Shown here: positions 1 to 35,647 of the stretch, piece after piece
Position numbering within the stretch: position 1 is the stretch's first letter
Layout: each line of letters opens with the position of its first letter
IMG/VR virus record: IMGVR_UViG_3300045988_088582
Span: 1-35,647 of that record
Strand: one strand, 5' to 3'
Length of the DNA: 35,647 nt
Origin: a virus
Program-made: the position numbers and the translations under genes
Notes under the pieces: model-generated
The model's database searches: none
What the model saw: the letters and a program-made list of their open reading frames with translations, nothing else
Told to the model about the DNA's origin: nothing

Positions 1-21
1 TGGGCGCGGGTGGATTCGAAC
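1..21. repeat. attL core (displaced duplicate of the tRNA 3' end)
   Basis: TGGGCGCGGGTGGATTCGAAC is identical to 35627-35647. The sequence after position 21 (AACCACGG) would break the tRNA T-stem, so this copy is not a functional tRNA. Confidence 0.85.
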
Positions 22-132
22 AACCACGGCTTTGTTCCACCCAAACCTTTTGATTCCAAAAAGTTAGGAATCATGCGGATTTTCGGACACCCAAAATGGA
101 ACACGAAACCTTTTCGGCCCGGACGCAACGTT

Positions 133-155
133 AAAAGTGGGTTGCAAAGTGGGTT
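133..155 (+). promoter_or_regulatory. Putative integrase arm-type binding sites, left arm (2 x GTGGGTT, 12-bp spacing)
   Basis: AAAAGTGGGTT at 133-143 and CAAAGTGGGTT at 145-155. The same motif pair with the same spacing and orientation recurs at 35552-35574. Confidence 0.55.
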
Positions 156-1311
156 ATTCCTCGGTGTCCGGGGCGTACTCGGCTAGCACTCCGGAGATGG
201 TCTGAGCAGTGGCAACATCACGACCCGTGACATCATGTGCGTACCAGCCGAAGGTATCCATGCTGCGGCTGTGGCCGACCATGCGGCGCAGCTGAGCGGG
301 TGATACCGCATCCGCAACCATGCTGACAAAGGTGTGCCGCAGTTCGTACAGGCTGATGGGTGGGTCAATGCCGTTGCAGCGCTGATAGAACCTCCAATAG
401 TTATACAGGCTCTGCTGGTTGGACAGCAGAAACAGCGGATCGTCATTCGTCAGCGGTCGCTCCTCTTCCATCGTGCGCTGCCGGAGCTGGGCATGGATCT
501 CGTTCACGGCCAGAGGGTGCAATACCACCGTCCGGATGGCATTCTCATTTTTGCCGCTGGTCTCCTCGTTCTGGCGGTTGATGGCCCGGCCAATGTGGAG
601 CCGGTCTCCGTCCAGATCGCCTACACGCAGGCCCAGCAGTTCTCCGGGGCGCAGGCCGGTCATTACGGCCAGACGGTAGGCGTGCACGTTCTCGTCCGGC
701 TCCACTTTTCCACGAACCACACGGGTATCGGTGGAGAGCAGCACCCGCAGGCTGTCCGGCTGCAGAATCTTCCGCCCCTTCTGGCGAGCACCCTTCGGAA
801 CGGTCAGGTTTTCATCCTCTGGCCGCAGGGTCGTGTACTTATGCTGGCGTGCCCACTTGACAAAGGATACCTCCACGCCACGGATGCCCTGCAGCGTCTT
901 ACGGGAAAGATTGCCCCGGCTCTGGCGCTTGCTGTTCGGATTCAGACAGCCCTCTTTATACGCTCGGTTAAGTACGTCCTGCAGCATTCCTGTGCTCAGG
1001 TCGCCAATCTGCCGGGTACCGATCACTGGCAGGATGTAATTTCGCCCATTCTTTTCTACCTGTTCAATGTAGCTGGTGCCTGCCGTAGCCTTGACAGAGA
1101 TCAGATACTCAGCCCACACCTCAGAGCAGCGCTTTGTGGTATTGCAGATTCCGTCATCCAGCCATGCGTCTGCCTTCCGGTTGGCTTCCCGCTGACCGGT
1201 GCGGCCCGGCTTTGCACTGGTGAACGTCCTGCGCTGGCCGTCCTTCTGCACCTTGATCTGCCAGCGTTTCTGGTTCGGCAGCCACTGGGCGGTATTGGTT
1301 CTTCGTCCCAT
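154..1311 (-). CDS. int: Tyrosine recombinase / phage integrase
   Basis: N-terminus MGRRTNTAQWLPNQKRWQIKV.. looks like an arm-binding domain. C-terminal ELRHTF..GHSRSMDTFGWYAH matches the HxxR...Y catalytic signature. ATG at 1311 is preceded by GGAGG with a 9-nt spacer; the ORF-track extension to 1458 has no support. Confidence 0.93.
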   Translation of the reverse strand: MGRRTNTAQWLPNQKRWQIKVQKDGQRRTFTSAKPGRTGQREANRKADAWLDDGICNTTKRCSEVWAEYLISVKATAGTSYIEQVEKNGRNYILPVIGTRQIGDLSTGMLQDVLNRAYKEGCLNPNSKRQSRGNLSRKTLQGIRGVEVSFVKWARQHKYTTLRPEDENLTVPKGARQKGRKILQPDSLRVLLSTDTRVVRGKVEPDENVHAYRLAVMTGLRPGELLGLRVGDLDGDRLHIGRAINRQNEETSGKNENAIRTVVLHPLAVNEIHAQLRQRTMEEERPLTNDDPLFLLSNQQSLYNYWRFYQRCNGIDPPISLYELRHTFVSMVADAVSPAQLRRMVGHSRSMDTFGWYAHDVTGRDVATAQTISGVLAEYAPDTEE

Positions 1312-1413
1312 AAAAATACACCTCCATGGGTACACTTTGACAAGCCCGCCCAAAAGAGGTATAATCGCAGTGTCGAGTGTGCGATGCCCTCTTCTGGGTG
1401 AGCCGCTTCTTTT

Positions 1414-1452
1414 AACGCCTTCGGTGCGCCAACACCGGGGCGTTTTTCTTTT
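1414..1452 (+). terminator. Intrinsic-terminator-like hairpin on the plus strand, antisense to int and its upstream gene
   Basis: AACGCC(1414-1419)/GGCGTT(1439-1444) plus inner CGGTG/CACCG, followed by TTTTTCTTTTG. The flank on the other side is not A-rich, so it is oriented for the plus strand only. Confidence 0.45.
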
Positions 1453-1531
1453 GTTCAACTACCGAGGATTCCTCGGCAACTCATAGACCAATAGCACTAT
1501 TTGCAAACGGCAAAACCGTTAGCTTTTCAGT

Positions 1532-2224
1532 TTACAGATTGAGCAGCCGTGCCTTTTGGGCTTTGTATTCGTCTTCCGTGATTGCGCCCATATCCAACAA
1601 CTTTTTGAACTTTAACAGCTCGTCTGCGGCACTGGAAGTCCCCTTTTCGTCTTTCGATACAGCGCGGTCTGCAAAAATTTCCTCGCAGAGCTCTAGCACT
1701 TTACGGGAATACGTAAAAACAGGCGATGTCATCCGCCCTATGGGGGCGGGATAATCGACGGTAAAAGACATTTTGGGGTCAGACTCTACTGTATGGGAAA
1801 CAGTCTTTGCAGTGTTGCCTCCAATAATTGCACCAGCAGATCCGGCAACAATACCGCCAACGACGGCTCTTGTGAGCCCGCCCTTTGTTTCCGTGACGGT
1901 TTTCGTGTCAACCTCCACGGTATAATCAGCCAGTTCATCGAAAGTGAACCATCCCGGAATGCCGCTCACTGTCATAAGTCGTTGTTCCCGATTTACATAA
2001 GCAACCATTGTGCCAGGATCCTGCAAGTCTTCAAAGCCCTTTGCGCGCTCCTGACGTTCTTTGAAAAAGGCTCGCTGTTCCTTCATGCTCTTTATAGAAG
2101 CCGTCTTATAGTCAACTTTAAAATCCGAAAAGAATGAGCGGCACTTTTTACAGATGAAGCCATCCGTGCAAAGTTCCCGGTCAAAAATCCCGAGCTTTTC
2201 TCCACAAATCGCGCAAACAGCCAT
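1532..2224 (-). CDS. Zn-ribbon (DUF4428-like) / glycine-zipper membrane segment / SHOCT-domain protein; lysogeny-module cargo
   Basis: N-terminus CAICGEKLGIF..DGFICKKC. Central VVGGIVAGSAGAIIGG. C-terminus ADELLKFKKLLDMGAITEDEYKAQKARLL is a SHOCT-type tail. A hand count of 1561-1620 gives 40% G+C, against 72% for 601-660 in int. Confidence 0.8.
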   Translation of the reverse strand: MAVCAICGEKLGIFDRELCTDGFICKKCRSFFSDFKVDYKTASIKSMKEQRAFFKERQERAKGFEDLQDPGTMVAYVNREQRLMTVSGIPGWFTFDELADYTVEVDTKTVTETKGGLTRAVVGGIVAGSAGAIIGGNTAKTVSHTVESDPKMSFTVDYPAPIGRMTSPVFTYSRKVLELCEEIFADRAVSKDEKGTSSAADELLKFKKLLDMGAITEDEYKAQKARLLNL

Positions 2225-2270
2225 ATTGTACCTCCTTTAATCCTATCAGCCTAGTCTAAATTCAACTTGC

Positions 2271-2912
2271 CTACACCAACCCACGACAGAAACCAACAGC
2301 CAAACCTTCCACTTCAATTTCGTCCAAATCGGAACCGGTATAAACCATGGGAGGGCATACAGAGGGGTTGTCTGCAATCAGCTGTACCACGCCATTCTGA
2401 TAATAGCAGTGCTTCAGGGTAGCCTCCTCACCAATGCGCACCGCCGCAATCTGTCCTTGCTCTACTTCCGGCTGACTGCGAATGCAAACCACATCACCGT
2501 CACAAATGGTAGGGGCCATGCTGTCCCCGTGGCATTCCAACGCAAAATCAGCCCTCCATGCAGCCGGAACACCGACATAGCTTTTGATATTCTGCTCTGC
2601 GGTGATGGGTGTGCCGCACGCGATAGAGCCGATCAGGGGGACCTGTACCATTTCGGGCATCGGCATGAACCCCGGCGGGACAACAGGCTTTTGGAGCGAA
2701 GTCATGGGAGCATCGTCCACAATAGCACTTTTGGTGATACCGAAGTAGTTTGCCATCTTTTCGACTGCACCCATGCGGGGAGTCTTTAGCCCAAGTTCCC
2801 AAGTGGACACCGCCTTGTCACTGACACCGGCGATTTTGCCCAGTTCTGCCTGCGACAGACCGTGTTCGGCACGGATTCTTTTTATATTTTCAGCGATGCT
2901 CAATTGAATCAC
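2271..2912 (-). CDS. CI/LexA-like repressor (XRE HTH + S24 autopeptidase)
   Basis: HTH segment GLSQAELGKIAGVSDKAVSTWELG. S24 motifs GDSMAPTI and ATLKHC (Ser/Lys dyad). GTG at 2912 overlaps the RBS; TTG at 2903 (AAGGAG with an 8-nt spacer) may be the true start. Confidence 0.9.
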   Translation of the reverse strand: MIQLSIAENIKRIRAEHGLSQAELGKIAGVSDKAVSTWELGLKTPRMGAVEKMANYFGITKSAIVDDAPMTSLQKPVVPPGFMPMPEMVQVPLIGSIACGTPITAEQNIKSYVGVPAAWRADFALECHGDSMAPTICDGDVVCIRSQPEVEQGQIAAVRIGEEATLKHCYYQNGVVQLIADNPSVCPPMVYTGSDLDEIEVEGLAVGFCRGLV

Positions 2913-2919
2913 TCCTTAT

Positions 2920-3007
2920 ATGTAGAGATTACACCAAAAGTAGAGCGTTGTCAACATTCTTTTGAATTTTTTCTACTTTAAGTTCTTGACATTCTACCAA
3001 AAGTGGA
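2920..3007. promoter_or_regulatory. Operator cluster built from the heptamer AAGTAGA/TCTACTT
   Basis: ATGTAGA 2920-2926; AAGTAGA 2938-2944; TCTACTT-T-AAGTTCT 2972-2986 (overlaps the PR -35); AAGTGGA 3001-3007 (in the PR spacer). Confidence 0.6.
2926..2954 (-). promoter_or_regulatory. Leftward promoter for the repressor gene
   Basis: On the minus strand: TTGACA (2954-2949), a 17-nt spacer, then TAATCT (2931-2926). The spacer contains the operator heptamer TCTACTT. Confidence 0.6.
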
Positions 3008-3014
3008 GTATAGT
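2986..3014 (+). promoter_or_regulatory. Rightward early promoter (PR-like) for the cro-like operon
   Basis: TTGACA (2986-2991), a 17-nt spacer, then TATAGT (3009-3014), upstream of the cro-like gene. Confidence 0.7.
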
Positions 3015-3047
3015 ATTCTCGAACCCAGACGAAAGGAGGTCGATAAT

Positions 3048-3248
3048 TTGGGATTCACTGTAAAGCAAGCCCGCCAGTACGCAGGATTCACTCAGCGTGA
3101 AATGGCGGAAAAGCTCGGCATTTCGCGCGATACATACCGAAAAATCGAGCAATCGCCCGAAGATGCCACAGTCGCCACTGCGAAGAAAATCAGTGAGGTC
3201 GTTGGGATTCCGATTGACCAAATTTTTTTCGCCAATATGTCTACTTAA
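3048..3248 (+). CDS. Cro-like XRE-family HTH regulator
   Basis: FTQREMAEKLGISRDTYRKIEQ is an HTH segment. TTG at 3048 is preceded by AGGAGG (3034-3039) with an 8-nt spacer. The gene is divergent from the repressor. Confidence 0.8.
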   Translation: MGFTVKQARQYAGFTQREMAEKLGISRDTYRKIEQSPEDATVATAKKISEVVGIPIDQIFFANMST

Positions 3249-3254
3249 AGTAGA
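3240..3254. promoter_or_regulatory. Distal perfect palindromic operator TCTACTT-A-AAGTAGA
   Basis: A 15-bp perfect palindrome of the same heptamer used in the switch region. It overlaps the cro-like stop codon (3246-3248). Confidence 0.55.
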
Positions 3255-3281
3255 ATGTGCAGTAAGGAGGTACAAATCCAC

Positions 3282-3497
3282 ATGACCGACATCACCCTAT
3301 CCAACAAGGAGGTGAAGAAGATGACCATGCAGGAAAAAGCCAAGGAAGCACATGCACATCATGAGCACTTAAAACAAATCGCCCTCAAGCTGTTCGAGCA
3401 GCTCAAGAGCGAAAAGATTGATTTTTCGGACGCGGAACGCATCGTCAGTATGCTGTCGGCATCCGTGAAATCGGAGCGGGACAATCGGATGCTTTAA
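3282..3497 (+). CDS. Hypothetical small early protein
   Basis: ATG at 3282 is preceded by AAGGAGG (3264-3270). 71 aa, helical and charged. No family recognised. Confidence 0.55.
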   Translation: MTDITLSNKEVKKMTMQEKAKEAHAHHEHLKQIALKLFEQLKSEKIDFSDAERIVSMLSASVKSERDNRML

Positions 3498-3709
3498 TCC
3501 ATGCTGTACGGACTGAACAGTTCATCGTCCGAAAGTTCGATGAGTTCATCCAGACAGGCCTTGTACCAATGCGCAAGTGCACAGGCTGCCTGTGCAGGAT
3601 CATCCAGATCAAGATTCTGCGGATGTTCTCCACGCTGAAGCGCGATCTGCAGTTTGTTGTTCGCATATGCAAGCGCCAGATTGTGTCTTACCTTATTCCC
3701 ATCATTCAC
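3494..3709 (-). CDS. Hypothetical small protein on the opposite strand within the early region
   Basis: GTG at 3709 is preceded by GGGAGG with an 8-nt spacer. 71 aa. It fills an otherwise 286-bp non-coding gap and converges on the preceding gene with a 4-nt overlap. Confidence 0.4.
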   Translation of the reverse strand: MNDGNKVRHNLALAYANNKLQIALQRGEHPQNLDLDDPAQAACALAHWYKACLDELIELSDDELFSPYSMD

Positions 3710-3783
3710 AGTCTTCACCTCCCTCCTGTTTTTCTCCAGTATACCGCAGAAGGGAGCCACCAACAAGGAGGAACATCTTCACC

Positions 3784-4461
3784 ATGACAGACATTATCTT
3801 ATCCACCCAGAACGGCGAGCCGGTGGCATCCAGCCGGGATGTCGCCAAGCGCTTCGGCAAACGCCATGACCACGTTATCCGCGATATTGAGGAACTTATC
3901 AAGGGCTTCCCCAAAAATGGGGACACCCCTATGTTCTTCAAGACCGAATACACCCACCCGCAGAACCACCAGAAGTACCCCATGTACCTGATGAACCGGG
4001 ACGGGTTCAGCATGCTGGCGATGGGCTTTACCGGCAAGGAGGCCGTACAGTGGAAGCTGAAGTACATCGAAGCCTTCAACGCCATGGAGAAGCAGCTGGC
4101 CCAGCAGCACCGGGATCAGCGTGAAGTGCAGGATGTCAACATCCAGAACGCCATCGACCGGGTGATCGGCGCACGCAAGGCACTGGACAAAAAAACGGCC
4201 TTCCTGGATGAGTGCCGCAAAGCCCGGGAAGAAAACAAGGCCGTGTATCTGCAGGCAAAATCGCTGTGCGGCATTGCCAAAGCCACCTACAGCAAGGACT
4301 GCAGCACCGTCCGCGCCATGGAAACGGCGGTGCGTATGGCGCAGGACAATCTGACCCATGCCGTTGACGATCTGACCATCGTTGCCAAGGGCTACCCGTT
4401 CTACGCTGCCCTGATGGACAGCCTGCTGGACGAGCTGGCACCCGCAAAGAAGGAGGATTGA
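3784..4461 (+). CDS. Rha-family phage regulatory protein (antirepressor-like)
   Basis: VASSRDVAKRFGKRHDHVIRDIEELI matches the Phage_pRha N-terminal signature. ATG at 3784 is preceded by AAGGAGG. Confidence 0.85.
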   Translation: MTDIILSTQNGEPVASSRDVAKRFGKRHDHVIRDIEELIKGFPKNGDTPMFFKTEYTHPQNHQKYPMYLMNRDGFSMLAMGFTGKEAVQWKLKYIEAFNAMEKQLAQQHRDQREVQDVNIQNAIDRVIGARKALDKKTAFLDECRKAREENKAVYLQAKSLCGIAKATYSKDCSTVRAMETAVRMAQDNLTHAVDDLTIVAKGYPFYAALMDSLLDELAPAKKED

Positions 4462-4464
4462 CCT

Positions 4465-4710
4465 ATGGCAAAGAAACCGTTTCTGAAGCTCCGCCGCCTG
4501 TACGAAGATCAGGGGCTGCTGCAAAAAGAGCTCAGCGAGCTGTCCGGCATCCCGCTGGACACCCTCAAGGGCCGCCTCAATGCCCCGGAGGACAAGGGGC
4601 GCTGGAAGGCCTGCGAGATCGTGGCGATCTGCCATACCCTGCACATCCCGCAAGAAAAAATCGGGGAGTATTTCTTCCCGGCAATCGCAAAGGAGGAAAA
4701 GACCGCATGA
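4465..4710 (+). CDS. Small HTH-type DNA-binding protein
   Basis: LLQKELSELSGIPLDTLKGRLN is HTH-like. ATG is preceded by AAGGAGG. 81 aa. Confidence 0.6.
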   Translation: MAKKPFLKLRRLYEDQGLLQKELSELSGIPLDTLKGRLNAPEDKGRWKACEIVAICHTLHIPQEKIGEYFFPAIAKEEKTA

Positions 4711-4988
4711 AGATCAAATCCCGCGTCTGGTACTGGCTGGCTGCTGCCAGCGGTGCCGTAAGTCTGCTGTACGGCATGGGCATCGAGGGCGGTGCACAGC
4801 TGGGCAGCTCCATCTCTGACAGCCAGCTCGTCACGGCCCTGTGCCTGGTTCTGGCAGCGGTAGCGTTCCTGCGGCTGGGCTTTGCCGCCCAGGATCGTGA
4901 ACAGAACGCCCGCCGCTATGGCCGCGTTGACCGCACCCACGCCCGTACCGAAGAGCCGGAGTACCGGCAAAACCGGAGGGGCGCATGA
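4707..4988 (+). CDS. Small membrane protein (two predicted TM helices)
   Basis: ATGA start/stop overlap with the upstream gene; AGGAGG at 4691-4696. Hydrophobic stretches VWYWLAAASGAVSLLYG and LVTALCLVLAAVAFLRLGF. Confidence 0.6.
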   Translation: MKIKSRVWYWLAAASGAVSLLYGMGIEGGAQLGSSISDSQLVTALCLVLAAVAFLRLGFAAQDREQNARRYGRVDRTHARTEEPEYRQNRRGA

Positions 4989-5033
4989 AAAGCAAATGAG
5001 CCCGCCCGTGCTGGTAACACGGACGAGCCCAAA

Positions 5034-5063
5034 GGGTGATGGAATTCACAAGCCCCATCACCC
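5034..5063 (+). other. Perfect 9-bp stem-loop in an intergenic region
   Basis: GGGTGATGG (5034-5042) pairs with CCATCACCC (5055-5063). No U-run follows, so it is not a classical terminator. Confidence 0.4.
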
Positions 5064-5095
5064 TTGATGATATCACATCAGAAAGGAGTTTACAA

Positions 5096-5410
5096 ATGAA
5101 AGGTATTTTAGTCGAACCGGGCAAGGCCCCGGTGATCACATCCCTGCCCGACAGCCTGTGGGCCATTGAGAACCGGCTGGGAACTCCCTGCGAGATGATC
5201 GTGCTGCCTCGCACCCCGGCGGTGCTGTTCGTGGGCCGGTACGATGGCCCCATCCAGCCTGCCAGCCTGCTCAACCGGAAGTACCGAGGCCGCCAGCTTT
5301 ACGGGCCCATCCTCTGCTACGGCTGGAAGGGCAACAACATCCAGCCCATGAACAAGGATGTACAGACCGAGATGCTGGACCGCCTGAAGGGCACGGAGGT
5401 GAGAGTTTGA
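5096..5410 (+). CDS. DUF3846-like protein
   Basis: MKGILVEPGKAPVITSLPDSLWAIENRLG resembles the DUF3846 N-terminal pattern (..vePGk.P..). ATG at 5096 is preceded by AAAGGAG. Confidence 0.55.
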   Translation: MKGILVEPGKAPVITSLPDSLWAIENRLGTPCEMIVLPRTPAVLFVGRYDGPIQPASLLNRKYRGRQLYGPILCYGWKGNNIQPMNKDVQTEMLDRLKGTEVRV

Positions 5411-7299
5411 CCACCTATATCTGCAAATGCGGACGGCGAGTGAAGAAATCCACCGATGCCAGTACCACTGGAAACCGCCTATCTGGTTACACACCCGGCC
5501 ATGAGTGCTGGGGATGCCCCTATGCCATGCCATACGGAGACTTTCAATGGGATGAAAGTGCTAGAACTGTCAGCCGGGAGACTCGGGGCTACGAGTGCCG
5601 GATGAGCAAGACCCTCACTTATGCGTCAGAGTTTGCTGGCTCTATCAAGGATAAATGCACCTGTCGAGTGCATAGTCTGGACTTCGACTTTCTGTCTCAG
5701 GTCTCTGCATGGATCAAAGACACTTATCCAGACAGAGAGATTTTCGGCTCATTCTCCAAAGATATTCGTGCATCGGACTATGGGTCTGACGGGCGCTATT
5801 GCCTGACAATCACATGCACTCAGAATCTGAAAGGTGTTGCCGCAAAAAGAGAGCTGTTTGGTCAGTTTTTCAATCTGGATGGAAGCCGCAAGGACATGAC
5901 ACCGCAGCAGGAAATGGAAAAGATTCTTGCCGACATCAAAAAAGCAAAGGAGATTCTCTCATGTGCACCTGCCCAGAATGCGGATGCTGCTGTGACTACG
6001 GCAGAGAATGCTGTTCCGACTGCCACAGCGGCAACGCCGACCATCTCGGAGAGCGGGGCGGATGCAAGCGCATCGACCCCCGCGACATCCCTGCAGAACT
6101 GCGAATCGGCCCCTGCCGCATCGGCGGGCGGTTCTTCTGTATCAACAGCTGGTGCCATGCAGGACAAGCCCCTAACTACCGTGCCGGATGCAATGCGCCC
6201 GGCGTTTGATTATTCCGGCCTGACTGACCAGACCGTGGAGGACCTGCACTTTGCCGAGGACGAATACCGCCACGGCAAACAGATGGCCGAGCGCGGCCTT
6301 GTCCACATGGGCAATGCCATTGCCGCCGCCCATGATGCGCTGTGCGGAGTTGTCCAATTGTTGGACAACTCAAAGCATGGCAATCGCGGGGATGATTCTT
6401 TTCGGGCATGGTGCTGCTCTATCGGCATCACAAAGTCAACCGCCTACAACCTGCTGCAAGTCTCTGCCCTGATGGACGGCAGCAGCCCCCGCCAGCAGGC
6501 TATTCTGGAAGCCCTGCCGCCCACCCTGCTGTACGCCGTGGCAAAGCCCAGTGCCCCGCCGGAGCTGGTGGAGAAGGTCAAGAGTGGCGACATCACCACC
6601 AACAAGCAGTATCAGGAAGCCCTTGCCCAGATCAAGGCCGAGAAGGACCGTGCCGCTGCCGCCGAAGCCCGGGAGGAAGAGGCGTGGAATATGGTAAGCA
6701 AGGCACAGGATGAAGCCCAGACTGCCAAAAACGACTTGGATGCCGCCCTTGCGGATGTGCAGGGGCTGGACAAGGAAAATGCCCGGCTGAAAGCCGAGAA
6801 AGAAAAGGCAGAACGGAGCTATAACGAAATGTACGAAAGCCGCATTGCGGCCAACCTCCAGCGCCAGAAGGCCGAAGCCGAGCGCGACAGGGCCGAAGCC
6901 CGGGCCAAGGACGCAGAGAACCAGTTGGTTGGTTCCCGGCAGATGGCCGAAGCGGCCAAGCTCCGGGGCGACAAGCTCAAGGCCGAGAACGACGCGCTCA
7001 AGAAACAGCCCATCACTGCGGTGGTGGACAAGGAAGAGGTGGAGCGTCAGGCCAGGGAAATGGCCGCCGAGATGACCGCCGACCTGCGGGCACAGCTGGA
7101 ACAGGCCTCTTCCGGCAGCGAACAAGATGCCCACAGCTCCTATGACAACGTGCTGCTGGCCGACCGTTCTCTCCAGAACATCGGCAAAATGGTGGTCCCG
7201 TCCCTCCGCAGGCTTCCGCCTGAACAGCGGGAACAGCTGACCAATATGCTCATTCACACACTCGGACAGATCCAAGGGGAGGTATCCAGATGTCTGTAA
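5407..7299 (+). CDS. Large multidomain early protein: Cys-rich N-domain, A/T/S-rich linker, DUF3102-like HTH region, long coiled coil
   Basis: TTG start 7 nt after GGAGG (5395-5399). Segment FRAWCCSIGITKSTAYNLLQVSAL is HTH-like. The C-terminal ~200 aa is an E/K/A/R-rich heptad-like coiled coil. Confidence 0.6.
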   Translation: MTTYICKCGRRVKKSTDASTTGNRLSGYTPGHECWGCPYAMPYGDFQWDESARTVSRETRGYECRMSKTLTYASEFAGSIKDKCTCRVHSLDFDFLSQVSAWIKDTYPDREIFGSFSKDIRASDYGSDGRYCLTITCTQNLKGVAAKRELFGQFFNLDGSRKDMTPQQEMEKILADIKKAKEILSCAPAQNADAAVTTAENAVPTATAATPTISESGADASASTPATSLQNCESAPAASAGGSSVSTAGAMQDKPLTTVPDAMRPAFDYSGLTDQTVEDLHFAEDEYRHGKQMAERGLVHMGNAIAAAHDALCGVVQLLDNSKHGNRGDDSFRAWCCSIGITKSTAYNLLQVSALMDGSSPRQQAILEALPPTLLYAVAKPSAPPELVEKVKSGDITTNKQYQEALAQIKAEKDRAAAAEAREEEAWNMVSKAQDEAQTAKNDLDAALADVQGLDKENARLKAEKEKAERSYNEMYESRIAANLQRQKAEAERDRAEARAKDAENQLVGSRQMAEAAKLRGDKLKAENDALKKQPITAVVDKEEVERQAREMAAEMTADLRAQLEQASSGSEQDAHSSYDNVLLADRSLQNIGKMVVPSLRRLPPEQREQLTNMLIHTLGQIQGEVSRCL

Positions 7300-8588
7300 C
7301 CATCACGGCCCTTGAGGCCGAAAACGTCAAGCGCATCAAAGCAGTTGCGCTCACCCCTGCCCCCACTGGGCTCACCCTCGTGGGCGGCAATAACAATCAG
7401 GGCAAGACCAGTGTGCTGGATGCCCTTGCCTGGGCCCTGGGCGGCGACCGCTTCCGCCCCAATGCCGCACAGCGGGACGGGGCCGTGGCTCCCGCCCATC
7501 TCAAGGTCACCCTTTCCAACGGCGTGATCGTGGAGCGCAAGGGCAAAAACAGCACCCTGACCGTTACCGACCCCACCGGGCGGCGCAGCGGCCAGCAGCT
7601 GCTCAATGCCTTTATCGAGCCGCTGGCCCTTGATCTGCCCCGCTTCATGGAAGCATCCGACAAGGAGAAAGCGGACATCCTGCTGCGCATCATCGGCATC
7701 GGCACCGAGCTGCACGTCCGGGATCTGGAGATCAAGTCCCTGTATGACAAGCGCACCTTCACCGGCCAGCTGGCCCAGCAGAAAAAGCACTTTGCCGAGG
7801 AGCTGATCTACTACCCGGAAGCCCCGGAGGAACCTGTCAGCGCCTCCGACCTCATCCACCAGCAGCAGGAGATCCTCGCCCGCAACGGCGAGAACCAGCG
7901 CAAGCGCAATCAATTAGTTCAGCTCACAGATTTGCTTGAACGGCAGAAAAAAGTGGTTGCAGACCTTGAATTTCAGTTGAGCACGGAAAAGCAGCGGCTG
8001 ACCACGATGCAGGCCGACGTAAAAATCGCCCAGACCTCTGCCGAGAATCTGCAGGACGAATCCACCGCCGAACTGGAAGCCTCCATCCGGAGCATCGAGG
8101 AGACCAACCAGAAGGTGCGTGCCAATCTGGAAAAGGCCCGTGCCGAGGACGAGGCTGCCCAGTATGCCAGCGACTACGACAAGCTCACCGAAGCCATCAC
8201 TCAGAAGCGGGCCGACCGTATGGCCCTGCTGAACGGTGCTGACCTGCCCCTGCCGGAGCTGAGCGTGGAGGACGGTGCCCTTACTTATAAAGGAAAGCAC
8301 TGGCGGGATATGTCCGGCAGCGATCAGCTGCGGGTGGCTGCCGCCATCGTCCGCCGCCTGAACCCGGACTGCGGTTTTGTACTGCTGGACAAGCTGGAGC
8401 AGATGGACATGACCACCCTGACCGAGTTTGGCCGCTGGCTGGAAGCAGAGCACCTGCAGGCCATCGCCACCCGCGTTTCCACCGGCAGCGAGTGCCAGAT
8501 CATCATCGAAGACGGCATGGTAAAAGATGCCGAGCCGCCTGTCACCGAAAAGCCCCAGCCCAGGAGCTGGACGAAAGGAGCGTTCTAA
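7290..8588 (+). CDS. SMC/RecF/SbcC-like AAA ATPase with a coiled-coil insert
   Basis: Walker A GGNNNQGKTS; a central coiled coil; Walker B-like FVLLDKLEQMD. Sits immediately upstream of the Sak4-like gene. Confidence 0.75.
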   Translation: MSVTITALEAENVKRIKAVALTPAPTGLTLVGGNNNQGKTSVLDALAWALGGDRFRPNAAQRDGAVAPAHLKVTLSNGVIVERKGKNSTLTVTDPTGRRSGQQLLNAFIEPLALDLPRFMEASDKEKADILLRIIGIGTELHVRDLEIKSLYDKRTFTGQLAQQKKHFAEELIYYPEAPEEPVSASDLIHQQQEILARNGENQRKRNQLVQLTDLLERQKKVVADLEFQLSTEKQRLTTMQADVKIAQTSAENLQDESTAELEASIRSIEETNQKVRANLEKARAEDEAAQYASDYDKLTEAITQKRADRMALLNGADLPLPELSVEDGALTYKGKHWRDMSGSDQLRVAAAIVRRLNPDCGFVLLDKLEQMDMTTLTEFGRWLEAEHLQAIATRVSTGSECQIIIEDGMVKDAEPPVTEKPQPRSWTKGAF

Positions 8589-9662
8589 ATGAGCAAGTAT
8601 GCCATCACCGCCGGAGTGCAGGATACCCCGGTCAAAACCGTGCTGTATGGCCCCGAGGGCATCGGCAAGAGCACCTTTGCCTCCCACTTCCCCGACCCGG
8701 TGTTCATCGACACCGAAGGCGGCACAAAGCGGCTGAATGTCAAGCGCCTGCCTCAGCCCACAAGCTGGGCCATGCTGCTGGACGAGGTGGCCGAGGTGCG
8801 CAGGGGGAACATCCCCTGCGGCACGCTGGTCATCGACACCGCCGACTGGGCCGAACGGCTGGCCATTGATGCCGTCTGTGCCAAGGCCAAGGTAGACGGG
8901 CTGGAGGGCTTTGGCTACGGCAAAGGCTACACCTACCTGAAGGAGGAGTTCGGCAAGCTGCTGGACGCGCTGGAAGAGGTGCTGAACACAGGGCACAACG
9001 TTCTGATCCTTGCCCACGCGTCCATCACAAAGTTCGAACAGCCGGATGCGGCGGGCAGCTACGACCGCTGGACCATGAAGACCACCAAGCAGGTGGAGCC
9101 GCTGATTCGGGAGTGGTGCGACATGCTGCTGTTCGTCAACTACCAGACCGTGGTGGAAAAGAGCAGCAGCGCCCCCAACGCAAAAAACAAGGTCACCGGC
9201 GGCCGCCGGGTGATGTACACAGCGCATCACCCCTGCTGGGATGCCAAGAATCGCTTCGGCCTGCCCGACGAGATCCCCTTTGACTACACCGGCATCGCCG
9301 CCTGCATCCCCGGCACCGCATCTGCGCCCGCGCCGAAGCCGAAGCCGGAACCGAGCCCCCAGCCGGAAGTCGACATCCTGCCCACTCCGGCTCCGCAGCC
9401 CCAGACTCCCCGCGAGGAAGTGCCCGAAGCTCTGCTCACACCGGACCTGATCGCGCTGGGCGTGCCGGAAAAGCTGGCCCCCCTGATGAGCGCCAACAAC
9501 GTCACGCCGGAGGAGCTGCAGGCTGTGGTGGGCAAGCGGGGCTATTTCCCCGAGGATATGCCCATCCGGGATTACCCGGCCGATTTCGTAGAGGGCTGTC
9601 TGGTAGCCGCATGGCCCCAGGTGCTGCAGATGGTGCTGGACAGCCGTGACCTGCCGTTTTGA
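8589..9662 (+). CDS. AAA_24 / Sak4-like RecA-family recombination ATPase with a Pro-rich linker and C-terminal domain
   Basis: VLYGPEGIGKSTFASHF (Walker A) and VIDTADWAE (Walker B-like). Synteny with DUF669 and the helicase. Confidence 0.8.
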   Translation: MSKYAITAGVQDTPVKTVLYGPEGIGKSTFASHFPDPVFIDTEGGTKRLNVKRLPQPTSWAMLLDEVAEVRRGNIPCGTLVIDTADWAERLAIDAVCAKAKVDGLEGFGYGKGYTYLKEEFGKLLDALEEVLNTGHNVLILAHASITKFEQPDAAGSYDRWTMKTTKQVEPLIREWCDMLLFVNYQTVVEKSSSAPNAKNKVTGGRRVMYTAHHPCWDAKNRFGLPDEIPFDYTGIAACIPGTASAPAPKPKPEPSPQPEVDILPTPAPQPQTPREEVPEALLTPDLIALGVPEKLAPLMSANNVTPEELQAVVGKRGYFPEDMPIRDYPADFVEGCLVAAWPQVLQMVLDSRDLPF

Positions 9663-9686
9663 TGATTTTGAAAGGAGCTTTTACTT

Positions 9687-10172
9687 ATGAATGAGATGAA
9701 CACCGACCGCGCCCTGAACTGGGACGACGAATTCACCAACGAACAGCAGGAGTTCGTGCTCCTGCCCGAGGGCGATTATGCCTTTGAGGTCACCGGCATG
9801 GAGCGTGCCCGCTTTGAGGGCAGTGCCAAGCTCCCGCCCTGCTCCATGGCAAAGCTGACCCTGAAGATCTTCGGCGGGGCCAAGGGCGATGCCACCGTCA
9901 CCGACCGCCTGTATCTGCACACCAAGACCCAGGGTCTGCTGGGTGCTTTTTTCGAGAGCATCGGCCAGTGCAAGCGCGGTGAGACCTTCCGCCCCCGCTG
10001 GAACGAGGTGGTGGGTGCCCGGGGCTGGTGCCGTCTGGGCATCCGGGAGTACACCAAGCAGAGCGGCCCCAACGCAGGTAAGACCGGCCAGAGCAATGAG
10101 GTCACTCGCTTCCTGCCGCCGCCGGAACCTAAGGCCGCACCCGCTCAGGGCTGGACACAGGGGGCATTCTGA
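9687..10172 (+). CDS. DUF669-family protein (phage SSB-like partner of Sak4)
   Basis: ALNWDDEF..EFVLLPEGDYAFEVTG is typical of the DUF669 N-terminus. Conserved position directly after the AAA_24 gene. Confidence 0.7.
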   Translation: MNEMNTDRALNWDDEFTNEQQEFVLLPEGDYAFEVTGMERARFEGSAKLPPCSMAKLTLKIFGGAKGDATVTDRLYLHTKTQGLLGAFFESIGQCKRGETFRPRWNEVVGARGWCRLGIREYTKQSGPNAGKTGQSNEVTRFLPPPEPKAAPAQGWTQGAF

Positions 10173-11800
10173 TGGCGAACATCCAATCCCTGCGCCCCTA
10201 TCAGCAGGCCGCCCGGGACAGCATCCACGCCCAGTGGGAGCAGGGCCGTCTGCGCACGTTGCTGGTGCTGCCCACCGGAACCGGCAAGACCATCGTATTC
10301 GCCTCCGTTGCCGCTGATCAGGTGCGTGCCGGGGACCGGGTGCTCATCCTGGCCCACCGGGGAGAGCTGCTGGAACAGGCAGCTGACAAGCTCCAGCGTT
10401 CCACCGGCCTTGTCAGCGCCGTGGAAAAGGCAGAGTCCACCTGCCTGAACAGCTGGTTCAGGGTGGTGGTGGGCAGCGTGCAGACCCTGCAGCGCTCCGC
10501 TCGGCTGGAACGCTTTCCCCGGGACTACTTCGGCACCATCATCATTGACGAGGCCCACCACGCCATCACCGACGGCTACCGCCGCATCCTGGACTACTTC
10601 GAGAGTGCAAAGGTGCTGGGTGTGACCGCCACCCCTGACCGCGGCGACATGCGGAATCTGGGCGAGGTGTTCGACAGCCTGGCCTATGAGTACAAGCTGA
10701 CCGATGCCATCAAAGAGGGCTATCTGTGCAAAATCATGGCCCAGACCATTCCCCTGCAGCTGGACATCTCCGAAGTTGGCTTCACCAGCGGCGACTATTC
10801 GCTGGGGCAGCTGGGCACAGCGCTGGACCCATATCTGGAGCAGATCGCCGCTGAGATGGCACAGCGGTGCAAAGGCCGCAAGACGGTGGTGTTCCTTCCC
10901 CTCATCAAAACCAGCCAGAAGTTCCGGGATCTGCTCAATGCCAAGGGGTTCCGGGCCGCCGAGGTCAACGGCCAGAGTGCCGACCGAAAGGAAGTGCTTG
11001 CCGACTTCGATGCCGGGAAGTATAACGTGCTCTGCAATTCCATGCTGCTCACCGAGGGCTGGGACTGCCCCAGTGTGGACTGCGTTGTGGTGCTGCGGCC
11101 CACCAAGGTGCGCAGCCTGTACAGCCAGATGGTGGGGCGCGGCACACGTCTGGCCGAGGGCAAGACCGACCTGCTGCTCCTCGACTTTTTGTGGATGACC
11201 GACAAGCATGAGCTCTGCCGCCCGGCAGACCTTGTGTGCGAGGACAGGGCCGTGGCCCGTCAGATGACCGAAAACCTTGCCGGGACCGGCTGTCCTGAGG
11301 ACATCGAGGAAGCCGCCGCCCAGGCCAGCGAGGACGTGGTGGCCCAGAGAGAGGAAGCCCTTGCAAAGCAGCTGGCTGAACAGCGCCGGAAGAAGGCAAA
11401 GCTGGTGGACCCGCTCCAATACGAAATGAGCATTCAGGCCGAGGACCTGTCCGGCTATGTACCGGCTTTTGGATGGGAAGCCGGACCGCCCACCGAACAG
11501 CAGACCGCAGCCCTCGAAAAGCTGGGCATTCTGCCGGATGCGGTGGAGTCGGCAGGCAAGGCCAGCCTTTTGCTGGACCGGCTGCACAAGCGCCGGGATG
11601 AAGGCCTCACCACACCTAAACAGATCCGCTGTCTGGAGAAATACGGCTTCCAGCATGTGGGTACATGGAGTTTTGAGCAGGCCAAACACATGATCGACCG
11701 CATTGCGGCCCAGGGCTGGCGGAGCGTGCCCAAGGGTGTTACCCCAAGCACCTATACGCCGCCCACCCCACCTGAAACGCCCGCATGGGATGTATGGTAA
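10172..11800 (+). CDS. SF2 DEAD/DEAH-box DNA helicase
   Basis: LRPYQQAA..LPTGTGKT (motif I), IIIDEAHHA (motif II), VTATPDR (motif III), and a helicase-C region MVGRGTR. Confidence 0.9.
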   Translation: MANIQSLRPYQQAARDSIHAQWEQGRLRTLLVLPTGTGKTIVFASVAADQVRAGDRVLILAHRGELLEQAADKLQRSTGLVSAVEKAESTCLNSWFRVVVGSVQTLQRSARLERFPRDYFGTIIIDEAHHAITDGYRRILDYFESAKVLGVTATPDRGDMRNLGEVFDSLAYEYKLTDAIKEGYLCKIMAQTIPLQLDISEVGFTSGDYSLGQLGTALDPYLEQIAAEMAQRCKGRKTVVFLPLIKTSQKFRDLLNAKGFRAAEVNGQSADRKEVLADFDAGKYNVLCNSMLLTEGWDCPSVDCVVVLRPTKVRSLYSQMVGRGTRLAEGKTDLLLLDFLWMTDKHELCRPADLVCEDRAVARQMTENLAGTGCPEDIEEAAAQASEDVVAQREEALAKQLAEQRRKKAKLVDPLQYEMSIQAEDLSGYVPAFGWEAGPPTEQQTAALEKLGILPDAVESAGKASLLLDRLHKRRDEGLTTPKQIRCLEKYGFQHVGTWSFEQAKHMIDRIAAQGWRSVPKGVTPSTYTPPTPPETPAWDVW

Positions 11801-14034
11801 CGCAGATGAATGATGAGATCGAACTCAAAGAAGCATTGGACTTCATTTCCCCGGCCTCCCTGACTTATGAGGAATGGACGATGGTGGGCATGGGCCTCAA
11901 GGAAGCGGGCCTGCCCGTCACCGTCTGGGAAGCATGGAGCGCCCGGGACGGGGGCCGCTACCACAAGGGTGAGTGTGCCCGGAAGTGGGAGAGCTTTCAC
12001 GGCAGCACAAAGCCTGTCACCGAGAGCAGCATTTTCCAGCTGGCCTACAGCCACGGATGGAGCGGCCCCGCAGGACACGCGCTGGACTGGGGCGACGAGC
12101 TCACCACCGGCTCCTCCAGAACGGAGGGGCAGCTGGTGGACCCCCGGTGGGTGGAATCCCACGATCTGGCTCTGCCTGAGCAGTGGGACCCAGTTGACCA
12201 GCTCAGGCGCTACCTGCAGGCCCTCTTTGAGCAGGACGAGCACGTGGCCTATGTGACCGAGAGCTTCATGGCCGACGACCGCCGCCGCCCCACCAGAGGC
12301 TGCTGGGACCGCACCGCAGGCCAGCTCATCGCAGAGCTGGACACCTGCGGCGGGGACATCGGCAAGGTGGTGGGCGACTGCGACCCCGAGGTGGGCGCGT
12401 GGATCTGCTTCAACCCGGTGGACGGAACGGGCCGCAAGGATGCCAATATCACCGCCTACCGCTACGCTCTGGTGGAATGCGACAACATGGATCTGGGCAG
12501 GCAGCAGGCCATCATCAAACAGCTGGAGCTGCCCTGTGCCGCCCTGGTCTACTCCGGCGGCAAGAGCGTCCACGCCATCGTCAAGGTGGATGCCCCGGAT
12601 TACACCGAATACCGCAAGCGGGTGGATTACCTCTATGCCGCCTGCCAGAAGAATGGTCTGACCCTCGACCAGCAGAACCGCAACCCCAGCCGCCTTTCCC
12701 GGATGCCCGGCATCCTGCGCGGCAGTCAGCGGCAGACCCTGCTGGAGACCAACATCGGCAAAAGCTGCTGGGACGAGTGGCGGGACTGGCTGGAAGCCGA
12801 GACCGATGAGCTGCCTGAAACCGAAAGTCTGGCTGACGACTGGGACGACCTGCCGCCGCTGGCCGATGCCCTCATCACCGGGGTACTGCGCAAGGGTCAC
12901 AAGATGCTGCTGGCAGGCCCCAGCAAGGCGGGCAAGAGCTTCGCCCTCATTGAGCTGTGCATTGCCATTGCCGAGGGCACGCCCTGGCTGGGCCGCTTTT
13001 CCTGTGCCCAGGGCAAAGTGCTGTACATCAACCTCGAGCTGGACCGGGCCTCCTGCCTGCACCGCTTCAAGGATGTGTATACTGCCCTCGGCCTGCCCCC
13101 GCAGAACCTGCGGAACATTGACATCTGGAACCTGCGCGGTGCTTCCGTCCCCATGGACAAGCTGGCCCCCAAGCTCATCCGCCGGGCGGGTAAGAAAGGC
13201 TACACCGCCGTCATCCTCGACCCCATCTACAAGGTCATCACCGGCGACGAGAACAGCGCCGACCAGATGGCAAAGTTCTGCAACCAGTTCGACCTTGTCT
13301 GCCGTGCGCTGGACTGTGCCGTGATCTACTGCCACCACCACTCCAAGGGTGCCCAGGGCGGCAAGCGCAGCATGGACCGCGCCAGCGGCTCCGGCGTGTT
13401 TGCCCGTGACCCGGATGCCATGCTGGATATGACAGAGCTCACCCCCACCGATGCCATCTTGGAACAGCTCCACAACAAGGCCGCCTGCCGGGTGCTCAAG
13501 GCCATGCTGGACAAGCGCAGCCATGCCGATGCCTACGGCCCGGACGATGCCCTGAGCAAAAGCCGGATGCTGGCCATAGCCAAAGAACACCTTGGCATGG
13601 CCGACTTGCGGGCCATCGATGCCCAGATCGCAGCCGCCCAGAAAAAAGCCGACAGCATGACCGCCTGGCGCATTGAGGGCACCCTGCGCGAGTTTGCACG
13701 CTTCGACCCGGTGAACCTCTGGTTCGACTACCCTGTCCACAAGCCGGACACCGGCCTGCTGGAGGATCTGCAGCCGGACAGCGATTACAAGTCACTGGGT
13801 ACCCGGGGCGCATCCAAGCGCTGGGGCAATAAGGACAAAGTCAGCAAGGACAAAAAGGCCGAGCTGGACACTGCCTTTGAAGCCTGCATGATGGACGGAA
13901 AGGTAACGGTCTACTCCATGGCCGAATATATGGGGCTGAAACCGGATACCGTACGCCGTCGTTTGAAAGCGGACGGCGGCTTCTGGATCGACGGCGCAGA
14001 CATCGGCCGCAAAGAACCCGGCAGCGCAGGATAA
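11785..14034 (+). CDS. Primase-helicase: PriCT_2-like N-terminus, primase core, AAA_25/RepA-DnaB-like ATPase
   Basis: YEEWTMVGMGLK..WEAWS is PriCT_2-like. LLAGPSKAGKSFALIELCIAIA is a Walker A; VILDPIYK is a Walker B. The start is uncertain: ATG at 11785, 11794 or 11806, none with a good RBS. Confidence 0.8.
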   Translation: MGCMVTQMNDEIELKEALDFISPASLTYEEWTMVGMGLKEAGLPVTVWEAWSARDGGRYHKGECARKWESFHGSTKPVTESSIFQLAYSHGWSGPAGHALDWGDELTTGSSRTEGQLVDPRWVESHDLALPEQWDPVDQLRRYLQALFEQDEHVAYVTESFMADDRRRPTRGCWDRTAGQLIAELDTCGGDIGKVVGDCDPEVGAWICFNPVDGTGRKDANITAYRYALVECDNMDLGRQQAIIKQLELPCAALVYSGGKSVHAIVKVDAPDYTEYRKRVDYLYAACQKNGLTLDQQNRNPSRLSRMPGILRGSQRQTLLETNIGKSCWDEWRDWLEAETDELPETESLADDWDDLPPLADALITGVLRKGHKMLLAGPSKAGKSFALIELCIAIAEGTPWLGRFSCAQGKVLYINLELDRASCLHRFKDVYTALGLPPQNLRNIDIWNLRGASVPMDKLAPKLIRRAGKKGYTAVILDPIYKVITGDENSADQMAKFCNQFDLVCRALDCAVIYCHHHSKGAQGGKRSMDRASGSGVFARDPDAMLDMTELTPTDAILEQLHNKAACRVLKAMLDKRSHADAYGPDDALSKSRMLAIAKEHLGMADLRAIDAQIAAAQKKADSMTAWRIEGTLREFARFDPVNLWFDYPVHKPDTGLLEDLQPDSDYKSLGTRGASKRWGNKDKVSKDKKAELDTAFEACMMDGKVTVYSMAEYMGLKPDTVRRRLKADGGFWIDGADIGRKEPGSAG

Positions 14035-14079
14035 ATTACAGTCTGCAATATTTCGCTTTACGCATAGTACAAAAACGGT

Positions 14080-14168
14080 AAAATAGCGGCTATCACAAAT
14101 CCGCATCCGCTTACGGATTTCGGAAAATAGCGGCTATTTTTCCGAATCCGGGACGGAAAATAGCCTAT
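14080..14168. repeat. Iteron-like direct repeats (putative phage replication origin)
   Basis: AAAATAGCGGCTAT at 14080-14093 and 14124-14137; AAAATAGCCTAT at 14157-14168. Start-to-start spacings are 44 and 33 bp. Interleaved 7-bp inverted repeats and an AT-rich tract at 14164-14183. Confidence 0.5.
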
Positions 14169-14300
14169 ATATAATATACAAAATCCGTCCGTGTGTGATG
14201 GGGTCTCCCAGAGGATGGGGCGAACACAGCCCCCATCCCTCCGGGGAACCCTCCCCATCACGTTGGCCGAACAAAAAAGAAAGAACGAGGTGAAACGAAC

Positions 14301-14726
14301 GTGCAATTTTTGCCCATTGCTCAATTCTTCCTGCCCATGAAGCCGCCCACCACCACCCACAACGCCAAGGAGCTGCACGCCTACATGAAGGGCGGCAAGC
14401 CCTGTGCCGTGCTCCACGACAGCGCCGAACTGAAAGCCGCCCGCTCCAAGCTCCACGCCTACCTGGCACCCCATGCGCCGGATCAGCCCGTGCCCGCCGG
14501 GAAGCCAGTGCGGCTGGTGGTCAAGTGGTGCTTTGCCCCCGAGGGCCGCCCGGACGGCAGCTGGCGCACCTCCAAACCTGACACCGACAATCTGGAAAAG
14601 GCCCTCAAGGACGAGATGACCCGCCTGCACTTCTGGCACGATGATGCCCAGGTGTGCAGCGAGATCGTGGAGAAGTTCTGGTCGGACCCCTGCGGTGTGT
14701 TCGTGCGTGTGGAGGTGTGGGGATGA
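14301..14726 (+). CDS. rusA: RusA-family Holliday junction resolvase
   Basis: KPDTDNLEKALKDEM...HDDAQV is the RusA signature. GTG at 14301 follows GAGGTG with an 8-nt spacer; ATG at 14337 is an alternative start. Confidence 0.85.
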   Translation: MQFLPIAQFFLPMKPPTTTHNAKELHAYMKGGKPCAVLHDSAELKAARSKLHAYLAPHAPDQPVPAGKPVRLVVKWCFAPEGRPDGSWRTSKPDTDNLEKALKDEMTRLHFWHDDAQVCSEIVEKFWSDPCGVFVRVEVWG

Positions 14727-15136
14727 CCTACGAAGAGAAGAAGGCCTGGTTGAGAAGGTATCAGCAAGCGAAGCGGCTCGAACAGCTGCGGCTGGATGAG
14801 CTGGACACGCTGAAGACAGACGCTTCCAACATGACCCAGTGCCTTTCCGCTGTGCCGGGCGGCGGAGGAGACGGCCAAACATTGCCCCGTGCAGTAGAAC
14901 GCATCGACGAAGCCCGGGGCGCTTACAAAGCCCAGTGTGAGGAAAGCACCCGCATTCGCAAAGAAATCATCTTTGCGCTACAGCAGCTGGATGATGAGCT
15001 TGACTTCACGATTCTGTACCGGAGATATATCTGTGGGCACAAGTGGGAGCTGATCGCTGACCGGCTCTCCCTCGATGTCAGTTGGGTCCTCCGACGACAC
15101 AAAAAAGCGGTGCAACTTCTGGACACAGACCCATGA
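14723..15136 (+). CDS. Sigma-70 region-4-like late transcription regulator (DUF1492/RinA/ArpU type)
   Basis: ILYRRYICGHKWELIADRLSLDVSWVLRRHKKAVQLL resembles a sigma region 4 HTH. Located just upstream of the packaging genes. ATGA overlap with rusA. Confidence 0.65.
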   Translation: MTYEEKKAWLRRYQQAKRLEQLRLDELDTLKTDASNMTQCLSAVPGGGGDGQTLPRAVERIDEARGAYKAQCEESTRIRKEIIFALQQLDDELDFTILYRRYICGHKWELIADRLSLDVSWVLRRHKKAVQLLDTDP

Positions 15137-15162
15137 CGCACTAAAAAGCACTAGTTCAAGTG

Positions 15163-15171
15163 TGCTATACT
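15163..15171 (+). promoter_or_regulatory. Extended -10 element (TGcTATACT) of a candidate late promoter
   Basis: TGCTATACT at 15163-15171. No recognisable -35 at 17 bp, which would fit activator-dependent or sigma-like control. Confidence 0.4.
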
Positions 15172-15321
15172 CTATGCTGCAAAGCCCAGCAGGAAAGGCA
15201 TCCTTACTCCCTTCGTGCTGGCGGCCCGACCGGAGGTTTGTTTTCCTCCTCTTGATACGGTTTTCTCCTTTTGCTGCTTAACAGCTTTTTTGCACCGGCC
15301 GGGCTTTTCCTGATTACAACT

Positions 15322-15355
15322 GCCGTTCTGAGCATCCGCTCAGGGCGGCTTTTTT
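15322..15355 (+). terminator. Intrinsic terminator in the leader upstream of terS
   Basis: GCCGTTCTGAGC (15322-15333), loop ATCC, GCTCAGGGCGGC (15338-15349), giving 12 bp including 2 G-U pairs, followed by TTTTTT. Confidence 0.7.
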
Positions 15356-15383
15356 GTACCCTGACGACGAGAGAGGTGGTGAC

Positions 15384-15770
15384 GTGTCGAATGAAAAGAA
15401 TCTCATTCCGTTCAATGAACGAACGGAGAGCGAACAGAGAGAGATTGCCCAGAAGGGCGGTATTGCATCCGGTGCGGCCCGCCGCCGCAAACGGTCCATG
15501 CGTCAGGCGGCCGACTACTACCTGAGCCTGCCGGAGACCGACCGCCGCCGGGTGAACGCCATGCTCCGGGACCAGATTGACCCGGAGGACGTGGACAACC
15601 AGATGAGCGTGGTCATGGGCATTGCAGAGCAGGCCAAGCGGGGCAACCCTCAGGCCGCCGCCGTGCTGCTGAAGATGCTGGGGGAGGAAGCCGTGCAGGA
15701 GGACCCGGGTGCGGATGCTCTGGCAAAGGCCAAGGAGCTGCTGGGAGGTGTGGACAGTGCCATTGACTGA
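15384..15770 (+). CDS. terS: Terminase small subunit (putative)
   Basis: Position directly upstream of and overlapping terL. Basic N-terminus NLIPFNERTESEQREIAQKGGIASGAARRRKRS. GTG at 15384 follows GAGGTGG. Confidence 0.6.
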   Translation: MSNEKNLIPFNERTESEQREIAQKGGIASGAARRRKRSMRQAADYYLSLPETDRRRVNAMLRDQIDPEDVDNQMSVVMGIAEQAKRGNPQAAAVLLKMLGEEAVQEDPGADALAKAKELLGGVDSAID

Positions 15771-17013
15771 GTTTCAGCAGGAGTACCTGCGCAACTGTTC
15801 CCACCGGTGGAACGTCAAGACCGGAGCCACCCGAAGCGGCAAGACCTACCTGGACTGTGCCGTGACCATCCCGAAGCGGATCTGCGCGGCCCGGGGCGAG
15901 GGCCTGCTGGTGCTCATGGGCAACACCCTGGGCACACTGGAGCGCAATGTGCTGTCCCTGATGCGGGAGCTCTGGGGCCCCGACCTTGTAGGTGTGATCC
16001 GCACCTCGGCAGCAGGCAACGTGGTACAGCTGTTCGGCAAGAAGGTCTATGTCCTCGGCGCTGACAACAAGAAACACATCGCCCGCATCCAGGGCGCTGC
16101 CTTTGAGTACGTCTACGGTGACGAGATCACCACATGGGACGAAGGCGTGTTCCAGATGCTGAAAAGCCGCCTTTCCTGCCCCCACTCCCATTTTGACGGC
16201 ACCTGCAACCCGGAAAGCCCCACTCACTGGTTCAAGAAGTTTCTGGACAGCGTCGCTGACATCTACTGTCAGGCGTATACCATCGACGATAACCCTACGC
16301 TTCCGGCCCAGTTCGTGGCCGATCTGAAAAAAGAATACACCGGCACGGTCTACTATAACCGCTTTATCTTGGGGCAGTGGATGGCCGCCAACGGCGTGAT
16401 CTACCGCCTGCTGGCCGACAGCCTTGCCGCCGGAGATGGGCGTTTTTTCTGGCCTGTGGACAAGCCGCTGCACCCGTGGCGGGTGCGCATTGGCGTGGAC
16501 TTTGGCGGCAACGGCTCCAAACACGCCTTTGTGGCAACGGCTATCCTGCCGGGGTATTCCGGCGTAGTGGGGCTGGCTTCCCAGCGCATCGACCCGGTGG
16601 CGCAGGATGCCGACTTCCTGGCCGACCGGCTGCTGGAGTTCTGCATGGCTGTCTTTGCCCGCTGGGGCGAGATCCAGTACATCTTCTGCGATTCCGCAGA
16701 GCAGACGCTGATCAACCACATCCGGGCAAGGCTCCGGCGCTGCAAACTGAATTGGCTGGCCGACCGGGTGGAAAACAGCGCCAAGATCCGCATCAATGAC
16801 CGCATCCGCCTGACCTGCATCCTGATGGGCGGCGGGCGGTTCTGGCTGCTGCCCGAGGCTGCCACCCTCCGGGATGCCCTTGCCACGGCCCTGTACAGCG
16901 GCAAGCACCCCGGTGTGGACGAGCGTCTGGATGACGGCAGCACCGATATCGACACATTGGACGCTTACGAGTACACCATCGAGCGCGATTTCAAGAGGTT
17001 GACCAACACATGA
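15757..17013 (+). CDS. terL: Terminase large subunit
   Basis: Walker A KTGATRSGKTY, with later acidic and nuclease-like motifs (YGDEITTW, IGVDFGG). GTG at 15757 is 6 nt after GGGAGGTG. Confidence 0.9.
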   Translation: MPLTEFQQEYLRNCSHRWNVKTGATRSGKTYLDCAVTIPKRICAARGEGLLVLMGNTLGTLERNVLSLMRELWGPDLVGVIRTSAAGNVVQLFGKKVYVLGADNKKHIARIQGAAFEYVYGDEITTWDEGVFQMLKSRLSCPHSHFDGTCNPESPTHWFKKFLDSVADIYCQAYTIDDNPTLPAQFVADLKKEYTGTVYYNRFILGQWMAANGVIYRLLADSLAAGDGRFFWPVDKPLHPWRVRIGVDFGGNGSKHAFVATAILPGYSGVVGLASQRIDPVAQDADFLADRLLEFCMAVFARWGEIQYIFCDSAEQTLINHIRARLRRCKLNWLADRVENSAKIRINDRIRLTCILMGGGRFWLLPEAATLRDALATALYSGKHPGVDERLDDGSTDIDTLDAYEYTIERDFKRLTNT

Positions 17014-18500
17014 ACATCACCGCATTTCTGAACTACCTGAACAAGACGCGCGGGTGGGCCATCGATGCCGACTACTACGGCTACATTGAGACCTGGCGGC
17101 AGTGGTGGCAGGGCAGCGTGCCCAAGGTGCACACCCGTGCCGCTGAATACGCAAACGGCCCCAAAAAGCGCCCCATTGCTTCCCTGCGGATGCCGAAACG
17201 GGTCTGCGAGGACTGGGCGAATCTCCTGCTGAACGACCGCACCACCTTCCAGATCAAGGACGCTGCCACCGCCCGGTATCTGCTGGGCGATGATGAGCAG
17301 CAGGTGGGCGGCCTGCTCCGGGAGCTGCACTTCTGGCGCAATGCCAACGCTCTGGTGGAACAGGCCTACTGGTCCGGTACCGGTGCCTTTGTGCTGAGTG
17401 CCGAAAATCTGACGGTCGTGAAAGGGAAAGCGGTTCCCGGCCCGGATACCCGCCTGAAGCTGGACTATGACCCGGCTTCCTGCATCCTGCCTCTGCGGGT
17501 GGAGCGGGGCATCGTGAGCGAAGCGGCCTTTGTCTCCGAGTGTATGATGGAGGGCAAGCCCGCGGTCTATCTGCAGACCCACACCGGCAATGAGACCCGG
17601 CGCACCATCCGCAACGAGTGGTTCCGGGTAACGGATGGGGTCTCCGGTGCTCCGGTGTTTGAAGCACTGCAGGCCCCGCCGGGTACGGCAGAAAGCATCA
17701 CGGTGGAGGGTTCCCCGCCCTGGTTTACCCTGTTCAGCCCGGCAGCAGTCAAGAACCTTGATGGCGGCACAGGGCTGGGCATGAGCGTCTTTGCCGAAGC
17801 GCTGGCCGAGGCCCAGGGCATCGACCTTGCCTTTGACAACTACCGGGAGGATATCCGGCTGGGCCACAAGAAGATCTTCTACTCTGCGGACATCTGCCGC
17901 AAGGTGGTGGACCAGGAGGGCGTGGAGCACTCTATTCCACCCGATGACGATGTGCAGAGCCAATTCGTCACCCTGCCCCAAAAGGAAGGGAGCCTCGACC
18001 AGTCCAGCGAATACCACGAATACAACCCTGACCTGCGGGTGGAACAGAACCACAAGGCTGTGCAGGATATGCTGAACCTGTTCAGCTTCAAATGCGGCCT
18101 GGGCTGCCACCGGTACAATTTCGAGCTGGGCAACGTGACCACAGCCACCGAGTACAACGGCAGCCGTCAGGATCTGGTGGCCAGCGCCAACAAGAACCAG
18201 ATCCCCATCGAGGGGGCGCTGGTGGGCATCGTGCGGGCCATCCTGTGGGCGGCAAAGAACCTGCAGGGAGCGGCGGTGGACCTCGACACCCCCATCTCTG
18301 TGGACTGGGACGACAGCTACATCACCGATGCCGAGACCCGGATGAGCCAGATGCGGGACGATGCCCTGAGCGGCCTTTTGCCCCGGTACAAGTATCTGTC
18401 TGCCCGGTACGGGGTCAGTGAAGAGGATGCCCGCAAGCTGGCACAGGAAGCCGCTGACGAAAACAAGCAGCCTGAGTTGAGCTTCGGCGGGGGCGGCTGA
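17010..18500 (+). CDS. Portal protein (SPP1 gp6-like)
   Basis: 496 aa, ATGA-coupled to terL and followed by a MuF/gp7 gene. The N-terminus FLNYLNKTRGW..YYGYIETWRQWWQG is typical of gp6-type portals. Confidence 0.85.
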   Translation: MNITAFLNYLNKTRGWAIDADYYGYIETWRQWWQGSVPKVHTRAAEYANGPKKRPIASLRMPKRVCEDWANLLLNDRTTFQIKDAATARYLLGDDEQQVGGLLRELHFWRNANALVEQAYWSGTGAFVLSAENLTVVKGKAVPGPDTRLKLDYDPASCILPLRVERGIVSEAAFVSECMMEGKPAVYLQTHTGNETRRTIRNEWFRVTDGVSGAPVFEALQAPPGTAESITVEGSPPWFTLFSPAAVKNLDGGTGLGMSVFAEALAEAQGIDLAFDNYREDIRLGHKKIFYSADICRKVVDQEGVEHSIPPDDDVQSQFVTLPQKEGSLDQSSEYHEYNPDLRVEQNHKAVQDMLNLFSFKCGLGCHRYNFELGNVTTATEYNGSRQDLVASANKNQIPIEGALVGIVRAILWAAKNLQGAAVDLDTPISVDWDDSYITDAETRMSQMRDDALSGLLPRYKYLSARYGVSEEDARKLAQEAADENKQPELSFGGGG

Positions 18501-20254
18501 TGCTGGCCCCGGACTATCTCGACCACGCACCCGACCGGTTGGTGCTTTTATTTCAGCAGGTCGAGGACGATATCCTGCGGGACGTGGCCCGGCGCATCTC
18601 CAAAATGGACACCATGACCCCCACGGCCAACTGGCAGCTTTGGCGGTATGAACAGACCAAAGCCCTCCGGCAGGACGTGGTAAAGAAGCTGGCCCGCTAC
18701 ACCGGCAAGAGCGAAGCTGAGATCCGGCGGCTCATGCAGGAAGCGGCCACCCGGGCCATGGAAGCCGAGGACGAGATCTACTATCACTACGGCAAGGAGC
18801 CCACGCCCTTTGCCGGGAATGAGACCCTGCAGGCCCTGCTCAACGCTGGCTATCAGCAGACGGCGGGAACCTTCCACAACCTGACCGCTACCACGGCCAA
18901 CACCGTCAGCGGCCAGTTTGAAGCCGCCCTCGACCGCGCCCATCTCAAGGTGAGCAGCGGTGCGTTCGACTACAAGAGCGCCGTCAAGAGCGCGGTGGAC
19001 AGTCTGGCCGACACCATGAAGTACGTCACCTACCCCACCGGCCACACCGACACGCTGGAAGTTGCCGCCCGCCGGGCGGTGCTGACTGGTGTGAATCAGA
19101 CCGGTGCAAAGCTGCAGGTGGCCCGGGCCGATGAGATGGGGGTTGAGTTCTTCGAGACCACGGCCCACGGCGGGGCCCGGCCTTCCCACGCTGAGTGGCA
19201 GGGCAAGCAGTTCCACCGGGGCGGCGCTGTGGACTACATGGGCAGACATTACCCGGACTTCGAGGCCGCCACCGGCTACGGCACCGGGGCCGGGCTTTGC
19301 GGCTGGAACTGTCGGCATCAGTTCTTTTCGGTGTTCCCGGAGCTGGGTGCACCGCCTGCGTGGACGCAGGAGAGCTTGGAAGCCCTCAACGCCCGGGACA
19401 TCGAGTACAACGGCGGCAGATACACCCGGTACGAGATCAGCCAGATGCAGCGGGCCCGGGAGCGCACCGTGCGCAAGTACAAGCGCCGGTATCTGGCTGA
19501 GGATGCCGCCGGGGCCGACACCACCGCCAGCGCGGTGAAGCTCCGGCAGGCCCGTCAGGAGCTGACTGACTTTATCAGCGCCACCGGCGGCAGGGCGGAC
19601 AGCGCCCGCACCAGCGTTGCCGGGTTTGGTCGGAGCGCCAGCAGTAAGGCAATGTGGGCGGCGAAGAAGTTTGATTCCGTGTTGCCAAACCAGCGTGGCA
19701 GTGGTGGCTCCTCCGGGCAGAGCGGCGAAACAGTTCATAAGTACCTGGGAAAAGTCGATTTGAAAGACACCCAGCAAGTGGAAGCCCTTAAGGATTCATT
19801 CTGCAGCAGCTATGCCAATTCCAAAGTCGAGAATATGATGGTCATCACCCGCAACGGTGAAGTCCATTATATGACCGACAATAATCCCCGAGGGGTTGAC
19901 TGCTCGTATCTGGGTGGTAAACTGAAAGGGAGCTACAACATCCACACACACCCGCCAGATACCACACAATATTCCTTCAGCACCGATACAGACATCCCGG
20001 CAGCATTTGCCGATGGCACCCGCATCATGGAAGCTGTGGACTACAAATACAGGTATCAATTTGCTGTTCCGCGTGAAATCACCTTTGAGCAGTGGGAAAC
20101 CGTGTGTGAGGAAGTTCGTGAGGAACAGAACGCCGTGATGGCAAGCCGTGGCTATGGATTCGATGACTACGAAGAAAACATCCAGCACGTCATTATTGAC
20201 GAAACCTGCCGTCGGCTTGGTTTGAAATGCTACCACAGGGAGAAACGGAAATGA
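18500..20254 (+). CDS. MuF / SPP1 gp7-family head morphogenesis protein with an additional ~190-aa C-terminal domain
   Basis: MuF core up to ..GLCGWNCRHQFF. A G/S linker GSGGSSGQSG is followed by a low-GC domain containing NIHTHPPDTTQYSFSTDTD. Confidence 0.85.
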   Translation: MLAPDYLDHAPDRLVLLFQQVEDDILRDVARRISKMDTMTPTANWQLWRYEQTKALRQDVVKKLARYTGKSEAEIRRLMQEAATRAMEAEDEIYYHYGKEPTPFAGNETLQALLNAGYQQTAGTFHNLTATTANTVSGQFEAALDRAHLKVSSGAFDYKSAVKSAVDSLADTMKYVTYPTGHTDTLEVAARRAVLTGVNQTGAKLQVARADEMGVEFFETTAHGGARPSHAEWQGKQFHRGGAVDYMGRHYPDFEAATGYGTGAGLCGWNCRHQFFSVFPELGAPPAWTQESLEALNARDIEYNGGRYTRYEISQMQRARERTVRKYKRRYLAEDAAGADTTASAVKLRQARQELTDFISATGGRADSARTSVAGFGRSASSKAMWAAKKFDSVLPNQRGSGGSSGQSGETVHKYLGKVDLKDTQQVEALKDSFCSSYANSKVENMMVITRNGEVHYMTDNNPRGVDCSYLGGKLKGSYNIHTHPPDTTQYSFSTDTDIPAAFADGTRIMEAVDYKYRYQFAVPREITFEQWETVCEEVREEQNAVMASRGYGFDDYEENIQHVIIDETCRRLGLKCYHREKRK

Positions 20255-20451
20255 GTTACACACTGGAACAGATAGATCAGCTTACTAAGAAAAGCGTTCA
20301 GCGAGAACGTTCCCTTGTTGCTGAGTATAAACGCACCCACTCTGTTCCCAGTAGAGGAATTATTTCCACGCCTGAAATTGATGCCGAACGAGCCGAACAG
20401 AAGCGTTTATATGGCGAGTATTGCAAATTGATTGCGAACAGAAAGGGTTGA
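20251..20451 (+). CDS. Small protein translationally coupled to the MuF C-terminal domain (candidate immunity/partner)
   Basis: ATG at 20251 overlaps the MuF stop (ATGA). 66 aa, charged and helical. Same low-GC island. Confidence 0.55.
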   Translation: MSYTLEQIDQLTKKSVQRERSLVAEYKRTHSVPSRGIISTPEIDAERAEQKRLYGEYCKLIANRKG

Positions 20452-20460
20452 GGTGTTATC

Positions 20461-20784
20461 ATGGAAGATTTTCGTATCATCTACCGCATTTTGAAGTATT
20501 TGCAGCAAAGCATGGACTTTGAGGAGTTCGATTGCGCTGGCTTTACTGCCGAGCGCTTCGGTACGAATCCGAACCGCTTTCAGGCTCTCCTGATTCAGCT
20601 TCAGAAGGCTGGGTTCATTGAGGGCCTGAACATCGTTCGCTACATTCGCCAGCCGGAGCGCATCGAGCCGCCCATGGAACCGCATATCACCTTGCAGGGG
20701 CTTGAATATCTTCAGGAAAACAGCCTGATGAAAAAGGCCGCTGCATTTGCAAAGGGTGTTAAGGAAATCGTCCCCGGCATCTAA
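20461..20784 (+). CDS. YjcQ-family protein
   Basis: MEDFRIIYRILKYLQQSMD...ITLQGLEYLQENSLMKKA..GVKEIVPGI closely follows the YjcQ family pattern. Confidence 0.8.
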   Translation: MEDFRIIYRILKYLQQSMDFEEFDCAGFTAERFGTNPNRFQALLIQLQKAGFIEGLNIVRYIRQPERIEPPMEPHITLQGLEYLQENSLMKKAAAFAKGVKEIVPGI

Positions 20785-20800
20785 CAACCAAATACCGCAA

Positions 20801-20834
20801 GCGTCTTTGCCCAGCCGGGCAGGGGCGCTTTTTT
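20801..20834 (+). terminator. Intrinsic terminator after the YjcQ gene
   Basis: GCGTCTTTGCCC / GGGCAGGGGCGC forms a 12-bp stem (3 G-U pairs) with loop AGCC, followed by TTTTTT. Confidence 0.7.
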
Positions 20835-20837
20835 CAT

Positions 20838-20914
20838 GCCGTCTTAGCTCATTCTGGAAGAGCGCCGGTCTCCAAAACCGGAAGCGGGAGGTTCGATGCC
20901 TCCAGACGGTGCCA
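20838..20914 (+). tRNA. Phage-encoded tRNA-Trp (anticodon CCA), with encoded 3' CCA
   Basis: Manual cloverleaf: acceptor GCCGTCT/AGACGGT (G1-U72); D arm GCTC-ATTCTGGAA-GAGC; anticodon arm CCGGT-CTCCAAA-ACCGG; variable loop AAGCG; T arm GGAGG-TTCGATG-CCTCC; discriminator G; CCA. U8, A14, G18G19, U33 and T54-C56 are all present. Confidence 0.9.
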
Positions 20915-21011
20915 TCGCAGAGGGCAGTGCGTACCCTGCCCACAACCGAACACGGACGGAGAACCGTGTCACCAAACCGTGGTTTCACCAACAGAAAGGA
21001 GTTTTTCCACC

Positions 21012-21572
21012 ATGAAGCGTGAAGACGTGAAGAACAAGATCCCCGGCATTACCGAGGAGCAGCTGAACTGGATCATGGCCGAGAACGGCAACGATGTCAA
21101 CCGGGAAAAGACTGCCGCCGAGCAGTACAAGACCCAGCTGGAAAACGCCCAGGTTCAGCTCAAGACCGCCCAGGACGGCCTTGCTGCCTTTGACGGTAAG
21201 AAGAAGCCCGAGGAATACGAGGCAGACATTGCCAAACTCAAGGGCGATATGCAGGCACAGGCTGATGGCTTTGCCTTTGACAATGCCCTGAACACCGCCA
21301 TTCTGGGAGCCAAGGGCCGCAGCGTCAAGGCGGTCCGGGCACTGCTGGATCTGGATGCCCTCAAGGGCTCCAAGGACCGTTCCACCGATATCTCCAAGGC
21401 TCTGGAAGAAGCCGCCAAGGCGAACCCCTGGGCCTTTGGCGAGGCGGCAGAAGGCGGCGCTGGTTCCGTTCACGTTTCCAGCGGCAAAGAGCACGGCACC
21501 CCGCCCGCCGGGGACGTTGATCCCGTGACCGCTGCCTTCAAGGCGATGAACCCCGATATCAACATCGAATGA
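21012..21572 (+). CDS. Scaffolding protein (GP20-like)
   Basis: 186 aa, helical and charged, immediately upstream of the capsid gene. ATG at 21012 is preceded by AAAGGAG. Confidence 0.7.
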   Translation: MKREDVKNKIPGITEEQLNWIMAENGNDVNREKTAAEQYKTQLENAQVQLKTAQDGLAAFDGKKKPEEYEADIAKLKGDMQAQADGFAFDNALNTAILGAKGRSVKAVRALLDLDALKGSKDRSTDISKALEEAAKANPWAFGEAAEGGAGSVHVSSGKEHGTPPAGDVDPVTAAFKAMNPDINIE

Positions 21573-21588
21573 GAGAAAGGATATTCTT

Positions 21589-22413
21589 ATGGCACATGAA
21601 GCACAGGTCCGCTATTCCAATCTGGTCGACCTCAAGCTGCGCAAGACGCTGGTGAAGAAAGTCGGCGTGATCTGCAACAACCGCTACGAGGGCAGCCCCA
21701 AGGCAGGTTCCGTCAAGGTTCCCGTCCGTGACACCGAGGTGGTGGTGAACGACTACGACAAGGCCAAGGGTGCAAAGCAGACCAGCGGTGACACCACCTA
21801 CCTCACCGTCAACATCGACCACGACAAAGCCGTGAATGAGATCATCGATGGTTTCGATGCAGAGAGCGTTCCCGGCAATCTGGTGGCTGACCGCCTGGAC
21901 AGCGCCGGTTACTCTCTGGGCCTGCAGATGGATTCTGACGGCTCCGTGGAGCTGACCACCGCAGGCACTGCCTTCGGCAATACCACTGCCCTGACCGAAA
22001 AGACCATCTACGCCAACATCGTGGATGCACGCACTCAGCAGTCCTCCATCGGCGTGCCCACCGCAGGCCGCTGGCTGCTGGTCTCCCCGGACACCTACGG
22101 CCTGCTCCTGAAGAGCCCCGAGTTCATCAAGGCTTCCGACCTGGGCGACGCGGTCGTTCAGACCGGCGCTGTGGGCAAGATCGCAGGCTACACCGTGTTC
22201 GAGGATTCCACCCTGGGCGAGAACGTGGAGTATGTGGCCGGTCATCCCAACTGGTTCGCCGTCATCGATGAGTGGGCCGTTCCCGTCCACCTGCAGGATC
22301 TCTCCGGCTCTGGCGACTTCATCGGCGCATCTGCCGTGCAGGGCCGCAAAGTCTACGCCTACAAGGTCACCAAGGACCAGACCATTCTTGTTAAGAAGAA
22401 GGTCGCAGCATAA
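21589..22413 (+). CDS. Major capsid protein
   Basis: Position between the scaffold and connector genes. 274 aa. Strong RBS context. No other capsid candidate in the window. Confidence 0.75.
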   Translation: MAHEAQVRYSNLVDLKLRKTLVKKVGVICNNRYEGSPKAGSVKVPVRDTEVVVNDYDKAKGAKQTSGDTTYLTVNIDHDKAVNEIIDGFDAESVPGNLVADRLDSAGYSLGLQMDSDGSVELTTAGTAFGNTTALTEKTIYANIVDARTQQSSIGVPTAGRWLLVSPDTYGLLLKSPEFIKASDLGDAVVQTGAVGKIAGYTVFEDSTLGENVEYVAGHPNWFAVIDEWAVPVHLQDLSGSGDFIGASAVQGRKVYAYKVTKDQTILVKKKVAA

Positions 22414-22423
22414 GGAGGCCGCC

Positions 22424-22795
22424 ATGCTTTACTGCACCTACGAACAGTACCAGACAGCGGGCGGTACGCTGGACGAGGCTGCCTTTGACACGCTGTGCGC
22501 CCGGGCTTCCCGGCTCATCGACCGGCACACCTTTGGCCGGGCAGAGCCCCACGCCAGGGCCTGTGCCGGGTGCGCCGCCCTGCTGGCCGATGCCTGCGTC
22601 CAGATCGTCGATGCCATGAGCGCCGCACAGAGCGCCTGTGCCGTACCCGGGGCTTCCAGCGTGTCCAACGATGGCTACTCCGTCACCTTCGCCAGCGGGG
22701 CGCTTTCCGAGCGGCTTGCAGCGGAAGCGCAGAGCATCCTCTCCAACGCGCTGGGCAGCGACCCCCACGGCCTGCTGTATCGGGGGTGTTTCTGA
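22424..22795 (+). CDS. Head-tail connector / adaptor protein (gp6-like)
   Basis: First gene after the capsid gene. ATG at 22424 is preceded by AAGGAGG. N-terminus YCTYEQYQ..LIDRHTFG is typical of head-tail adaptors. Confidence 0.6.
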   Translation: MLYCTYEQYQTAGGTLDEAAFDTLCARASRLIDRHTFGRAEPHARACAGCAALLADACVQIVDAMSAAQSACAVPGASSVSNDGYSVTFASGALSERLAAEAQSILSNALGSDPHGLLYRGCF

Positions 22796-23175
22796 TGCAG
22801 TGCAGCGTTACCGTTGTGAACCTCATCCACGACACCGCCACCGAGACCGACCAGCCTGTCTGCCACGTCATCCCCGGGAGCAGCTGGCGGGAGAAGCTGG
22901 ACACCTCCGGCGGCGACCCCCAGCGGACGGTGCACATCCGGCTGCCCCCTGCCGCCGGGTATCTGCCCTATTTCCAGTGGGCAAAGCTCCCGCCCGGGGA
23001 AAAGGCGGCACACTGGACGCTCAAGCGGGGCGGCAAGCTCATCTGCGGCGCTGTCCGCAGCCTGACCGAGGCCGAGTATGCTGCCCTCGAGAAAACACAC
23101 GTCTGCTGCACGGTGGCGGCGGTCTCCGACAACCGGGAACCGCTGCTGCCGCATTTTCATGTAGAGGGGAGCTGA
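22795..23175 (+). CDS. Hypothetical head-tail joining protein
   Basis: TGATG coupling to the upstream gene. 126 aa. Assigned by synteny only. Confidence 0.5.
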   Translation: MQCSVTVVNLIHDTATETDQPVCHVIPGSSWREKLDTSGGDPQRTVHIRLPPAAGYLPYFQWAKLPPGEKAAHWTLKRGGKLICGAVRSLTEAEYAALEKTHVCCTVAAVSDNREPLLPHFHVEGS

Positions 23176-23179
23176 GGAA

Positions 23180-23554
23180 ATGAGTGCACCCGTTATTGAC
23201 CTGAAGCTCAGGTTCCGGCCCGGCTTTCAGGCCGAAATGGACAAAGGCTTCCAGAAGGTCCAGTATGCGTTCTCACAGCAAGTTGCCAAAGCTGTGGACC
23301 CTTATGTACCCTTCGACACCGGCACGCTGAAGAACAGCGTCAACCAGGCATCCGACTTCAAAGGCGGAAAGCTGGTCTATAACACCCCGTATGCCCGGCG
23401 GCAGTATTACCTGCACACGCAGGGGCAGGGTCTGCATGGAGAGAACCACCTGCGCGGCTCCTACTGGGGCCAGCGGGCCATTGCTGACCACAAAGACGAA
23501 CTGATCCAGTTCGCCAAAAACGCCGCCCAAAAAGAGCTGGGAGGTGGAACGTAA
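23180..23554 (+). CDS. HK97 gp10-like / minor capsid-type head-tail joining protein
   Basis: VPFDTGTLKNSV...YNTPYARRQYY motif, plus synteny. Confidence 0.6.
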   Translation: MSAPVIDLKLRFRPGFQAEMDKGFQKVQYAFSQQVAKAVDPYVPFDTGTLKNSVNQASDFKGGKLVYNTPYARRQYYLHTQGQGLHGENHLRGSYWGQRAIADHKDELIQFAKNAAQKELGGGT

Positions 23555-24006
23555 TGCCCAAAGCGTCCATTACGGCCCTGCGGGAGTGGCTCAAGACCTG
23601 CCCGCTCATTGCAGAAGAGCAGGATGCCACAGGTGCGGCCTTCCGCATTGCCGGGCTGGAAGAGGAAGCCACCGCTTTTTCCATTGAGGACAGCCCCACC
23701 GACCCCATTGTGGAAAGTTACATCTCCGGGCGGGATCTGGCGAAGAACTACCTCTTTTTGTCCAGAAGGGAGTTCGGAGAGACCGATGTGCTCACCATTG
23801 AGAACAGCGGCTTCTTTGAACAGCTGGCCGACTGGGTAATGGAACAAAATGACTGCGGCATCCTGCCTGACCTGAGCAAATGCGGGCACGGCAAGGAGGC
23901 CCAGAGCATTGAAGTCACCTCCACCGGCTACATCGTCACTGACGGTTCCGGAAGCTGCAAAATGCAGATGCAGCTCCGGCTCATCTACTATCAACCCAAA
24001 CTTTGA
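23554..24006 (+). CDS. Hypothetical tail-completion/terminator-type protein
   Basis: TAATG coupling. 150 aa, directly upstream of the major tail protein gene. Confidence 0.5.
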   Translation: MPKASITALREWLKTCPLIAEEQDATGAAFRIAGLEEEATAFSIEDSPTDPIVESYISGRDLAKNYLFLSRREFGETDVLTIENSGFFEQLADWVMEQNDCGILPDLSKCGHGKEAQSIEVTSTGYIVTDGSGSCKMQMQLRLIYYQPKL

Positions 24007-24020
24007 AAGGAGACCATCCT

Positions 24021-24548
24021 ATGACTGTTTCCGAAACCCTGGCCGCGCTCAAGACCAAGAAGGGCATCGTGCCCAGCGCGGACTACACCGGCACCGAAAA
24101 GGCCGATGACTTCATCTTTGCCATCCAGACTGATGCCGCCACCCAGACCAAGGAGAGCGACTGGGTCGTGTTTGCAGAGCGTGTCAAGGAGCACTCCGGT
24201 GCCCTGAATGCTTCCACCGAGGACGTGGCCTATATCCGCGCAGGTACTGTCACCGAGAAGGGTGAGACCCAGCGCACCTTCTCCCTGAACGGAAACCGCT
24301 GCGTGGGCGACCCTGCGCAGGATTTCCTGCTCTCCCACAAGATAAAGTTCGGCTCCGGCACTGAGGTGGTTTTCCCTTATATCTACTTCAGCGCAAAGAC
24401 CGGCAAGGGCGAGAAGGGCACAGCTGCCTTTATTGTCACTGCCGATGCAAGCGGCTCCGCCAGCAACTCCGCAGGTTTTGCCTGCGATGTGAAGGGTGTT
24501 GGCGTTCCGGTTGAGTTCGACTACCTGACCGTAGCCGCAGCAGGCTAA
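24021..24548 (+). CDS. Major tail protein
   Basis: 175 aa. Precedes the terminator, chaperone and tape-measure genes. ATG at 24021 is preceded by AAAGGAG. Confidence 0.7.
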   Translation: MTVSETLAALKTKKGIVPSADYTGTEKADDFIFAIQTDAATQTKESDWVVFAERVKEHSGALNASTEDVAYIRAGTVTEKGETQRTFSLNGNRCVGDPAQDFLLSHKIKFGSGTEVVFPYIYFSAKTGKGEKGTAAFIVTADASGSASNSAGFACDVKGVGVPVEFDYLTVAAAG

Positions 24549-24571
24549 CCCGATTTTCAATGATTCATACA

Positions 24572-24603
24572 GCCCTCGTTCCCGGTGAACGGGGGCCCTT
24601 TTG
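24572..24603 (+). terminator. Attenuator/terminator hairpin after the major tail protein gene
   Basis: GCCCTCGTTC / GAACGGGGGC forms a 10-bp stem (1 G-U pair) with loop CCGGT, followed by CCTTTTG (a short U-run). Confidence 0.45.
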
Positions 24604-24620
24604 TAACAGGAGGATTTTCC

Positions 24621-25118
24621 ATGATCATCAACGGCATTGACTTTGATTTTTCCACCCTGAACGCCAACGACGTGGATCGGATGCTGGCTGCACAGACCCG
24701 GCAGCAGGAACGTGCTCGGACGGAGGGCAGCCGCTACACCCCTGAGAGTGATTACCCTGCCTGGCTGCGCTTCCAGTGCCGCATCTTTATGGACTATCTG
24801 GACGAAGTTCTGGGCGAGGGTGCTTCTGAGAAGCTGGGGCTGGACGGCAGCAACTTCAGTACCTGCCTGACGGTCAGCAAGGCCTTTGCCGAGGCTATGG
24901 CCGCAGAAAAGGCCAGTGTCAGCGCGCTGATCCACCCCACCGAGGAGCGGGCGCAGGTTTCGGCAGCACAGGCCATCCCTGCCCCCATGAACCGTGAGCA
25001 GCGCCGGGCCGCAGTCAAGGCACATCCCGCCGTGGTGGATTTCCGGGCACAGGAAGCGGCAAAGGCCGCCCGCCGTGCCCAGCTGAAGGCAGAGCTTGAG
25101 GCACTGGACAATGCATGA
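24621..25118 (+). CDS. Tail assembly chaperone (putative)
   Basis: Position between the major tail protein and tape-measure genes. ATG at 24621 is preceded by AGGAGG. Confidence 0.6.
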   Translation: MIINGIDFDFSTLNANDVDRMLAAQTRQQERARTEGSRYTPESDYPAWLRFQCRIFMDYLDEVLGEGASEKLGLDGSNFSTCLTVSKAFAEAMAAEKASVSALIHPTEERAQVSAAQAIPAPMNREQRRAAVKAHPAVVDFRAQEAAKAARRAQLKAELEALDNA

Positions 25119-25704
25119 CCTGCTGACGGACACCCTGCCTACCGAGTGGGAGGGCCGCGCCATCGACCCTGACTTCAGGCCCATGGCCTGGCTGCTGATC
25201 CGCACCCGCCGTGTCAAGACCAACGAGGACAGCGCCCGGCTGATTGCATCGGCCATCCCGCTCTTCTTTGTGGAGCCGATTCCGGTGGCGCAATATCCGG
25301 AAGCCTTTGAATCTCTGGTGCGCTTCTGCCAGGGCGGCGGCCCAGAGGACGAGGAACGCACCGGGACTGGCAGCGGCGACCCGCAGGACGAGCCTGTGCT
25401 GGACTACCGGTGCGATGCCGACTACATCGTGGGGGCCTTTCAGCAGGCCTACGGCATCGACCTGACTGCTGACAAGGTGCACTGGTGGCGCTTCAAAGCA
25501 CTGCTGCACGCCCTGCCGCCGGAAACGCCGCTGGGCAAGATCGTGGAGATCCGGGGCAAGGACACCTCCGGTATGGACAGGGCCGACCGAGACTACTACG
25601 AGACCCTGAAAGAGCGCTTCGCCCTGCCGGATGGGCTGAAGGGGGTGAAGCGGAACGAGACCCTGCAAGAGCACGAGGACGCTTTCCTCGACCGCTTCGG
25701 CTGA
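25111..25704 (+). CDS. Phage Gp15-like tail assembly protein
   Basis: DYRCDADYIVGAFQQAYGIDL...VHWWRFKALLHALPPETPLGKIVEIRG matches the Phage_Gp15 pattern. Its own ATG at 25111 overlaps the upstream gene by 8 nt. Confidence 0.7.
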   Translation: MHDLLTDTLPTEWEGRAIDPDFRPMAWLLIRTRRVKTNEDSARLIASAIPLFFVEPIPVAQYPEAFESLVRFCQGGGPEDEERTGTGSGDPQDEPVLDYRCDADYIVGAFQQAYGIDLTADKVHWWRFKALLHALPPETPLGKIVEIRGKDTSGMDRADRDYYETLKERFALPDGLKGVKRNETLQEHEDAFLDRFG

Positions 25705-25885
25705 TTCCCGCGCCCCGGTGCCCTGCCCCTTCTGCGGCAGAGCGCTGCCCGTGTGGGCGGCTCCCGAGGCCTGCGCCCACGGTTTGTGGGTAAAATGCAA
25801 AAACCCCGCATGTAAGCGGGAGGTAGAAATCAAGTTATAGCAGCCTGTGCCCCTGTGCCCGCGCTCCGATTGAGAGGTGGACACA

Positions 25886-28800
25886 GTGGCATTTGATTTT
25901 AGCGTTACCGGCAACACCAAGTTGGACACCAGCGGCTTCACGCAGGGTGTCAGCAGCATGACCGTCGCCGCCGGAACGCTGATAGCAGACCTGGTAAAGA
26001 CGGCCAGCAGCCAGCTGACGAATCTTGCCCAGAGCACGATCCGGAACGGCTCCGTCTACGAGACATCGCTTGCCAAAGTCGGAACCATCGCCGATCTTGG
26101 CAAGCTTTCGATCCAGAAGCTGGGCAGTCAGATCACGGACATGTCCAACACCATAGGCATTGCGGCCACGGATATTGCTGAGGCTACCTACCAGGCCATC
26201 AGCGCCGGGCAGGACACGGCCAACGCTGTGGAATTTGCAGGCCAGGCAGCGAAACTAGCAACCGCCGGTTTTACCTCCACGACCTCCGCCGTGGATATCC
26301 TGACCACTACCCTGAACGCCTACGGCTTGAGCGCCGACCAGGCGACCCACGTTTCGGATGTGCTGCTGACCACGCAGAACCTTGGCAAGACCAGCGTAGA
26401 CGAACTTTCGTCCAGCATGGGCCGTGTCATCCCGCTGGCTGCTGCTTACAATGTCAGCGTAGAAAACCTGTCCAGTGGTCTGGCCGTGATGACCGCCAAC
26501 GGTATCGCCACTGCCGAGGCGACAACTTACACAAAATCCATGCTGAACGAGCTGGGCGACACCGGGTCCAGCGTCGGCAAGATTTTACAGCAGCAGACCG
26601 GCAAGAGCTTTGCCCAGCTGAGTGCTGACGGCAAGAGCCTGGGCGATGTGCTGCAAGTGCTGTATGACAGCGTGGGTGGTGACAGCACCGCCTTTGCCGG
26701 GCTATGGTCCAGCGTGGAGGCCGGAACCGGCGCTCTTTCGCTGGCATCTGGCGGCGCGGACAAATTCAACGGCGTGCTGGCCCAGATGGTGGACAGTGCC
26801 GGAGCGACCGACACCGCCTACCAGACCATGACTGACACCTTCCAGCACAGCATGGAAAGCCTCCAGACAACGGCAGAGAACCTGAGTATTGACCTGTTCG
26901 AGGCCATGGAGCCGGGCCTGATGGAAGCCGCCAACTGGGGCACCGATTGCCTGAATACCCTGACGAGCGCTCTGAATGAGAGCGGCCCGGCGGCCATGCT
27001 GGACGCAGCCAGCGGAATTCTGGAAGACCTGACCGCAGGTGTTGTTCAGATGATCCCCGGACTGGCATCGGCAGCAACGCAGGTCATCACCAAGCTGGTG
27101 CAGTATCTGGCTGACCATCAGGACGAGATCTTCGATGCCGGCATCCAGCTGCTGAAACAGCTCATCATCGGCATCACCGACAACCTGCCCCAGCTGATCA
27201 CAGCAGCGGCGGAGTTGATTGCCAAGTTCTCTGCCGCACTGATCTCCCATCTGCCAGATCTGCTGAACTGTGGCGCGGCCCTGCTGACCACTCTGGTAGA
27301 CGGCATTCTCCGCAGCATCGAGAACCTGGGCGAAGCCGCCATTGCCTGCATCGCCAAGCTCACCGGCGTGTGGGACGGCAGTATGGATGAGTGGGGCCAC
27401 ATCGGCGAGAACATCGTCACCGGCCTGCTGAACGGCATCACCGGGATGTGGGACACGCTGGTGTCCACAGTCAAGGGCAAAGTCAACGGCATGGTGAGCA
27501 CCGTCAAGAACGTGCTGGGCATCCACTCGCCCTCGAAGGTGTTCACCGAGATCGGCGAGAACGTCACGCAGGGCCTTGTCAACGGCATCAACACCGGTGT
27601 ACCGGCGGCAGAGCAGGCCATCCAGAACATTGCCCAGACCCTCTCCACCTACGGGCCGGATTTTGCTACCGTAGGAGCTACCATCACGGAGCAGTTCCGC
27701 ACCAAGCTGGACGAGGGATGGGCGCAGATCCAGGCTGACATCCAGACGGATGCGCTGGGGGCCATCGAGACGCTGGCAACGGCCCTCAAGGATGGCGACC
27801 TCGAGAGCCTGGGTCTGTGGGCGGCCAGCTACTTCTGGCAGGCCTGCACCAAGGAGCAGCAGACCCAGATTCAGGCCGTAGCCATGGGGGCCCTGAACCA
27901 GCTGGGCAGCGCCCTTTCCGGCGTGTTCGGGAACCTGAGCCAAATGGCCATGGGTCTGGTGGCGCAGTTCGTGCCCGCCGCAGCCAGCGCAACCACGAGC
28001 CAGATCGCCCTGAACACCGCCATGGACGCAAACCCCATCCTCTTCGTCATCTCCCTCATCGGGATGTTGGTGGGTGCCCTGTTGAGCTTTTCCGGCAAAA
28101 ACGCGGATGTGGCCAACGCTTTCCAGAATGTCTGGGCGGGCGTTGAGGACTTTATGAGCTACATCTTCGAGGGCCTGATGCGCATCGTGGCGGCGGGCAT
28201 CGAGGGCTTTGTCATCCTCATCAACGGCCTCATCGGCCTGTATAACTCCGTGGCGTGGCTCTGGGGCGACCATGTGGATTACATCAGCAATCCAGCCTGG
28301 AACTTTGCCAACCAAATTGCCGCCGACCGCAAGGCCCGGCAGGCCGAGCGAAAAAAGCAGCAGGAAGCTGCCAACAACCCCAGCAGCTCCGGCACTTCCA
28401 CCAACTCCCAGAAGGTCATCGAGAGCATGACCGACACCAGCAAGACCACCAGAGCAGACGGCAGCACCGTGACCACCAAGGTGCTCACCGAGAAGCTGCA
28501 GGATGAGACCGGCAAGATCACCCAGCGGGTGACCAAGACCGTCACCGAGGCAGGTACCAAACTGGTGGACGGCGTGGAGCGCTCCTACAAGACCGTGACC
28601 ACCTATGTGGACGGCATCCAGACCAAGGTGGAGCGCAGTCTGGATGACATCACCAAGACCACCACAGGCACAAACACCGGCTCCACCACACCGACGGCCC
28701 CCACCCCGGACAAAGACCTGACCGACGCTGTGGAGGCCAACACCGAGGCCCTGCTGGCCGCAAACAGCAAGTTGGCCGAGATGGTACGGCAGGCCAATTC

Positions 28801-29002
28801 TCTGGTGTTGTCGGACAACATGGCCATCTCCCGCAGTGTGGCCGCTTCCGGCACGGCACAGGTGGCCGCAGCCGCCAACAACTACCACCGGGAGGGCGAC
28901 ACCAACATCACCCAAAATATTTACAGCAAGGCCCAGACGGCGGCAGACCTTCAGCGGGAAGCACGCTGGGAAGCCGACCGGGCCAAGGCCCAGAAACGAT
29001 GA
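25886..29002 (+). CDS. Tail tape measure protein (TP901-type core)
   Basis: More than 1000 aa. IGIAATDIAEATYQAISAGQD..AAKLATAGF..AVDILTTTLNAYGL is the TMP core. GTG at 25886 is 8 nt after GAGAGG; the track start GTG at 25877 overlaps the RBS. Confidence 0.9.
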   Translation: MAFDFSVTGNTKLDTSGFTQGVSSMTVAAGTLIADLVKTASSQLTNLAQSTIRNGSVYETSLAKVGTIADLGKLSIQKLGSQITDMSNTIGIAATDIAEATYQAISAGQDTANAVEFAGQAAKLATAGFTSTTSAVDILTTTLNAYGLSADQATHVSDVLLTTQNLGKTSVDELSSSMGRVIPLAAAYNVSVENLSSGLAVMTANGIATAEATTYTKSMLNELGDTGSSVGKILQQQTGKSFAQLSADGKSLGDVLQVLYDSVGGDSTAFAGLWSSVEAGTGALSLASGGADKFNGVLAQMVDSAGATDTAYQTMTDTFQHSMESLQTTAENLSIDLFEAMEPGLMEAANWGTDCLNTLTSALNESGPAAMLDAASGILEDLTAGVVQMIPGLASAATQVITKLVQYLADHQDEIFDAGIQLLKQLIIGITDNLPQLITAAAELIAKFSAALISHLPDLLNCGAALLTTLVDGILRSIENLGEAAIACIAKLTGVWDGSMDEWGHIGENIVTGLLNGITGMWDTLVSTVKGKVNGMVSTVKNVLGIHSPSKVFTEIGENVTQGLVNGINTGVPAAEQAIQNIAQTLSTYGPDFATVGATITEQFRTKLDEGWAQIQADIQTDALGAIETLATALKDGDLESLGLWAASYFWQACTKEQQTQIQAVAMGALNQLGSALSGVFGNLSQMAMGLVAQFVPAAASATTSQIALNTAMDANPILFVISLIGMLVGALLSFSGKNADVANAFQNVWAGVEDFMSYIFEGLMRIVAAGIEGFVILINGLIGLYNSVAWLWGDHVDYISNPAWNFANQIAADRKARQAERKKQQEAANNPSSSGTSTNSQKVIESMTDTSKTTRADGSTVTTKVLTEKLQDETGKITQRVTKTVTEAGTKLVDGVERSYKTVTTYVDGIQTKVERSLDDITKTTTGTNTGSTTPTAPTPDKDLTDAVEANTEALLAANSKLAEMVRQANSLVLSDNMAISRSVAASGTAQVAAAANNYHREGDTNITQNIYSKAQTAADLQREARWEADRAKAQKR

Positions 29003-29017
29003 AAGGAGGGCACCGAG

Positions 29018-29890
29018 ATGCCGTTCAGAAAAGACCATTTGCAGCTGGTCACGGATGCCGGGGCCGCTCTCGACATCGGGTGGGCCTACGGCACGCCCTA
29101 CTCCCTCGACCCCATCAATGGCGTAGACGTGGACGTGCAGACCGCACAGGGCGTGAACCAGGTAGGCGTGAGCGTGGAGCGCCAGAGCGTGGCCGGGGTG
29201 AGCCGTGAGCTCATCATCCACTGCCACAGCTCCCACGGCGATGCGGATGCGGAATTACTGCTGGAAAAGCTGCCCTATTTCACCAGCGGCACAATGTACT
29301 TCGAGGATAAATACTTCTGCCGTTTCGTGCTTTCCAAGACCCCCTACACAAAGAGCATCCACCCCTACCCGGTGTTGGCCTTCATGCTCTTCTGCCCGAA
29401 ACCCTTCTGGTACGACCTGACCGCCCAGAGCTTCTGCATCAACGGCTTTGTGCCCAGCTTCAGGCTGCCGGTCAACTACTCCAAGCCCCACCGGTTCGGT
29501 GTGCGTACCTCTGTCGGCTGGCTGAATGCCTGTAACCCCGGGGCGCTGGCTGTGCCCTTCACGGCCACCCTCAAGAGCGACGGTGCGGTGGTCAACCCCT
29601 GCGTGCTGAACATCATCACGGGCCAGAGCATCCGCATCCTGACCACCCTGACCCCGGGACAGGTCATCGAGATCTACCGCACCACCACCGACAAGCTGGC
29701 CGTCAAGCGGACAGAGGACGGCACAGAAGAGAATATCTTTTCTTTGCTGGATGAAGATTCTGACCTGCTGGAGCTGGCCCCCGGGGACAACCTGCTCAAG
29801 GCCACCGCCGACAGCGGCGAGACCAGCCTGCAGGTGACGGTTCGCTTTTATCCCATGGTTTCGGGCATTCTGCCGGAGGTGATCTCGTGA
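29018..29890 (+). CDS. Distal tail protein (Dit / siphovirus tail component)
   Basis: First gene after the TMP. 290 aa. Assigned by synteny. Confidence 0.7.
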   Translation: MPFRKDHLQLVTDAGAALDIGWAYGTPYSLDPINGVDVDVQTAQGVNQVGVSVERQSVAGVSRELIIHCHSSHGDADAELLLEKLPYFTSGTMYFEDKYFCRFVLSKTPYTKSIHPYPVLAFMLFCPKPFWYDLTAQSFCINGFVPSFRLPVNYSKPHRFGVRTSVGWLNACNPGALAVPFTATLKSDGAVVNPCVLNIITGQSIRILTTLTPGQVIEIYRTTTDKLAVKRTEDGTEENIFSLLDEDSDLLELAPGDNLLKATADSGETSLQVTVRFYPMVSGILPEVIS

Positions 29891-30894
29891 CGCTGGACGT
29901 TTTGGATGAACTGACCCTCGCCCGGCTGGGCCGGGTGGAGGTGTGGGTAAGCCTTTACTGGGACGAGCCCTACAACACCGAGGGCGAGTTCACGTTGGAG
30001 GTGCGCCCCACCGAGGAGAACCTGTCCCTGCTCCGGGAGGGCCGCTGGCTGCGCCGCAATGACAGCGATGTGCCCATGCGCATCTGCCACCGGAGCAACG
30101 AGAATCAGGACAGCAACTTAGTGGTCACCGGCTTCCCGGGGACGTGGATCTTCACCAAGCGGGCCGGTACCAGCATCGTGAAGAACGAGAACGCGGAACA
30201 GGCCATGCGCAGACTGGTCAATGCAATGCAGCCGTGGCCCAAGCTGGAGCTGGGTGCTGCTGTGGGCTTTGACACCACCTACACCGCCCAGACCTCCGGC
30301 GGCAGCATCATGGACTACCTGATGACCATCGGCGCGGCTTGTGATCTGGGCTTCCGGGTGCGGCTGGCAGGCAAGAACGCAGACAAGAAGCTGCTGTTTG
30401 AGGTCTACCGGCCCACCGCCGATCCAAACAACCGTTTTTCCACCAAGTGGGGCAACCTGCAGCAGGCCGCGTGGGCCTTCGGGGATTCCGACTACGCCAA
30501 CGTCGCCGTGGTGCAGGGCGCTGGCGAGGGCGAGAACCGGGCCACCGTCACCGTGGGCTTGACGGATGCCACCGGTGCCGACCGGCGGGAGCTTTACGTC
30601 GATGCCCGGGACGTGCAGCCGGACGAGGAAAAGGGTGAGACCAGCAAGAGCCAAGCCTACCTCGAGCGGCTCATGGCCCGGGGCACCAACAAATTATTGG
30701 AACAGCTCCGCACCGGCTCCATTGAGTTGACCATCGATGCCGAAGGGCTCTCCCCCGGGGATGTGGCCTACTGCACCATCCCGGAGCTGGGCTACAAGGC
30801 CACCGTCCGGGTGGCCGATGTCATTACCCAAAGCCAGAGCGACAGCACCACCCGCACCGTGCGGCTGGGCACGCCGGTCTGGCGCAAGCTGTAA
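29887..30894 (+). CDS. Siphovirus ReqiPepy6 Gp37-like tail/baseplate protein
   Basis: N-terminus LDVLDELTLARLGRVEVWVSLYWDEPYNTEGEFTLEV fits the Sipho_Gp37 pattern. Coupled to dit. Confidence 0.65.
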   Translation: MTLDVLDELTLARLGRVEVWVSLYWDEPYNTEGEFTLEVRPTEENLSLLREGRWLRRNDSDVPMRICHRSNENQDSNLVVTGFPGTWIFTKRAGTSIVKNENAEQAMRRLVNAMQPWPKLELGAAVGFDTTYTAQTSGGSIMDYLMTIGAACDLGFRVRLAGKNADKKLLFEVYRPTADPNNRFSTKWGNLQQAAWAFGDSDYANVAVVQGAGEGENRATVTVGLTDATGADRRELYVDARDVQPDEEKGETSKSQAYLERLMARGTNKLLEQLRTGSIELTIDAEGLSPGDVAYCTIPELGYKATVRVADVITQSQSDSTTRTVRLGTPVWRKL

Positions 30895-30915
30895 GGACTG
30901 TAAGGAGATGATCTT

Positions 30916-32547
30916 TTGAGCAAAATCGTTTTATACCCTGCAAACGGGTTCGACTTCGATGCCGCAGACGTGGCGGCCTACCTTGCGGGCCTCACCTCGG
31001 GTGTGTTCAGCGGAGCTGAGGACTTCCCGGTGACAGCCGCAGGCGGGCTGACAGTCATCGTGGGGGCGGGCCGTGGCTGGGTGCACCCCAGCCGATTCAC
31101 CGGCTACTCCATCACCAAGCGGGAGGCCGACACCCTGACCCTGCCGCTGGCCGACCCGTCTCTCCCCCGCATCGACCGCATCGTCATGCGCTATGATGCC
31201 GGTGCCAGAGCCGCCAGCCTGCAGGTGCTGCAGGGCACGGCATCCAGCACACCCACGGCCCCGGCCATCTCCCGCACCGAGCTGATCTACGACCTCTGCC
31301 TTGCCGAGATCACCCGCCCGGCAGGCTCCACCAGCATCTCTACGGGCCAGATCACCGACACCCGGCTGGACGAGGCGCTCTGCGGCATCGTGCGGGACGG
31401 TGTGACCGGCATCCCCACCGACGAGCTGCTGGCCGCTGCCCGGGAGCGCATCGCCACGCTGGAGGAGAACGCCAGCAACAGTGCTGCCGCCGCCAAGGAC
31501 AGCGCGGAGGCAGCCAAGAGCAGCGAGACCAAGTCCGCCGCCAGCGAGAAGAATGCCAAGACCAGCGAGACCGCCGCCCAGCAGGCCCTGCAGGACACGG
31601 AGACGGAGCACACCGCCGCCTTGCAGGACATCGCACGGGCCCGCACCACGGCCCTGAACGACGTGGCAGCTTCCACCAAAACGGCCACCGCTGCGGCAAA
31701 CACTGCCACCCAGCAGGCCACCGCCGCTGCGGGGAGCGCTTCCACCGCCGCCACCAAGGCCGGGGAAGCAGAGAAGAGCAAGACGGCAGCGGCTACCTCT
31801 GCTACCAATGCCAAAGCCAGTGAGGAAGCATCCAAGAACTGGGCGGAGGAAGCTAAAAAGGCGGCAAACACCGACACGACCGTCTCCATCAAAGGGGCCC
31901 CCGCTGATGCTGCGGCGACCCGGGCGCTGATCGAAGAATCCCTTGCCGCTCAGCGTGAGGAGGATTACGCCAGAATCAAATTCTGGGCCAGCAACGACCC
32001 CACCAGCCCGGCAAGCTTTATCGGCGGCACATGGGAGCGCATTGAGGGCGAGTTTATCATGGGCGCTTCCAGTGCCTACCCTGTGGGCACCACCGGCGGC
32101 AGCGCCACCCACACCCAGACTACTGCCGAAATGCCGAGCCATAGCCATAGTGGCAGTACCGGCAGCGCTGGTTCCCACAGCCACAGTGCATCCACCGACA
32201 GCGCAGGCTGGCATAGCCACAGCGGTACGACCAACAGTGCGGGTTCGCATAGCCATAATGTGAATGCTGAGTATAAGAGTGGCGGCGATGATGGCGAATC
32301 GTACCGTATTAGGAACTATGGAGCTTCCTGGGCTAATTATAAATTTACAACCAGTCCTGATGGTTCCCACACCCACAGCTTCAGCACGAACGGCACGGGA
32401 AGCCACAGCCATACCGTGAGCATCGGGGACGCTGGCGCTCACTCTCATACCGTGAGCATCGGCAGCACCGGCAGCGGGCAGGCAATGAGCATCCTGAACC
32501 CTTACTATGCCGTGTACATCTGGGTGCGGCTGGATGATGCCGCATGA
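30916..32547 (+). CDS. Tail fibre / receptor-binding protein with an Ala-rich coiled coil and a collar-type His-rich C-terminus
   Basis: TTG at 30916 is 8 nt after AAGGAG. GGSATHTQTTAEMPSHSH is the tail-collar motif. Seven HxH motifs lie within 32140-32448. Confidence 0.8.
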   Translation: MSKIVLYPANGFDFDAADVAAYLAGLTSGVFSGAEDFPVTAAGGLTVIVGAGRGWVHPSRFTGYSITKREADTLTLPLADPSLPRIDRIVMRYDAGARAASLQVLQGTASSTPTAPAISRTELIYDLCLAEITRPAGSTSISTGQITDTRLDEALCGIVRDGVTGIPTDELLAAARERIATLEENASNSAAAAKDSAEAAKSSETKSAASEKNAKTSETAAQQALQDTETEHTAALQDIARARTTALNDVAASTKTATAAANTATQQATAAAGSASTAATKAGEAEKSKTAAATSATNAKASEEASKNWAEEAKKAANTDTTVSIKGAPADAAATRALIEESLAAQREEDYARIKFWASNDPTSPASFIGGTWERIEGEFIMGASSAYPVGTTGGSATHTQTTAEMPSHSHSGSTGSAGSHSHSASTDSAGWHSHSGTTNSAGSHSHNVNAEYKSGGDDGESYRIRNYGASWANYKFTTSPDGSHTHSFSTNGTGSHSHTVSIGDAGAHSHTVSIGSTGSGQAMSILNPYYAVYIWVRLDDAA

Positions 32548-32558
32548 AAGGAGCGCAC

Positions 32559-33011
32559 ATGAAAATTATTGACGAGACTGGCATTGTGCTGACCACTGAG
32601 CCGGATCTGGAAGCGGGCTATCTGGTGGAAGATGTTGAAGTTGTTCACCATGATGCCGTAGAGGGCACAGCTCCGCAGTGGCACAGAGAGACCGCAAAGC
32701 TGCCGGACGGCTCTCCCGCCATCTACTACCGGGATGGTAAAGAGATTGGCCGGGACATGGTAAAGGTCATCGATGTGCCCGGTGTTGACCCTCAGCCCGC
32801 CTGGGATGAGGAAGTGCCGGTGATGCGGTACATCCGCTACACCGCCGAAGAGCTGGCTGCACAGGCTGAAGCCAAGAAAAAGGCAGAAGAAGCCGCTGCC
32901 GCCGAAGCGAAGAAAAAGGCAGAGCTGGAAACCGTGCCGGGCCGCATGGACGCTCTGGAAGCGGCAAACGACGACCTTGTGCTTATGATGGCCGATTTGA
33001 TTGGAGGTTAA
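32559..33011 (+). CDS. Hypothetical tail-fibre-associated protein (XkdW-position)
   Basis: ATG at 32559 is preceded by AAAGGAG. 150 aa with a K/A/E-rich coiled-coil tail. Confidence 0.55.
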   Translation: MKIIDETGIVLTTEPDLEAGYLVEDVEVVHHDAVEGTAPQWHRETAKLPDGSPAIYYRDGKEIGRDMVKVIDVPGVDPQPAWDEEVPVMRYIRYTAEELAAQAEAKKKAEEAAAAEAKKKAELETVPGRMDALEAANDDLVLMMADLIGG

Positions 33012-33015
33012 AACT

Positions 33016-33201
33016 ATGAAAACGCTGAACAACCTGAAACTCCGCATCATGGTGCGGGCATTCCGCATCCGGCTGAACAACGGCGAAGCCTTTGAGGCAA
33101 TCGCAGCGGATTACCCTGCCCTGACCGCTGACGACCTGGAAGCTATCCACGTCCAGCTGACCGAGAAGGAGGCGCAGAGCAATGCCCAGAACCATACTTG
33201 A
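33016..33201 (+). CDS. Small hypothetical protein (XkdX-position)
   Basis: ATG at 33016 is 7 nt after GGAGGT. 61 aa. Overlaps the endolysin start by 20 nt. Confidence 0.5.
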   Translation: MKTLNNLKLRIMVRAFRIRLNNGEAFEAIAADYPALTADDLEAIHVQLTEKEAQSNAQNHT

Positions 33202-33835
33202 CGTTTCCCGCTGGCAGGGCCGCATTGACTGGGACAAGGTCAAGGCAAGCGGCCTTGTCTCCGGCGTGATGATCCGGGCCATGGGCAACAGCAAAGAGGG
33301 CAAGCCCAGCAAACCCTACATCGACCCCTTCTTTGCCCGCAACTACGCCGAGTGCACCCGACTGGGCATCCCGGTGGGCGTGTACGGCTACTTCAAGGCA
33401 ACCACCAAGGCACAGGCCGACAAGGAGCTGGCCCTGTTCAAGAAGGCGCTGGGCGGCAGAACGTTCCAGCTGCCGGTGGCCGTGGACATCGAGGACAAGC
33501 TGCAGGAGGCCCTGAGCAAGGCCACCCTGACTGACATCGTGGCCCACTGCCTGAGCGTGGTGGAGAGCTGGGGCGTGTACGCCATGCTCTACACCGGCCT
33601 GAACTTCGGGCAGACCAACCTTTACATGGGCGGCGCGGCCCTCAAGCCCTACGACGTATGGCTGGCAGCCTATCGCACCAAGAAGCCCGCCCCCGGCTGG
33701 CCCTTTGGGATGTGGCAGTACACCAGCAGCGGCAAGATCCCCGGCATCGCCAAGGGCGCAGACCTGAGCGTGGCCTACAAGGACTACGCGGGCATCATCC
33801 AGCGGGCCGGACTGACGAAAGTGAGAGGAGCATAA
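33182..33835 (+). CDS. GH25 muramidase endolysin (catalytic domain only)
   Basis: ILDVSRWQGRIDWDKV..GVMIRA...VGVYGYF...VAVDIED carries the GH25 signature motifs. 217 aa, so there is no room for a wall-binding domain. Confidence 0.88.
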   Translation: MPRTILDVSRWQGRIDWDKVKASGLVSGVMIRAMGNSKEGKPSKPYIDPFFARNYAECTRLGIPVGVYGYFKATTKAQADKELALFKKALGGRTFQLPVAVDIEDKLQEALSKATLTDIVAHCLSVVESWGVYAMLYTGLNFGQTNLYMGGAALKPYDVWLAAYRTKKPAPGWPFGMWQYTSSGKIPGIAKGADLSVAYKDYAGIIQRAGLTKVRGA

Positions 33836-33838
33836 GTG

Positions 33839-34141
33839 ATGAGCAAGAAGCTTTTTATCAGCCAGCCTATGAACGGCCTATCGGACGAGCAGGTGCTCCA
33901 GGAGCGTGCCGCAGTGATCGGGAAGGCAAAGGCCGTGTTTGGTGACGATGCGGTTCCTCTGGAAACGTTCTTTGAGGACTTTGGCCCCGATGCGAAGCCG
34001 CTGGATTATCTGGCACGCAGCATCGAGTTTCTGGCTAAGGCTGACGTGGCGGTTTTCGCCCCGGGCTGGGAGTACGCACGCGGCTGCCGCATTGAGCGGC
34101 AGTGCGCCGAGGAATACGGTATTCCGGTAATGGAGGTGTGA
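33839..34141 (+). CDS. DUF4406-like protein (nucleoside 2-deoxyribosyltransferase-like fold family)
   Basis: KLFISQPMNG at the N-terminus and ADVAVFAPGWEYARGCRIERQCAEEYGIPV at the C-terminus match the DUF4406 pattern. Confidence 0.6.
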   Translation: MSKKLFISQPMNGLSDEQVLQERAAVIGKAKAVFGDDAVPLETFFEDFGPDAKPLDYLARSIEFLAKADVAVFAPGWEYARGCRIERQCAEEYGIPVMEV

Positions 34142-34146
34142 GACCG

Positions 34147-34407
34147 ATGGCAAGTTGTCTGATTTCAGATGCACCATACGCACCCTGGCTCTCAGAGGTT
34201 CTAGCTACACTGGAAGAGCACAAGATCGACCGCATCGCCATAGCAGCGCCTCTGGCAGACGGTGAGGTGTTCACGGGGTACTACAACATGAATACCCAAG
34301 ACAAGGCCCTGCTGGCATCCAATATCCAAGCAGATGCCGTTCTGGATGCGGTGTGTCACAACGGACAGCGCATCCAGCAGGCGTGGGAAGATGATGAGGA
34401 GGGGTGA
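34147..34407 (+). CDS. Hypothetical small acidic protein
   Basis: ATG at 34147 follows GGAGGTG. 86 aa. No family recognised. Confidence 0.5.
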   Translation: MASCLISDAPYAPWLSEVLATLEEHKIDRIAIAAPLADGEVFTGYYNMNTQDKALLASNIQADAVLDAVCHNGQRIQQAWEDDEEG

Positions 34408-34412
34408 GACCG

Positions 34413-34697
34413 ATGTGGCAGTTTATCACGGAGTATTGGGCCGGGTGGCTCTGTGCTCTGATCGGCGGCGCGATCCTTGCCGCCATCCCCAAGATCAAGG
34501 CCCTGTGGGACGCGGTGCTGGCCCTGCTGCACGACCGCATCTATACCGAGTGCTACCGTTTTATGGAGCTGGGGTACATCACCCGCGACGGCCTGCGCAA
34601 CCTGAATTACCTCTACAAGACCTATCATGTGATGGGCGGCAACGGCACCGGTACGGAATTGTACAAGAGAGCCTGCGCTTTACCCATCCACGACTGA
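34413..34697 (+). CDS. N-terminally membrane-anchored small protein (possible lysis accessory)
   Basis: ATG at 34413 follows GAGGAGGGG. One TM helix, WAGWLCALIGGAILAAI, then a ~65-aa soluble domain. Adjacent to the holin gene. Confidence 0.55.
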   Translation: MWQFITEYWAGWLCALIGGAILAAIPKIKALWDAVLALLHDRIYTECYRFMELGYITRDGLRNLNYLYKTYHVMGGNGTGTELYKRACALPIHD

Positions 34698-34714
34698 AGA
34701 AAGGAACTGACAAT

Positions 34715-34987
34715 ATGAACGCACACATCACTGGGAACAACACCCCCGCCATCCCCGCCGCGACCATCGCCCGCACTGTTGTGCTGGCACTGGCCCTCGT
34801 CAATCAGCTGCTGAGTGCAGCAGGCAAGCCGGTGCTGCCCATCGACAGCGCCAGCGTGGAGCAGTGGGTGACGGCTGGCCTGACCACCGCTGCCGCCATC
34901 TGGGCATGGTGGGAGAACAACAGCTTTACTCCCGAGGCCATCCGCGCCGATGAGCTGCTGGATCAGATGCAGGGGAAGATCAAGTAA
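34715..34987 (+). CDS. Holin, SPP1/XhlB-like family
   Basis: IARTVVLALALVNQLLSAAGKPV...AAAIWAWWENNSFTPEA parallels XhlB (..LLAIALLNQ...AAWFKNNYIT). Two TM segments. Confidence 0.8.
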   Translation: MNAHITGNNTPAIPAATIARTVVLALALVNQLLSAAGKPVLPIDSASVEQWVTAGLTTAAAIWAWWENNSFTPEAIRADELLDQMQGKIK

Positions 34988-34999
34988 GAGTACATAGCA

Positions 35000-35043
35000 A
35001 CAGCCCCGAGGAACCATCTGGCTCCCCGGGGCTGTTTTCTTTT
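35000..35043 (+). terminator. Intrinsic terminator ending the late/lysis operon
   Basis: ACAGCCCCG (35000-35008) pairs with CGGGGCTGT (35027-35035), followed by TTTTCTTTT. Confidence 0.75.
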
Positions 35044-35110
35044 GGCATATTTCGGCATATTCCGACGCATTCCGCATTATCCGGCACATTCTGACATTTT
35101 CCGGTTAAAG
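35041..35110 (+). repeat. Degenerate ~10-bp tandem repeat array upstream of the Spo0A_C gene
   Basis: tttggcatat / ttcggcatat / tccgacgcat / tccgcattat / ccggcacatt / ctgacatttt / ccggttaaag. The period is visible directly in the 10-nt print blocks. Confidence 0.6.
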
Positions 35111-35134
35111 TTGGATGGAAAGGATGTGCAAACT

Positions 35135-35482
35135 ATGCCTGACATGAAAATTTCGGACTCCCCTGCCCAGCTGGATCAAATCCTCCGGCCACTGGGAATC
35201 ACCCGGAGCTCAAAGAATTACCGTGTTCTCTGCGACTGCGTGGCTCTGATCTGTGAACAGGAGGACCGGCTGGAAGCCGTACAAAAGGAGATCTATACCC
35301 CCATCTCAGACCAGCGGCGCTGCAAGTGGTCCGCCATTCAAAGTGCCGTCCGGCGTGCAGCAGAGAAAGCCTGGGCGCTGAACCCCGAGGGCGTTCAGCA
35401 ACTGGCTGGCTACCCACTGACCGGTGCACCCAGCGCGGTGCAGTTCTTGGAGATGCTTTACAATGCCGTGGTGAGAGGGTAA
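35135..35482 (+). CDS. Stand-alone Spo0A C-terminal (DNA-binding) domain protein, with no receiver domain
   Basis: LRPLGITRSSKNYRVLCDCVALI...EIYTPISDQRRCKWSAIQSAVRRAAEKAW...GAPSAVQFLEML aligns by eye with B. subtilis Spo0A [20 protein letters not shown]...[28 protein letters not shown]...KPTNSEFIAMV. Confidence 0.8.
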   Translation: MPDMKISDSPAQLDQILRPLGITRSSKNYRVLCDCVALICEQEDRLEAVQKEIYTPISDQRRCKWSAIQSAVRRAAEKAWALNPEGVQQLAGYPLTGAPSAVQFLEMLYNAVVRG

Positions 35483-35488
35483 CGAAAC

Positions 35489-35527
35489 GGCTGCCATGCG
35501 AGTGTGATGCGTGGCAGCCTATTTTTG
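35489..35527 (+). terminator. Intrinsic terminator after the Spo0A_C gene
   Basis: GGCTGCCA (35489-35496) pairs with TGGCAGCC (35512-35519), extended by CATGCG/TGCGTG, followed by TATTTTTG. Confidence 0.7.
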
Positions 35528-35551
35528 CTTGATTTTCGCATAGTTTCCCGC

Positions 35552-35574
35552 AAAAGTGGGTTTGACTGTGGGTT
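35552..35574 (+). promoter_or_regulatory. Putative integrase arm-type binding sites, right arm (2 x GTGGGTT, 12-bp spacing)
   Basis: AAAAGTGGGTT at 35552-35562 and GACTGTGGGTT at 35564-35574. Same orientation and spacing as 133-155. Confidence 0.55.
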
Positions 35575-35578
35575 ACAG

Positions 35579-35619
35579 CAAAAGAAAAACACCCAGAAAC
35601 TCACGTTTCTAGGTGTTTT
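35579..35619 (-). terminator. Intrinsic terminator for the flanking tRNA gene, carried on the prophage side of attR
   Basis: Minus strand: AAAACACC-T-AGAAAC GTGA GTTTCT-G-GGTGTTTT, followed by TCTTTTG. It starts 5 nt downstream of the tRNA CCA end. Confidence 0.65.
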
Positions 35620-35623
35620 ATCT

Positions 35624-35647
35624 TGGTGGGCGCGGGTGGATTCGAAC
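35624..35647 (-). tRNA. 3' end of a host tRNA gene (T-loop, 3' T-stem, 3' acceptor strand, discriminator A, CCA), truncated by the window edge
   Basis: The minus strand reads GTTCGAATCCACCCGCGCCCACCA. Identity cannot be assigned because the anticodon lies outside the window. Confidence 0.75.
35627..35647. repeat. attR core
   Basis: Identical to 1-21. Confidence 0.85.

Follow-up and report, generated by a model that had tools for sequence, protein, structure and literature searches.

A variable effector cassette of a polymorphic MuF (SPP1 gp7-type) head protein probably occupies positions 19670–20436 of the window, meaning the whole 35,647-nucleotide stretch of viral DNA analyzed here (IMG/VR record IMGVR_UViG_3300045988_088582), and judging from sequence comparison it would encode a virion-delivered metallohydrolase together with its cognate inhibitor. 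Comparison of related loci shows the portion of MuF past approximately residue 390 and the small gene that follows it to be swapped between phages as one unit. The composition of this cassette is foreign to the phage, with a GC3 of 0.57 in the C-terminal domain and 0.41 in the small open reading frame (ORF) compared to 0.84 in the MuF core. All features given below lie on the plus strand.

Genomic context and cassette exchange

The phage is temperate and Lughvirus-like, a gut prophage of Faecalibacterium that encodes an integrase and a CI-like (S24/HTH) repressor. The portal gene (17010–18500; phrog_533 portal protein, E 2.2e-78) is directly 5' of the gene for the 584-residue MuF/gp7-type minor head protein (18500–20254; PF06152; phrog_581 minor head protein), and a scaffold gene (PF06810) is encoded 3' of the MuF region. 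Portal followed by MuF is the gene order by which MuF proteins are defined (PMC5576092), and the setting in a temperate Firmicutes phage proposed in a preliminary description of this DNA was borne out.

The MuF core, matched by the Pfam family Phage_min_cap2 (PF06152, E 1.6e-125), covers residues 2–359. It is followed by a Gly/Ser linker, GSGGSSGQSG (residues 400–409, after R399; 19697–19726), which was read directly and is part of a recurring junction motif, and then by a C-terminal domain of 176 amino acids. Residues 409–584 gave no significant Pfam match, and PHROGs assigned the protein only as “minor head protein.” The G+C content falls from 0.655 in the core to 0.49 in the domain and 0.44 in the small ORF. 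A recount gave 49.2% G+C for positions 19801–19920 and 76.7% for 19501–19560, reproducing exactly the earlier hand counts (48–50% against 77%) and confirming that this MuF carries an extra low-GC C-terminal domain.

The limits of the low-GC cassette (19670–20436), which comprises the junction and linker, the C-terminal domain and the small ORF, were mapped by blastn against seven other alleles on the same backbone. Backbone DNA identity of 94–96% ends sharply at 19637–19669 on the left and resumes on the right at 20437 in alleles with a YjcQ-family gene or at 20782–20790 in others. Across 79 loci with MuF cores 73–97% identical, at least eight C-terminal classes were found, with MuF lengths of 503, 504, 507, 512, 557, 582, 584 and 587 amino acids, each with its own unrelated ORF of 55–74 amino acids overlapping the MuF stop codon. 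Conversely, this domain and its small ORF recur, at 79% and 82% identity respectively, on MuF cores only 31–36% identical to this one, and also on MuF cores not detectable by tblastn. The comparison of homologues that had been suggested as a check therefore bore out the idea of a swappable C-terminal cassette with a co-inherited downstream ORF.

The YjcQ-family gene (20461–20784; PF09639, E 2e-21) is an optional, separate module outside the cassette and occurs only beside the 584- and 587-residue MuF alleles. It was considered as the immunity gene and rejected, as it is common to the unrelated 587-residue allele and missing from most of the domain-bearing loci. It is followed by a terminator-like hairpin with a 14-bp stem and a T-run (20799–20830) and by a tRNA-Trp (CCA) gene that is a neighbor only (20838–20914; ARAGORN and Rfam, 56.7 bits).

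Conserved residues and predicted fold of the C-terminal domain

Conservation was scored on 99 non-redundant relatives less than 60% identical to one another. In the conserved core of the domain (residues ~412–525; 19733–20074), six residues are invariant in all 99: E444, H482, H484, D498, D514 and Y519. E444, at the start of strand 2 (19829–19831), is the candidate general base. H482-T-H484...S492-F-S494...D498 (19943–19993) forms a candidate metal site, in which S492 is kept in 91, F493 in 98 and S494 in 94 of the 99 relatives. A second invariant patch, D514-x-K-Y517-x-Y519 (20039–20056), follows strand 5, and its Y517 is kept in 94/99. The core leads into a C-terminal helical sub-domain (residues 526–584; 20075–20251) that varies in length in the family, from 36 to 64 amino acids among loci, and ends with a conserved Y578-x-R580.

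These alignments refine the JAMM-like pattern described earlier for this protein. The string itself, VENMMVIT...NIHTHPPDTTQYSFSTDTD, is present, but the invariant aspartate is D498, the second of the DTD triplet, while D496 is found in only 22/99 relatives, and the invariant glutamate across the 99 is E444 rather than E454. The extra residue noted between serine and aspartate does exist as an insertion, T495, found in only 15/99 members, but the family itself already departs from the canonical HxHx7SxxD by two residues, its consensus being E-x37-H-N-H-P-x6-S-F-S-x2-D. The spacing in this MuF, HxH-x7-S-x-S-x3-D (x2 in most members), is therefore two to three residues off the JAMM rule.

The AlphaFold2 (AF2) model of the domain has a pLDDT of 91 and a pTM of 0.85. 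Its elements (E4–10, H16–30, E36–41, E46–52, H61–67, E71–75, H90–97, E101–105 and E109–114) place the core, as delimited by model and family profile, in the order beta-alpha-beta-beta-alpha-beta(HxH)-alpha-beta-beta, which we take to be that of the RadC/MPN JAB domain. In the model, the HxH lies at the C-terminal end of strand 71–75 and the aspartate at the start of helix 90–97. The pLDDT fell to 71.5 when the core was modeled alone, which indicates that the C-terminal helices pack on the core.

Database comparisons gave matches below threshold. Toxin-JAB1 (PF15659) matched at E 0.003 with 18.3 bits (cutoff 21), RadC (PF04002) at E 0.024 with 15 bits (cutoff 22.1) and Prok-JAB at E 0.022. None of the JAB-family profiles PF01398, PF14464, PF04002, PF15659 and PF14220 matched significantly, the DUF4329 profile did not match the domain, and neither did any entry in an NCBIfam search. 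Searches of PDB sequences with the domain alone and with a 35-sequence profile returned chance-level matches only. An hhalign comparison of the family with an alignment of 40 RadC sequences, built from relatives of E. coli YicR, gave P 3e-4 and aligned the E, HNHP, S and D positions with one another. This match was discounted, because shuffles in 6-column blocks that kept the HNHP block scored as well; the P value thus reflects the HNHP block alone.

The structure search proposed in the preliminary description did not find the expected relatives among solved structures: in Foldseek against the PDB, the best E value was 0.13 with the full model and 0.4 with the core alone, and none of the top 50 entries belonged to JAB/MPN. 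Weak matches to cytidine and blasticidin deaminases were returned, and SCOP places these enzymes in the same fold class as JAB. Against BFVD, the matches included a phage RadC (E 6e-3, probability 0.97) and, also at E 6e-3, a viral protein labeled “deubiquitination hydrolase,” as well as proteins of giant viruses; Tox-JAB-2 has been reported in giant viruses and tailed phages (Zhang 2012, PMC3482391). Taken with the motif and the modeled order of elements, the weak Pfam and BFVD matches make a JAB/RadC-like fold plausible for this domain. The earlier JAB/MPN+ assignment is plausible only, favored by the invariant catalytic-type residues and RadC-type element order but matched by no profile over threshold and no solved structure.

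A small partner gene at the MuF stop codon

The 66-residue ORF (20251–20451), translationally coupled to MuF, is the candidate immunity or inhibitor gene. A direct read confirmed the earlier observation that its ATG shares the TGA of the MuF stop codon (ATGA at 20251), and a GGGAG-type ribosome-binding site lies approximately 10 nt upstream. A longer, 74-residue form starting at 20227 exists, and homologues keep only the 66-residue form. The sequence as read contains no signal peptide or lipobox.

Conservation of the ORF alongside the domain, on which the preliminary description had staked its toxin and immunity reading, was confirmed. The ORF is directly downstream of the domain in 78/80 close loci, and a small ORF lies at or overlaps the stop codon in approximately 145 of 157 distant loci. 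The identity of the partner ORF follows the identity of the domain and not that of the MuF core. With a pN/pS of 0.16 and variable sites distributed 30/17/58 by codon position, the alignment indicates that the small ORF is under purifying selection. Four small-ORF clusters are mutually homologous (hhalign probability 89–96%), and the cluster containing our ORF joins the other small-ORF clusters weakly (hhalign best P 0.0026); an iterative HMM search seeded with the 66-residue sequence recovered none of the small ORFs from distant subfamilies. No covariation of the small ORF specific to the helical tail was found, as it tracks the core and the tail of the domain equally (r ~0.8 each), so these data point to no particular binding surface. 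Inheritance of domain and ORF together fits a toxin- or effector-plus-immunity reading, and MuF toxins with small downstream ORFs have been described (PMC5576092).

Carriers and proposed role of the domain

The profile of this unnamed domain family gathers 348 clusters, defined at 50% identity, at E<=1e-3. Among 104 members scanned for their carrier proteins (best 150 of the 348 clusters), 45 are Phage_Mu_F, 30 Phage_min_cap2, 5 VG15 and 2 portal proteins, and most of the remainder have no significant Pfam match. Within these 104, all carriers identified by profile match are head proteins of phages (MuF, portal or VG15), and no secretion-system or other toxin-delivery carrier was found. The carrier phages are Oscillospiraceae phages. 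The 90%-identity cluster holding the closest relative of this allele has 4025 members, including 476-residue sequences named portal protein.

We propose that the domain would act as a metal-dependent hydrolase of the JAB/RadC type, with a deaminase-like fold, in which H482, H484 and D498 would hold the metal, E444 would activate water and S492 or S494 would stabilize the reaction intermediate. Because it is fused to MuF, the domain would be carried in the virion in a few copies located at the portal, which would pass into the next cell together with the DNA. MuF fusions have been described as injected effectors (PMC5512222). In the producing or lysogenic cell, the 66-residue protein, predicted to consist of two helices, would bind and silence the domain as its immunity protein or inhibitor. 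Candidate substrates are peptide or isopeptide bonds and nucleic acids or nucleotides.

Roughly 75% of catalogued MuF toxin domains are common to other toxin families (PMC5576092). Since the present domain, unlike most of these, was found on no other toxin-delivery scaffold, it may serve a head-specific purpose instead of a generic toxin role. A bolder version, to which we attach a low probability, is that it would be the first JAB-type protease packaged in phage heads and represent a head-specific enzyme class, cutting after the conserved Gly-rich junction to free itself or cleaving peptide or isopeptide targets of the host upon injection, with the 66-residue inhibitor silencing it until packaging.

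Confinement to head proteins also counts toward a rival explanation, that the domain is a cis-acting self-processing or maturation protease that would cut the RGSGG junction and thereby detach itself from MuF, or mature MuF, in the head or on ejection, with the small protein delaying cleavage until assembly. A Gly-rich motif of the RGSGG, GRGSG or GL[GSA]A type does occur at a fixed position, 8–13 residues before the domain, in 45/122 members compared to 9 of 458 control windows (2%), and JAMM enzymes cut after Gly-Gly. Autoproteolytic release is moreover frequent in polymorphic toxins (PMC3482391). However, the junction motif is not always GG (GLGAN and GLAAK occur) and may be no more than a flexible linker or recombination junction. 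The unrelated domains that sister alleles place in this slot lack the motif, indicating that MuF does not need it, and a domain that removed only itself would leave no obvious payload. This explanation is judged unlikely.

The preliminary description had also raised the idea of an injected JAB isopeptidase that strips the ubiquitin-like conjugates of CBASS Cap2 or Bil-type defense systems. Delivery alongside the DNA would be well timed for this, the JAMM-like residues are invariant, and the BFVD match labeled as a deubiquitination hydrolase points the same way. The idea nevertheless went unsupported and is very unlikely: no PADLOC defense-system model matched, JAB components included, and the neighbors are phage head genes rather than an E1/E2/Ubl operon. 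The weak matches are to the RadC, Tox-JAB and Prok-JAB families, and RadC and Tox-JAB have been argued to lack the groove for a ubiquitin tail (Zhang 2012, PMC3482391; Iyer 2017, PMC5512222). Conservation of a coupled partner gene points to a harmful activity that needs a check, and unrelated domains paired with small ORFs of their own share the slot. Finally, a non-catalytic extension (DNA- or portal-binding, or structural), with an HxH of no catalytic role and a small ORF that is an unrelated head-assembly gene, would accord with the absence of significant matches to any characterized enzyme in sequence and structure searches and with the inactive C-terminal domain of phage Mu gpF (PMC5512222), but is very improbable given that all six residues (E, H, H, D, D and Y) are kept in 99/99 relatives, a pattern typical of active sites, and that sister phages dispense with or replace the cassette, as they would not a structural requirement.

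Relation to known systems and significance

The module belongs with the known MuF polymorphic toxins (Jamet 2017, PMC5576092; the MuF route in Zhang 2012, PMC3482391). As in those systems, a conserved PF06152 N-terminus directly after the portal gene is joined to a variable C-terminus with a small ORF (<150 amino acids) directly downstream, in a temperate phage of a Firmicutes host with cassette exchange among related phages. The domain is not among the catalogued toxin domains, reaches no Pfam threshold and, in the 104 members scanned, occurs solely on head proteins of phages. No record of a MuF-JAB fusion was found in the literature or in the Jamet 2017 supplements.

The effector domain proposed here resembles RadC-like JAB proteins (PF04002; E. 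coli YicR) in the HNHP block of most family members, the glutamate that opens the strand following helix 1, the serine and aspartate after the HxH, the aspartate after strand 5 (RadC “LDH”), the order of helices and strands and the association with phages. RadC occurs in phage and plasmid polyvalent proteins (Iyer et al. 2017, PMC5512222). The domain differs from RadC-like JAB proteins in two additional residues between serine and aspartate (three in this MuF), an extra N-terminal strand and the C-terminal helical sub-domain. Tox-JAB-1 and Tox-JAB-2 (Zhang 2012) are divergent JABs with a comparable set of E, H[ST]H, S and D, a predicted toxin use and a paired immunity gene (putative here). However, Tox-JAB-1 (PF15659) is an RHS toxin of Bacteroidetes paired with Imm65, a lipoprotein immunity, and Tox-JAB-2 has an NTF2-like immunity, whereas the carrier here is MuF and the partner a predicted two-helix protein of 66 residues.

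The closest isolate, FP_Lugh (gp21–gp22; NC_047912), shares the phage backbone, with a MuF core 95% identical, and has the same slot and gene order, with a 66-residue ORF overlapping the stop codon and then YjcQ, tRNA-Trp and scaffold. Its 587-residue allele, in contrast, ends in an unrelated domain bearing an HEYGH (HExxH-like) motif, and its small ORF is unrelated to the 66-residue partner described here.

MuF toxins are recognized phage polymorphic effectors that are barely characterized. In this one lineage of Faecalibacterium prausnitzii phages, a single slot holds at least eight domain and partner pairs, nearly all without a database name, and the alleles make up a natural series for testing virion-delivered effectors on a keystone gut commensal. 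Members of the JAB-like family are frequent in gut metagenomes, and its domain offers a tractable case for deciding between peptidase and nuclease activity in divergent RadC/Tox-JAB-type domains, a question that dates from 2012.

Exchange of the MuF C-terminus and its partner gene

The window comprises the complete genome of a temperate siphophage, with an integrase (154-1458) and a CI-like HTH/S24 repressor (2271-2912) on the minus strand, together with genes for Rha, helicase, primase, TerL, portal, MuF, scaffold, major capsid protein, tape measure, a GH25 lysin and an SPP1-type holin. Its nearest isolate is the Faecalibacterium phage FP_Lugh (MuF core identity 95%). The MuF gene (18500-20254, 584 aa) encodes a Pfam Phage_min_cap2 region (residues 2-359, E 1.6e-125) followed by R399, the linker GSGGSSGQSG (residues 400-409) and a 176-aa C-terminal domain with no significant match in Pfam, NCBIfam or PADLOC. 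A 66-aa ORF starts at 20251, overlapping the MuF stop codon (ATGA) behind a GGGAG ribosome-binding site. Downstream lie a YjcQ-family gene (PF09639, 20461-20784), a terminator-like hairpin and, within the head module and before the scaffold gene, a tRNA-Trp (CCA, 20838-20914). The same tRNA-Trp is found in the FP_Lugh locus (L318 5338-5413), an interval for which the RefSeq feature table has no RNA gene, and the FP_Lugh YjcQ homologue (L318 4961-5284) carries the annotation 'dihydrolipoyl dehydrogenase', apparently in error.

From the MuF core through the domain to the small ORF, G+C content falls from 0.655 through 0.49 to 0.44, and GC3 from 0.84 through 0.57 to 0.41. Recomputation of the two G+C counts made by hand in the preliminary description gave the same values (49.2% and 76.7%), and the motif string that it reported, VENMMVIT...NIHTHPPDTTQYSFSTDTD, is found in the window MuF; the observation is real and well described.

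Among 79 viral contigs with a MuF core 73-97% identical to that of the window, at least eight C-terminal classes were found (MuF lengths 503, 504, 507, 512, 557, 582, 584 and 587 aa), which part abruptly past about residue 390, each with its own unrelated 55-74-aa ORF overlapping the MuF stop. All seven alleles compared lose their DNA identity of 94-96% to the window at 19637-19669 and regain it at 20437 if they share YjcQ, as FP_Lugh does, or at 20782-20790 if they lack it. These breakpoints define 19670-20436 as the exchanged unit and, as they differ with and without YjcQ, mark that gene, seen only with 584- and 587-aa alleles, as a second, independent optional module. In the converse sample of 80 contigs retrieved through the domain itself, a homologue of the 66-aa ORF lies directly 3' of the domain in 78, including contigs with just 31-36% identity in the MuF core (against 77-79% in the domain and 81-82% in the small ORF) and others in which the core escapes tblastn. 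Domain and small-ORF identities drop in parallel (100/98-100, 85/78, 79/82, 65/45-70 and 53/50%). The classes, breakpoints and co-occurrence bear out the earlier prediction of a swappable C-terminus with a co-varying ORF. Contigs L001, L002, L005, L007 and L069 and contigs L003, L006 and L008 agree in MuF, cassette and YjcQ (identity 93-100%), and across them the portal is either 97-99% or only ~29% identical and the scaffold either 97% or ~34%; this MuF block is therefore common to two different head-gene backbones.

Other alleles on the same backbone were also inspected. The 582-aa allele (L239, L249, L296, L308, L311) carries a second HxH...SxxD string, 'AIHTHPACGNFSNGD', in unrelated sequence with no Pfam match in its C-terminal domain, and has its own 71-aa downstream ORF. 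The 587-aa allele (L242 and 15 others; FP_Lugh gp21, L318 3001-4764) has an HExxH-like motif, HEYGH, and weakly matches the anthrax lethal factor family (PF07737, E 0.011); the 66-aa ORF downstream of it is unrelated. The 507-, 504- and 512-aa alleles (L263, L283 and L245 classes) all end in one short domain, '...SQRNGTQ..YYSE.GF...'. Downstream of each lies a Cys-rich ORF of 67-68 aa, its cysteines spaced C..C...C..C, which may encode a zinc-binding partner.

A dedicated partner gene

With a pN/pS of 0.16 and variable sites distributed 30/17/58 over the three codon positions, the 66-aa ORF is a real gene. Across 157 loci from three distant subfamilies, a 59-93-aa ORF starts at the host stop or slightly ahead of it in ~145, the rest being truncated contigs. 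By BLAST, the small ORFs of distant loci group into 14 clusters; four of the largest are mutually homologous (hhalign probability 89-96%), and the cluster containing the window's ORF is weakly linked to the others (P 0.0026). By eye, several read as helix, Gly-containing loop and helix, the loop being VPSRG.ISTPE in the window and YP.W.G.D.P elsewhere. Small-ORF identity tracks the domain core and tail equally. Such a dedicated, translationally coupled partner is expected if an enzyme needs silencing in the producing cell.

The domain family and its probable JAB fold

Searched against 1.84 billion representatives, a profile of close homologues retrieved 348 clusters (50% identity) at E<=1e-3, 110 of them at E<=1e-10, and most are proteins of 450-650 aa with the domain at the C-terminus. 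Genome matches fall in Faecalibacterium, Fournierella/Allofournierella and other Oscillospiraceae. A Pfam scan of 104 members found Phage_Mu_F (45), Phage_min_cap2 (30), VG15 (5) and portal fusions (2), no significant match in most others, and a secretion-system toxin scaffold in none. In the five VG15 (PF25310) members this domain is N-terminal and replaces MuF; one member carries a response-regulator receiver domain. Of 50,697 deposited phage records, a single one, an unannotated faecal contig, has the domain, and the literature searched held no MuF-JAB link. Shortened forms, either the first ~70-115 MuF residues fused directly to the domain (P0008, P0011, P0012; 213-279 aa) or a 139-aa form starting within it (70 contigs, one a 522-kb Faecalibacterium contig), are probably decaying prophages.

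In 99 members below 60% mutual identity, E444, H482, H484, D498, D514 and Y519 are invariant, and G453, N483 (T in the window), S492, F493, S494 and Y517 nearly so. The consensus is E-x37-HNHP-x6-SFS-x2-D; T495 is an insertion found in 15 of the 99. Because D498 is invariant, it is the catalytic-type Asp rather than D496. The core (residues ~412-525) is common to all members, which differ in the length of the helical tail (526-584); the tail seems to pack on the core in the predicted model (pLDDT 91 for the full model vs 71.5 for the core only).

The spacing is two residues off HxHx7SxxD in the family and three in the window. The residue set matches JAB, and the modelled order, beta-alpha-beta-beta-alpha-beta(HxH)-alpha(D)-beta-beta, is the order of a RadC JAB domain with one strand added at the N-terminus. 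Weak matches in register with HxH were obtained to Toxin-JAB1 (E 0.003), Prok-JAB (E 0.022) and, with the family consensus as query, RadC (E 0.024). Against predicted viral structures, the top Foldseek matches were gut-phage 'minor capsid proteins' (E 7e-17), followed by giant-virus proteins, phage RadC (E 6e-3, probability 0.97) and a 'deubiquitination hydrolase' (E 6e-3). No solved structure matched by sequence or fold, the sole compact PDB matches being weak ones to cytidine/blasticidin deaminases, which SCOP puts in one fold class with JAB. Alignment to RadC by hhalign (P 3e-4) outscored 30 of 30 full column shuffles, but block shuffles keeping the HNHP block scored equally well, so this evidence is at motif level only. 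The JAB/MPN+ assignment, which drew support from residues, element order and weak family matches but not from solved structures, is thus plausible but unproven; the domain is probably a JAB-superfamily member, and with somewhat greater confidence a metal-dependent hydrolase of some kind.

Role of the MuF-borne domain

A Gly-rich motif (RGSGG, GRGSG, GLGAN or GLAAx; 19685-19726, residues ~396-409, in the window) lies at a fixed distance upstream of the domain in 45 of 122 members, compared with 9 of 458 control windows (2%). The motif may be a processing site, and a self-processing role of the domain is a less likely possibility. The further proposal of activity against ubiquitin-like conjugation found no positive support. 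The most likely arrangement is an enzyme that would be anchored on MuF in a few copies per head, leave the head together with the DNA, and be neutralised in producing or lysogenic cells by the small protein paired with it. The literature offers two views of such MuF cargo: a toxin between bacteria (PMC5576092), or an effector of early host takeover or anti-defence (PMC5512222). A conserved N-terminus with a swapped C-terminus and partner is the defining pattern of polymorphic toxins, and the window MuF matches it; the toxin/immunity-type reading of the cassette was right in this respect. The system is new and unnamed, and belongs to the known MuF polymorphic toxins.

Follow-up and report, generated by a model that had tools for sequence, protein, structure and literature searches.

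The last gene of a temperate phage integrated in Faecalibacterium encodes a 115-aa protein that consists of the Spo0A effector domain (Spo0A_C) and has no receiver domain, and an array of seven phased 10-bp units resembling the 0A box, to which Spo0A binds, lies directly before it. We propose, with a probability of roughly one half, that this protein is an autoregulated, phosphorylation-independent transcription factor of the Spo0A type, which would bind the phased boxes before its own gene and also 0A-type boxes elsewhere. The protein type itself is known, as receiver-less spo0A genes of gut phages have already been published: human-gut phage spo0A homologues truncated to the effector domain were described, and an action without host phosphorelay signals was proposed (Schwartz et al. 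2023, mBio, PMC10294663). The gene studied here shares with them that it is phage-borne and encodes the effector domain only, without a receiver. However, the published genes were framed as tools against spore-forming hosts, whereas the host genus here is a non-spore-former, and neither 0A boxes nor Faecalibacterium are mentioned in the main text of PMC10294663. The present analysis adds to that work a defined position of the gene (lysis genes, Spo0A_C gene, attP) together with a conserved array of phased boxes. What appears to be new is thus that a conserved, phased 0A-like array is linked to the gene, that the gene keeps its place between lysis genes and attP across recombinase types, and that the host genus is non-sporulating. 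A targeted literature search found no functional study.

The window, by which we mean the whole stretch of 35,647 nt that was analysed (IMG/VR record IMGVR_UViG_3300045988_088582), is a complete prophage reaching from attL to attR, with the following features:

1–21, no strand assigned: attL copy of the 21-nt att core TGGGCGCGGGTGGATTCGAAC, identical to 35627–35647
137–155: pair of GTGGGTT motifs (at 137 and 149) that mirrors the pair at 35556–35574
157–1458, minus strand: tyrosine integrase (PHROG phrog_1 integrase, E 2.6e-38; 97% DNA identity to the FP_Lugh integrase region)
2274–2912, minus strand: LexA/CI-type repressor
33182–33832: endolysin
34715 to about 34987, plus strand: holin, which closes the lysis cassette and immediately precedes the Spo0A_C unit (PHROG phrog_263 holin, E 5.3e-26)
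34999–35044, plus strand: intrinsic terminator after the holin gene (hairpin 34999–35036 with 18-nt arms, -26.5 kcal/mol, z -4.35, then the U-tract UUUUCUUUU)
about 35041–35110, minus strand: seven phased 10-bp units, TTYGRCA-like on the top strand and 0A-box-like (TGNCGAA) on the minus strand, supported by lag-10 identity, matrix and conservation
35106–35111, plus strand: candidate -10 element TAAAGT, overlapping unit 7, proposed from the conservation of TANANT
35118–35124, plus strand: ribosome-binding site GAAAGGA, 10 nt before the ATG and present in 56 of 57 distinct upstream sequences
35135–35482 including the stop codon, plus strand: Spo0A_C gene, effector domain only, 115 aa (Pfam PF08769; AlphaFold2/Foldseek match to 1fc3/1lq1)
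35489–35527, plus strand: intrinsic terminator of the Spo0A_C gene (hairpin 35489–35519 with 8 GC pairs in its 12-bp stem, -22.5 kcal/mol, z -4.09, then the U-tract UAUUUUUGCUU)
35556–35574, plus strand: pair of GTGGGTT motifs (at 35556 and 35568), 12 bp apart, candidate integrase arm-type sites
35586–35619, minus strand: phage-supplied terminator for the rebuilt tRNA-Tyr (-23.4 kcal/mol, z -6.55, then a minus-strand U-tract)
35624–35647, minus strand: 3' end of tRNA-Tyr(GTA), cut by the end of the window; other loci have a complete tRNA-Tyr(gta) at the equivalent position
35627–35647: attR core TGGGCGCGGGTGGATTCGAAC, within the 3' end of tRNA-Tyr(GTA)

Prophage setting and cassette

The att core is the reverse complement of the tRNA 3' end, and its attR copy lies in the tRNA-Tyr about 145 nt beyond the Spo0A_C gene. 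In the near-identical loci L004, L005, L023, L027 and L032, a complete minus-strand tRNA-Tyr(gta) stands 141–145 nt after the Spo0A_C stop codon. The excised form of the phage is represented by the IMG/VR contig L014, in which window positions 35426–35647 are joined to positions 1–347 via a single copy of the core, giving the gene order holin, Spo0A_C gene, attP, integrase. Because this attP junction contig carries it, the Spo0A_C gene is true phage cargo, and the claim of the earlier note that it is terminal cargo next to attR holds, the gene being the last before attR and lying inside the att repeats. The prophage is Lughvirus-like, with about 94% identity to FP_Lugh over 57% of a 25-kb query (window 10648–35647), and the host genus is Faecalibacterium, the named genome matches being mostly Faecalibacterium MAGs. 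Among the strains of Cornuault et al., those listed as C_4574 and C_4543 are carriers of Lugh. The GenBank record of FP_Lugh ends at the equivalent of window position 35116, past the array and 19 nt short of the ATG. A reading of the gene as host DNA outside the prophage, as this record end would have it, was rejected in view of the att repeats and the attP contig, the borders of FP_Lugh having been drawn in silico (PMC5883640). Four of the five GTGGGTT copies in the window form the two pairs listed above, each pair 60–135 bp from an att core, and by this sequence and placement they are candidates for integrase arm-type sites.

Within the prophage, the Spo0A_C gene forms its own unit between two strong terminators, as the earlier note had read it, and both hairpins were confirmed by their folding energies. 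That note had also described the unit as a moron, typically expressed in the lysogen; the two terminators and the position between the late genes and the att site are confirmed, and the promoter is a candidate that derives from the TANANT element. A consensus promoter scan found no sigma-70 promoter in the upstream region of the Spo0A_C gene. A recognisable -35 element was likewise not found in the promoter region, where the boxes occupy the corresponding position. Of 57 distinct upstream sequences, 46 retain unit 7 together with the TANANT element, most often 13 nt ahead of the ribosome-binding site, and we infer that TAAAGT at 35106–35111 is the -10 element. In the leader, no Rfam family reaches its gathering score.

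The same arrangement recurs in related phages. Across 80 viral and 9 genome loci, the Spo0A_C gene usually follows endolysin or holin genes, and where the sequence continues, a recombinase follows on the opposite strand; its type changes from phage to phage, being tyrosine integrase, large serine recombinase or Aster-type integrase. In the genome record of phage Aster (PP479941, deposited as complete), a homologue with 61% identity, orf27, abuts the integrase. The best explanation is that temperate Faecalibacterium phages carry the unit 34999–35527 as a portable regulatory cassette, situated between the lysis genes and attP.

A stand-alone Spo0A effector domain

The earlier note had recognised the protein as a Spo0A C-terminal effector domain without a phosphoacceptor receiver and had named an HMM search and a structural superposition as checks, both of which support the assignment. 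The Pfam model Spo0A_C (PF08769) matches with 63.2 bits against a gathering cut-off of 25 (E 2.6e-17), residues 15–110 covering model positions 3–102 of 104, and Pfam gave no other credible domain in the 115-aa protein. There is no Response_reg match in the protein, and the space upstream is filled by the array and the terminator. The equivalog model of full-length Spo0A, TIGR02875, reaches 38.8 bits against a cut-off of 200, with only model positions 147–236 of 262 matched. A PDB sequence search returned matches to 1fc3 and 1lq1, and the AlphaFold2 model (59 homologues, pLDDT 88.7) consists of six helices. When it was compared with the PDB by Foldseek, Spo0A effector-domain chains from 1fc3 and 1lq1 took all seven top places (TM 0.70–0.82, rmsd 2.1–3.6 Å), and no other PDB fold comes close. 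The protein therefore has the same six-helix fold, which contains a helix-turn-helix, as the Bacillus Spo0A effector domain (1FC3, 1LQ1; TM 0.74–0.82), but only 22–25% identity to it, and it is a separate gene product, not one released from a response regulator as in Bacillus Spo0A. Lacking a receiver domain, the protein would need no phosphorylation, and the isolated Spo0A DNA-binding domain is known to bind its targets without phosphorylation (PMC3485338).

The 115-aa frame is real and, as the one correction to the observation, extends from the ATG at 35135 through 35482, stop codon included. A longer frame of 146 aa from the TTG at 35042 was considered and rejected, since the ribosome-binding site and the ATG are conserved, residue 15 of the shorter protein is already where the Pfam match begins, and the region upstream varies in 10-bp units and not in codons. 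Among 27 close alleles, 64 variant codons are synonymous and 30 non-synonymous; the gene is thus under purifying selection. Within the recognition helix (residues 64–80) and the AGYPL motif (91–95), the only non-synonymous change in these alleles falls on residue 68.

The recognition helix itself, SAIQSAVRRAAEKAW, is identical to the canonical Spo0A signature at 7 of 15 positions and does not match the signature as a whole. It differs from canonical Spo0A by the changes E213 to Q, R214 to S and H218 to R, in the numbering of a B. subtilis Spo0A sequence whose C-terminal part agrees with the 1lq1 alignment. With E213 and R214 both changed, specificity could differ from that of canonical Spo0A. 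The literature on Spo0A–DNA contacts gave us the contacted bases, and the contacting residues were not found there.

Proteins of this kind are numerous. A word-indexed search yielded 257 homologues, of which the best 120 are nearly all 110–120 aa long and carry PF08769 only. An exhaustive search of representatives gave 576 clusters (50% identity) at E ≤ 0.001; the best 150 of these are almost all stand-alone proteins of 105–135 aa, with no receiver-plus-effector protein among them, P0237 being an ABC_tran fusion. From these sequences we conclude that stand-alone Spo0A_C proteins are a large family of their own, represented in PHROGs by the stand-alone family phrog_24603 under the entry 'unknown function'. 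Full-length Spo0A was absent from the 9 loci obtained by searching genome contigs with the phage protein, and no relatives of P0147 were found in viral contigs. In the Faecalibacterium-phage clade, the LRPLG motif, the helix A-I-Q-S-x-(I/V)-R-R-A-A…AW and the AGYPL motif are invariant or nearly so. The wider family differs in the helix, which reads VERNxRT in other clades, with V-E-R kept, and IQSxVRR in the Faecalibacterium-phage clade. The gene is very common in public data: the 90%-identity cluster of the 115-aa protein comprises 1167 sequences, and one of its members occurs on 217 contigs.

The phased array and its conservation

The seven 10-bp units at 35041–35110 read exactly as first described, and TTCGGCA at 35051–35057 is indeed TGCCGAA on the minus strand. 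The array has a lag-10 identity of 0.57; 5000 dinucleotide shuffles give 0.25±0.06 and never attain the value of the array, which in the 35.6 kb is equalled only by 70-nt segments that overlap the array. The 0A-box reading of the earlier note was sustained for the unit consensus, which is 0A-like and conserved, but not for the single exact TGCCGAA on which it had leaned, because the window contains 33 exact matches to TGNCGAA against about 18 expected from shuffles. The significance lies in the phased array and its conservation, not in one TGNCGAA.

Counted column by column, 63 units yield T-T-C-G-(A/G)-C-(A/C). A matrix built from other loci only carries information at T1, C3, G4 and C6, with position 5 degenerate and a purine. 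Read on the other strand, the unit consensus TTCGRCA (TTCGNCA) corresponds to TGNCGAA, the 0A box. The core box of Spo0A is TGTCGAA, with specific contacts at G2, C4 and G5 (PMC3485338), and C3, G4 and C6 of the array pair with G5, C4 and G2 of this box, which are the contacted bases. When the matrix from other loci was scanned across the window, the two best scores fell at 35041 and 35051, and five matches of 8 bits or more lie in the 10-bp register within the array. A second box cluster was not found anywhere in the window, the intergenic region between the repressor and the early genes included.

The array is retained in homologue clades whose proteins have about 51–80% identity to that of the window: all the representatives examined have retained a phased array immediately ahead of the gene, and these arrays have diverged in sequence. 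Twelve clade representatives could be anchored on TTCGGTTAAAGT or a variant of it, which is -10-like, and show six further units in exact 10-bp register. The L066-type clade (51% identity) has just two boxes, TTCGACTtctTTCGACA, and is the only clade without the -10-like anchor. In 14 of 17 diverged representatives, no more than 7 of 500 shuffles reached the observed lag-10 periodicity. Gene and array are kept together behind the lysis genes, and the neighbouring recombinase is of three different types. The array thus travels with the gene across clades and phage backbones, which fits autoregulation, and a conserved array of such sequence suggests that the gene may regulate itself.

Phased boxes are also found before more distant stand-alone genes. 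L093, from a clade with 39% identity, has the boxes TGTCGAAatgTGCCGAA upstream in the opposite orientation, and in L095, which has a chromosomal context, four TGTCNAA units precede the second of two adjacent stand-alone Spo0A_C genes. In comparison with these, the boxes of the Faecalibacterium-phage clade point the opposite way relative to the gene, and their array is the longest seen among the stand-alone Spo0A_C loci examined. It also exceeds the tandem 0A boxes of Bacillus, which number two or three, whereas the phage array has seven in a row. At the abrB promoter, two boxes stand at a distance of 10 bp, and the 1LQ1 crystal contains a tandem dimer on adjacent sites.

Proposed mechanism and rival explanations

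Considering these findings, we propose the following hypothetical mechanism, in which (i) the 115-aa protein would bind the seven units of 0A-box type that lie upstream of its own gene; (ii) as the units are one helical turn apart and point in the same direction, monomers could align head to tail on a single side of the helix, in the manner of the Bacillus effector domain on neighbouring 0A boxes; (iii) the best boxes, at about -78 to -49 from the putative transcription start, would be distal, all units together spanning about -78 to -9, and the weaker boxes would overlap the -35 position and the candidate -10 element; (iv) binding would help transcription at low occupancy and occlude the promoter at high occupancy, a homeostatic autoregulation that we infer from the distal place of the best boxes and the position of the weaker ones over -35 and -10; (v) the protein, presumably made in the lysogen, would in addition sit on 0A-type boxes at other places in the cell, where it would mimic host Spo0A or compete with it, independently of signals.

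The departures in the recognition helix, the negative sigma-70 scan, the single box cluster, which leaves its own promoter as the sole phage target in view, and a host genus that is not known to sporulate count against the proposed mechanism.

A partner or competitor for the phage protein probably exists in the host, as Galperin et al. (2022, Table S1) count F. prausnitzii A2-165 among the non-spore-formers and give it a spo0A gene and 75 of the 112 COGs of the sporulation core, and all Spo0A-encoding organisms of that study were placed in an alignment of receiver plus DNA-binding domain. The proteome paper on A2-165 reports 'Spo0A homolog' proteins. The earlier note had envisaged interference with the host Spo0A regulon including sporulation. 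The sporulation part of this claim is weakened, since the host genus is a non-spore-former and sporulation is therefore not the obvious target; interference with what is left of the regulon is a hypothesis, F. prausnitzii A2-165 still having spo0A. In such a host the proposed regulator would be directed at this remnant of the Spo0A regulon and not at spore formation.

Host full-length Spo0A could just as well be the reader of the boxes. In this main rival explanation, which we hold to be rather doubtful, the array is an input: host Spo0A~P binds the boxes, the stationary-phase state of the host switches the phage gene, and the phage protein acts elsewhere or competes. The match of the boxes to the canonical 0A consensus, the spo0A gene of A2-165 with its place in the receiver-plus-DNA-binding-domain alignment (Galperin et al. 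2022) and the departure of the phage recognition helix from the canonical one at 213 and 214 are all consistent with it. There is also a precedent in the Bacillus phages phi29 and Nf, in which host Spo0A sites in the phage genome are reported to couple phage expression to a Spo0A-type protein, as the array might do here (PMC2731898). There, however, the phage gives the sites and the host gives the protein, whereas here the phage gives both, with sites only before the regulator's own gene. Against host Spo0A as the reader stands this strict linkage of the array to the Spo0A_C gene, with boxes nowhere else in the prophage, together with the phased boxes before unrelated stand-alone Spo0A_C genes, chromosomal ones included, which are most simply explained by self-recognition.

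A second alternative confines the protein to the phage, as a regulator of lysogeny maintenance, of induction timing or of the exclusion of related array-carrying phages, with no meaningful effect on a host regulon. The fixed place next to attP in many temperate phages points in this direction, as do the non-sporulating host and two single MAGs that each carry two diverged Spo0A_C copies on different prophages (L088/L089 and L090/L091). The prophage, however, has no other box cluster on which such a regulator could act, and none in the repressor/early-gene intergenic region, and the recognition helix is nearly invariant across clades, which argues against an immunity-type specificity; we consider this alternative quite unlikely. 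That the repeats are not of Spo0A type at all, but integrase arm-type sites, replication iterons, packaging sites or bent promoter DNA, is highly improbable, for although direct repeats in phase close to the end of a prophage are characteristic of arm sites or iterons and the promoter scan was negative, the array is separated from the core by about 520 bp that include an entire gene, accompanies this gene beside three unrelated recombinase families, matches the 0A box at the contact positions and coincides with no Rfam family at gathering score, and the GTGGGTT pairs flanking the core are the better candidates for arm sites, so that the reading as arm sites, iterons or pac sites was rejected.

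The proposal of an autoregulated Spo0A-type factor could be carried further, to a reading that we regard as unlikely: stand-alone Spo0A_C and array together would be a self-contained, phosphorylation-independent switch, spread by temperate phages through Faecalibacterium, a gut commensal that is dominant, does not sporulate and still has spo0A; a head-to-tail polymer over up to seven boxes would give a sharp, self-limiting response and would rewire the remnant regulon of this host or couple this regulon to the fate of the prophage. The regulon affected would then comprise stationary phase, persistence and perhaps cryptic sporulation genes, and natural proteins in which three to four Spo0A_C domains are fused would represent the filament in covalent form.

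If the protein is a regulator of the Spo0A type that acts independently of signals, stationary-phase genes or the relics of a sporulation programme could be re-set in a non-sporulating host by a prophage gene that is widespread, and 'phage sporulation genes' would, if this is true, need another interpretation. The seven-box array would in addition offer a natural system for the cooperative assembly of Spo0A-type domains on phased sites.

Exchange of integration modules

At 21081-22527 of MT835697 (L002), the end comprising the holin and Spo0A_C genes borders a large serine recombinase rather than the tyrosine integrase, and the same neighbourhood recurs in the loci L006, L040, L041, L046 and others. 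In these serine-recombinase loci, divergence begins directly after CTTGGTGG at the att core. This breakpoint indicates that the integration module has been swapped.

Repeats and terminator at the att ends

137-155 and 35556-35574, same orientation: GTGGGTT pairs, 12-bp spacing within each pair
35586-35626, minus strand: terminator from the phage side of attR, -23.4 kcal/mol, z -6.55

Of the five GTGGGTT copies in the window, four belong to these two pairs. The pairs are found at distances of 60-135 bp from the att cores and are likely candidates for integrase arm-type sites. The strong terminator, supplied by the phage at attR, stands directly 3' of the rebuilt tRNA-Tyr(GTA) 3' end.

Other arrangements of Spo0A_C

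Proteins with tandem Spo0A_C domains, 3-4 per protein across the set
P0156, 394 aa, metagenomic, L097 547-1731
P0191, 439 aa, metagenomic
P0228, 454 aa, metagenomic

Forms with two Spo0A_C domains also occur (P0229, P0259), and such multi-domain proteins may be covalent analogues of monomers arrayed on phased boxes. In a chromosomal context (L095, 2501-3360), two stand-alone Spo0A_C genes lie side by side, adjoining ABC-F and RNase III genes; the first is preceded by TGTCGAA as an inverted pair and the second by four phased TGTCNAA units. Two diverged Spo0A_C cassettes were found within single Faecalibacterium MAGs (L088/L089 and L090/L091), apparently on different prophages of each MAG, and their proteins share 61-63% identity with the window protein.

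The holin region and the FP_Lugh record

The holin terminator hairpin of the window (34999-35036) is the reverse complement of that at 33958-33993 of FP_Lugh (NC_047912); FP_Lugh and most relatives carry it in the opposite orientation to the window, with the stem preserved. The PHROG matched by an ORF between endolysin and holin (33836-34138; E 1.2e-16) carries the annotation nucleoside 2-deoxyribosyltransferase, and such a gene is unusual at this location. A phage-encoded tRNA-Trp(CCA), located within the head-gene region (20838-20914), is common to the window, FP_Lugh and MT835697.

The borders of the FP_Lugh record were defined in silico. The record's first base lies 171 nt to the left of the att core (region 1-193), positions 1-16 hold part of a core copy, and the last base is 34075. 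Because this end falls 19 nt upstream of the Spo0A_C start codon, the Lughvirus type genome record may lack its last gene, Spo0A_C.
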